The notes below the pieces were generated by a model, which had not been told where the DNA came from, did not search any database, and was given only the letters and a program-made list of their open reading frames with translations. A DNA stretch of 64,000 bases from Podarcis gaigeae. Taxonomy: Eukaryota. Shown one piece after another: positions 1 through 64,000 of this stretch (position 1 is the stretch's first letter; every line of letters begins with the position of its first letter). The position numbers and the translations under genes are program-made. The DNA lies in the NCBI GenBank assembly GCA_964106915.2, contig OZ066919.1; one strand, 5' to 3'.

Positions 1-202
1 GATGCAAGTAATATGGTAGTGGAATATTCTGCTTCAAAATGTCAAAGAATCATATTAGTAGCATGACTTCCTTGATTTTCTGATGTCCCGACTAACAGAA
101 TTTAGGATATCAAAATATTCATTTGATAAGTACAAATGGCTCCAGTTGACAGTGTCACTCCATGATCTTCCCAGCACCTTGCACTTGGGCTTCTTTTTTT
201 AA

Positions 203-280
203 TGGAGATGCCAAGAGTTGAATTTCAGGTCTTCTTCATTGCAAAGCATGTGTTCTACCACAGAGCAATGGCCCCTTCCC
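203..280 (-). mobile_element. tRNA-derived SINE (Squam3-like) 5' fragment
   Basis: Reverse complement reads gggaaggggccattgctctgtggtagaacacatgctttgc...ggcatctcca, matching the head of other copies in the window. Confidence 0.55.
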
Positions 281-631
281 TTTATCCGAGATAACTGCTT
301 TGTAGACATCATGAGGAAGGAGTGTGTGTCCCCCAGCACTCCATCTTCTTTCCCCCCTCACATCGAGAATTATCATAACTAGCAGGTTTCTCAGGTCCCC
401 CCTCCCCCGAGTGTTTCCCCCCTCAGATTTTCTTTTCTGCTGCCAAGAGATTAAACATTATACTGCCTTTTGGGTCCTGCTCATTCCTGTTAATGAAACT
501 GTGTGCTGTCAAGAGTTATGGTCTTTTTGAGTCCCTTACTCAATTGCATGTCAATGAGGGCATCAGATGGACTTGTATCCATATGATTCTGGGCTAGCAG
601 ATACTCTCCTCCCCACAGTTCCCATAGGAAT

Positions 632-1000
632 ATTTTTTTTTGTGTAATATATTTTTATTAAGATTTTTAAACATAAATGCAAATATAATGATCAATGTAA
701 CATATATCATAACATAGTTTCTTAACTTCTTTGGACTCCCTCACGTCTCCCGCTCCCACTTGCATCATTGTCAATTCTTGCCCGCAATTTATCATCTTAT
801 TTACATTATTGTGTCTCATTCATTTAGAATATAATCTAATAATTCTCCCAAAGGTTTATGATTTTTCCTCAATCACATTTATCATCCTAATTGCATCTAA
901 TTTAGTGGTGGCCAATTATTTATGATCTAGCCTCCATCTTAACATTCAACCAAATTACAATACTTTTTTAAATAAATCTTAAATTTCTTCCAATCTTCTT
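632..1000 (-). mobile_element. 5'-truncated L1-like LINE 3' end with 19-bp TSD
   Basis: CCACAGTTCCCATAGGAAT at 613-631 and 1001-1019; poly(A) and AATAAA on -; the 5' end reads [19 protein letters not shown], like an L1 ORF2 C-terminus. Confidence 0.75.
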
Positions 1001-1097
1001 CCACAGTTCCCATAGGAATCTGTCTCTGTCTTCATGTCAAGACTTTAGTGTATAATGGACACTATGAGGTGACTGCTATCTCTTGTCTTCTTTGTAG

Positions 1098-1319
1098 GAC
1101 AAAGCTCTTGGAGAGCGAAGCTATGAATGAATCACTGCGTCGCGGTCTATCACGAGTTTCCTCTAGGCTTCCTTATTCCCTGGGCTTATCTTCATCTCCT
1201 GGGTTGGGAGCTTCAAATAGCCCTGTCTCCTCTGTGCAAGCTGAGGCCTCAGAAGTCATCCAGTGGGCCAAGCAAGATATAGAACGGTTGAAAAAGGAGA
1301 CTAAGCTGCGAAGGAAAAG
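1098..1319 (+). CDS. KIF21B: KIF21B exon ([15 protein letters not shown]...KKETKLRRK)
   Basis: tgtag|G acceptor, AAG|gtaaaa donor; 222 nt, phase 2-2. Confidence 0.92.
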
Positions 1320-1806
1320 GTAAAATGGGTTCCTCTGTCTTGCATCTGCTCAGGATCCTTCTACTCTAGTTAGGCTGCTGGGCCTTCAGAACTTTTTAGA
1401 AGTATCAAAATATATTTGTTTTCCATCATTCTCACTCTATGAGACTCTTGTAATGCAGCTCTCATGATCTACAATACAACACCCTTTTCTGTGTTGAGCT
1501 TTGATTTTCCCTTCTGTATTGCAAGGATGGTAAATACTTGCTGTCTTGCAGAAAGCTTTGTGAGAGTGACTGCAGACAAAGAGCTTAGCCAAAAAGCACA
1601 GAAGAGGCAAATGATTGTGTTTCCAATGGAAATGTCCCCTTTCCATTAGTTATGCAGATGAAATGTTTTGTTTTGATTTGCTGTAATTGGAGTGGTGTTT
1701 GTTTTCTTAGCTGCCCTGACGGCCTGTTTTTGTGACTCTGCAATCTGGAATAAAAATGAATGATTTAGAAACAGATGTTCATGTAAAACTGCCTTCTTTT
1801 CTGCAG

Positions 1807-1891
1807 CCCAGAGAAAGAAGGGTTTAAGAAGAGGTTGAGGATGCAGCAGGGAAATGAGGCGGATGAGACAGATGAGAATGAAGTGGAAGAG
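1807..1891 (+). CDS. KIF21B: KIF21B exon (PEKEGFKKRLRMQQGNEADETDENEVEE)
   Basis: ctgcag|C ... GAG|gtaaga; 85 nt, phase 2-0. Confidence 0.92.
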
Positions 1892-3024
1892 GTAAGAGAT
1901 CCTGCCCTTCTCTTGCATACAACTTCTGTGTTCTTTTGAGCAATTATTAAGGGTGCCAAACTTACTGCTGGCCTTTGGTGGCATCAGGATGAGTCCTGTG
2001 GCAATCTTTCAGCATAATGAGAAACTGGCCGTAAAGGACATCTCAAGTGCTATTCCCTTCAGCCAGATTTAACATCTGCTTCAAACGTTTCCTGACCTCA
2101 GCAATTGCCATACTAATTCCTTAGGCTCCTGAGTCTCAATAAAATATCTCCTCTGAGAAATGCAAGCTTCTCTTTAATCCAACGCCCTTGGATAAATGGA
2201 GCAGAATAGGCTGACAAATAGGTGTGTTTTTTAAGTAGGTGAAATATGTCTTGCTTTTCTGTCTCAAAACATGAATGTCTCTGTGGGATGCCATTGGATT
2301 CTTAAAAGCCTGGGGCTGTGCACATTACAAAATGGAAACATTCTTTGATTTAAATAAAGTTAAATAAATTGGTTAAAACTGACACACTTGTTTATTTTTG
2401 GAGGAAATAACAGTGCACTGCTAAAGGCATAATTTTGACTGCACACAGTCATTACATTATTACTCCACTGATTCTTGTTTTGGGGGCAGGGGTTTGTTAT
2501 ATTGATATATTTAAGATGAACATTTGGGAATGCAGTAGGCCTGCTGTGTACACTGGGATTACATTCTAGGATCCTTGCTTTGAAGAGCAGAGTTGAAAGA
2601 CAAAGGCTTGGAAGTTAATAGAATGAATGGCCAGGTAAAATGCAGCATGGTTTGATTGAGTTGTTGGTGATGTGTGTTAGATCTTCTTTGCCTTCACTTC
2701 CCAACATCCGGCTTGATTTCTGAATCCATGTCCAGGACAATGGTAAGCGCTGATCTTCTAGTGCTAATTCGTCAACTAGAAGAACAGAAGGTTGGATTCA
2801 TGAAAGGAAGTATGAACTGTAAGAAGTAACATCCCCATGGTGCCTGTGTTCCTAAGCAGTGCAAAATGCATTGAATTAAGGATTGCCATAGGAACAAATT
2901 AGCGAACCAAGGAAAGCAGATTGCCATATGCAACCAAAAGTTGGGCAGGGTTGGAACTGCAATGCCTTGGAACAAGCTGCATCACCACTCCCCTTTTTCT
3001 CATCACTGTACCTTCCGTTTTCAG

Positions 3025-3139
3025 GAGGAACGGGATGAGAGTGGCTGTGAGGAAGAAGGTGGCCAGGAGGAGGAAGAGGAAGATGATTCGGGAAGTGAAG
3101 AAAGCCTGGTGGATTCTGACTCGGATGTTGAAGAAAAGG
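3025..3139 (+). CDS. KIF21B: KIF21B acidic exon (EERDESGCEEEGG...DSDSDVEEK)
   Basis: ttcag|GAG ... AAGG|gtaagc; 115 nt, phase 0-1. Confidence 0.93.
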
Positions 3140-3504
3140 GTAAGCTACTGCAGCAAGTGTTGAAAGGCTGATGACTCTTAGTGCAGTCTCTGCAGGGATC
3201 TAGGTGAACACAACACACACAGTCTTCAGGATATATGGAGGGGATGGCCTTTAATTCATTTGGATTTGAAATGTTGAATCCACAGCCCCCATGCTTTCCA
3301 CCTGGAACTACTGTTGTAATCCTTTTAATAGCACAAAAAACATGCCTGTACATATGCTAGCCTTTTTCTCTTAGCATTCAATTCCATAAAAGGGATACAA
3401 CTTATTCTAGTCTTTAGTGGAGGTTGTAATGAGTTTAGATACCACTATCTTCAAGATGGTGAAGGATTTTTTGTTTTGTTTTTTGGTGTGTGTGTCTTAT
3501 CTAG

Positions 3505-3696
3505 CAGCAAATTTCCAAGCTGATCTGGCTGACCTGACCTGTGAGATTGAGATCAAACAGAAGCTAATAGACGAGCTGGAGAACAGCCAGCGGCGCCTGC
3601 AAACTCTGAAGCACCAGTATGAGGAGAAGCTGATTCTACTGCAGAACAAGATCCGTGACACACAGCAAGAGAGGGACAGGGTCCTGCAAAACCTGA
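3505..3696 (+). CDS. KIF21B: KIF21B exon ([20 protein letters not shown]...RVLQNL)
   Basis: Tandem TAGCAG acceptor (start 3505 or 3508); donor CTGA|gtaaga; phase 1-1. Confidence 0.93.
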
Positions 3697-4050
3697 GTAA
3701 GAGCATGCCGCTGGGGTGAAATTGGATTTTGACAGTTCGAACAGCATCTGTTTGCTTATAATGAAAGATTTTGCATTTGGATTCTCAACTGAGGCTGTGA
3801 TACAAGGGTGGAAAGATTGCTTAAGCAACATTTCTACCCATACACTTAAAGTGTAATCAGTGACATTGGCACTGAGTACAGTCTGTCTGTACTTAAAATC
3901 TGCATCAGAGATGTGGAAGCTGTGGCCCCCTGGATGCTGTTGGGACTCCAACTCCCATCAGCCCCAGGCACCATGGCCAATTGGTCATGGATGATGGGAG
4001 CTGTAGTCCATCACTCCTAATCTATATACTTCCTTTGTTCTTTTCCTCAG

Positions 4051-4250
4051 GTTCCATGGAATGCTACACAGAAGAGAAGGCGAACAAGATCAAAGCAGAT
4101 TATGAGAAGCGTCTAAGGGAGATGAACAGGGACCTGCAAAAGTTGCAGGCAGCCCAGAAGGAGCATGCCCGCCTCCTCAAGAACCAGTCACGATATGAGC
4201 GAGAGTTGAAGAAGCTGAATGCAGAAGTGGCAGAGATGAAGAAAGCCAAG
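4051..4250 (+). CDS. KIF21B: KIF21B exon ([19 protein letters not shown]...EMKKAK)
   Basis: ctcag|GT ... AAG|gtacct; 200 nt, phase 1-0. Confidence 0.95.
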
Positions 4251-4441
4251 GTACCTTGCCTGGGAATTTGCAATTCTTCATTTGTTCAAGCAACAGGGCA
4301 CCTTCTGGGTGTTTTGGATTCCCACCCTCAGCCCCCCCCCAGCTTGGGCACCCAACTGGGGAAAGTGGCCCTAGATAGTCACTGGGGCAAGCCAGCTTCT
4401 CAGTTATTATGCTTGGCATTGAGTCTGTTTGTGCCCTACAG

Positions 4442-4549
4442 GTGGCACTGATGAAACAAATGCGTGAGGAGCAGCAGCGGCGCAGATTGGCAGAGACGAA
4501 AAGGAACCGGGAGATTGCCCAGCTGAAGAAGGAGCAGAGGAGGCAGGAG
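4442..4549 (+). CDS. KIF21B: KIF21B exon ([15 protein letters not shown]...EQRRQE)
   Basis: tacag|GTG ... GAG|gtgggc; 108 nt, phase 0-0. Confidence 0.95.
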
Positions 4550-5055
4550 GTGGGCAAGAGCACCGTTTGTGGCTGCTCAAGCTTTGAGAAGCCTCTTCCT
4601 AGTAGAGCTTACAAAAACCCATAGACTGCTTGTGGGCAGGAGAGGGGAAGGCGCTCAGTATAATAAGAGCAATCATGCAAAGCGAAGCTGTGATTTAATG
4701 CCTGCCTCACTTCAGCCGTCTTCACAAAAATAACTTGTGTGTCTACAAATACATAAGAAGAGGTCTCTTGGATCAGACCAGAGGACCATTTAGTGTGGCG
4801 TCCTGTGCCTACAGTGGCCAACCCAGTTGCCTATGGGAAGTCTACTAGCAGGACATGAGAGCAGCAGCATTCTCCCCTCTTGTGCTCCAAAGCAACTTGA
4901 GACCTCTTGTGGTTTAGGAGGAGTTGGCTTCTTTCCATACATTCCTTTTACACCAATACACATTTGTCTCCATTTAAGTCAAGACTGACATCACTCCCAT
5001 TAAGATCCTCTGCCTGTGGGTTTTGTTAATAACTTTTATCATGCTGTGCCTGCAG

Positions 5056-5124
5056 TTTCAGATTCGAGCTCTAGAATCTCAGAAGCGGCAGCAGGAGATC
5101 GTACTTCGCAGGAAAACCCAAGAG
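5056..5124 (+). CDS. KIF21B: KIF21B exon (FQIRALESQKRQQEIVLRRKTQE)
   Basis: tgcag|TTT ... GAG|gtgagt; 69 nt. Confidence 0.95.
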
Positions 5125-5961
5125 GTGAGTGGTGACCTTCTTGCTCACAAGGAAGGCAAGTCTTTAGTTTCCTCTAAAAATACACTCGCTGTATTAAAAG
5201 CCTCTCACTGTCATCCAGAAAGGCTTGTGGATATTTTTGGTGGGTGTGCTTTTACCTGTCATAAGCACTCACTCAGACTGGAGACATGAATGAACCAGAC
5301 AAGGAATATATCTCCCACTCCTCAGGAATTCTTTACATGGAACAGCGTACGATGGACAAACTATTTCTTTCTTTTCTTAAAAATAATTAAACCACCTTTC
5401 CAAAATACAAAGGCAAATGTAATATCTCACCAAGACAAAAAAAAAACACAGAAAAAAACCTGGCAAAGCTACAATTTCCCTCAAATTTCACAGAAAAGAT
5501 AGGACACAGCAGGATGATCCAACAGAAAGAATTTGCATCCAAAATTCTTTTGAGCTATCGTGGGTTACACGATTTCTCTCTCTCCCTTTAGGATGCCCAC
5601 TCTCTCTTTATCCAAAGCAACTGGGCATCATACCTGCTGCGTCACACATGGCTTAGTGTGTGATTGCCAACATGGTTCTTTGTTTTGTTACGTATTTGAG
5701 CTCATGTGTAGGTAACTTGTGGCATTTTTCTCATTCTGCCATGAATGCCCAACATTACTGGGAACATCTGTAAAAACAGCTGATACTGTGAGCAGACACT
5801 TTGCACTTAGGCATGAATAGAGACTAGGGTTGAGGCTGGAGACTGAGCAGCTAACGCTTTGAAGATATTTTCACATAGCAGCCCTGCTTAAGACTGTATC
5901 TGTTTGTTATCACCTCTATATTTTCCATTCTTCTGGACTGCTTTGTTGTGTTGTTGTCTAG

Positions 5962-6191
5962 GTCTCTGCTCTGCGCCGTCTGGCCAAACCTATGTCTGAT
6001 CGGGTTGCTGGAAGAATGAATCAGAAGCAAACCATGCTGGACTCGGGTGTAGAGGTCTCCACCAGCACCACCTCCTCCGAGCCAGAATCTAGTTCTCGTT
6101 CTGTCTCCAGCATTGTGCGCCAATGGAATCGGAAAATCAACACCTTTCTGGGAGACCCTCCTTCTTCCACAAATGGGACTCGAACTGTCAG
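5962..6191 (+). CDS. KIF21B: KIF21B exon ([17 protein letters not shown]...NGTRTV)
   Basis: tctag|GTC ... CAG|gtaaga; 230 nt, phase 0-2. Confidence 0.94.
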
Positions 6192-6519
6192 GTAAGACAC
6201 TGGCCCAGTTAGCAGTTGTCTAAGTAAGTCAGACTGACCTAGGTGTCTAAAACCATCTGATATATATTCCTTTGAGGCCTGTCTTGACATCTAATCCACT
6301 GGCTTCTACTTGGCAGCATTCAGAGCAGCTCCCATTTCCATCCACCCAGTATGCTTGGGTAGGAATGACCCAGAATATTTAGCACGGGGATGAGGATCCT
6401 TCCAGATATTGCTGGACTCCAACTTTGCCATTTTGCTATGACTGATGCAAGGTGGAGCCCAGCAACATCTGGGAGCCTTTCCATCTCTGGTTTTGGATAA
6501 TTCTAAGATCATGCTGTTC

Positions 6520-6629
6520 GTTTGACCAAACTGCGGGAGGTAGTGGAGGACAGAGGTGCCTGGCGTTCTCTGGTCCATGGGGTCACAAAGAGTCGGACAC
6601 GACTAAATGACTAAACAACAACAACAACA
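6520..6629 (+). mobile_element. 5'-truncated BovB (RTE) LINE with 15-bp TSD
   Basis: Encodes LTKLREVVEDRGAWRSLVHGVTKSRTRLND* plus a (CAA)n tail; AAGATCATGCTGTTC at 6505-6519 and 6630-6644. Confidence 0.88.
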
Positions 6630-6673
6630 AAGATCATGCTGTTCAGTTTTTCGTACATGACTTCCATCTGCAG

Positions 6674-6821
6674 GAAGAAGTTCGCAAAGAAAGGGGCAAA
6701 CCAAACCTTTAGTAAGACAGCCCGCATGAAGTGGCAGTCTCTGGAGCGTCGTGTCTTTGACATTGTCATGCAGAGGATGACCATCATCAATCTGGAGTCG
6801 GATATGGAGCGACTCATCAAG
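6674..6821 (+). CDS. KIF21B: KIF21B exon, start of regulatory coiled coil (KKFAKK...[34 protein letters not shown])
   Basis: tgcag|G ... AAG|gtgatg; 148 nt, phase 2-0. Confidence 0.94.
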
Positions 6822-6943
6822 GTGATGAAAAGTGGCTGTTTCTCAATGGAGCAGAAGGCGAAGGACCTGGGAAGAGAGCCAGAGAAGGGGCTGCACAACA
6901 TTGGCAAAGAGGAAACATTCTGCCTTCTGTTCCCCATTTTCAG

Positions 6944-7138
6944 AAACGTGAGGAGCTGTCACTGATGCAGGAGATGCTTCTGGGGAAGAGGGAGAAGCTG
7001 CAAACAGAGAACCCTGAAGAGCAGAAGGGGCTGCAGGAGTTGAATGAGGAGATTGAGGTGCTGGCAGCCAACATTGATTACATCAATGACGGCATTTCTG
7101 ACTGCCAGGCCACCATCATGCAGCTTGAAGAGACCAAG
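6944..7138 (+). CDS. KIF21B: KIF21B exon ([13 protein letters not shown]...[22 protein letters not shown])
   Basis: ttcag|AAA ... AAG|gtgcgt; 195 nt; preceded by a 122-nt intron. Confidence 0.94.
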
Positions 7139-8104
7139 GTGCGTCTGATCTATCCATGATGCAAGCAGTTTAAGAGGGTGGAATGCTGTTGGACCTGGAC
7201 CCTGAGGTCGGCTGGCTGAGCTCTTGTGTAGATAATCAGTTACAGTGGGTGGATCAGGAAGCACTATGTCTTCTGATCTTACCTTAATGAGTTAAAATCT
7301 TGTTTCATTTTCCCAGGCCTCTTTAGTTTTGAGTGAGCTGTTTCAGTGTGTTACTGCTTCCTTAAAAGGGGTGGGCTGGGGGAATGTAAGACACAGAGAC
7401 TGGGAAGTTAACTTGTAGAATATGGAAAGTCCTGATTCTCTTCTATTTCCTCTGAGGAACTGCTATTTCTCTCCCCCCCCCCCCACTTCTTATTTGGTAA
7501 GTTCCTTTTCCACATAAATATATGCCCCCGAACACACAATAAACAGTTGCATAAAATAGCAGTCCAAACAAATGGTTTTGTATCAGTGGTACTAACATTA
7601 TAACATTTTAAATTCTTAACAAAATAGTATCAATCCATTACTAAGAGTTCTGAGAATTTGGCAATCCTCAGCATCCTAAGTGAACTTGCTGGTCTGTAGA
7701 CATCTCAAACAAAGGCTTCTGATTGGCCTATAACAGCTTCCACAGCCTGGTGCCCTCCAGGTGTTTTGGACTCCCGATGCCTTTCAGCCATGGCCAGCAT
7801 GCCCAATGGTCAGGGGTGATGAGGGGAGTCATAGTTCAAAAATATCTGAAAGGCACCACATTTGGGGAAGGCCACACTGTGGTGCATACGATTTGGGTTC
7901 AGGGGCTGGAGCGAGTTGATAATATGAGACTAACTACTACTTTTATGCACAAATCTGCTGGATGGGTCTCTTGCAAAGCCACGTAGCCTGTGGAGCTAAA
8001 TCTTTAGCAAAGGAACCAGTCCCAACTGCTGGCATGGGTAGCAAACTGCAACTGCCATTTCCCAGGCTTTCTCATTCTGTTGTTTTCCTCCTGTGGGTCT
8101 CTAG

Positions 8105-8206
8105 GAAGAACTGGATTCCACAGACACCTCTGTGGTGATCAGCTCCTGCTCCTTGGCTGAGGCACGGCTTTTGCTGGACAATTTCCTCAAGGCATCCATA
8201 GACAAG
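8105..8206 (+). CDS. KIF21B: KIF21B exon ([34 protein letters not shown])
   Basis: tctag|GAA ... AAG|gtaagt; 102 nt. Confidence 0.95.
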
Positions 8207-8481
8207 GTAAGTTATTATTATTTTAAAGCACCTTTCTCTCTCATGTGGACCAGAGATCTGATAGCCGCATCTTGCTTTGCAACTATTCAGTAGCAAGTTG
8301 GTCTGTTCAAAGACCCCAAGTAGACCAATCAGTGCTGATGGACAAGGTTAATGAACTTCTTCAAATAGTTTTGCTTTAGAATGGAGTGAGGGAGACAGGT
8401 GTGTTTCACTAGGGAGGGCATTCCACAAGTGGGAAAGGTGCCGCTGAGCTTGTGCCTAATCCTCCAATCTTTGCAAAACAG

Positions 8482-8647
8482 AGCCTGCAGGTAGCCCAGA
8501 AGGAAGCCCAGATCCGCCTGCTGGAAGGCCGCTTGAGACAAACAGATGTGACTGGCTCCTCTCAGAACCACCACATCCTGGATGCCTTGCGGGAAAAGGC
8601 AGAATCCCACCCTGAGCTACAGGCGCTCATCCACAACGTGCAGCAAG
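8482..8647 (+). CDS. KIF21B: KIF21B exon ([18 protein letters not shown]...LIHNVQQ)
   Basis: aacag|AGC ... CAAG|gtggga; 166 nt, phase 0-1. Confidence 0.92.
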
Positions 8648-8839
8648 GTGGGAGTTTGGAGTAGCTTTTGCTTCTTTGAAATAGAATCGTGTTCGCTTAG
8701 AAATCCTTTTTTGCGCTTACCCTCATTCATGGCCTGGCTCAGAGGGAATCAGGGGTATGTTTTGGTCCAACACCAGAGCTAAGTACCCATGTGCTAGTGG
8801 ATGCGCTCTACCTGGTTTTTGTTTTATCCTTTTGCACAG

Positions 8840-8900
8840 AGAATGGCTATGCCAGCACAGATGAAGAAGTTTCTGAATTCAGCATGGCGTCAGAGGGGAG
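8840..8900 (+). CDS. KIF21B: KIF21B exon (NGYASTDEEVSEFSMASEG)
   Basis: cacag|AG ... GAG|gtgagt; 61 nt, phase 1-2. Confidence 0.92.
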
Positions 8901-9244
8901 GTGAGTTGTGGACCCAGTGAGACCGCAGGGCACAGGTTGAGTGTTTTCCACCTGTTTTCCCTCTAGGCTGTGGTGGGCTTTAAAAGGTGGGCAGGGTGTA
9001 AATTCCACGTGTTGACCAATGTAGCCACCCTCCAAAGTCAGCTTTGAGTATGAAAGAAACCCCTACATGGTTCTTTTCTGTAAAATTCCAGAATTAAGCT
9101 AGAAAACCTGTGGTGCAAGAATGAAGTGGGCTCCTGAGTTAAGGACTGAAGCTCTGCTGGGATGGAGAGTCTCTTAGTTAGTTTGCACCTCTGTAGTTCT
9201 TACTGAAAATATGTGTGCACAAAACTCTCCCTGTGTCCCTGCAG

Positions 9245-9302
9245 CTTTTCCCAGTCTTTCTCCATGAAGGGCTCTGCCAGCCAGGATGACTTCAAGTGCA
9301 GG
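9245..9302 (+). CDS. KIF21B: KIF21B exon (FSQSFSMKGSASQDDFKCR)
   Basis: tgcag|C ... AGG|gtaagt; 58 nt, phase 2-0. Confidence 0.92.
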
Positions 9303-10255
9303 GTAAGTTTGAAAGTTTGAGTCTGGCAAACACTTCCAATTCTTCTTGTTGTTGTTATACATTTTCATTATGGAAATTCCCTGGGAAGATGCTTAGCAGA
9401 TCCATCCAGAACTAACAAAAGCTTCAAATAGCCAGGGAGGAGTTCAAGATTTTCACCAACCTAAACAATGGTCAGTGACAGGAAAATGTTGACAACGTTG
9501 TAGGATATCCTGGTCATTTTTGTACAGAAATGCTTTTTCTTGTTGAAGGTGCCCCATGTGGTCAGATTTATGTTTGGCTCTATTTGTTTATATATGTTTG
9601 TTTTTAAAGCGGAACATGGCACTTTGACCTTGCCACGTTCTTATTCTGTAGCTTTCCGAATAGTGGGGAGCCCCCGGCGGATATATGCACCATTTTTTCA
9701 TCTTCCCTACATTTCACTGAGGCCAAGTTATGGTATTTTTACTGCATTTTGGCAGCTAGCCGTGGTGCTGTACATCCAGATGGTGATTCTTAAGCTTTGG
9801 CCCTCCTCCAGTGAATCGGCAATGAAATTAAAACAAAGCCCTGGACTGATGTGTGTTATGTCTCTGTCTGTCCTAGCCATGGCTCTGTTGAATAAGCCTT
9901 TTATCCAGAGAAAACAATTGGCCCCAGACTGGCCTACTTGAATTCTAGTGGGATAGAGGGGGTGGGGGGCACAGGAACTTCATTAGGTCTCTTCTGAATG
10001 ACCAGCAATTGCTGCTCAGTGGTAGGTGGTGTGTTCTGTTGTTGTCCATGTTAAGTTCAGAACGAAGTGGGAAGGTCTTGGAAAGCTGCTTGGGATATTT
10101 GCAGGGGTTTCTGAGACAGAGGTGACCAAGAAATGCTAGCCTTCCCAGGCTGAATTTGAGCACCAGCTACAGTGGCAACTGTGGGATAGCTCCTGTGTTG
10201 CCCTGCCATCTGCTGCTCCTTAGTTTGCTTTGTGTTTTCTGGGGCTTTGTTTTAG

Positions 10256-10461
10256 GGGGAGCCCAAGCTGTCTGGCCAGATGAAAGCTGTGTCTGCAGAG
10301 TGTCTAGGGCCCACATTGGACATCTCCACCAAGAACATCACCAAGTCGTTGGCATCCCTCATGGAGATCAAAGAGGATGGGATTGGCTTCTCCATCCGTG
10401 ATCCTTACTACAAGGAGAAGGTCTCCCGCACCATCAGCCTGCCCATCCGAGGGAGTACATT
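10256..10461 (+). CDS. KIF21B: KIF21B exon ([19 protein letters not shown]...SLPIRGST)
   Basis: tttag|GGG ... ATT|gtaagc; 206 nt, phase 0-2. Confidence 0.94.
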
Positions 10462-11379
10462 GTAAGCCATGGTAGCCTACTTGGTGATCTGTGTATGGAT
10501 CGTGTTGGGGAAACTGTGGTGTAGGTGACTGCTGGCTTTGGACGGTTGGATTTCTTCCATGATTTCTGCCCTACTTGTGGGTGAAGTGTTGGTATACAAA
10601 GGGAGAGCAACCAAGAAAGTCACTCATTGTTCTGGGGTCAGAGTCAGTTTCCCTCTTCGCTGGCACAGTCTTCCATGGGGAGTAGCTGTGACACAGGCGA
10701 CATCGGATCCCTCGTTCTTGTGAAACTGTTCCCCAAGTCTTCTCCCCAGACCTATAAACTGGCAGCTTCAAGTACTCCTGTTCACTATAGTGAACAGCAA
10801 GAAAGACTTGAAAGGCAGGGACACCCCCTCTTTCCCCCAGATGCTGCTACTGTGCGTGGACAAACCTAGGTGGTGTGAACTGCATAGCCTTTATAGCCCA
10901 TCACCAGCCAGGCAGGAACCAGGGCAGGCAGCTCCTGTGGACACCAAGAGTGCTGAAAATTGAAATAGTTCCCCCAGTCCCCAGAATGAGGGCCACTTAA
11001 GACCTTATGGAAACTCACTTGGTACAGCCCTCCAAAGAAGTGTACCATCTTGTAATGTATGTAGAGAAACGTGTCCCAGAATGTGGTTCCACATCAAAAT
11101 CTCTGTGTGTGCACACAGCTGGCATGTGCAGTAAGAATGTTTTTATCCTAGCCTCCCTGTTGTGTCGCTTGGCACCTGCAAGGAGATTCTGATGTGGAGG
11201 AGCTTTCAAGGAAGGAATTCCCTGCATGTGTTGCAGGACTGATCTGTGTGTCCTGGAGAATATTAGAATCTGCTCTGAGAACCAGCTGGTCAAGGCTTTG
11301 CTCTTCCCAGTCTCCTTCAAAGCTGAGGGAGCCCAACTTTGGATAGGGTATTTACTAACCATAGCTGCCTCTTGTCTAG

Positions 11380-11454
11380 CCCTAGACAGTCCCGTGGTGC
11401 AGACACATCACCCCTCACCAGGAGGAAGTCATATGACCGGGGCCAGCCTATCAG
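11380..11454 (+). CDS. KIF21B: KIF21B exon ([24 protein letters not shown])
   Basis: TACTAAC branch point at 11353-11359; tctag|C ... CAG|gtgagt; 75 nt. Confidence 0.93.
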
Positions 11455-11607
11455 GTGAGTGTGTGTGAGTGAGTGCAATTGGCAGCAGTTCTTACACTTT
11501 GCTCATAATGCAGAAAATGAATTGTTGTGCAATGCAGGATCTAACAGTGCTGCAAGATTATAGTTCTATAATTAGTGGAACCCACTGCTTCTCTCTTTCT
11601 TGCCTAG

Positions 11608-11721
11608 GAACCCAGATGTTGGATTCACTCCTCCTTCATCCCCTCCCAGCAGGCCACGCAACGACCGGAATGTTTTCTCCCGCCTCACCAGCAACCAGAG
11701 TCAGGGCTCAGCACTAGACAA
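11608..11721 (+). CDS. KIF21B: KIF21B exon ([37 protein letters not shown])
   Basis: cctag|G ... CAA|gtaagg; 114 nt, phase 2-2. Confidence 0.94.
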
Positions 11722-12980
11722 GTAAGGCCGCCTGCGGAACTTGGGGAAACTTGTATCCCCATAGAAGGTGACAACAGAATGGATAATCTGGCAATGCCAG
11801 GCATATCTTCCCCTTATGTCCCATTCTACCCAGCACCAAGAATGGCATGTTTTTCTTTGACTTCCAGGTTTGGGCCCTATTTGCACTGGAATTAGCACCA
11901 TGCCTCTGTCACCTAGACACTTAGGTGCAATTACTGTGAAACCTGCCAAATCATTCAGGGAGCCTCTTATGTGCTGTTGTAGAGGCATGTGAATCAAAGT
12001 CCTTGGTCTTTGCGGCCAAGTACCTGAGTCGGTGCTTTAAGCTCAGAAGCACCCTATCTCCCCATATGTCATGGGTAGCAGTTCTGAATCTCTTTCCAAT
12101 CCTGTCTGCAGCCTATAGGGGCCATCTGCTCTGGTGCCCCTTTATTAACAGGTCATCTCTGTTTTAGTGTGGGGGAGGAATTGGTATGCTTTTTCCAGCA
12201 CAGGTGTAAGTTTAGCCTTCCAGATATTTCTTCATATTGGAAAGATATTGGAAAACAAGGTCATATGAGTCCTGCTTTCTAAATACCAGCATGTCAGCTT
12301 TGGGTCATCCCCCCCCCCTTTCTGGAGTGTGTTCCACAAGCCTCCTGAACGGCAGCTGGTGGCAGCATTGACAGAGCTTCAGTTAACACAATGGGATTCC
12401 TCTAACATGGGCTTCCTTGATCTTCAAGGATGCAGGGATGATGCTGAATTTTCAAAACACAGAACAGCAGCCCAATAAATAAAGGAACCTCTTGGGGCTA
12501 AGCTGGCAGTAGAGTGACCTCTGTGACCATTGGGTCCATATTCCCATTTGGAGGTGGCATGGAAGTCACTGCCAACGTTCTCAGAAGCTGGCCCACGCAT
12601 AGCTATGTAGGAGCCTTGGGCAGGCATTCCCAGATGTGTACACATTCCCTTCTTTTGCAGAAGAACCACACATGCACAATAACTCAGCATCTTGAGAATC
12701 TCCACTTCCTTTTTGTTTTTAATCCAAGCTCCAAGCCTTATGGCTGCGATGACAGGCTTGCAAGTGTGTGGTGAAGCACCTAGTTAAAAACTCATGATGG
12801 TTTCTGCTACGTACCCTCCCCCACCCCGTTCCTGATCCCTTCTGTCTGTGGTCTGCTCTCCTATGTCTGCCCGCCCTGCTAGCTTGGATGCAATAACAAC
12901 CCTTCCTTTTCTGACTATGCTGCTGCTTTTCCTTCTCCTGGTTTTAATTACCCATAATCCTGCTAATTTTCTGTCCCTAG

Positions 12981-13019
12981 GTCTGATGACAGTGACTCCT
13001 CTGTCTCGGAGGTGCTGAG
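12981..13019 (+). CDS. KIF21B: KIF21B 39-nt cassette exon (SDDSDSSVSEVLR)
   Basis: cctag|G ... GAG|gtataa; symmetric phase 2-2; matches the recalled 13-aa alternative segment SDDSDSSLSEVLR of mammalian KIF21B. Confidence 0.9.
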
Positions 13020-15089
13020 GTATAAAACTTACTATTTATTATATAACTCTTCTTGCTTTCCTCTTTTCTCATTCTTTTCCCCTCCCTGCATTTGAAACCT
13101 GCTTGTAACTGAACCCGGTGTGATGTTTCTTTCCTTGTGCTGCTTCTCCTTGCTGGTAGATTTGCCTTCCCAGCTGATTAGAGTGCTCCATTGGGACCCC
13201 TTCCTATGTTAACTGAAACAGTTGGGTTCAGCCCACTCAGCATGCTTCACTAGGACACATCATGCGGTTAATCCACCAACACGCACGTGTATCTGAAAAT
13301 CTCAAGTCTCTTCCCCCCGGCACTTAATAGATGCCATCCTGTGACATGTTTTTGTTTGGAATGGACCAAGCATACGCCTGCAGGTAGTGCATGTCTGTAA
13401 CTAGGAGTTAGGAGCTAACCATTTGCATGTGTCGTAATTGCGCCATGATTTCACGAATGTGGCTTTTGAGTAGTTTCTAGGCCTCGTGGTGGAGAGAATA
13501 TTGGAAAACGTCCAGGCAGCTCCCCTTCAGGCTCAGAGTCTTGGAGTCATTTGAGTTGAGAATATTTCCGTGCCCTTCAGGCACAGCTCCCTGCCTCCCC
13601 CACACTTCCCATTTGCTTCCAGTTCTTCGCAGTCCTGTTCCCATGAAGCCTATGGGAGCACCCCATGCCTTTTCCATCTGCTACTACAGCCCAGAAGTCC
13701 AGCCCCTGTTTTCTTTTTATCCAGGGCAAGTTATTTTTGCCATGGTTGCTAAAATGGATGGATGGTAGTTTTACAATTTGTATAATGGGGTCCAGCCTCA
13801 TACTGTGAATACTTGGGAGGTCCTGAAAGCTGATTCTGGTCACTGGATTTCGTGTTAAAGCGATACTCCAGCAAGCGGCAATGCCTTTCCCTTATTTCTG
13901 GGTGTAAAATAAACTTTCAAGACATTAGCCAACCCCACTGAAGATGGAGGGGTGCACATGTGTAAGGGAAATGTAATCTGTTATGTTTATTTCTGTCCTA
14001 ATAATCAAGAGTGTGTCCTTTTTGAAAATAGGAATAAACTACTGGACCAAGTTTAAGATTTTGGTATTGACTCATAAATCCATGAACAACCTGGGACTAG
14101 AATACCCGAGGAATGACCTTTTCTCCCTGTTGACCTACCACCAGCCTTTGCCAACCTAGTGTCCTCCTGGTCTTTAGGGCTACCACTCCCTTCAGCCCCA
14201 GCAAAGGCTAACCTGCATAATCAGTAAAATTGTCTAATGAGGCCTTCATGGTTGTGCTACAACCTTTTGAAGTACAGGTAGTGGCCATTAGAACAGGAGG
14301 ACCTTTTCTGCAGTGGCACCCTTGTTATAGAACCACGTTCCCTCCGAGTTTAGGTGAGTGCCCTATCGATGCTGATCAGGCATCTTTTAAAAACTCACTT
14401 GTACTCCCAAGCTGGACCTTGGTCTCAGTATATTATCACTTTAATTCTGCCCTACTTTTTCACTGCATTACATTTCTATATTTTATATGTATTTTAACAG
14501 TATTGTACATTACCACTTCTCAACTTTGGTCTAGGAGAAAAGTTTTGTGTGACATGTTCAAGCCTCTAACTCACTCTTATGTGATTTATTTTTTGGGGAA
14601 GGGGCTCCATTCCTTTTTTAAACTTTATGTGTCTTGGTGATCCCATGTATTCAAATAAGAAACTGCTGCCAACTTTCAGAGCTGTTACAAAGCTTGTTGC
14701 CCGGGAAGGTTTGAAGTGTCTCCATGTTGACCACAAGGTGGTGCACCGATTTCCTGCCCGACTCAGATGGAGACAGTTTAGAGAAGAGGAGTTTGAGTTG
14801 TCAAAGTTACAAAGTTTATAGGTCTAGAATAACATGACATGCTGCTAGGTGGGACCAAGTGGATTATTAAAATAATTGCAATCATTTGGACCCATGTGTT
14901 CATTTCAGAGCAAAAAATTAAGGAGATTTTCGTTACTTACAAAGGGTCAAAGCCTCTCTTGGCATGTGGTAACAAAACTATAGTAGTTTTGTTGCACCTT
15001 GATCTTGCACAAAGAGAGTTGGAGGCTGAAATTTGAAATAATCTTTCAGAAACAAAGCAGCCAATGCAGTAACTTGGAGCTGTTGATGA

Positions 15090-15255
15090 GGAAGGGGCTG
15101 TCACTCTATGGATGCTTTGCATGCATCAGGTTCCATGTTCAATGATATCTCCAGGTGAGGCTGGCAAATATTCCTGCCTGAAACCCTGGAGAACCACTTT
15201 CAGTCAATGTTCTGAGCTGGATGGATTAATAGCATAAAATAGCTTCCTGTGTTCC
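15090..15255 (+). mobile_element. Degenerate Squam3-like SINE
   Basis: Contains cctgcctgaaaccctggaga...gagctggatgga...agcttcctgtgttcc, shared with the copies at 37.6 kb and 51.2 kb. Confidence 0.55.
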
Positions 15256-15375
15256 CATTCAAAGCTGCAGGTAAATACACACGTTCTGACGCTCAGGGTT
15301 GTGCATTGCAGTTTTCAATTCCATTAAGAACTATGAATACACAAAACATTAGTTGGCTTTAATATAGCAACAACT

Positions 15376-15745
15376 AATAGTTTATTTACACCCCGCCTAC
15401 CTCGGGCAGCTTCCAACATAATATAAAAAACACAATGAAACATCAGGCATCAAAAACTTCCTGATACAGGGCGGCCTTCAGATGTCTTCTAAAAGACAAA
15501 TCACTCTTTATTTCCTTGACATCTGATGGAAGGGCATTCCACAGGGCAGGTGCAACTGCCAAGAAGGCCCTCTGCCTTGTTCCCTATAGCTTCACTTCTC
15601 ACAGTGAGGGAACCAGCAGAAGACCCTTGGAGGAGGACCTCAGTGTCCAGGCTGGAGGTGGAGATGCTCCTTCAGATATACAGGGCCGGTGCTGTTTAAG
15701 GCTTTAAAGGTCAGCACCAGCACTTTGATTTGTGCTCAGAAAGAG
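15376..15745 (-). mobile_element. L2-type LINE 3' fragment
   Basis: Close match to 60909-61158 (gccttcagatgtcttctaaaag...ttccttgacatctgatgg...ttccacagg...aagaaggccctctgcc); the 61-kb copy translates on - as RAFLVVAPVLWNTLP. Confidence 0.7.
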
Positions 15746-16138
15746 GCCTAAGCATGTGTTCTGTAGCCCTACTCTTACCGATATTGCCTCTTGGGCAATA
15801 TCATGAAGAGCATTTGAGTGGATCAGCTTTCAGCATAATACTGACACCAGTATATAACCAATGATGGAGCATCTCACCCTTCCTGTAACTTGAAGATGTT
15901 TGTGCCCAGAACTTTGTGACATACTCTTCAGCTTGATTCTGCATGTGCTTGCCTGCCTGTCGCTCCCCCACCTTTCCCCCCCCTCTTTTAAGCTTAATGT
16001 GGGTCTGGTCCTTCTGGCACGCCAGTGTCTCCTGAGCAGTGTGATTCCCAGGTGCATGATCGGTTACTCTAAGAATGCCTGATCGCTGCAGCTGCAGGAA
16101 CAGTCTCTCAAAGCATTTCTCTTTTTCTCCCATGCAAG

Positions 16139-16275
16139 GGGCATTATCAACCCTGTGGGAGGGTCCAGGAGTGCCCGGACAGCTCCGCTGCAGTGTATCT
16201 CTGTGGCAGAAGGACACACCAAGCCTGTCCTGTGCCTGGATGCTACAGATGAATTGTTGTTCTCTGGATCCAAAG
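16139..16275 (+). CDS. KIF21B: KIF21B exon, start of WD40 domain ([45 protein letters not shown])
   Basis: gcaag|G ... AAAG|gtgtgt; 137 nt, phase 2-1. Confidence 0.94.
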
Positions 16276-17087
16276 GTGTGTGTTTGAGAGAGGGAGTAGG
16301 AGCTGCTTTTGGTGGTATGAATGAACACTGAGCCAGAAGTTCTGATTGGAGCTTTTCTAGCAATGTTCAGAAATGGTGAAAAATTTAGCATTTTCAGGGA
16401 TGGTGGAAGAAAAAGTATACTATTGCCTTCCCCACCCTTTCACCCTAGTTTTGCTGCTGAAGCAAGTTGCCCAGCAACCTTCCCCCCTGCCCCAGTACCT
16501 CTGTTTGAAGGACTCTGTGTCATGATGGAGCTTCATCACCCCAGGGACATGGTTGATGGAATTAAGCTGCCCCCATGGCTGCAGTTGGGACAGCCATTCT
16601 CCCCACCCCTGCGAGCAGTGACGTTAAAGTGCTTCACATGTGGAGTAGCCGTTGCATGGAGACAGTTTTGAGCAGGCTCAGTCTGTATGGTATATCATGT
16701 GACAAGTGCCCTCTAGATATTTTGCACTCCCACTATTTTCCTTGGCAAGTCAAGCATACATGTGCCTGCTCACAAACATGGGCATAGCAAGTGTCATGTC
16801 TCTTTCGGATAAGTGCAGTGGGTGGCAAAAAGGTTAAGGATGTCTATAAAGACAATGGTTGTCTCCAGGGGAAAAAAAAGAAATTTCTGCAACTGCTGAA
16901 CCTTTCAAATTTGAATTAAAACCGGCTGCTTTCCATCTTATCTGCTGTATGTCCACATTTTAAAATATTAGTCACATCTTAGAATCACTGAAGAAATATG
17001 TTGCTTAGGAGAGAGTGGTGGTTTCTGCTCTCAGATGGGAAACTAGGGCACTGCTGGCACAACTGAAGCTCTCTCTTCTTTCCAAAG

Positions 17088-17268
17088 ATCGGAGTTGCAA
17101 AATGTGGAACTTGGTGACTGGCCAGGAAATTGCCTCCTTGAAAGGCCACCCTAACAATGTGGTTTCCATAAAGTACAGTAACCACTCTGGCCTGGTGTTC
17201 ACAGTCTCTACCTCTTACATCAAAGTGTGGGACATCCGGGATTCTGCAAAGTGTATTCGTACTCTCAC
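17088..17268 (+). CDS. KIF21B: KIF21B WD40 exon ([14 protein letters not shown]...AKCIRTL)
   Basis: caaag|AT ... CAC|gtaagt; 181 nt. Confidence 0.95.
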
Positions 17269-18060
17269 GTAAGTACTTGGCAGCTTTCTGTTTTGCTGCT
17301 TTTGAGCTTTTCGAAGCTTCATTTGTGGCCTTGTAAGGTTTAACAAAGTGGGGTTTAAGAGCATAAGCCATTGCTATCCATGGTCACACAACATGGTGCC
17401 AAATCATCCATTGCACCATAAGGCAGGGGAAAGTGAACTGTGAGATCCCACAAGCTGCTTTTGATTGCTGATGTTTGGATAGCATTGTATCTGCAGGTGC
17501 TCTTCACCTGCTTGCTGGTCTACTATATCCTGTTTTGCAGTGGAACGCAATGCTCCACAGGGCACAGCTCCTTGGCCTTGACATCTGACACAGGGCCATC
17601 TCTCTACCCACCAAACTTGCTTCCTCCAACATCTACAGGCCAAATTATGCATGTCATTTGTCACATGCTTAGTCCTATTGTGCAATGTGCAAGGATGAAC
17701 ATAGCAAAGTCACATCAGGACAGTCCCAGTCAAGGAGCTCCTGCACTGACTATTCTTAAGAATAAAAAATGGCACACCAGGTCTAATCCTGTGACAAACC
17801 CTCAGCAGGCTCTCCTTTCAATCTGCTAGAACTGTACCTTTGAGGAATAATTCCTTCCAGGTGATCTGTGGGTTTGAAAACATATTGCTGCTCCTGGCCC
17901 TCATGGAGTTGAACCTTTATTTTGGAGCTGCTTTTGTCTGAGTAGCCTCCTCCGAAAGGCAAAGGCAAATCTGCAGTCTCTTTCTTGCCCTGCAACTGAA
18001 CTCCATTCCTGCTTCTGTGAGACTCCCCTTCATATCTCTTTCCCTCTTTCCCTCTATTAG

Positions 18061-18225
18061 TTCTTCAGGCCAGGTGATTGCCGGGGATGCCTGTGCTGGC
18101 ACCTCCACCCGCACCATCACCAGTGTGCAAGGAGAGCACCAGATCAACCAGATTGCACTTAACCCCACAGGCACCATGCTCTATGCAGCCACTGGCAATT
18201 CTGTCCGCATCTGGGAGCTAAACAG
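18061..18225 (+). CDS. KIF21B: KIF21B WD40 exon ([11 protein letters not shown]...VRIWELN)
   Basis: attag|T ... CAG|gtgaga; 165 nt. Confidence 0.95.
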
Positions 18226-18467
18226 GTGAGAGGGGGTGAACTGCCTACAATTCCAAACTGTTTGGAAATCTACAAAAATGCCCAGAAAAGAATGGCAAGA
18301 GACTGTTGCCATGACCCAAACTCCTTACTCACACTGAAGAACTTGAAACTCAACCCCTTTATGAATACATTTAATATTTGGGCATTACTTGGGGAACAAT
18401 TAGCCTTGGGGAGGGGGTATTCCTGCTGTTAATTTCTCAACATTACCCTTTCTGCTTTTATCACTAG

Positions 18468-18585
18468 GTTGCAGCCCATTGGGAAGCTGACAGGCCATAT
18501 TGGGCCAGTGATGTGTCTCACGGTGAACAGGACTGCAAGCAACCATGACCTAGTCATCACGGGATCTAAAGATCACTATGTCAAG
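18468..18585 (+). CDS. KIF21B: KIF21B WD40 exon ([19 protein letters not shown]...GSKDHYVK)
   Basis: actag|G ... AAG|gtattg; 118 nt. Confidence 0.95.
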
Positions 18586-19166
18586 GTATTGGACATAATA
18601 ATTACGTTTTGCTGAGTTCACTGTTGGCAGCATCCTTAGTCCCCCCCCCCCTTTGGCAGCCCAACTGTCTGTGTCTCCTGTCTTTAGAGAACCCTACAAA
18701 ATACTCAAGGCCAAACCCTTTCCCCCCCTAATACACACTGCAATTTCCAGACATTTTGTTCCACATAACCAAACATACTTAGGGAAGAATTCAGAGTAGC
18801 GCTATGTCAGTTGTTCCATCAGTGCAAGGATTTCAGCTTGCTAGAGGAAATGAGTCCTCCTCTCCTTCCACCATATGCCATTCTGGGGGCTGTTCTCCCC
18901 AATCAAGTCAATTGGGTGGGGTACATGGGCAGAGAAGGGGGTGAAAAGCCCTGTTTCACCAGTAGAAGTCATTACACAGCCTTCCATTAGCAAGACTCAT
19001 TGGCTGAATCCATTCCATTATTTTTAAGAGTTACTCTGGAGCAGGGAAAGCTATAACTATCTAGCACAATGCCTACTTTTCTGAAAGCGTGGGACACTGA
19101 GCCCAGGGTTAACTGCAGGTTGAACCTGGGCTGTGGATTCTTATTTTGCCACTTCTCATTTTGCAG

Positions 19167-19337
19167 ATGTTTGAGATTGCTGAAGGCGTTGTTGGGAACA
19201 TTGGCCCCACTCACAACTTTGAACCCCCACATTATGATGGCATTGAGTGCCTAGCTATTCAGGGAGATGTTCTCTTCAGTGGTTCCAGGGACAACGGAAT
19301 CAAGAAATGGGACCTGGACCAGCAGGAGCTCATCCAG
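19167..19337 (+). CDS. KIF21B: KIF21B WD40 exon (MFEIAEG...[14 protein letters not shown])
   Basis: tgcag|ATG ... CAG|gtatga; 171 nt. Confidence 0.95.
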
Positions 19338-19654
19338 GTATGAAGGATGCTGGGTTTTCAAAGACAGAGGCAGTATACCATTTGTGTGGTGTGAATTATG
19401 CTGAGGGTGTCAATATACAGTTGGTGCATAAATTCCTCCTGTAGTGCAGGGGTAAGAAGGCCCCATGCTGACATCCCTGGAGGGGGCAGACCATGAGGCC
19501 AGTGGAAATTTGAGATGCTGAAATTCAGATAGTGCATGTACCCCATACACATTAAATTTATTTGCAGCAAGTATGGCCTCTGCATATGTGTACCAGCCAT
19601 GATTGTATTGAGCTCAGTAAGCCTCTTTGAAAAAGCAGGGTGGTTATGCTAGAA

Positions 19655-19790
19655 CAGGCATAGGCAAACTTTGGCCCCCCAGATGTTTGGGACTACAATT
19701 CCCATCATCCCTAGCTAACAGGACCAGTGGTCAGGGATGATGGGAATTGTAGTCCCAAACATCTGGAGGGCCAGAGTTTGCCTATACCTG
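19655..19790. mobile_element. Palindromic hAT-type MITE
   Basis: TIR CAGGCATAGGCAAACT / AGTTTGCCTATACCTG with long internal inverted arms; imperfect 8-bp TSD tgctagaa/ttctagag. Degenerate relatives near 3.9, 7.8, 20.2, 28.7, 31.2, 43.5 and 51.4 kb. Confidence 0.75.
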
Positions 19791-21011
19791 TTCTAGAGAG
19801 AGGGTGAGCAAGGACCAAATCTTTTGGAGCACTGACTTGCTGGCAGTATCTAATAGAACCAGGTGCCCTCCAGATGTTTAGGGCTACCAGATTAGGGAAA
19901 GCAGTCGTAAAAGAATCCTACTATCTTCCTTTAATAAGTTAATATTTCCATTGTATATTTTCCCAGCAGTCAAACAACATTGGCCCTCAAAGTCTTGTTG
20001 GGGGCCTTATCTATTGCCTATATGTTGTATTATTTATTATTCTAGCTATTTAGTGGTCCTTGACTTGGTTATCTAGTATACTACTGTTAACAAGCACAAT
20101 TAGTCCCAAGGCCAAGTGTGCCAAGTTTGGGGAGCTTGGGGCAACTCCCATAATCCCTAGTCATTGGGCATGCTGACTGGTGCCAGTGGGAGTTGGGGGT
20201 CAAAAAACATCAAGCAAGCCACAGATATTCCACTGCTGATCTATGCCCTTCGGTGCACTATTTTAGAGTTAAATGGATAAAACTGCTTATAGAGGACAAG
20301 TACCTCTGATGTTATCCTAATCTTCCAAGCCTCTGTGTGGGTCCTATAATGGGTGACCATTGGCAAGAGCTGTGGGAAGGCCAAGCCAACAGCCATTATG
20401 AGTGTAATCCAGTAACTTCTGTCTTTGCCAAATGTGTCACATAAGAACTAAAGGAAGGAAGTTGTCTTGGCTTAGTTAAGGATTGGAATCCCTGTTGAAA
20501 GGGTCGGCCCTGCTCATGCAGAATTCTCCTCTTGTTGCTGCAGTATTCACAGTTTTCAAGTGTGTGGCCTTGCTTTTGCATAGCCAGTTCCCCATTTCAA
20601 ATTTAGCCTCAATTCCAGGTGGTGATATCAATCTGCAAACATTTGTTCAGGTTTCTGAGGTGTGTCAGCTGGGTGTCCTCATTTTAAGACTGTTTGCATT
20701 ATTAGGAACAAGCCCAATGAAATAATTCCCCTGCATTTGCAAGATTGCTGTGTGGGCCAATTGGGTTTTAGCTGCCACTGTGCCATAACCTTCAGGACAA
20801 ATTAATGGCATGGTGGCATTATTTTTATGGCACAACCAACACCTACAATGAATGGCAGTGTTATTCCAGTTCTTCTTTAGTATCTAGTCCACTCCCTTGG
20901 GCTTTGTTTTAACTCCCAAGTCATCTCATTCAGAAATCCGTGGGTGGAAGAGTTTTTGGGGTGTGGCAACAGGCCCTTGCTAACTCAGCTCATTGTGACT
21001 CCTGTTTCTAG

Positions 21012-21211
21012 CAAATCCCAAATGCACACAAAGACTGGGTTTGTGCGTTGGCCTTTGTGCCTAGCCGGCCCATGCTGCTGAGTGCCTGCCGTGGTGGGAC
21101 AGTGAAGATCTGGAATGTCGATAACTTCACCCCCGTTGGGGACATCAAAGGGCACGACAGCCCCATCAATGCCATCTGCACCAATTCTAAGCACATATTC
21201 ACAGCTTCCAG
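21012..21211 (+). CDS. KIF21B: KIF21B WD40 exon ([15 protein letters not shown]...NSKHIFTAS)
   Basis: tctag|CAA ... CAG|gtgagt; 200 nt, phase 0-2. Confidence 0.95.
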
Positions 21212-21912
21212 GTGAGTGTTGAGGGCAAGGGCTTCTCTTTACCATGAACTCTTTGCCCGCTGCATCCCATCATGTGTAGTCAAGCTGCTCAAAAAAATGA
21301 GGTGCCACCAGAGATGAGCTGGTTACGGGTCCAAGCACCTGGTTGATGGAGGAGCCAGAGGAAGCCATTGCTTCTGTGGCTGCCCTGCTCACAGAGCCAT
21401 AGTGCAGTGGTGTCCATCTCAACACCGATCTCCCAGAGTCGCTTACTGTGCATCCTTGAGACCAAGGAACGGCTTTTTCATGGTTCTTTAGTTCACCTCT
21501 TCCTCATCACATCTCCAGCGAGATTCTGCATGGTGCTTCCTTGTTTGTACCTAGGGTTGATTTCTGGCACTGCCCCTTACGAAAGGGTGCCTTGCTGTAG
21601 TAGCCAGTAATTAGCACCTAAGGACATAGCTCCTCAACTGAGGCACAACAAGCTGGTTTGTCCCAGCAGTAATGAACTGAACTGAGCCACAGGGACTCTT
21701 GGTAACCCATCACAGTCCCATGGATATTCTGGCAGAGCAAGGGCCAAAGACTTGGCCAGAGGGCTTCCCCAGGGAGGGCAACCCAGGCCCCACCACTCAC
21801 TCTCTTCCCCTTTGGAGTCTCTAATCTCCTCTTTTCCGACCATGTTTCTTTTTTCCTTTTCTCTCTTCCTCTCTCTGTCTCTCTTCTCTCTCTCTGTTTC
21901 TATGTGCCACAG

Positions 21913-22012
21913 TGACTGCCGGGTAAAGTTATGGAATTACGTGCCTGGGCTCACCCCCTGCCTTCCACGACGCGTCCTTGCCATCAAGGGCCGTGCTACC
22001 AGTCTGCCTTGA
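21913..22012 (+). CDS. KIF21B: KIF21B last coding exon A ([32 protein letters not shown])
   Basis: Long CT tract then cacag|T; stop TGA at 22010-22012; matches the recalled long mammalian C-terminus. Confidence 0.92.
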
Positions 22013-22987
22013 CCCTCCTCCTGTCTTCTCTACTCTCCTGCTCACTTTTTCTTGCTGTGTTTCCCCTTCCCCTCTTTCTCGTCCCTAACCCCTTTCTCTG
22101 CGAGCTGATCTCAGCTGCTTCTTAACGGTATGCAATGCTTACTTGCTTTTCTTTCCCTTTAGGGCAGTAAGTGCAGGTGTTTTCCAAGGGAGACATTACT
22201 TCCCAGTTCACCTCCAAAGTGGGCATGCAAAAAAACCCCCATCTCACTTTCCTCCTTGACATGCCTGCTTGGTTGCATTATTAAGGCTGCATGCTTCACT
22301 TGGAAGCCTGTCCCACAGAAATCAATGAAGCTAACCTCTAATAAACTATGTTTAGGGTTGGCGTGATTTATGTGGAAATTGTTCAGTTTGATTGTGTGTT
22401 TTTTAATGTTTTATTTATTGCTTATGACTCATTTTGTTATGTTGCAGTTACGCATTTCCCTTCATGTTGTAAGCCACCTTGAGCATGGTTTGAACTGTGG
22501 AAAGGTGGCATACAAATAAAATTGTGTGTGTGTGTTCTGTGTGTGTAAATGTCAATGGGATTCATGTAGGGGGTGGGGGAGTACAACCCCCCAAGGCAGG
22601 TCCCAATTTGAATTCTGGTTTTGCAGTAAGTGAAGGTGTTTGAATTTTTCCCCTCTTGCTTTAAACAGGGCATTAGTTCTGGAATAGCCCATGTGCCTAC
22701 GTGGTGTCCTTGGGCATTGCAAGAGAGTGAAAGGCAGGAGGGGAAGGATTTGGGTGGGAAATCAGCACAGTGCCCAGATTAAGGAGTGTGGTCCAGATTG
22801 GGAGCCCATGTGGCTGCTTTTCCTTCAAAATAAATATTCACCTATCTACTAAGCACACTTTTTACAAGCATGTTATTTATGTAATCTGTGGTTTGCACCT
22901 CCATTTCCCCTTTATCTGAGCTTGTTCAGTGTTTGGTTCTTGACTTTCTAAATGTCATATTCCCACCTTTTCCTCTTCATTCTCCAG

Positions 22988-23042
22988 TGACTGGACAGTG
23001 AAACTCTGGAGTGCAAGGAAGCTACTGAACAGCACAACCTAG
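22988..23042 (+). CDS. KIF21B: KIF21B alternative last coding exon B (DWTVKLWSARKLLNSTT*)
   Basis: Polypyrimidine tract then tccag|T, same phase as exon A; completes the WD40 motif DxxVKLW; stop TAG at 23040-23042. Confidence 0.85.
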
Positions 23043-26000
23043 ATAGAACCTGGGGAACTACTTGGACATGGTGACTGTGGTGGAGGTCACGAGAAGACAA
23101 GATGTGGCGCTCTTGTTGAGCCTGGCTTGCAAGGGTAGGACGTGCTTAGCTTCCCACCAGAATCTCACATACTCAGGGCTTCAGGAAAAGATGGCACCCT
23201 GGCTTTTTGGTAGCATGTGCCCCAGTGAGTGAGTTGGTTGGATGGTGCGAGGGAGCCTTCTTTCCTTTCCAGTTTCCATGCTCCATGTCTCTTTGCTTGG
23301 TAGGATTTTGCAATGACACTGAACTGTGAAACTCCCACCATGGCATTGCCAGCCAAGGAAGAAGGTCAAGCTGAGGCATTTGAGAGCATTTCTCCCATCA
23401 GAATGCACATGCCACCCAAACAGGCACCCCCCCCCCAGGCTATGTGAGAAGCTCTGCAAAATAGGTGGTTTTAGGTGTTCATAGACCAAGGAGGTTTATC
23501 AAGGAAAGATGCAAGAAACCTCATTCCTCATTCCATCACGCCTGAGCAATCCATACCCATCGACTCCTATGGCCACCTGTGCCCTGCTTATGGCATTCCT
23601 TCAGAGCTTAACAGTGAAACTGACCAGAGGAAATCTAAATATGCCAGCTGCTTCCTGGATATGTTTCCTGCATAGCTGATTGTTGTGTTTTAGAGGGTAT
23701 TTCTTGTTCTAGTTAGATCTTTCATGAGTGTTAATGCGCTGGCTTCCTTTCTCATATTTCCACCACTGATGGGCTGTGTGTATGTGTGTGTGTGATTTTA
23801 TGAAGGGGGGAAGGGTGGGTGGCAAAGTTAGCCACCTTTTTTTAAATGTTAAGCACATGTGATATTTCTGAGTTTTCACTCCAAAAGTAGAATCACCAAA
23901 GGTTTTCATTTTCAAATGCTTAGAGCCCTACCAAGAGAACATAAAAAAGAAAAATCTCTACTGTATAAGTGAGGCCTGTCAAATGGGTGATGGATAATAT
24001 GGGATTTGGATTGTCACTTTTTCTTCAACTGTGGAATCAAGATTTCTATTAGTTTGGAAGAATGGTTGCTTTCTGTGTTCCAGCTTCAGACTTGAAATTG
24101 TAATGCTGGTCCTTTTTTTCATAGTGCTAGATATCCCAGGAGGGGAAAAAAAAGATGTGAGCTACTGGAATATGTTTTTGGATTCTCCCTGGGAAAGTCT
24201 TCAGAGGCAGCCTGGGGGAAAACATGCATTATTTCAATCTGTGAAGCTGTTTACGTTGTCCTGTTCCAATACGAGAAAATAATAATGGCAACAGAAACGG
24301 ACTCTCTCCCCTCAGGTGGAGAAAGGACCCTTTTAAGTATTGGAACAGAAATGTGTGAGTTTTTTCTTTAGATTTTTAACAGGGTAAGAAACACTTGAAC
24401 AAGCGTGTGGTGATGCGTTCCTGTATTCACATTTCCCCAGGTGTGGGATGATGAGACTTGCCCTCTTAGTCTTGCCCCATCACCTGTTTACTTACACCTG
24501 CTTGGCATCCGTTCACGTCAATACTCATGTCTTTATAATAGACTCTGCAACGAATAAGCAGGAGAAGCTTCTCTCTCTGTGCTTCAATCAACTTGAATTT
24601 TCACTGGTGGAGTTTCAACCCACTTAAGTGTTCTCATGGACCCTGTGTGAGCATCACTTTGCAAGAGATGAAGCTTTCTGTTTGTGTGTAACACAGCAGG
24701 GCTGTCCCAGCCCTCACTGGAGAGTCACAGAGCACTCCTCAAAACCTTCGTTTCCTCACTTGGTTGTTAATATGTGGTATAAATGGACTTTTGACATGCA
24801 TTGTGCTCTCCTGACCAAGGACCAAGGACCAAGTTCATGCCTCAAGCAGCAGACTTGGGGTAAGCAGCACACTGGTGGACCATTCCACAGCTCTGCCCCC
24901 TGGTTTATAGGAGTCTTCTGCTCTAATAAACTGGGTTTGGGTGTGAACTTCATCCACTCCATGCAGTGAAGCTGCAGATTCTTCCATTGGGAGTAGGTTG
25001 TTGTACTGTAATTCTGTATGGGTGTTCAAAAGGTTCTGTGTATTGTCTTGTGCATTATTTGGGGCTGGGGGAGCAGGAGGGAGAGGGGTGTGTGTCTGTG
25101 CACGCGCATGAGTGAAATTTAAAAAGGGTGAGGGCTTGTTTTGAGTTAACCTACCTCATGGTCCAAGGTGTCTAGTTCTACTCTTCGGGGGTTTTTTATG
25201 TTAATAAAACTTGAATTAGTCTGGGGAACGCACATTACCACTGACCCCTAAGTCCCAAAAGTGAGACGAAGGCAAGGTGAAAGCAAGTGTGCTTTGCCTT
25301 CGCTGTTGACTGATTTACATTCAAGCTCACAGCTTGTACTGTGTCCACCAGCAGCACCAATTTTAATAAGCTCTTCTTAAATGTTAAGACTGATATTTAT
25401 TGAATCACTGTGTCCTTTGCAGTCTTCTCATGACTTAGCATTCTCCGCTGAGAATAACAGAGAGGTCCAAGTGATTCAAGCCTTGGAAGAGGGACCATCT
25501 TCCATCGGTAATGAAATCAGCACAATCCTCACGCCTTCACATGGCTACACGAGCTATCTTGTCCGATATTTTCAGAAGCTTGTAGTCCACCTGTGAATGT
25601 AGTTGCCTGTAAAAAAATATATTCTAGGAATACATTGTGAATTAGCTGCACACAGTTCACCTAAAACTTCCTCCATTCTTCCTTGGAGGAAGTCTGTTTA
25701 GTACAAGAAATATGAAATGTCTTGTAAAGTATTACTTGATATACCTGAAAGCACTGTGCCTGAGAGCACTCTGCTTAACTGTTAAATTATTGACCATATT
25801 GCCATATAGTCCCATGTGCCTCAGTGCTATTGCTAGCTTTTTAGGTATGGGATTATATTTTCTCATATTGAAGAAGCTACCCCCTTCTCTTTATTTTTTA
25901 ACAGTCCTGATCCAAGCAACGTGACAGAGTGCAAAACCCTGCAAATGAAATTGGGTGCAAACCAGGAGAGCCATTTTACCTCCTATGAACAGTTACGTGA

Positions 26001-26570
26001 AGCACAAGGTGGGAAGGGTCAGAATAAGCAAGCTGAAAACATCGTCTGCTTTGAGTAGCCCTTGGGAGTAAATGTGCATGTTCATTAAGAGGACACTGTC
26101 ATTAATGAGATTCAAAAGTGGGTTTGCACAACCTGCTTGATTCATCTAGCAGACCTGGGAAAATCTCTGCCAGGTTCTCCTGGTGTTCCTCCTGGTGGTA
26201 GGATAACATGCACCATCCCTGCATTCCAAGAAAGGAGCTGGGGTGAAAGACGCCCCCTAAAGTGCATCAACACCATAGGCCCATTTGCTCCACCTCTTGG
26301 TTTATGTATACATATATAATCATGCTTCAATTGACAGGTGCCTTTTCTTGCCCTGAAAGGTGTTTTCTCCCCCTCAAGGCTGGTGTGTGTGTTCAGGGCT
26401 TCTTTGGGGGTTTTGTACCATCCGGCAAAATGGTCACATGTATGTATGTGTGTGTGCGTGCGTGTGTACATGATAAGGTGTGTAATTATTTTATACCGCT
26501 ATGTAAATAGTGTAAGTTATTTAAAGCTCCCGCTGTACATGGTTTTCCAATGAATGTGTTTGTTCCTCTT

Positions 26571-26625
26571 AATAAATAAACATCAAAAACAAGATCTGAG
26601 AATAATTCTTTTTAATAAAAATAAA
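26571..26625. terminator. Putative convergent poly(A) signals for KIF21B (+, AATAAA) and INAVA (-, ATTAAA)
   Basis: AATAAA at 26571, 26575, 26614 and 26620 on +; TTTAAT at 26611-26616 (ATTAAA on -), followed on - by the U/GU-rich tcttgtttttgatgttt; upstream TGTA motifs including TGTAAATA at 26502. Confidence 0.6.
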
Positions 26626-28178
26626 ACAGGCCATTAAGTGTAAGTTCAAAAGGCTCTTTCAGTGGTACGAAGATTGAGCTGATGAGGAAATGGATATTGA
26701 TATAGGTATGAGCAAGTGGCTCTGATCTAGGAAGTTAAAAACAAACAAACCCAGAAGCAACGAGCCTGGCCAGCATTTAAGTGTCATCTGATAACTGTAT
26801 CTTCATGACCTGGCTTTTTGGGGCAACAACAAAACATTGTTTTTGACTGTTTCTAAAGAAGTAATTAAAGCAGAGGCAATTCCCAAATGATGACTTGCAA
26901 GGATTAGAACACACAAGGACTCAGAAAAAGCATCCTATTCAAAATAAAAATGTTCAGGTAGATTTAACACTGTTTTGAGCTGAGTCCAGGTAACTTTCAT
27001 AGTTGCACATCATACATATTCCCTCTCCCTCCACTGGCAAACCTTGTACAAATAAGTTAATATTAAGAACAATGTTGGTTGCAAATACCACACACACTTG
27101 ATCATCATGATAGCATAATTAGTGCTTTAACATGCCTAGGTTACCCCAGAAGCAAAGACCAGTATTAAAGAGAGACGGGTACTTAGAAAATACCCATAGT
27201 AAGTAGTAGAGGTTAAGCAAAATATCTTGTCTTTGTCCAGTCTAGGATTGCATGACAAATTAAGTACAAACCTGGCATCCGGAGAATCTGCTTTTCTTTT
27301 TCAAAACTGGCATTCCCAGCCTTAAAAGCACGAAGGCTTATGCCCATTTTTTTTGCCATGACTTCTAAGTCAAAAAGGTTCTGGGCTGAGACCAAACAGA
27401 GTCACTCTCAGTTCCTTGTTACATGCTTGTATAATGAGAAACCCCTTCCACAAAGTGATGGGTTTCATACAAAGATAGGGCTCCTTTTAAGAATCATTGT
27501 GATGTAGATACAGAACCAAGAACATGGCAAATGCTGTGAAAAGCAGTTGTGAAGGGAGAACAATAGGGAAAGGGCATGTACACCAAACTACAATTGGGGA
27601 AGCTTGCTTGCCTCCATTGCCTGTTTGCTACATCATACATTTATGCAAGAATAAAGAAGACAACAGAGGCTCCACATCTAGCGCATGTGAGGGCAGGCAG
27701 ATTCTGCTTCCGTGGGGGAAAGAAAATTCATGTAGTCAGGCTTGGCTCTTTTCTGAAAAGCTATAAAAAGTTCTCAAGTTCTTGCTTTCATAACCTACAG
27801 CTGGCTCTCAAGATCTTTCCACCACAGACAGACGTGAATAAATAGGCAGACAAGCAAACACTAGTTAAGAGGGGTGACGGATCTTCCTGTGCTCTGTATT
27901 CCGCACAGGACAGGAAACCCAGCTGTCTGTTGTAGTAGTCTATTGCATCAGTTCATCATAGGAACAAAGGAAGAGACTGAGCTATATAGTCTCACATAGG
28001 TTGCAGAAGAGCCCCTAAAGTGTTCTCTTTAATAAAGCAGGATCAGCTGGTCGAAGAACGCACCAAAGTTTGACACAAAGCCTTGTCTTTCCAACCTGGA
28101 ATGGGGAGACAGGTCGGTCTAGGCAGCCAGCCTGCTGACATTGCCGAATTGCAGGAAGTCACAGTGATTAAGCAGTCT

Positions 28179-28271
28179 CTACACCTGAGTAATGATTTCT
28201 CCATTTTCTGGCACGTAGACCTGCACAGGGGCTCCCTCAGGAGACCGTTTCAGGATATGGACACGGGGAAC
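28179..28271 (-). CDS. INAVA: INAVA last coding exon (VPRVHILKRSPEGAPVQVYVPENGEIITQV*), class I PDZ-binding end
   Basis: tccag|GTT; stop TAG at 28181-28179. Confidence 0.95.
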   Translation of the reverse strand, partial: VPRVHILKRSPEGAPVQVYVPENGEIITQV

Positions 28272-31200
28272 CTGGAAGGTTAAAAAAAGGAGCCTTTTAA
28301 TGGAACTGTCACACCAGCACATCTCCCCAGTAGCAGCAACCCCACTACCACCAAATACAATTTCCTTCATCAAACATGAAGGCATTTGTTGCAGCTGATG
28401 GTCACTTCCTATCTTGATTGCCTCAGGAAAATGTGGCCCATTATGTTTCTCCATGCCTATAAAATCAATTCCTCTCCCATCATTAAGTGCAGTGTAAAAA
28501 TAAAGTCTCCAGGGCAAACTTTCCTATTCTTTCCATTCAGTGCCATTAAAGTAAGCGTATTTAAAATGCTGTGATGTTTTCCAGGCATGATTACCATTCA
28601 TGCTTTCACCTTTGGGAGTTGGACTAGAGCACCCACCACACAGAGAGTCATGGAAGGGTGGTGCTCTGGCACTTTTCAACAGGGCTGCGGCACCTGTGGC
28701 CCTTCCAAAGAGGCTGGGACTCCCAGCAGCCCCAGCTGGCATGGCCAATGATCAGAGATGATGGGCCTTGTAGTCCAGCAACAAATGGAAGACCACAAGC
28801 TCCCCATCCCTGCTGTAAAACAAATTAGGTGTCTAGAGCATCCTAAAGGATTCACGGAAAAAGCTGAGCCCCTGCAGGCAAATAAACAGAGCTTGCCATA
28901 GCTTTATGCATTAAGAAGCACTAAAAGAGGCTCTTAAAAGTAGCAATATTGGCATAAGATGGTCTAACTGACTACAAAGCAGCTTCTTATATTTATATTG
29001 CCATGCATGGGTGCAAAACCAAAACAGCTTCTAACTATTAATCAACGTGAAGCTTCCACGGTTTCTACCCATTATTCACAGGCATGTCCAGAGGAGAACC
29101 CACTTGCAAACTTGAGAGTGTGAGCTCACTCTCAGAGGGGTGGCTATTTTAGTCTGTTGCAGCAAACTGGCATCTTAAAGACTTAATAAAGTAATGAGCT
29201 TTTGTGGACTGGAGTCTATTTCAACTGATGCTTATACAAGGAGATTGTCCTCATGGCTCCTCCTCTGAGGTGAGTAAAAGCTCCCCTATCTCTTGAATGG
29301 GGACCACAGATTTAAATGAACTGGCCAAAGGAGGTTTGGAAACAGCGTAACTGGCCTCTAGGACTCACAAATAAAACTACCTGAAAATGCACATGTGCCC
29401 CAACTGATGGGCATAGAATTGCCAGGGATTTATTTGATGCTGCATTGTTGGGTGGTTTCCTTGTGCTGAAGATGGATTAGACAAACACGTAACGTGCAAT
29501 CTATGGCCGCTGTCTTCTCTTGCTCATGCAAATGCTTCCTAGCACAGCAAAGAGTTGTCTGATTAAAATTTCCCAGCTCTGTTTCCAGGTGAGGGGAGGC
29601 ACACATTGAAGAGGATGGTAGGAATTCAAGGGCAAGCTCTTGCTCGCATGGTTGTGGGCTTCTGCCCTGTGCTGCAGGCGAGGGAGATGCCCAAGGAGGA
29701 GAGAACTGTGCTTCATTGTGCAACAGTTTTGCACATTGAAAGAACATAATTCTCCAAGCGGAACCCCCCCCCCCCCGCCACCAGGATTCATATCTTTCAG
29801 AATTCCTCTCACTGACTATGTTTCTCAAGGAACAGCGTGCAGAGTTGCCAGAAGGCAATGCCGTTCTCACCAACCATCAGAGCAAAGGAGCAGCAACATA
29901 ACCTTTTCCTATCTAACAAACTGCCCAACAAGCATACAGGTAAAAAATACAGTAAAGGACCCATGGACAGTTAAGTCCAGTCAAAGGCGACTATGGGTTT
30001 CGGCCCTCATCTCGTTTTCAGAACCAAGAACTAGAGCAAGCTTAAGGACTACTGGACTTTACTGAGGTTCAAGGAAGTGGATACTACTTAAGGTGTTGTA
30101 CTCAGTGCTAGTCCTACTTAGAGTTGACCCACCGCCATTAAGGAGCCTTTTAGTCTTGTCCAGTAACTTCAATGGGTCTACTCCTGAGTAGGATTAACAC
30201 TGGATACAACTCTATTATTTTTTAAATTACCTGGGCAGAGAACTTGGAAATTTCCCCTCTGCCACAAACATGAGTCAACTCTTATAGGCTCTGAGCCAGA
30301 AGACTCCTCTTCATGAGTAATTTGGAACACTCAAAGAGCTCTCAGAGCAAACAAACTTCTGAAACTGGGGGGGGGGGTGATTTTAAGCAGCTGAATGGCC
30401 CTTGGGAAAAGGCTTAGGCACCCCTCCCATGATCTACCGTTCTCAAGTCCCCATCCCAATCCGTCCCAAAGCACTATCTTATTACTTTAAATTGAATTTG
30501 TGGTAGTGTTGCATGCATTTGTGTTTAACTTCTAATTAGTCGTAGGGCTGTGCCAAATGTCTGTTCCAAAGCACAGTGCTTTCAGTGGACCTGTAAATGC
30601 ACTTTTAAAATAATAATAATAATAAAAAAGCTTTTCACAACATTGCTAGAAAATAGCACAAAAGAAGCAGCCAAACCCACTAGCTGTGTATGTTTCTCCA
30701 GTCCTTCCCCCCGCCCCCCAAGCCCATGAGCTGTAAAAAGGCCCAGCAGTGCAGTGCGCCTTTGCGAGGCGACAGCAGTCTGTGGAATCTGCTTTTCCCT
30801 GAGCCCGTGGATGGCTCTCCAACTTACGGAGAGCTGGCCATGTCTCTTGGTTGCCATGAACGAATGCTGCTTCCACCAACACACATTCTGGTGGTGTGCC
30901 AAAATAGCAGCTTTTGCCCACGAATATGTAAGACAGTCGACATTTTGGTAGCCGTAGCAGGCTGCAAAAAACTGAAAAGAAACATAACAACCTGAGCAGT
31001 GAAGTGAATCCCACCTGAAAGGCACCTGCCTTCCTCTTACAGGAGGGAGCACTATAGTATACTTCTACAGATCTGCTGGTACTCATGAAAGCCTTCCTCC
31101 ATTTTTCCTATTCACATGGGCGCACACACAGAGCTTTCAATTCCTCGTGTGCCCAGATACTAACAGCCTGTAAAGTAGGAATGGAAACCTGTAGTCTAGC

Positions 31201-31480
31201 AACATCTGGAGAGCTACAAGTCCCATCATGCCAACTATTAGCCCTGCTGGCTAATAGTCCCATTAACATCTGGGGGCTGCAGATTCCAGATTGCCCACAC
31301 CTGTTAAGAGGCTTCTACACTCATTTGTTTATAGAAAATGAGCTTATCTATGAACATGGCACATTAGCACGTTCTCCTTAATCAGGTCTAGCTGGAATAT
31401 TGAAGAAACTATTGCAGAAACAGTAAAGAAGAGGCTGGCTCCTCTCTCCCCAAGACACCTTCCTGCCCAAAGATCCTCAC

Positions 31481-32198
31481 CTGAATTTGCTGCCCCATGG
31501 AACAGGAGGGGCGCAACTCTCGGCTGTGCCCACTGCGCATGCGAAAGGCGCCTTGTCTGTCCAGGGAATGTGGCCGCGCATTACGCAGCCGAGTCCGTTC
31601 GTGCCACGATTTTAGCTCTTCTGTCACGGCTGACTTGGAGAGGACTCGGGGCCCCATCGGGGAGCAGTCCTTCAGAGATGGGGTGCGCACCACCCTGCTG
31701 TGGGAAACAACCGACCGGTGGAACCGCACAGGCACCGCCTCTTCCTTGTAGGCAAAATGGGTGGAGCTTACGGACAGGAAGGGCGGCCGGCTGTGGCCGA
31801 GCTCCCGCCCAGCCGGCAGGTGGTTGTCATATTCTACGGCAGAGAAGTAGCCCAGCGGTGAGAGCAGCTTCTGAGGACACTGGCAGTGGTATTCGGGTCC
31901 GTTCCCCTTGGAGGTCTGGTTCTGGAATGGCTGCAGGGGCTCCTCCACGGGGACCGAGGAGCTTGGCTTCAGGAAGGAGATGTCGGGGCTGCTGCTACCG
32001 GCAGAGGTGGCATAGGAGATGCTGGAGACATCTGAATTGCTGTCTTCTGAGGCGGAGTGGTAGGTGGGCTTGGCGGCTGGGTTGGCCTTGGGCACAGAGA
32101 AGCAGTACTCGGGGACAGTGACAGTGTAGTAGGTGGGACGCCGCCTTGGCAATGCGCTTCTTCCGCGGGACTCGAAGCCTTCCCGGGATGAACACACC
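31481..32198 (-). CDS. INAVA: INAVA large exon (VCSSREGFESRGRSALPRRRPTYYTVTVP...PHSLDRQGAFR...QQIQ)
   Basis: tccag|G ... CAG|gtgagg; 718 nt, phase 2-0. Confidence 0.95.
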
Positions 32199-33018
32199 CT
32201 GGAGGCCAGAAGGAGAGAGTTAAGACCATCTATCAGGAGCTCACAATGGCCACCTTAACACCTTTGAAGCACTTCCCCCTAAGGATTATGGGAGGTTCAG
32301 CACACTGAGAGTCGTTAGGAGGCCCCCTTCCCTTCACACAGCTACAATTCTTAGAGTTCCCTACAAGGAAGGATTGATTGTTAAATCCAGGACTTTTTTC
32401 ATCCAGAACTCAGTGCTGGCACCTCTCAGGTGGGCGCCATTGCCATTATAAGAGAACAAGGGAGGAGTTTAGAAAAAACAGCACTGGTTAAACCACTCCA
32501 GGAATTGCCAGGAGAACTCCAAGAACATTATGCCAGATGTGGGGAGGAGAAAGGAGAAATGCTTACACTGCCACAGCAATCTCCTTAGAGCTACTTTGCA
32601 TTATTATATGCTTCCTTTGTATAGTTTATTTTGCACACAGTTGGAAAAGGAGGGTCATGAAACAATGCAGGGCACTGAAGCCCCTACCCTTAACTGCTGG
32701 AAATCCTGTTTGCCCCTCCTCTAGCTTCCAACATTTTCCCAAACATTGCTCATTTGCCTTCAAGCCTATTTTCATAGCTAGGAGAACTAGAAAACCCTTT
32801 TTTTAAAATAACAACAACAACAACAACAAAAATAACTGAGAGCTGAGATTCCCAAAAATTTTAAATTTTGCATTTGTGAGGCCTGATAATAGAAGCAAAA
32901 CGTACACATAGCCTCACCCCAAGGTGTCTGACATGTTCAAACTTCAACGAGTGATTAGGTAACAACAGGCAGGGCCACCTGCTTGAGTACATGAATTGAC
33001 CCTAAGTCCATAGAGTAC

Positions 33019-33192
33019 CTCATGAGTTGAGGTTGTCCTCTCCTTCCCAGGAACTCAGGTGTCTGTGGGGCACTGGAACCAGCCTGTTTCCTTACTTCCA
33101 GCTTCCTGGGAGGAACAAAGTGACATGGCGATGCCTCAGCACTCGTCTGAGGGGTACGGCTGGGTGACGGTTGAGACAGCAGGCCTGGACTG
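33019..33192 (-). CDS. INAVA: INAVA exon (SPGLLSQPSPS...SAPQTPEFLGRRGQPQLM)
   Basis: Tandem CAGCAG acceptor; GAG|gtactc donor; 174 nt, phase 2-2. Confidence 0.88.
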
Positions 33193-33642
33193 CTGTAACA
33201 GAACACAATAAGAACATCAAGTAAGAAACTGCCTGCAGTCCTGTCATCTCTCTTTGTGTGCAAAGGAGTGAGAGGCTCTGGTCAGGGGTCAAATCCCCCT
33301 CCCTTTCATCTTCCCTAAGAGTGAAAAACAGGAGTAAAAAGAGAAAGCAAGACTCAAGTGGGTCTACAAAGCCCACTGTTCTGGCTTAGTTAATTGGACT
33401 ACTAAGTTTCTAGGTCAGTGGTTCTCAAAGGACACTTTCCCCAATGCAATTGTGAAGCCTACATTGGCTGGGATTTACATGCAATTCCATTTCATGTTAT
33501 TAAATTAAGCAACTTTAAGGTGGATTCGTGGAAATAAAAAAATGGAAACATTGCACAATCACAATAAAGCAGCAAAACAATACAATGCTTATTGTTCTTA
33601 AAACGAAGTAATGGACATACACTACAGTAGCTTCCATATTAA

Positions 33643-34012
33643 AGGTAAAAGGTAAAGGTAAAGGTACCCCTGCCCGTACGGGCCAGTCTTGCCAGACTCT
33701 GGGGTTGTGCGCCCATCTTACTCAAGAGGCCAGGGGCCAGCGCTGTCCGAAGACACTTCTAGGTCACGTGGCCAATGTGACATCGCTGCTCTGGCGAGCC
33801 AGAGCTGCACACGGAAACACCATTTACCTTCCCGCTAGAAAGCGGTCCCTATTTATCTACTTGCACCCGAGGGTGCTTTCAAACTGCTAGGTTGGCAGGC
33901 GCTGGGACCGAGCAATGGGAGCGCACCCCGCCGTGGGGATTCGAAGCGCCGACCTTTCGATCGGCAAGCCCTAGGCGCTGAGGCTTTTACCCACAGCGCC
34001 ACCCGCGTCCCT
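33643..34012 (-). mobile_element. Sauria (Squam1) SINE, full length, 15-bp TSD
   Basis: GGGACGCGGGTGGCGCTGTGGG head and (ACCTTT)n tail on -; TAGCTTCCATATTAA at 33628-33642 and 34013-34027. Confidence 0.9.
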
Positions 34013-34109
34013 TAGCTTCCATATTAACTGCATGCAAATAACTATTAACAGAGGCGATGCAGGCATATCCGAAGAAGAGCAAGAAAAGAGAGAGAAGAAA
34101 GGTCTTGAC

Positions 34110-34344
34110 CTTGGCACACTGCTGGGCTCAGTGGATTTCTTTGGCTTTTCATAGGGCTTGTCCAGACTGGTCTCTTTCCATGGGCTGTTTTGGATGGGAG
34201 AGCACTCCACGTCAGTGGCTTGGTAGTGGGTTTGCCCTTCTAGTAACGCAGAACGCAGAGGCTGAGCCGAAGAACCAGGCGGGGGTTGGAGGCGAGCTGA
34301 AGCTGTGAGGATTGGCGGAAGATGGGCGCTCAGCACCTGGGATT
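34110..34344 (-). CDS. INAVA: INAVA exon (SQVLSAHL...QNSPWKETSLDKPYEKPKKSTEPSSVP)
   Basis: tgaag|AA acceptor; weak AAG|gtcaag donor; 235 nt, phase 1-2. Confidence 0.88.
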
Positions 34345-34394
34345 CTTCAGAAAAGGAAAAGGAAAGAACTGCAGCATTCCAACACTAAAACCTG

Positions 34395-34900
34395 GGTGGT
34401 AGCATTATCTACTGAGTTACATTCAAGGTGCTGAACTGGTGTACAAATCCCCATGCATCTTGGGACCAGGGTACCTAAAATATAATCTCACCCCTTACAT
34501 ACCCACTCAATCACTGCACTCTGCAGGTGAGGGCCTCCTGCAAATACCATATTGTAATGGGGTCAACCCTGCACAATACAGGAATCGGGCCTTTAGTGTG
34601 CTGGAATCTGCCCCTTGGAATTCCCTCTGTTGTGTTTTCAGCACCTGCTGAAGACTTTCCAGTTCCAACAAGCCATTTAAATGGAGGACTTCGTCCCAAA
34701 CTGCATCTGTACTGGAACTACTTTTAACAGTTTTCATATGTGTAATTGTAATTGTTTTATGTATGGAACTGTTTTTAACTGTTTTACACTTTTCTTGTTT
34801 TATAGTTGTGACTATTTTGCTTGTTTCAAAACTGTTTATTTTATTGCTGTAGTCTACCCTGGCACCTTATAGTAAAAGGCAAGTAAGATCTCTAATAATA
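34395..34900 (+). mobile_element. Degenerate L2-type LINE 3' fragment
   Basis: ttcaaggtgctg...gggaccagggtacct...gggcctttagtgtg...tggaattccct and a T-rich tail. Confidence 0.5.
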
Positions 34901-35318
34901 GATTTTTTAAAAAGCATGAATAACCACTGACTTAGGCTATATCATTCAAAATATACCAAATCACTTATCACAAACACTTATCATCCTCTAGATTAAACCA
35001 AAACAGGATGTTGAATTTAGCAGATATCCACAGTCACAAAAGACCCACTTATCGGTCACCTTTGTACTTGAATCATTTGAAAATTTAGATGAGATCCATT
35101 CACTAACTCTCTTCTCTGCCTTACAAGTCCAGCTGGCTGCTGTGGCCTAATTCTTAGTCATGTGGTATGAATCAAGGCCAAACCTCGACAAGATGTCAGA
35201 GAGCAGTGATCAGATACAGTTTGTCTCTTCAAAGGCTTAACTACCACTTTACGCTAGGTGAAGGAAAGTCACAAGCACACGGTAATGACAGCGCAGAGAT
35301 CACAGTTATCTAGTTTAC

Positions 35319-35372
35319 CTTCTTCTACTGCAACAGCATCCAACAAGGAGTTCTCATCAGAGGCACTGAACC
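35319..35372 (-). CDS. INAVA: INAVA small exon (FSASDENSLLDAVAVEE)
   Basis: accag|GG ... GAAG|gtaaac; 54 nt, phase 1-1; resembles the recalled human LSASDDSSLSDGLLLEEE; absent from the ORF track. Confidence 0.88.
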
Positions 35373-36149
35373 CTGGTGAAGACACAAGAATTGGCACGGA
35401 GAAGGAGGAACAATGATCAGATTTTCAAGCAGTTATTAGAACCCTCTGAAGCTCCCTAGAAATATGTGCTCATAAATCCCACTGAGCTTCTAGAAGGGGG
35501 AAATAAAAGCCCCCTCTCCCTTCTTAGTTCTGAGCTAATTCCCAGAGCCTCAAACCACATCATTCAAAGCCCTGCATTCACACACACTTAAGCTCCTCAA
35601 AGAGATATTCCCTGATGCAGTGAATTAATAGTAATCGGGGGGGATTTAGAGTCACATTTTGGGAATCTTCTTCCCACACAGGCAAAACACTTAATTATGA
35701 ATTAATATTTTAAAAATTCTTTCACTCTTCAAATGCACTATGGATGCTATAAACTGGCCATAATCCAATGCAGAGTTAAGTGCCCTCAAGCTGATTGATT
35801 TTCGGAGGCCTTAAGCATGCTTAACTCTGTGTTGAAATGTAGCTGCCAGCCACTGAGTTTCTTTTACTGCCTGCTCCCAGGCGATTCTGTGGCCAAGGGA
35901 GGGTCAGATGGCCTCATTCAGAAGCTGAGACCTCTTGCCCAATCTGCCTAGACATCTCGTCCATCAGCAGGGCAGCTGTGGGATTCCTCAGGCAAGCGGC
36001 AGAGGAGGGAAGCAGCAATTTCTCACGTGCAAACATGCATCTTTCTACAGTCTTGCGCAAAAAAAAAGCTGGACAGAGAATATAAGCAACCACCCACCCA
36101 CACCAGTGGACCTTATCAATATAGATGCTTCCTTAATGGATTACCTGGG

Positions 36150-36555
36150 CAAGAACCATCAGAATGTAAGACGAGTCTGCTGGATCGGGCCAGTGGCCAA
36201 TGGCTCACCTTCTCCAGCATCCTGTTCTCACAGTGGCCAACCAGACACACAAGGGAAGCCTGCAAGCCAGAACATGAGCAGCCTGCCCACCTGTGGGTCC
36301 CAGGAACTGGTATTCAGAGTCATGGTGCCTCTGACAGTAGAGGCAGAAAATAGCAACCATGGTTAGATAGCCTTGCCCTCTACGAATTTGTCCAGTCCTC
36401 TAACAAAGCCATCCAAGCTGGGGGCCATTACTGCCTCCTGTTGGAGCAAATTCCATAGTTTAACAATGCACTGTGTGAAGTGCAGTGCATGGTCCTTCAT
36501 CTTCCAATATTCAGCTTCGTTGAGTGCCTGCAGTTTCTAGTGTTATGAGAGAGGA
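36150..36555 (-). mobile_element. CR1-type LINE 3' fragment
   Basis: ctgctggatc...ccagcatcctgttctcacagtggccaaccag...aagccatccaag...ttccatagtttaac; shorter relatives at about 4750, 47130 and 56030. Confidence 0.6.
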
Positions 36556-37247
36556 TCTATAGGTCGGGTGCGGGGTAGAGTGAGCATTACAATGCCATCC
36601 TCTGCATGCTTATATCCCGTTGTGTCCCATGCAGCAAACTTCCCCACGTCCCTATAAAACCAAGAGATTTGGATCCAGAGCTATCTAACTTTCTACGCCT
36701 TCCTAAGGGTTAATCTGGCACTGCAGGTCTTTTGCGTCATTCGCTGCAGGTTTCTACATGCTTCCTCCTCCAGCTGGCTCTCCCTGTTCTTTATTGAGCT
36801 CACTTTGGCAACCGCTGACAGAAAACTGCAGTTTGCGTAGATTACAGGGGCAGGAAGAAGCCATAAAAGGCCAGTTTCCTCCCTTGAACTGGGATGAATT
36901 CCAACCAAACCACGCCTGTCAGAAGCCTGTCTGACCTACTTCTGATTTCTAGGGACAGATATTTAATCCCAGACTCTGTCTTCATTTCCTGACAACTCAA
37001 GGTTTTTTTGTTGGGGTTTTTTTTTTTTAATTAATAAACCCTCTTCCTTATACTTACTCATTTCAATTTATCACCATTCAATTTTGTCCTGCTGTACAGT
37101 GGCCACAAAGAACAATTTTACTATACCTCCCTTTGTATATTTTTATCGTCATTATCACCACACACAAAGGACCCATTTCTCAGACCTGCCTCTCTAGGCC
37201 CTTGCATTGATTTCAAGGCCACTGTGGGATGCTGAGCTCCAGCTCAC

Positions 37248-37476
37248 CTTGTAAGGCTGGCGCACTGGCCCTCAGCTGTGACGAATGTCTGGCTGCCTGG
37301 CGGCACTCTGTGAGAGACTGCTCCAGCTCCTTCAGCTTCTTTTCCTCCTTCAGCACAGCACTTTTGCGGCGCTTCCGAACCTGCTTGGTGAGATTCTCTT
37401 CCCGGGATAGACATCGTGCTGCTTCAGCAATTTGCAGCTGCAGAGCTAGGTCTCTCTCCAACATGCTCAGAGGATC
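37248..37476 (-). CDS. INAVA: INAVA exon (DPLSMLERDLALQLQIAEAAR...APALQ)
   Basis: cgcag|GAT ... CAAG|gtgagc; 229 nt, phase 0-1. Confidence 0.94.
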
Positions 37477-37608
37477 CTGCGGCGGAGAACAGACATGGAT
37501 TCCAAACTATGAAACTCTTTGGAAAGGATGGAGCGACCCAGCATTTCAAAAGGGGCCACACGAGGACTAAAGTGACAGAATCCAAAATCATAGCAATGGA
37601 GAAGCCCA

Positions 37609-37920
37609 GGGAAGGGCTGTACAGCTCAGTGGAAGAACTTGCAAGAGATCCTAGGTTCAATTTCCAGCATCTTCAGCTAGGGCTGGGAAAGTCTGCTGCC
37701 TGCCAGTTTGTAATAGACCAGGATTTCCCAAACTTGGGTCTCCAGCTGTTTTTGTACTACAACTCCCATCATCCCTAGCTAGCAGGACCAGTGGTCAGGG
37801 ATAATGGGAACTGTAGTCCAAAAACAGCTAGAGACCCAATTTTGAGAAACACGGGTGTAGACAATACTGAACTAAATGGACCAATGGTCCGATTGGGCAT
37901 TAGGCAGCTTCTTGTATTTC
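37609..37920 (+). mobile_element. Squam3-like SINE interrupted by a palindromic hAT MITE (37719-37854)
   Basis: SINE head gggaagggctgtacagctcagtgg; SINE tail aatactgaactaaatggaccaatggtc resumes after the MITE; TSD-like taatagac/gtgtagac. Confidence 0.72.
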
Positions 37921-39710
37921 TAGGGCACTCTTGACAGCTGGATGCTTCCAAGACATTACTACCATCACCCCATCCTCTGCTTCAGCTCATAAATCATAGG
38001 CTCCTTCCTTACGTCCTTTGGTAGATCAAATCAGATATTGACTTTCACGCATCTCCCAGTTACATTCCATGTGCATTCTAGAGTGGTCGGATGAAAAGAT
38101 AGCAGGGTTCTTGCACTTTTAATAGCTGCATAGAAGTGGGAACCTCAGTAAATGTAGCTTGCATGACACCAGCTGCAATTCAACTATTAAAAGCACATGA
38201 GCCCAATTGTCTTCTTTTGCATCTGAGCACCCCAGTGCATTCAACTAGTGTAGAAAGGCATCACAGGCTGAACTAAATCTTCCTGTCTCACTCACAGCCA
38301 GGATAATTAAATAACAATAGACGGGTGATTTCCCACTCCTTCAATGCCTGCTTATGAGCAGAACGGAGATTCTAATCCAGTTTAGGGATTTGTGAATCCT
38401 GAGCCAGGGATGGTAATTATTCTGGATTTAAGAAATCCGCAGGGGTGTGTTCTTTTGTATGAGCCATAGGACTGATGTCCTGGGCCCAGTTCCCAGCTGT
38501 CTGCCCTGCCCAGGCTTCTGAAGGAGGAAAACTGTCCACAGACTAAATGGAAATGTTCTATGTTTCTGGGGCAAGAGCTTCCTAATGGCTGGGGAAAGGG
38601 AGCAAAAAGGCAGGTCAGTAGGCAACATTCGGCAAGGTGAAGGTGAAATGAAAAGCTTTCCAAAGTTAAGCTAAGTGTGCGTGTGAGAAAGAAGCTATAG
38701 TAAGCAAGAACACTTGTACAAAACACACACAATTCCACTCGGAGCCCACACCCTGTGCCACCCACTATGGGCACACAGCAAAAAAATAATAAGCAGCACC
38801 ACACCTAGGCCGCCTCCTACTAAGATTATTATTAAAACAGACGACAGGGGAGAGAAAGAGAGAGTGAGACTGCATAGTTGAAGAGTCAACAGATCCCACA
38901 CCTTTGATGGAAATGAGGCCTAACTCCCTCTGTGTGTTTGGAGCCTGAAGCGTCTCTGTCCCTTTGGGAGTTTCTAACAGGATGCTGAACCCGAACAACC
39001 TCATCATTCCCCAAAGTCCTCTTTTAGCTGACAGCTGCTTCCTGGCACTGTATCGTCTTCAGTGGGAATTCACAGCATAATCCTAATGCAAGTCATCCCT
39101 TCTCAACAAAGAAACGTGTTTGGTTTTTTTCCTGGATTAGTTTAACTTGGTTTCAAAAATGGTGAAAACAAACAAACAAAAAATTCCCCACTTCTATAAA
39201 GGCTGCCTGCCTGTTAAGAACTGAGGGTTTATGTAGACAATTGGTGAAAGGGATTACAGATGGAAAATTACATGGGTATGTACATGCCCTCACCAGGGGG
39301 AAACTTGCTTTTCGCCCTCTTGCACTTGACACAGAAAACTCTTTCACTGTGCAAATTGAAATTGCGTGGCTTTTTGTTATCTCTGGCTGTAAAGGCTCTC
39401 AGAAGAAACCAGTTTGATTCTCAGTGAGGTGGTTTGCTGGCGATTGCCAGTATAGAGGGCAAGTTGCTTTTGAATTACAGCTTCATCTGCCAGAAAAAAA
39501 TGGTCTAGTGACTCTAGTATCAGCAGCACAACATTTTTCTTCCCATCTCATCCTGGACACTTCTGTGCTCGCAGCAAGGGTTGCCATGACAGCTGATAGT
39601 GACTCCCACCACAAGCAGATTTCCAAGCAGCGCCCTGGATAATTGGAAATGTTGTTTCTGCCCATATTCCCTAAACTCAGGAGGAGAAGCACCTTAGCAA
39701 GATTCCTTAC

Positions 39711-39833
39711 CACTCCTCTGGAGAGAAAGGCCTTCTCATCCAATCTGAAAGCAGCACCAATTCGACGTCGGACCTTTGGGGCCACTTCTCCTGGTTTCAG
39801 AGGATACTCTGAAGGAAGCAATCCTGTCAGTTC
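39711..39833 (-). CDS. INAVA: INAVA exon, CUPID/DUF3338 ([41 protein letters not shown])
   Basis: gacag|GAA ... GTG|gtaagg; 123 nt. Confidence 0.95.
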
Positions 39834-40727
39834 CTGTCAAGAAAACAGCAAAGGGAAGGTTCAGTTCCTAGAACTGTGTACTTTCAGTCACACCCTGGGT
39901 CTTCAGAGCAGCTTACAAAATACCTGTCTATCAATCTCTCTCTCTAAATAGGATCTCATGCCATTATTTTGTTAGCTTGGCAGCTTCTTCTATTTCCTCA
40001 GTGTCCCATGACATCAAGTTAACCTCAGGCACAGACGACAGCCATAGATAGATGCCACACAAAATAACCAGGCCTGAGTTCATCCCAAACCAAAGCTGCT
40101 TTTTTTTAAGTGCAGCCAGACCCAAAATGGACAGTTACTGGGTGGGGGGAGGTGGGCAGTTCAAAAATTCAAATTATGCAAAAGTTGTATTATGTTAGGT
40201 GATGAAAAAGTGACTGATAAAAATGTGAAAAGTAATTTAAGTAGTCCAGACTCCCGCAGACCAGGTCCTGTTCAACCATACCCATTTCTCTTCCCTTTGC
40301 CAAAGACATGCCCCACACTCCACTGTTAGTTGGGAGTTCAAGATTCCTCTTGTGTGAAGTTTGACTATAACACTCTTCTGCATTAGTGCTACCAGATTCC
40401 CAGTTCTGGGGATTTTCTTCCACTCTTTGTAGGCTTCCAAATGTCATGAAATGTGTCTCTAAGTAAGAAAGTATGTATATATGCACACACCACACACACA
40501 CACACACACGCACGATGCACAGGTGTGTTGTAGCAGTGTGTGCTTTGTGCTCCAATTACAATGGCAAACCACTGGGCAGCTCTAAATTTCCCTTTAAAAA
40601 ACATTTTCCCTAAACTTATTTACAAATCCAATTATTTCCAGTGCCCCCCTGAAAACTAATGGCAAGGCACATGAAGAGGTAGTGTTAGATAGGAAATAGA
40701 CTGGGGAAGTAATAGAAAGTTCCGGAA

Positions 40728-41088
40728 GTAAAGGTAAAGGTACCCCTGCCCATACGGGCCAGTCTTGACAGACTCTGGGGTTGTGCGCCCATCTCACTCA
40801 AGAGGCCAGGGGCCAGCGCTGTCCGGAGACACTTCCGGGTCACGTGGCCAGCGTGACATCGCTGCTCTGGCGAGCCAGAGCCGCACACGGAAACGCCGTT
40901 TACCTTCCCGCTGGTAAGCGGTCCCTATTTATCTACTTGCACCTGGGGGTGCTTTCGAACTGCTAGGTTGGCAGGCGCTGGGACCGAGCAGCGGGAGCGC
41001 ACCCCGCCGCAGGGATTCGAACCGCCGACCTTTCGATCGGCAAGTCCTAGGCGCTGAGGCTTTAACCCACAGCGCCACCTGCGTCCCG
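40728..41088 (-). mobile_element. Sauria (Squam1) SINE, full length, 46-bp perfect TSD
   Basis: Highly similar to 33643-34012; identical 46-mers at 40682-40727 and 41089-41134. Confidence 0.92.
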
Positions 41089-41781
41089 GTGTTAGATAGG
41101 AAATAGACTGGGGAAGTAATAGAAAGTTCCGGAAAATATTCCCTAAAACATTCAAGAGAGCAAGGTACAGTTCTAGTGTCCTGCAAAACCAACCAACCAA
41201 CCAAAAACCCATTTGTTTTGTACTCTTTTAACTGAGGGTAATAGCAATAGGCTAGAAAGGGTAGTTTATTGTTTTAATTATTTTCTCCTTGGCGCATTAA
41301 AATACCACAACTAATAGTGGTTGGTTTGATGGGTTGGTTCTGATCCAGGGGGCCCAGAACATTTTCTCTGGGAGAAACTTCCACGTTCAATGGTATCTCA
41401 GGTCAGGAGGGAAAAGTTACCTCATCAGATTCACTTGCAGCATATGGCTAGGCTCGCTTAATTAAGCTTGTTAATTATGGGTTGCTTTAGAAGTTAATGT
41501 CTTGAATAATGCAGGAGCAACTCTCCAATGGGGAAAGTGTTCTTGATACAGTCTTTGCCCTTTCTTTGCCCCCAGATATTTTCTCCTAGTACTACCTTTG
41601 GGTTACATTGCCCCTCCCTCGTATCTGAATGTCTTTGATCTCTGAGGAAAGCCTCTCCAGTTCCTGTGAGCATCCGAGTCCAAAGAACTACAGCCTTAAA
41701 GATGGGCCCTCTTTACTTTAGCAGGACACTCATGCAGCCCAAAGGGTGTGTGGCAACCTTGCAGACTTCCTGGCCCCTTAC

Positions 41782-41906
41782 CGCTTCGCGCAAACACAGC
41801 CTTCGCAGCTCCTGCACACAGGCCTCTAGTCGCTCCTCCAGCGCCTTCTGCTGTTTCCTCATAGCTTGCGTCAGATCCTTCATTGGAGACATGGGGCTGT
41901 CTAGTC
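41782..41906 (-). CDS. INAVA: INAVA exon (LDSPMSPMKDLTQAMRKQQ...LRRLCLREA)
   Basis: tccag|GA ... GCG|gtaagg; 125 nt, phase 1-0. Confidence 0.94.
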
Positions 41907-42209
41907 CTGGAAGGGTTGAGACAGACACAGACTGATGACCTGTCAGGTGCTACGGGCGGGAGGGGAAGCAGCAATATTTAATGACCCATACAGAGATGCC
42001 CTTGGGCAACTTTCTGGAGCCAGCTGCAGGTCTTGCGAATGCATCTTAAAGACCGGTGTCATTAGCAGTTATCATAAAAATGGCATGGGACATCAAAGGA
42101 GAGGCTGTCCTGACAGCTCATCAGGTGGGGTATGGTATGTGTACAACAGCCAGGACTGATTAGCTCCTACTTCCAAGCTGCAAGCACCTCAAGGTCATCG
42201 CAGATCAGA

Positions 42210-42483
42210 TAAGGAGGAGACTCCATGGTGATATTCCTGATCATTAAGTTTATTGCAGAACTAAGCAAACAGATTTGCTGCTCTGCTCACAGACCGGAAC
42301 AAAAAGGAGTCTTTGATATTTGTAAGCCTTAAGACAGCAGTTCCAGAAGATTTTAGCTCATGCTGCTTCTTCCACAGATCAGAGGCACTCAGCCAGATTG
42401 TTGACTCCTCACAAGCTACATAAAGGTCAGATCTCAACCCACACTAGCTCATTCATACAGGACAATAGGAGACCATTCCCTCA
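42210..42483 (-). mobile_element. Possible solo LTR
   Basis: On - it begins TGAGGGAATGG, has AATAAA about 40 nt before its end, and is flanked by taag on both sides; the terminal CA is not intact. Confidence 0.3.
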
Positions 42484-43316
42484 TAAGTGTAGGGGTGGGT
42501 GCAGGGTTGTGTGAAACCATACAACACTTTCTGAGTGGTGATGGGAGAAGAAACGTCTCCAGTTTAGAACTAACTTGCTAAACTGGGAGCAGTTTCTATT
42601 CAGATGTGCCCTGAGATATCAAATAAGCACTTGGGGTTGCAAAAGGAATCAGACTAAGAAGTGGATGCTGAACTCGCTTATTATTTTGTTTGTCTGGATC
42701 TCCCGCTGCAACTCTTGCTTAGAGCTGCCATGCACTATAGATCCCAAAGTAGCACTGTTCACTGGCATGAGCCCATCCTATGAAAAAAAGATTACCATTC
42801 CTTGTCTGCACACAGAGATAGTTCAAAACCATTAAGAGATGCATTATATGCCATAGTTTCCTACATGAGAGAGAATCTTGTTGTATATACAGCATTGCAT
42901 CTTAAGTGTGGCCTGATTATTTACTTCTACCACAAGTATGTTGTTCAGCACTTTTACGCTAATTGTTCATGGAAGCTGTTTCTAAAGTTTATATATAACT
43001 AAGTAAGTACAACGATCAGGTATTACTCATGCAGAAAGTATGCCACATACCGGGCAGCCGAAGGATTTTAGTGAAATAGTCTCCTACGGAGTCTTTGGTA
43101 GGAATTACGTCCACTTTGCAACACGCCAGATGGTATTCAACTAAGTTTTACTCAGAGTAATACCAATGAAATCAATAAGCATGACTAAGTTATGTCCATT
43201 AATTTCAATGGGTCTACCCTGGGTAAGTTGAACACTACCTTCTGCCTGTATTTCAATGCTACTAATGTTTTTTGAAAAGAAATCTTTTATGATGAGGAAC
43301 CAGTTATATTGCAAGA

Positions 43317-43456
43317 TAGAATAATAGAATTGTAGAGTTGGAAAGCGACCACAAGGATCATCTAGTCCAACCCCCTGCAATGGAGGAATCTTTTATCCAA
43401 TGGGGGGCTCGAACCCACGACCCTGAGATTAAGAGTCTCATGCTCTACCAGCTGAG
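43317..43456 (-). mobile_element. tRNA-Lys(CTT)-headed SINE with CR1-like tail
   Basis: On -: ctcagctggtagagcatgagactcttaatctcagggtcgtgggttcgagcccc (tRNA-Lys-CTT body lacking the 5' acceptor strand), then gggggttggactagatgatcc...ttccaactctacaattct (CR1 3' end). Confidence 0.75.
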
Positions 43457-44060
43457 AAGCACGGTACTTTAAACTGGTTGGGGGAGGGGGGAAACTGTGG
43501 TCGTTCAGATATTGCTGGACTACAATTCTCATAATCCCTTAACACAGGCCAAGTTGGCTGCACTTAATGGGAGTCCAACAACATTTGACATGTCACATGT
43601 TCCCCACTCCTGTTTTTAAAGCACTAGGATTCCACCATGTAACACCAGTCCCCAAAATCCAAGACCACCCTTTATAGCCCTTGCTCCTGTCTCCGTGTGT
43701 CCATGCAAGATGACACTCTCTTCTGGAATCCTGGGCATCCCCAGCTGAACACTTTGGGCTAGATCATAGCCCGGCCAGGAGGAAGCCAGACTGAAATAGA
43801 ACCAACAAGGAGCCAGCCATGACTAATGAGTCAGAGGGTTCTTTTCACAGCTGTGCTTTGATCTACGTGCAGCTGTGGTGATACCTTCTAGTCTAATCTT
43901 CTAGGGTAAGTTTATAGGCTTGGGGCAGAAAGAAGACCCCACCCACCCACCCCAAACAGTGCAGTCATTCTTGCTTAAACCTGTTGACACAGGAACAAAT
44001 CCAGGAGATGATGCTGGCACTACATGATAATGAGCAGGAATTTCCCCATCCGTCACTCAC

Positions 44061-44115
44061 CTGACTGTACTATGATCCCACTATCTGTGTCACTGGTCTC
44101 ATCCTTACTCTTCAT
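44061..44115 (-). CDS. INAVA: INAVA first coding exon (MKSKDETSDTDSGIIVQS)
   Basis: gccATG at 44115; donor CAG|gtgagt; candidate acceptor catag| 9 nt upstream of the ATG (exon edge 44124); resembles the recalled human MESKDEVSDTDSGIILQS. Confidence 0.92.
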
Positions 44116-47100
44116 GGCCGAGCTCTATGGAGGGAGGCAGTAGGATCACACCTGGAAAGTGCCGTGATGTCTCCTGCTAACACAATAAGGCAAAGACTGA
44201 GGTGTGCTACACACACATTATTTATATAATTATGCCACATCTTCACTCCAGTTCACATACGACCCCTCTATAGAGCTTCCACACGGTCAGAGCCTCCATG
44301 TTGCTAAAGGACTTACCAGTTCCAAAGTTCAGGGCCGGCTCTACGCTTAGGTATAGTGGGGCAACTGCCTCAAGCAGCTGAACTTGGCCGTCATGAAAGG
44401 GTAGCAAATTATTAGCTATTTGATTTCTGACCATTGTATTTTGACTGCCAGAAAGCGGGGAGAGAAGTGCTTGTGGCTGTTCCCCTCACCCCACAATCCT
44501 TGAATACTGTACACCATGACTGTGGGAGGAGCTTTCATTGCTACATCTTAGGGAACAAAATGCCTTAGCCCAGTGCTGCAGAAATTCCTGTAATGATTTC
44601 CTTGGTTCCGACTACTACAAGGAGGAAATTCAGGTCCTGGCAGAAGGGAGCAGGCAAGTGACAATAACAAGGCTGAGAGAAGGCAAGATAAGGGCTCTCT
44701 ATCAATTACTGCAGCAGCTGTCAGAAGTGATACATGAAATAGTCACCTAGAAGCATCTGACCATGTGGAGCCACACTTTAGGGCTCCTGTGTAAACTGGG
44801 CCTTTGGCAAACCCAAACCCAGCATTCCATGCTGGTTATCTATCAATCTATTCAGCAAAGATAAAATATAAAAGTTGGTCAGGGCCACTACAGCCTGGCT
44901 GTTGTGCAATCCAATGCACTACGTGAGACCAAAATTGGCCCACATAGCAGAATAGCAGCAGATGTCTTGACATTTTGTTTGGGGCACCCAAACAAAGGCA
45001 GGGAAAGCTCCTGTTCAGAAACACCCATAAACTTCTGCGCACGAACAAGCAGAATTATCAATCTTTGTCTGTAACCCTACTGCACAGGTAATATTTATCC
45101 GATGCATACAAAGTTGGACATTCATATTATAACCCAATTCAGGGGTAGCAGCGCACAGAGCATGAACTGTAACAGACACAATAATAATTTAGAATTGATT
45201 TAACATTTTCCTAGTTTTCAAAACACTTCACTTACATTTTTTTGTTGCACATCACACAGCAACCCTATAGTAACTCAACAGTAATCTCACTGTATACAAG
45301 TTGTACAAGTGACAATAAAGTATTTCAATATAAAGTAGGTCAGTACTATTATTCTGTATGGCAGATAGGAGGGAGGCAAAGGGCTTGGCCTCAGAGAAAG
45401 AGACTTGCCTAAGGCTGCAGAGTGAATTCATGGCAGAGTGAGAAGCAAACTGGGGACATCCTGGTTTGTAGCTTGGCCTCTAGGCGCCACCAGCTCTTTA
45501 TATCTACACCGGAAAGCAGATTTTCTGGTTTGGGGAAAGTTGCAGGGAGGCAGGGGCAGATTTATTCTTTGGCCTCAGGTCCATGTCTTACCAGCACTAC
45601 ATAGTACTAAGCAAATATTCATGCTGTGTTCTGTCACAGTTAACTGCAATTTATGAGGGCTTCCAGAAGGAAACCTGATTGGCAATTCTCAGCTCCCCAT
45701 GTGCTTGACTAGTTCACCTGCTACTCTTCTCTTTCCTGCTAGGCTGGGAGGGGAAAAGTTGTGGGGAGCCTCCTCTTAATCCTGGCAGGGTGTGCTAAGC
45801 AAGCAGCTCCTCAGCTCTGGCAATGAATGAAAGGAGCTTCCCCATGCCAAGAATACTCCTCCATCCTCCAACCCAAGCTCCAGTAACAGAAGACCTGTTC
45901 AAGGTCCCATTGCAGATGTTGGGACATGTCATTCAGCAGGGATAGTCTCTCACTTTCCCTACAGCTGGGGGTGGCTCCAAGCCTACCTCCTGCAGCAAAC
46001 CCTCAGTGTTTACACGCCACTCCCCTGCCCCAACCTGGGTGAGTCAATTTGAGAGTCACACTGAGTTTCTGTCTGGAGCTTATCCTGGCCCTACCAGTCT
46101 CCTGATAAACAAAACGCAAAGGGGGCTGGGCCTGGGCAGACAAGGTTCACAGCACTGAGCAGAGATTTGCTATAGGGCGACACTGCTTCAGACCTTTGTA
46201 GATTATTCCTCGCTCCAATCAGGAGATTGTGTGGATGCGAATTTGTTCCTCTGCCTGCCATGCTACTCCCATCCATAAAACTGAGTTAAGCGGCACAGTT
46301 GCAATGGCAGAGCGTACTCCCCTCAGAACTACAAAATGCCACAACCCTGCAGTTGATCCCAATGCAGCTACGGGATGGTGGCCAGAAGCAAGAGGACAGG
46401 GCTGCTGCACTTTCAGTAATTATTTCAAGGAGGAGAGTCCATCAGAAGGTTGTCGTGGACATCCTCTACCTGCAGAAATCCCCTCTTCTACCCAAGCTGC
46501 CTAGGGAGGCATGCTGAATGTCAGGTTCCGTGAATCAGGGTTCCTGTTATGGGGTTGCTTACAACTGACAAAGGAGGCAGCAGAGGCCAGAGGTTTTGTG
46601 GGTGCCAAGGAAAGTCCTAAAGGGCACCATTGTGCCTGCAAGCACCTCACCGGGGATCTCTGTTACAGTGAAAATGCCTGCATAAGCTTCCCATGAACAC
46701 TAATAAAGTATTGTTCATTTCAGAGCTGTCTATTCACAGCACTCGCAATTCAACAAGGTTGGGTTTTCACTTTGGCTTTTATAGCAAAACCTATTATATT
46801 TCAAAGATCCACAGTAAGATTGGTGCCAAGATGGTCAAGCTTTTCAGTCTAGCTTTTTTAAAAGGGGGGGGGGGGAGAGGAACAATGCTACGTGTAAAAT
46901 GAAATATTGTCTAAAGTGTGCATGCTAACATGGGGTTTGTCACGGCTCACATGTGCTAAATCTCCACATCTGATCAATACGGATAAAAAAATGGGCAGAC
47001 ATGGGAAATTGCAGGGCCAGGTCAGATGAACAGCAGACAAGGAACACACCCTTGCTGCCTCCATCTATTCTGCAGATATCACTTACTGCACTTTGCATTT

Positions 47101-47630
47101 AGTGATGAGATAAGCACATGAGCATGTATTAAGAGCTCTGCTGGATCAGACCATCTAGTCCAGCATCCTTACATGGGCCAAACAGGTATCAAACCAGCAG
47201 GACTTGATCCTGCCCTATGAACATGTGCCAACACTCCTTTGCCATTACTCTGATTAAGCTTCAAAGTGTTCCTTCACCAAAGTTGTGCAGTTCATACATC
47301 CACAATTTCACACATTCAGACAGATATAACCATGAAACAAAGCAGAAGTTAGTTAACGTGGACAAGCAGAAAGGCAAGAGCCACCAAGGAAGGGGTGGCT
47401 GAAGCAGTACCATGAACTGTGCCTGTTTCCTATTTGCAACATTCACTGATGATGGAGCCCACCTATGTTCTATGATTACAGGCATGGCTGGAGAGTGACA
47501 CTCCAAAGAAACAAAAAGGACAGCCATTCCAAACTCTACTGTATTGTTAAGGGATCAAGTGCCATGAATAAAGAGAAATATCCAAGCCAAAATCCAGAGT
47601 GGGGAACTGGATCCAGCTGTTAGGTTAGTC

Positions 47631-47884
47631 CAGGGGTCAGCAAACTTTTTCAGCAGGGGGCCGGTCCACTGTCCTTCAGACCTTGTGGTGGGGTGGCGGA
47701 CTATTTTTTTGGGGTGTGTGTGAATGAACAAATTCCTATGCCCCACAAATAACCCAGAGATGCATTTTAAATAAAAGGACACATTCTACTCATGTAATGA
47801 GTAGATTTCTGGACCTTCCGTGGGCCAGATTTAGAAGGCGATTGGGCCAGATCCGGCCCCCGGGCCTTAGTTTGCCTACCCATG
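47631..47884 (-). mobile_element. Non-autonomous hAT-type MITE
   Basis: TIR CAGGGGTCAGCAAAC / GTTTGCCTACCCATG; imperfect 8-bp TSD ggttagtc/ggttagat; inverted copy of 62502-62754. Confidence 0.8.
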
Positions 47885-48416
47885 GGTTAGATCCTTATAT
47901 CCCTATGACATCACAACGACACCAGGTGACCTGTTTTAGTCTACGTGGTTTTTTATCAAACTGCACAGGGAAAGGCACAGTGTTTTGCAAGCCCCAATGA
48001 AAGGGATGATACTCCAAACTTGAAGAGCGCTGTGGGAGGCCCCAAAGATCAGCATATAATCCAGAATGCAATTCTACTTGAACAAAGAGATGCAACCTTT
48101 GCATATTGAAACTTTTGCAGTCCACTGAAAATAAAAACATAACACAGCGTAATAAACTGACGTGTAGGAATAACATCCAACCAAGCTATAAAGCCACAAC
48201 CCCTGAATCCAAATCTGCTCTGTAGGGTGAACTGGCTGCAATTTTTCAGTCAACAAAGTTTTCAAGTCAAGGGGCTTCTGAAGGAAACATTCATTCAAGT
48301 CAGTTTCCATTCTCTCCTGTTCATGTATCTGAATGCAAAGACTGACATGATCGTCCGTTTACACGATAAGGCTACATAGTTCTAACTGGTCCTTCCTGCC
48401 TCCAGTCCCATCCTAA

Positions 48417-48436
48417 TGACATGTCCAAGCATGTTA
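48417..48436. promoter_or_regulatory. Candidate p53/p63/p73 response element
   Basis: TGACATGTCC AAGCATGTTA: two RRRCATGYYY half-sites, no spacer, 2 terminal mismatches. Confidence 0.45.
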
Positions 48437-50829
48437 AAGCATCACAAAAACTGAAGAGATCCATTCTGATGCAAGACATTACGTTACCAGGAATCCATGC
48501 AGCCCTTAAGTAGGTTATTCCCAGTGCAAAAATAAGTAGAGATGCTAGGCAGCTAAGCAAGTTTAGTTCCAACAATTCACACACACCCCTCCTGAATATA
48601 TTCAGATGCCCAATTCCTATCCAAATATTCCAAATCTACACCCTCTCTTTTGTTCTGCGCGCTGGGCTATTACCCTGCTGACTTGGCTTCTTTAAAGCTG
48701 CACAAACAGCTCTCAATGCCTGGGAAAGACTAGAAGAGGGTTGTGCAAAATATAAGGCAAGGTCCTTAAGGCATGGACATGTTAGAATCCCGAGACTTCC
48801 CAGTTTCCATTTTAAAAAACGCCAGCACTTTTCTAACACTCATGGTTGTAGAGAAAAGTGTGGATATGTGATGGCAAACAACATTTCCAGTGTGGTCCTC
48901 TGTGCCAAATAAGCTTATCTCGCCCGTGGATTAGACTCACGCTGCCTGTTTGCTAGCCAAGAGGAAGTTTGCTGCAGGCAGCCGCTGAGTAGATGCATAA
49001 ACCTTTCTACCAGAGAAGAACTAGTTTCCCTGGGCACAGAGCCCAGTTTTTATTTAACTCCTGAGCATGTACGTAATATCAAATATACCAAGCTGCGAAG
49101 CAGACTGTGGAATTCCAGGCTCCTTGTAAAAGAGCAAGATTGGAATAGGAAGTATTGTAAAAGTTGTCTCGGTGGTCTCTTCTCGTCCAGGCTACCCTCT
49201 TCCCGAGTTCCACTCTAACCAGCAGGAATCACTGCCAAACTCCAAGCATCTCCCAGCAAAATCTGGAAGGCAGTTGTGCGCCCTCTGCAAACTTTAGCAC
49301 CCAAAGGTGTGTCTGCATGCTCCTCTAGAGAAACTGTGCTCATGCCATAAACCTTGGCGTCTTGAACCAAAACAAGATGTTTTATAATTGAGAAATCAAA
49401 CCTCCGCCGTGTTGCAATGGAATCACATGACTCCCCCTCCTCAAGGAAGGGAAATCTCAGGGTAGGAAGTCAGCTAGACGGAGGGGATGCCAACTCATTA
49501 TAATCAAATGCATCTATTAGAGCCCCACCACCATCATTATCATTAAAGAAAAGCACTTCAGAGGAGTAGTGGGAGGCGACATGCCAAAGCATCTCCCTGC
49601 CTGTTGTTTCACTGCTGCAAATAGCTGGGAAAGTGGCTTTTCCAAAAAAAACAGAGAGGAATATAGCACCAGAGCTCACTTGTGCGTAACATGCAGTCAA
49701 CATCTAAGTGCCTGCCCCTCTTCACATGCATGTGTGATGTGGGAGTCACTTTCCTTTGGCTTGATGTCCCACATGGGTGTTGCCACCAGAAGAACTATGT
49801 GGGTGAGGCTAATTGCAGGTGACTTTGCCACCTAATTGGTGGCCTGCACACAACCAGCTCAGCGCATGAACCAATTTCATGTGGAATTACGGTAACCAAT
49901 ATGAGGCTAATGGTTAAGGGAATCAGCCTCCGTATCCTTCTATGTCTGCAGAATCCCCATTTGAAGATTAGAAATGCTGGACATGCCTACTCGGGGGAAG
50001 TACATTCATCATCAAGCATCGCAGCCAAAATTCCAAAGGGCTGGTGGTGCCCCACCTGCAGCTCTGCAAAGAACATTAGTTATCTTCTACGAATTTCTTG
50101 CCCAACTACTCAGCCTGACAAAACTCCCTCCGGGATATGTTTGCAGCCGGTACAACTTTGACCTACTGACACATACTCAGGGGCTTTCCAGATAACAGCA
50201 ATGAATAAAGTTTGGTTTGCTTGTTTAAATAAGAGGGGTTATTAGTTGGACTCAGTGGAGCAATGTCCTGCCTAAGGGTTTGAGAGAAATTACGTTTGGT
50301 TCACATTTCAATTCGAAACTCCCTGTTCTACACTTCCTAAAACAATATGCAAACAGAACTGCAGTTATCCTTAGAAATTTGGATTTATCCAGATTTTGCG
50401 AAGCAGTTGTCCAGCCAAAGAATGTGTGCAAAAATGGGTACATCAGGGAACGGTGTGCATGAAATGCATATACATGTGAAAACTACATACAAAATGCATT
50501 ATGTTAGGGATAATTGCTTCCCAAAAAAATGTGTTTAGCAGGGGAGATTTGCACTAAAACGCTGATGAACGTTTATGAGGACTTGAGGAATTTGAAGGTA
50601 GAAGCACAGAATAATGAGAAACTCTGGGAAATGGGCACTGGAAGATCCATCTATCCTTAGTCCTACTCCCTACTCTCCATGCTCAAATTTCAGGGTGGCC
50701 AGAGGGGACGATGGTGAGCTTCAGGCCTGGAGGCCAAATAGCTATCATTTTTAGAAGTGGCAGCGAAACTGTGATTTAGCTAAAATGCAGGCAGGTGTGG
50801 TTTCACTGAAAGCCCCCTACCTTTCCCCT

Positions 50830-50897
50830 TATACTTGGAACACTAATGGAACACTATACTTGGAACACTATACTTGGAACACTAATGTTTTGAACAC
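50830..50897. repeat. Short tandem repeat (unit about 14 bp, TATACTTGGAACAC)
   Basis: About 5 imperfect copies sharing (G)GAACAC. Confidence 0.8.
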
Positions 50898-51167
50898 AAG
50901 ATGTTCCAGGGCTGAAGAAAATAAGTGCACAGCCTGGAACTGGGGGGAAAAAGACTGGTGGTGGTAAGATTAACAAACTGGTGGGACATGGGTGTGATGA
51001 AGCTCTCTTGTGCTGCAATAATACAGCAAGGGCACATTCTACTCCAGAGAAATAAGTACAGCAGCAGCAACAAAACACACCACCCACCCACCCACACACC
51101 AGTTTATAGAATTGTGCAAGACTGGGAAGGGAAATGTGTGCCAGTGTTACTGGGACATAATCTCAGA

Positions 51168-51357
51168 GTTGTGGCTCAGTGGCATAGCACACACTTGGCA
51201 TGTAAAATGTTCCAAATTCAATCCCAGCATCTCTAGGTAGGACTGGGAGAGAGCCCTGAAACCCTGGAGAGCTGCTGCCAGTCCGTGTAGACAGTAATGA
51301 GCTAAGCACACCAGGAAGCCTCCCAGTTGGGCTCAGGAAGCCTCCCATGTCCCTATG
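51168..51357 (+). mobile_element. Squam3-like SINE
   Basis: gctcagtgg...ttcaatcccagcatctctaggtaggactgggaga...gaaaccctggagagctgctgccagtccgtgtagaca. Confidence 0.7.
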
Positions 51358-51549
51358 ACGAATGCTGCTTGCCACCAGCAATGTCAAAAACAATAGATAG
51401 TGAACCTATGACCCTCCTTGTTGGACTTCAGCTCCCATCATTCCTGACTATTGGCTACTAGCTTGAGGATGATGGGAGTGGGAGTCGAATGACAACACCT
51501 GGAAGGCCAGAGTTTCTCTACCCATCTCTGCAATAGAGACAAAACAGTA

Positions 51550-51791
51550 CAGTGGTACCTTGGGTTACATACGCTTCAGGTTACATACACTTCAGGTTAC
51601 ACACTCCGCTAACCCAGAAATAGTGCTTCAGGTTAAGAACTTTGCTTCAGGATAAGAACAGAAATCGGGCTCTGGCAGCGCAGTGGCAGCAGGAGGCCCC
51701 ATTAGCTAAAGTGGTACCTCAGGTTAAGAACAGTTTCAGGTTAAGAACGGACCTCCGGAACGAATTAAGTACTTAACCTGAGGTACCACTG
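51550..51791 (+). mobile_element. Tc1/mariner (Tigger-like) MITE, copy 1
   Basis: TIR CAGTGGTACCT / AGGTACCACTG, 5' TA flank. Confidence 0.85.
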
Positions 51792-53369
51792 TCTCATAGT
51801 CCAGACAGAGCTGAAAGCTACAAATAGATGGGCGAGCTATGAGAAGTGTGTTACAATTTCACATCACAACAATTCGTGTGCTCAGAAAACACAATATCCC
51901 TGGCCAGAACAGACCCCCTAGGTCAGGAAAGACATGTCAGACATTTACCACCATAATACGGACAACTGTGTATTTATCGTGCAATAAACCAATAATCCGG
52001 AAAAGTCCTCCAGGTGCCCAATCCCAGACTGTGAGTCAAAACCCTCCTCCTGCCCCCACCGTAGTCGCAAAGATGTTTAAACAACCCCCTGGGCAGTTTT
52101 AAAAGTAACTCATGCTGAGTGAGCTCTTTTTCGTTTGTCTTCTACACACCAAGGCAGAAACAGGGCTGCCAACTGGCTGAATTATTATTTTTAATTAACT
52201 GTGCAGTTTTAATTGATTAATTGAACAATTAAGAGATTAAAATCTCAATACTAAGCAATAATTATCACCACCTTTCCCCCAAGGAGTCTCCCAGATGCCC
52301 CACACCCTGAAAAGCTTGGCTGTCTATTTTGCCTCCACTGAAGGAAGGGTTCCACATATCCTGGTCGGAGCTCCCACAATTCAATACCTTCCCATTATAC
52401 CTCCTTTGCTATATTCTCCCTGTTTGTATCAGCTGCCAACGTGTGGCTAAAATATACTCAGCACTGAAGCATATCTTCAAAATGTATCTTTTTGACTGGA
52501 AGAATACCAGACTTCAGAAAACCAGAAAAATGATTGCACCAAAAATGGATTCTGTGGCGTTGCAGCTGCGAAACCACCAAACCCCAATTGCTGGGAAGCA
52601 GCAACACTAGCCCAGAGTTGGCACAATATATTTTGCTGCCCGAGGTGAAGCAGCAAGTGGCACCCGTCCCACCTCAAGCCACACTGAATCCCAGGCTGGA
52701 AATGTTATGTTTACACCCAGGGCAGCAAATCCCAAAAGCAACCCCCATAGCAGGAAAAATATAATAAGGAAAAGAACAAAATTTGAGAATTTGCTGCCCT
52801 TGCGTGACATACACAACCAGCTGCCTGAGGTGGTGGCTCTTCTCTGTGCAATGGCAGGGCTGGCCCTGCCTGCCTCCAACAAGAATGGCTGCTGCACTTC
52901 GGTCAGTAGAGAGAAGAGGTCTGGTGTCCTGAATAGCAAGCGGATAGTTCCTTTAGCAGCAATACTAGTTGTCAAGTTACTCCCTGTGCCATTTTGAAAT
53001 GGCTTATATGTACACCCCCTCACGCCCCCCAAATGTTTAGGGATCTTCCCCACAATCCAGCTGCCACTGAAGGCTGTGTGTTCCCCTTTTGCACTGCTCA
53101 AGGAAACACTTCCTACAAATGAAGAACACCACCACTAACCCCAGCCATACCAAGACTATCCCCAGCCCGGTTCCACCATGTGGAGTTGGCCAGCAAATGT
53201 GTAGGACTAGGAGATCGCCTGAAGCAACTGGCAGCAGATGAGGCAGTGCTCTTAAAAGGGGCACTCAGTGCACTGAGGATGCTGAATGGTGGCCAAGGGG
53301 TAAGGGGCCCCTATCTGACAAATTAGTGCCCGGGGCATGTGAGGGTGCTAGGTCAGTACGTTGCAGGTA

Positions 53370-53588
53370 CAGCCATACCTTGGAAGTCGAACAGAATCCG
53401 TTCCGGAAGTCCATTCAACTTCCAAAATGTTCGAAAATCAAATCTTCTAGCAGAGCAGCCAACCAGAAGCCACAAAAGCCCCGTTGTTCGTTTGGGTTCC
53501 AAAAAGTGGAGTGATCACTTCTGGGTATGCGGCGTTCGGGAGCCAAAACGTCCGAGTTCCAGGGCATTCAGGATCCAAGGTATGATGG
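53370..53588. mobile_element. Tigger-like MITE of a second family
   Basis: TA|CAGCCATACCTTGGA ... TCCAAGGTATGATGG|TA. Confidence 0.7.
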
Positions 53589-54355
53589 TATTTGACACCC
53601 GTTGTCGGCTGCTGGTATCATAGCTCATGCCCACACTTGGGGGATGCCAGCTAGTCAGCTGCCACATGCCTGCAGACCTAGCAGCCCCTATGTCTCTGCT
53701 GCCACATCCCTCTGGTAAAGGCATCTAGCTCGCCAGCCCTCATTAGTGGCAGCCTCTTACTTCCCAATGCATCACTTCACCAGTTACTACTGGCTGGATA
53801 AAAGCATCAGTTTTGCAGGACCCTACATTCCTATGTGCATACAGTCCCTGCCAAAGACCTCAAATGCTCCTTCCTCCCACCAGGCAAGATAATCAGCCCG
53901 GAAAGTGATTTTGTCTTGAGGCCCTTTCTGTTTCTGTTCTGTTTCTGTTCTGCCTCTAGTCACAGGGCTGCCTTCCCACCTTTTAACCCAGGAGAGCTTC
54001 CTCTGCACTGTCCCGCAGAAACAGGGAGGGCTGAGAGAGAGAGAACAACAGGGCAGCACCCAGCAGACCAAGAGCTGCACCTCCTATTATGGATTTCCAA
54101 TACAAAAGCAACTTCCATGTAAGACATCACAGGCAGGCAGCACATAGATGTAAACGCATACACTCAGAAGCCACGACCAGGACAAAAAAAATGCACATGC
54201 AACACATGGCAACCCATCTATGGATTTTAATGCTATAGTTGTGACTTCCTTTAAGCAGGGAATCTGCAACATGTGAAATAACCCATAGAGAAGGGGAAGA
54301 GAATTGCTGATTTCACCAGAGCTCTGTTTTTTTTTTTTTTTAATGTAACCAACTA

Positions 54356-54589
54356 CAGTGGTACCTCACGTTACATACACTTCAGGTTACATACGCTTCA
54401 GGTTACAGACTCCGCTAACCCAGAAATAGTACCTCGGGTTAAGAACTTTGCTTCAGGATGAGAACAGAAATTGTGCTCCGGCGGCAGTGGGAGGCCCCAT
54501 TAGCTAAAGTGGTGCTTCAGGTTAAGAACAGTTTCAGGTTAAGAACAGACCTCTGGAACAAATTAAGTACTTAACCCGAGGTACCACTG
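54356..54589 (+). mobile_element. Tc1/mariner (Tigger-like) MITE, copy 2
   Basis: TA|CAGTGGTACCTC ... GAGGTACCACTG|TA. Confidence 0.88.
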
Positions 54590-54786
54590 TATTAATGGAT
54601 TCACCCCAATAAAGTAGCAATTCCCATTCTATGTCTAATTATCTCAAGAACACCAGGAAGCTGGATACTTACATTCCGAAAAATAAATACTCCACAAAAT
54701 TTTCTAATGATTTGGAAATACTGATCATCAATAAACAACAGCCCCTCTCTCCCTTTTCGAATCAGAAAGCAACAGGACTCCCTTAC

Positions 54787-55000
54787 CTGCTGGGCTCGGT
54801 CCCCGATTCAGAATAGCTGGTATCAGGAGAAAAATAAGCGAGAGGAAGCCAGTTCTGCCCTAGTGTTCCAATCTCCAAAGCTGCTGGATTTTTCGTTGAG
54901 TTCACACTTCCGACCCCTCGGCTGCTTCCCTCCTTCCAGGCACCGTCTTGCTCTGCCACAGAAACTGTGTTACTTGTTTTGACTTGAGTCAGAGGGGAGG
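54787..55000 (-). promoter_or_regulatory. Candidate non-coding 5' exon / promoter of INAVA (upper limit uncertain)
   Basis: Consensus donor CAG|GTAAGG at 54787/54786 on -, local CpG enrichment and a GGGGAGGGG box near 54994. The first coding exon has an acceptor, so an upstream exon is expected. Confidence 0.4.
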
Positions 55001-55489
55001 GGCAGGTGAGCAATACCTTTTCAGCCACAGTGGAATCAGCACAGCCAAATCCTTCCAGGCACAGAAGGACAAGCCAACACATGGCACCAAAGGGGAGGGA
55101 CTAGAGGGACAGCCTCTTTCTTGCAAAAGGCTCCCAGGAATCCCTCCCTCGCCCCTGAACTGATCCTTAAGAAAAAGAGAAAGCAGCAGTATGTTTGCTT
55201 TCACTGCAGCCAGCTCCAGACCAACACTCAGGCATTGCATACCCAAAATTAATTTGATTCCACACTTATAACTCATTGCAATATAAACATACTCTGAGCC
55301 CTCCAATGATAAGTAATGAGATCATTAGTATTTGGATACCAGATGTTGCTACACTTCAGAAAGCTCAGGGGCCACTTTTTATAACACTGTTTTGTATTTG
55401 GTACTGAGGGTAAAACTACTATGCATTACATTCAAACACATTTAACAATACCCTGACAGCTGCTGCTTCTGCTACTACTACTGCTACTA

Positions 55490-55704
55490 CAGTGGTACCT
55501 CGGGCTAAGTACTTAATTCGTTCCGGAGGTCCGTTCTTAACCTGAAACTGTTCTTAACCGGAAGTACCACTTTAGCTAATGGGGCCTCCTGCTGCCGAAG
55601 CACAATTTCTGTTCTCATCCTGAAGCAAAGTTCTTAACTCGAGATACTATTTCTGGGTTAGCGGAGTCTGTAACCTGAAGCGTCTGTAACCAGAGGTACC
55701 ACTG
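55490..55704 (-). mobile_element. Tc1/mariner (Tigger-like) MITE, copy 3 (inverted)
   Basis: Same TIRs and TA TSD; internal sequence is the reverse complement of copies 1, 2 and 4. Confidence 0.88.
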
Positions 55705-58510
55705 TATTAAGGAAAAACAACTTAGGGAAGATGGTGATCTGCAGCAGTGAAGGAGGGGTGCTTTCCTCTCCCCACATCTGCCACTATTTAACTGCACCTC
55801 CTTCCCTTTCCCTGCAATACATTTTCCTCTCCACGGTTTTTTCTTCCTGATCATGTTTACCTTTGCAAGCAAGGAAAACAGCCTTTGGACAGAAATTGCA
55901 GTGAGAAAGAAATAGGCTGGGGAAGGGTCAAGCCCCCCTTCCTCCCACAGCAGTTTCAAACTTGGGGGGGGGCGCGGAGTGCTCTTGTGCTCAGGTCCTG
56001 CTCGTCTCCCACAAGCATCCATTGGGATGCTGGCCATTGGGATGCTGACTTAGATGGGCCACTGGCCTGATCCAGCCTGCTCAAGGTGGGACTGAGGCCA
56101 GAAGCTGTGTGGCTCCAGCTGCATTTCCCTTTGGACAGCACAGCAAATAAGGTGTAGGGGTGTGTGTGTGTGTGTGTGTGTCACAGCTAATTCAAAGGCA
56201 AAAAGAGGAGGGCATTTGCTATCATTTTTCAAACCCACTGGTTATACTGTCCCCAGTCAGTCTCAAAGGCCTCACTACTTCTACACAGAAGCTGCCTTGC
56301 AGCCTGTGCTGACATGGAGAAAGTGAAGCGTTGATGAAGAGACGTTGCTCGGAGACCATTTTTAAGACACCTGCTCCAGTAGTGTACTCCAGAATAGGGC
56401 GCAGAAAATCAAGTCGTTTCCTATATTGCCAAGACCCAGTCGCTCTCTGTGCAGCTGTTTCCTCACTTGTTCCCAACCAAACATCAGAAACAACAAATAG
56501 TTATTTGAGCATAGATTCCCCATACTGCCCTTTGGAAAGAAGCTGCTATTACAGTCTGGGCTCCTTGTTTTCATACCCAACGCTTAACCACTAGTGGGAT
56601 CTGCGAGTAGATGTTCCATAGTGGTAGCTGAACTCCAGGGGGAGGTTCACAGTAAGTATTCTCAGGCCCTGGGTGCTCAATAAAGGCTTACCCAGGCTAG
56701 TTATTGGAAACTCCAGTATAAGCAGGCTTCCTGTTGTAGCTGAAACTTGTTTGAGAAACAATACCTTCCTAGGTCTTTGCATGCTTTGATATCTTGGTTG
56801 CTCTTTGGTTCTGGCTTGCTTGTTGATTCTGCCTCCCGGTTTTTCCTACAGTCCTGACTTGCTTTTCAGCCCTAAGGTCTGGCTTCTTCTTGACTCAGCC
56901 AATTTCCCGTCTTGTTCCTGAACCCTGTTTGTCCTTTGGTTCTGATGATTTAGTTCTACAGTTCTTGATTCCCACCCCAGACTGCTGCTCTTGGCTCAGC
57001 ACTTGCAAGACCACACTGGATAAAATGTGAACCTTGGAACTTTTGAAGACTTCAAAAATTCAGCCAATGGGCTCTCTTGGGCAAATTTTGCTTCTCTGCC
57101 CCCATCCCCCATCTGCAAAGCAGGAATAACCTGTATTATAGTGTTGGGTGAATAAGATGGTGCTTGCAAAATGATTGCCACTTAGGCATGGTATAAATTA
57201 ATTTATTTTAATTAAGATTATCAGTCATAACAACTGCTTCCTCTTAGTCCGCTCTGAGCAACTAATTTGCAGTTCAGGCAAACACGCAGAACAGCTAAAA
57301 AAATCTTACCCTGGAAACTTTACTCACTCTGCTCTATGGGTTACTGAAGAAATGTGTGGTGTTTATTCAGAGGAAGAAACCCTCTGGGCTTGTTTACCAC
57401 ACTTCAAGGTAAAATGCCAAAGTATATTTGTGGTAATCTTCCCTTCAACTCTGTCATATAATACGGCCACTGATTAGGCTTATCAGTAATCTATCTATAT
57501 ACTATGGAGCTGTGGGAGCAGCTGTAGAGTTAAGGCAGCTGGCTTTTTCCATATTATATCATTATAAAACCTGAAAATTCTGCTCATTGTAAGTGTGAAG
57601 AATCTGTCTCATGAGGGGTATAATGTAACAGACAAACTGAAGCTCAATCAAGGCAAGATGGAGGTTCTGGTGGAGCATCTTTTCACAGAATCCAGCCCAT
57701 TCTGAATGGAGTTGCAGTCCCCTCTTAAGGAGCAAATTTGCAACTTGGAAGCACGTCCGAGTCCACCTCAGCTTCTGAATTGACAAGTGACAGCTGTGGC
57801 CAAGGGTGCTTTTCCACAATATCAGGGATGTGCCAGCTGCAAATTGTCCTGAGGAAGGCAGACTTTGCCACAGTCACACGTACTAGACTAATGTAACACA
57901 CTTAACATGGCGCTGCCTTGCTGAGGCAGATAAGCATAAGCATTTGCAATTGCCAGACAGAACTATTCTGTTTCTCCTCTCCCTACGTTCTGTTCTGGGG
58001 GGTTGTCATGACTCTCCAGAGTGGATTTGGGGGGAGGTGGGTGAAGCCCCATTGCACTAGCAGGAGCCTTAGCTCTGGCAAAGTGGGCAGAACAATGAAT
58101 GTAGTTTTTACCTTTGTACAGTACACTAGTTTCGACACACACATCTCCCTCTCTCCTCCATTTAGGCAAGCGATAATCAGTCTGAGAGCTCAAGGGCACA
58201 TTGTAGCCCAGCCAAAAAACACTCAAGAAGGGTGTGAGGTAAACCCTGTGGGTGGTATTGCCTGGAAAGAGCCCTAAGGTTAGATGGAGGGACCCAGATT
58301 ACCACATTTGGCCCCTGGGCCTGAAATAAGCAGCAAACACATACTACAATATCATATATTTTGCTCACTTGCAACATGCTGCACCCAATTGCCCCATTAT
58401 CTTTCTACCCCAAACGCCCCAATTCATGCATACGTCCCCCTAACTGCACTTTTTTGGGGAAACAGTGGATGCCACCAGCCAGCTAGGTATTTGGCTGCAG
58501 ATACAGACAA

Positions 58511-58862
58511 GGGATGCAGGTGGTGCTGTGGGTTAAACCACAGAGCCTAGGACTTGCAGATCAGAAGGTTGGCAGTTCGAATCCCCGTGACGGGGTGAGC
58601 TCCCATTGCTCGGTCCCTGCTCCTGCCAACCTAGCAGTTCAAAAGCACATCAAAGTGCAAGTAGATAAATAGGTACCGCTCCAGCAGGAAGGTAAAAGGC
58701 GTTTCCATGTACTGCTCTGGTTTGCCAGAAGCTGCTTAGTCATGCTGGCCACATGACCCGGAAGCTGTACGCCGGCTCCCTCGGCCAGTAAAGCGAGATG
58801 AGCGCCTCAACCCAAGAGTCATTTGCAACTGGACTGAACGGTCAGGGGTCCCTTTACCTTTA
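58511..58862 (+). mobile_element. Sauria (Squam1) SINE, second subfamily
   Basis: gggatgcaggtggtgctgtgggttaaaccac...ggtcaggggtccctttaccttta; TSD tacagacaag (58502-58511) / taccgacaag (59105-59114). Confidence 0.88.
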
Positions 58863-59104
58863 CAGTGGTACCTCAGGTTACATACGCTTCAGGATACATA
58901 CGCTTCAGGTTACAGACTCTGCTAACCCAGAAATAGTGCTTCAGGTTAAGAACTTTGCTTCAGGATGAGAACAGACATCGTGCTCCAGCGGCATGGCGGC
59001 AGCGGGAGGCCCCATTAGCTAAAGTAGTGCTTCAGGTTAAGGACAGTTTCAGGTTAAGTACGGACCTCCGGAACGAATTAAGTACTTAACCTGAAGTACC
59101 ACTG
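58863..59104 (+). mobile_element. Tc1/mariner (Tigger-like) MITE, copy 4, inserted at the SINE tail
   Basis: TA|CAGTGGTACCTC ... GAAGTACCACTG|TA. Confidence 0.88.
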
Positions 59105-60559
59105 TACCGACAAGGCTGCAGGGTGACTAAGAACTTTCAAACATTTACAGAAGGTGTAGTATGTTCTTTTTTACCAGAGAGTATTACATCTCCGATGGAC
59201 AAGGCCACACAATTTGATATATAGCATTTGAAGAGGCTATTCCACTCGGATGCTCCAAAGTCAGTGTGCAAACCAAGTTCCAAAAGTGCCAGCCAACAGA
59301 ACGCATCATTTCAAAGAAAACAGTCAACGACTAATCTAATCACCCATTGTGTACCTATTTAGAGACAGTGACTGATGCATGACTTTTGCCTTTTCTGGTG
59401 ATGGTGTGAAGATTTCCTGGATCACGCAAACAGATCCAGACAGCAAGCAGAGAAAGAAAGGCCCAGCACATGGCCAGGGATGGATCATCATCTTTTTGCC
59501 AGACAGAATTTGAAAGTTTTGTCTAGGTGCAAAACTGGACTGGCCCTGCCACACAGCAGGGTGATGTGTGTTCAGACAGCATCACGGGAGGCGGGGGTGA
59601 CCACTAAAGTCTGGAACTGGTATCTGGAGGGCATAGCAAGACTTTTATAAGTGATTGCTAGGGATGGAGGAGAAATAATTTTTTTAAAGCCCTTTCATGA
59701 GGAACTACCAAATCAGCACTTCTTGAACTCAGGGCTCATTCAGACTTCCTTCTGCGCTGAGCTTCCCAGGCACAGGTCTGCACTTTAAAGCTCCATATCT
59801 GAGCAGGGTTTTCATTTTTGTTTGCCTTGGCTCTTTCTCTGAAAAATCCCATGCTTTACTGCTGAATCGGAGCAAACAGCAATCCATAGAAAACACAATT
59901 GCCAACATGATTAATTAGAGAAAAATAACCTGAATTGGAATTGGATTGGAAATTTCTTATGGATTTTTTGCGTGAAAGAGAAAATGAACTTGTAATATCT
60001 GGATTTGAAGATTGAAAAAATACTGGTTTATAGAATATAGAATGGTTGGATCTTAAAGAATGAATATCATATGTACAGGTAGCTGCAGAAGTCCTTTTAT
60101 TTTACCCTCTATCTTTCTTTAGTTTTTTCTTGCTTTCTCCTTTAGATTTCTCATTTTCTTATATTTTCTTCCTTCTGACTTAGCTGCTTAATCTAAAAAA
60201 GAGCAGTTTTGTGCTGCAAACAGGCTGCTTAGGTACCACAAATGAGTCACTGGAAACAGGTTTTCCACCACCCTCAGATTTCCCTTGAAAAGGATAAATA
60301 AAGATTAAATGGGGAAAAATACAGGCCAGCATTTTGATGCCAACGTGTGAGTGTTTTGAAAAAAAAAATGCATGCATGTGTAGCACCCATCAGACAACAC
60401 CGCCATGTCTGGAATTACCCTACAAACACAGCACAGGATCCTCTGCTCTTTGGCCCTAATCTGTTTCTTTATATTTAATATTTGAGTGGGGGGTTTTATA
60501 CGGCGGGGCAACAAGGGAGCAACTGTTTTCGAACACTAGCAAATTGTTTTCTTTTGGTG

Positions 60560-60750
60560 AGAGCGTCAGTGTGGTGCAGCAGTTAGAACGCTGAACCCGG
60601 GAGACCAGGGTTCAAATCTCTACTCAGCCGTGAAACCTTGGGCCCTTCCCTATCACTTAACCTAGCCTACCTCACAGGGTTGCTGTGCGGATAAAATGAC
60701 TTCCTTGGAGAAAAGGTGGGATACAGACGTAATAATAAATAAATAAAAAC
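60560..60750 (+). mobile_element. MIR-like (CORE) tRNA-derived SINE
   Basis: A/B-box-like head (gtgtggtgcagcagttag...gggttcaaatc), core cctacctcacagggttgctgtgcggataaaatg, A-rich tail. Confidence 0.65.
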
Positions 60751-60908
60751 TGACCTGCAACACAGGCAAAGTTTTTTCCAAGATGTAGTGATGAGAAATG
60801 CTCAAAAGCAGCTTGCTGGGTGAAGTGGATTGATTATGCTAGATTCCTGGCAGGTGGGGTGCTCTTGGCTTACTGGGAAGAAGCGAGGTGAGGAGGTCAG
60901 TAGAGTGC

Positions 60909-61158
60909 TAATAAATAATAATAAATAATAGTAATAATAATACTGTACCCCGCCCATCTTGCTGGGTTTCCCCAACCACTCTGGGCAGCTCCCAACAGAA
61001 TATTAAAAACACAATAAAACATCAAACATTAAAAACTTCCCTAAACAAGGCTGCCTTCAGATGTCTTCTAAAAGTCAGATAGTTGTTCATTTCCTTGACA
61101 TCTGATGGGAGGGTGTTCCACAGGACGGGCGCCACAACCAAGAAGGCCCTCTGCCTGG
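60909..61158 (-). mobile_element. L2-type LINE 3' end
   Basis: On - translates as ...RAFLVVAPVLWNTLPSDVKEMNNYLTFRRHLKAALFREVF; (TTA)n-like tail. Confidence 0.75.
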
Positions 61159-62366
61159 CAAACACATCAATGCCACCAATTTGGCATTCCAGCAGGTGCA
61201 TTTGTACCAATCCACCCTTTGTGCAGGTAAATAATAGAGACCCTCCTGCCAGGAACTTAGCATGGCAGCTCCACCTCACCTGGCTAGCCATTTCTAGAAA
61301 TGCTTCACTCTCTTAAATGTTTGCTGGGAACGCAGGTGTTAAAGGCAAAGGAGTTTCTGCAGGAAAAAGGTGGCAAGCATACGCAAGAAAGGGCCCCAAA
61401 AGTAAACTGTTTGTCCAATATGTACTGATAAGCTGATCCGCCCCTGGCAATTTTCACTTCCCAAGTGCTTAAAGGAGCATCAAGAAACAATATCTGGGAT
61501 CTAACCACCTCCTGATGAAACCAAGTCAAGGTCTTCTGAAAATGACTTAGATAACCTCCAACTCTGCTTCTTCTCTTTGATTCTTCTCAAAGAATAAAAA
61601 GGCAAGGTTGTACAACAAACAAGCTAGAGAACTTCTATTTGATCCATGGCAAATAAACAGACAGGGATGCAGTACATATAGTAGGGATGGGTTTATATGT
61701 GTATTTCTAGTCCAGGACATTTTTGCACATTGCAACCATCTGCAAATTTCTTTTTAACTTCCTCTCAAAGGCAGCTATGTAAATGCATACTTTGATGCAT
61801 ATTTAAATGTGTGTTTTCTCTCAAAATACAATTTAAACGTATAGATACATGTTTATTTCAAAATATGTATCTAAATGCATTTTTTAAAATGTTTAAACCA
61901 ACCTTCCTCAACGTGTAGACTCCAAATATCTTGGACTACAACTCACTGGAGGATCCACTTTATAGTCACCAGAAACCAGATAAAAACTCACTTAAAAAAA
62001 AGGTATTTAAAGGCTGATGTCATTTTTTATGTTGTGATGCTGCTAATTATGTTTTTTATGTGCTGTATGATAATTATTTTTAATGTTTCTGCTTATAATG
62101 TACAATATTATGTTTCATATTGCCTTTCTTTTGTTGCAAACTGTCCTGTGGCCATTTTTGGTGAATGTCAGTCCAGAAATCTATTTAATTAATAAATAAA
62201 ACACTCATCAGCACAAATATTCATTCCAATATTTGGTGGATAGCTAAGCTCCAATCTGCATATTAGGCCAAGAGATACAGATCAGGTAGAAAAATCTGCA
62301 GAATGAAATCCTCAAGCACTTTCTGTTTCTACTACTGTATTTGCATTATTTGAATAATTATACTTC

Positions 62367-62385
62367 TGCCAGTAGAGGTCGCTAG
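62367..62385 (+). promoter_or_regulatory. Candidate CTCF site
   Basis: TGCCAGTAGAGGTCGCTAG, one mismatch from the CCASYAGRKGGCRS core. Confidence 0.5.
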
Positions 62386-62460
62386 TATGCAGCATCTTCC
62401 ATTCCTCCCGCCCTGTCCCCAGCAAGTAAGAAATGTGGGGTTAGATTATGCTTATTACTC

Positions 62461-63029
62461 TAGCCAGGGTGGGGCTGTGGGTTAAGCCACAGAGCCTAGG
62501 GCATGGGTAGGCAAACTAAGGCCTGGGGGCCGCATCTGGCCTAATTGCCTTCTAAATCTGGCCCATGGACAGTCCAGGAATCAGTGTGTTTTTACATGAG
62601 TAGAATGTGTGCTTTTATTTAAAATGCATCTCTGGGTTATTTGTGGGGCATAGGAATTGATTCTTTTTTCCCTGCTTCAAAATATAGCCTGGCCCCCCAC
62701 AAGGTCTGAGGGACAGTGGACCGGCCCCTGCCTGAAAAAGTTTGCTGATCCCTGGCCTAGGGCTTGCCGATCAGAAGGTCGGCAGTTCGAATCCCCGCGA
62801 CGGGGTGAGCTCCAGCACATCAAAGTGCAAGTAGATAAATAGGTACCGCTCCAGTAGGAAGGTAAATGGCGTTTCCGTGCGCTGCTCTGGTTCGCCAGAA
62901 GTGGCTTAGTCATGCTGGCCACATGACCCGGAAGCTGTACGCCGGCTCCCTCGGCCAATAAAGTGAGGTGAGCGCCGCAACCCCAGAGTTATCCGCAACT
63001 GGACCTAATGGTGAGGGATCCCTTTACCT
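62461..63029 (+). mobile_element. Sauria SINE containing a nested hAT MITE (62502-62754)
   Basis: SINE head resumes after the MITE; MITE 8-bp TSD GCCTAGGG at 62494-62501 and 62755-62762; SINE TSD TTATTACTC at 62452-62460 and 63030-63038. Confidence 0.88.
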
Positions 63030-63479
63030 TTATTACTCCTGGACAGGTGGTGAATGCCTTCTACTGTGATGATAACCTATATGTTTTGGCCTTGGAGTGG
63101 GTGGGAGGGTGAGGGAGGCTGGGAGTGGCAATTGCTCCTTGCAATTTGGTAAACTTTTCTATTGGTCTGACCAATATATTGATTCCACTTACTTTTAAGA
63201 GAACAGAATCTTGGTGAACTGATAGGCCAAATTACACATTACATTAAATGTGCGACTGCATTTGATGTATTTCAAAAATAGCAATTCCGGGCGTTCTCCA
63301 TCAAGATCGTAAGGCGAAGGGATTTTAAATCCTTTCCTCTCTAAGCCAGTCCCAAGAGCAGCTTACTTCCTACAGTAAATAATATTTTGGCAGGGGAGGG
63401 AGGGAGTAGGGTTGCCACCCATCCCTAGAAAAAGGGAATCGCCCCATTTTTGGACAAAAGTGTCCTTGTCCTGTCTTGC

Positions 63480-63915
63480 TTAAGCAAGATAAAATATTGT
63501 TTCTTTATGCAACAACTACAACAAGAATATTATTGGCCCAAAGATGGAAGCAGGAAGAGATTGCGACGAAAGAAGAGTGGCAGATGAAGCTAATGGACTA
63601 TGCCGAACTGGCAAAATTAACTGGGAAGATTCGGAACCAGCAGGACCAGACCTTTCTGAAAGACTGGAATAAAATTATGTTGTATTTGAAAGACAATTGT
63701 AAACAATTAACATCGCTAGTAGGGCTACAAGAAGTTTTGCAAGGTCAAATTTATCAATTATTATCAAGTATGATTTTTAATTGATTTATTTAAGAATAGG
63801 ATTTAAGGATAACAACAACAACAACAACAAAATGCAATATTGGAGCATAAATAAGAAAACCATTAGTCAAGGAGGAGGGAAGTCCAAGGCTGAGATGGTC
63901 AACTGGTCATTATGT
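63480..63915 (+). mobile_element. L1-like LINE ORF2 C-terminus and 3'UTR fragment
   Basis: ILFLYATTTTRILLAQRWKQEE...EEWQMKLMDYAELAKLT...FLKDWNKIMLYLK; the ggagggaagtccaa 3'UTR motif resembles that of the 632-1000 element. Confidence 0.7.
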
Positions 63916-63919
63916 ATTA

Positions 63920-64000
63920 CCGTATTTTTCGCCCCATAGGACGCACTTTTCCCCCTCCAAAAATGAAGGGGAAATGTGTGTGCGTCCTATGGGGCGAATG
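63920..64000 (+). mobile_element. Left end of a Tc1/mariner-superfamily (Tc2/pogo-like) DNA transposon
   Basis: TA|CCGTATTTTTCGCCCCATAGGACGCAC with an internal inverted copy gtgcgtcctatggggcgaa; runs off the window. Confidence 0.65.

Follow-up and report, generated by a model that had tools for sequence, protein, structure and literature searches.

The site that an earlier note read as a neural-type 4-nt microexon (GGCA) of lizard KIF21B is most probably the 3′ end of a known kind of cassette exon, here exon A, together with the donor that it uses (22128) and the opening 45 bases of the 3′UTR intron behind it; the GTAAGT at 22167 is likely cryptic, and the supposed 4-nt exon is likely not a real exon. 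The window, a stretch of 64,000 nt, holds the 3′ half of KIF21B, with exons spanning 1096 to 22009 (tblastn, query P0038). For the 200-nt exon that precedes the alternative region, the best named matches are lacertid KIF21B at 98%. Two introns flank exon A, of 701 nt upstream and 860 nt downstream (Table 1).

Table 1. Features of the alternative 3′ region of KIF21B, in window coordinates.
Feature	Position	Strand	Evidence
KIF21B 200-nt WD40 exon, upstream of the alternative region	21012..21211	+	tblastn with P0038; length as in mouse (PMC13078869, Table S2a)
Phase-2 donor of the 200-nt WD40 exon	21212	+	
Exon A, 215-nt cassette; stop 22010-22012, followed by 115 nt of 3′UTR	21913..22127	+	X1 contig and joint; translation; lengths
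Exon A donor GTATGC, in use	22128..22133	+	X1 joint; Thr-Val kept in 7/7 read-through models
3′UTR intron, 860 nt; spliced out or retained in exon A transcripts	22128..22987	+	X1: joint depth 24.4, read-through contig 9.3
Pyrimidine-rich conserved flank, 3′ end an acceptor-like TAG	22128..22163	+	11/12 codon positions the same in Anolis and in Varanus; role putative
GGCA, proposed microexon, without support	22163..22166	+	Letters present; contigs, mouse catalogue and protein tails unsupportive
Donor-like GTAAGT, likely cryptic	22167..22172	+	Codon 22167-22169 is Ala (Anolis P0034) or Leu (Varanus P0019)
RBFOX core motif GCATG, 3′ of exon A	22223..22227	+	Sequence; function presumed from mouse
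RBFOX motif TGCATG, 160 nt 3′ of the exon A donor	22288..22293	+	Sequence; function presumed from mouse
Repeat copy 2 (18/19) of 22164-22182	22623..22641	+	Sequence search
Last exon B, coding start; stop at 23040-23042, long 3′UTR after	22988..23042	+	Translation; X1 and X10 contigs start at 22987

Evidence for splicing came from contigs of relatives, in four (X1, X5, X10 and X15) of 24 listed runs; their status as RNA is a guess, none of the 24 being on record as such, and no tissue is given for them. In X1, a close relative, a joint with GT..AG ends leads from 22126/7 to 22987/8 at a depth of 24.4; the intervening letters are marked as not known, and the direct join is read from the contig ends. 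The exon A contig of the same run (21910-22127, depth 28.8) ends exactly at 22127 and its exon B contig (depth 56.2) starts at 22987, as does the exon B contig of X10. These ends fit a direct 22127-22988 join, because an extra GGCA would shift both of them by one base. A further X1 contig (22098-22412, depth 9.3) reads through the exon A donor and crosses 22163 unbroken. The depth of X1 at 22083-22173 is fully explained by the pieces listed (2711.8 versus 2710.4, by bin arithmetic), and the same arithmetic implies an unlisted skip contig with a depth of about 21.8 in X1 and about 6.2 in X10. The contigs of the relative thus contain three forms: exon A joined to exon B, exon A with read-through, and, by arithmetic only, a form that skips exon A. 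The joint is listed in one of the four runs; X5 has only low-depth pieces, X15 is without cover at 21901-22355, and neither has a relevant joint. Exon A is accordingly taken as a cassette of 215 nt that uses the donor at 22128, given the X1 joint, the contig ends, and the depth arithmetic.

This placement corrects the layout assumed previously. The proposed microexon and its upstream elements had been set between the two terminal exons; by the X1 joint, 22114-22127 still belongs to exon A, as its 3′ end, so that the branch-like CTTAAC lies inside that exon and the first TGC (22131) inside its donor. The earlier note also held out a fallback, in which exon A would extend to 22166 and be spliced to the last exon, leaving a 3′UTR intron about 155 nt after the stop and a predicted target of nonsense-mediated decay (NMD). 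That was right in kind, and the extended exon would indeed end 154 nt past the stop, but the donor was the wrong one: the working site is 39 nt upstream of it, 115 nt after the stop. Within the 3′UTR intron, three AATAAA hexamers (22340, 22515, and 22829) are potential early end points for read-through exon A transcripts, and 22363-22520 collects numerous unrelated contigs in each of the four runs, so that it is likely a dispersed repeat fragment.

Exon A is already known in mouse, where its arrangement with the last exon has already been tabulated. The penultimate Kif21b cassette exon of mouse lies at mm10 chr1:136173471-136173651. The tables of PMC13078869 give it as 180 nt long, with a 200-nt exon before it and the last exon after it, and class it as NMD_in with a score of 0.73 and long-read support; both external NMD columns give 0 for it. 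In PMC3041816, skipping of the Kif21b exon separates RT-PCR products of 311 and 131 nt, and the exon is 111.6-fold up in neuronal P19 cells; on visual comparison, the Kif21b probe sequence of that study agrees with exon A. The mouse exon and exon A are alike in their position between the 200-nt exon and the last exon, in the tail that they encode, in carrying an internal stop, and in being spliced on to the last exon, in the lizard from exon A's own donor (X1, close relative). In both, the stop precedes the last junction by over 50 nt (115 nt in the lizard, as expected of alternative splicing coupled to NMD) and RBFOX motifs lie downstream (GCATG at 22223 and 22289 in the lizard); a CT-rich tract at 21829-21900 provides the CU-rich element upstream. 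They differ in exon length (215 nt in lizard, 180 nt in mouse) and in the flanking introns (701 and 860 nt versus 469 and 385 nt). A Kif21b cassette described in a preprint, on another assembly, is presumably the same exon, given its equal length and the offset between the assemblies. That cassette is reported as RBFOX2-included and PTBP2-excluded (10.1101/2024.09.20.614071).

The two ends of the protein behave differently among 237 KIF21B-family proteins (the best 120 of 2,512 matches and 117 cluster members). Seventy-seven carry a type A tail and 122 a type B tail, 16 end at the in-frame stop of the intron after the upstream exon and three at the exon end, 11 have other tails, and eight are without the anchor. 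Six near-identical variants of 33 residues account for 61 of the 77 A tails, whereas the 122 B tails fall into 53 variants. The exon A tail is nearly invariant across amniotes, though its spliced form is a predicted NMD target, and X1 has both the spliced and the read-through form. One orangutan KIF21B model (P0052) has a 15-residue tail after the upstream exon that is neither A nor B. The tail predicted for the microexon form is carried by none of the 237, a weak negative within that set, and protein databases rarely model 4-nt exons. In the paralog KIF21A (L003, reverse strand, about 415-2120), the last intron has the same phase 2 and leads to a single last exon; a search of this locus with the motif DxxV(K/R)xW found no counterpart of exon A.

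The letters on which the microexon was proposed are all in place: CTTAAC at 22121-22126, TGC at 22131, 22136, and 22144, TAG at 22160-22162, GGCA at 22163-22166, GTAAGT at 22167-22172, and TGCATG at 22288. The last AG upstream of the acceptor is at 22113, the branch-like A lies 38 nt upstream of the acceptor with the three TGC between, and the proposed exon falls within the 3-27 nt size range between AG and GT. Translation of the splice form 21211 to 22163 and 22166 to 22988 gives the short tail that had been claimed, the 4 nt shifting the frame into a stop. A filter for such arrangements (YAG with 16 or more pyrimidines in 20, the preceding 27 nt free of AG, and GTRAGY 3-27 nt later) has its sole match in the 64 kb at this site, one on the + strand and none on the − strand, where 0.76 and 0.52 are expected by chance; this expectation is rough, as it includes real splice sites and would be far lower for one intron picked beforehand, but the whole window was scanned. 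The site is not confirmed above chance at the scale of the window. As for the TGC signature, the triplets are present but do not discriminate, as 24 of the 36 acceptor-like sites on the + strand and 21 of the 26 on the − strand also have a TGC within 40 nt. The U1 consensus is matched equally, at 6 of 11 positions, by the proposed donor and by the working donor at 22128. Two other products of the same acceptor, a 14-nt exon via the GT at 22177 and a read-through from 22163, were rejected, as translation of each gives a tail that is neither WD40-like nor conserved. Pairing of GTAAGT with 22137-22146 in a hairpin of the lowest-energy fold was no better than in shuffled sequences (z −0.76).

Neural microexons dependent on SRRM3/SRRM4 are, like the GGCA site, 3-27 nt long, bounded by AG and GT, and preceded by UGC motifs and a long stretch free of AG, and the median branch-to-acceptor distances of 34 and 45-47 in PMC12871342 bracket the 38 seen here. 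The site differs from them, however, in that its donor is unconserved, its exon is frame-shifting and absent from the mouse catalogue, its upstream elements overlap the working donor of another exon, and no junction was seen in the contigs. The mouse catalogue made with MicroExonator holds 2,984 microexons from 289 samples (PMC7821500); its Table S1 has two Kif21b rows, of which one lies in this intron (10 nt, four reads, class Excluded) and sits at the exon A acceptor, and a search of that table by coordinate gave no 4-nt exon in the intron. A literature search for KIF21B with microexon or microexons found no paper; supplement files 1-12 of the 19 of PMC7935315 hold only expression rows for KIF21B, and the supplement files of PMC4317164 other than file 1 hold no KIF21B row. 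Exons of 4 nt can be real, as a microexon of MPC1 illustrates (PMC9929638); that exon is described there as constitutively included, whereas inclusion of GGCA was not seen in the contigs.

Conservation of the region was read from automatic gene models that wrongly run through this DNA, taken back to the nucleotide level. Seven of the 237 models (Anolis, Varanus, Chelydra, three primates, and Ursus) read through the exon A donor, and all seven keep Thr-Val across 22125-22130, so that the GT at 22128 is conserved. The residues encoded by the branch-like site are kept in six of the seven. Two models, Anolis P0034 and Varanus P0019, reach the proposed donor; when the read-through frame served as a protein query, these two alone among ten candidates came up. 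Their codon at 22167-22169 is Ala and Leu, respectively; as neither an Ala nor a Leu codon begins with GT, the GT of the proposed donor is missing in both lizards, two species that both lie outside the likely family of the host lizard. GTA is one change from both the Anolis and the Varanus state and, on the codons alone, may be ancestral. Codons of these two lizards differ from the host in 6 of 8 comparisons in 22164-22175, compared with 4 of 50 elsewhere in 22107-22193 (Fisher p 1.3e-4); for the narrower span 22164-22172, the figures are 4 of 6 against 6 of 52 (p 0.006). Conservation extends as far as the AG codon and falls off directly after it; the AG itself is deduced from an Arg residue, for which codons other than AGR exist. 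Among closer relatives, X1 has one difference in 22013-22173, where the upstream intron would lead one to expect about five (p 0.03), and GTAAGT is identical in both close relatives that cover 22167-22172. With the donor GT missing in Anolis and Varanus and no 4-nt row in the mouse table, the splice sites are not conserved across vertebrates, and the claim of an SRRM4-type microexon that gives KIF21B a third C-terminus is not borne out.

A real 4-nt microexon confined to the lineage of this lizard, and mutually exclusive with exon A, is very unlikely. Exclusivity would follow because the branch point overlaps the exon A donor and the gap from that donor to the proposed acceptor is only 35 nt. 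Such a gap is too short for a normal intron. The exon would truncate the protein two residues past the preceding exon, with loss of the last WD40 strand; as its stop would sit in the last exon, the transcript need not be an NMD target. Every splice element is present, the pattern has no second match in 64 kb, and the branch-like site and pyrimidine tract lie within the conserved block; a working acceptor would also explain why conservation of the tract extends to the AG and why X1 has one difference rather than about five. Set against these points are the missing donor GT in both lizards that can be read, the absence from the mouse table, a chance expectation of 0.76 on the + strand for the pattern, and a shift of the frame, which SRRM3/4-type neural microexons usually preserve. 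In addition, the lost strand lies within the WD40 domain for which the paralog KIF21A has a crystal structure (the alignment of 7klj extends across the strand), so that the product would likely fold poorly, and read-through of the upstream intron already yields, on translation, almost the same truncation. Neither joint that such an exon would leave (21211-22163 and 22166-22988) is listed in the contigs of the four runs; this negative is weak, as contigs drop rare variants and a 4-nt bubble is of the type that assemblers discard, and minor, lineage-restricted use of the microexon may have escaped listing on the same ground.

Lower still stands the reading of GTAAGT at 22167 as a minor alternative donor of exon A, which would lengthen the 3′UTR part by 39 nt and leave the protein unchanged. 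Its consensus is perfect from +1 to +6, its U1 match equals that of the working donor, and read-through transcripts cover it; the observed joint, however, uses 22128, the listed X1 pieces explain all of the depth at 22083-22173, and its GT is not conserved. Least probable is a decoy role: the conserved branch-like site, tract, and AG would act as a decoy or minor 3′ splice site, in competition with U1 at the exon A donor that they overlap, and the balance between spliced, NMD-predicted transcripts and read-through ones would be set by that competition. The conservation up to the AG codon with its drop right behind, the branch-site residues kept in six of seven models, and the existence of both forms would agree with this, but the X1 read-through contig is unbroken across 22163 and the Arg codon from which the AG is deduced is not necessarily AGR. 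An element of PTBP, MBNL, or TIA type would look the same.

The stretch around the proposed donor recurs within the same intron. The stretch 22164-22182 and a second copy at 22623-22641 form a 19-nt direct repeat (18/19) whose members are 459 nt apart, and the pattern has only these two occurrences in the 1.5-Gb genome. Such a pair arose in 3 of 2,000 Markov simulations, but when the window is cut into 36 equal bins, four of them contain one, so that short local duplications are not rare here. Copy 2 carries the base implied by the Anolis and Varanus codons at 22174. An acceptor-like site at 22643-22672 adjoins this copy; an exon from it would start at 22669, and GGCA follows here too, without a GT after it. 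In a search for a docking-site partner of the repeat, the best duplexes (−26.1 and −20.5 kcal/mol) were within the range of 25 random intron pieces. The fullest combination of these elements, in which a conserved acceptor overlapping the exon A donor was made into a 4-nt exon by a lineage-specific GTAAGT, excludes exon A sterically, yields an NMD-immune KIF21B without the last WD40 strand, and shares its control with the 19-nt duplicate, is unlikely.

With exon A as the preferred reading, the contigs of the close relative show it both spliced from 22127 to exon B and read through, and its regulation may be modelled on mouse. RBFOX bound at the downstream GCATG sites would switch the exon on in neurons and PTBP would hold it off; the TGCATG at 22288, advanced in favour of the microexon, likely serves exon A, and the pyrimidine-rich conserved block behind the donor is a putative regulatory flank of the same exon. 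Inclusion would replace the last WD40 strand and the tail by a nearly invariant 33-residue end, and skipping would lead to the variable end encoded by exon B. The 50-nt rule predicts the spliced A form, and not the read-through form, to be an NMD substrate.

The WD40 tail of KIF21B helps microtubule binding (PMC5383399), and the microexon, if true, would be a lineage-specific 4-nt switch on that tail. The finding as it stands is an ordinary one: a known neural cassette exon of KIF21B has the same layout in a lizard, with a donor-like word behind it. It is an old point, tabulated in mouse, that the exon coding for a nearly invariant tail leaves, once spliced, a junction 115 nt after its stop, and the neuronal form of KIF21B is predicted to be NMD-prone unless the 3′UTR intron is kept.
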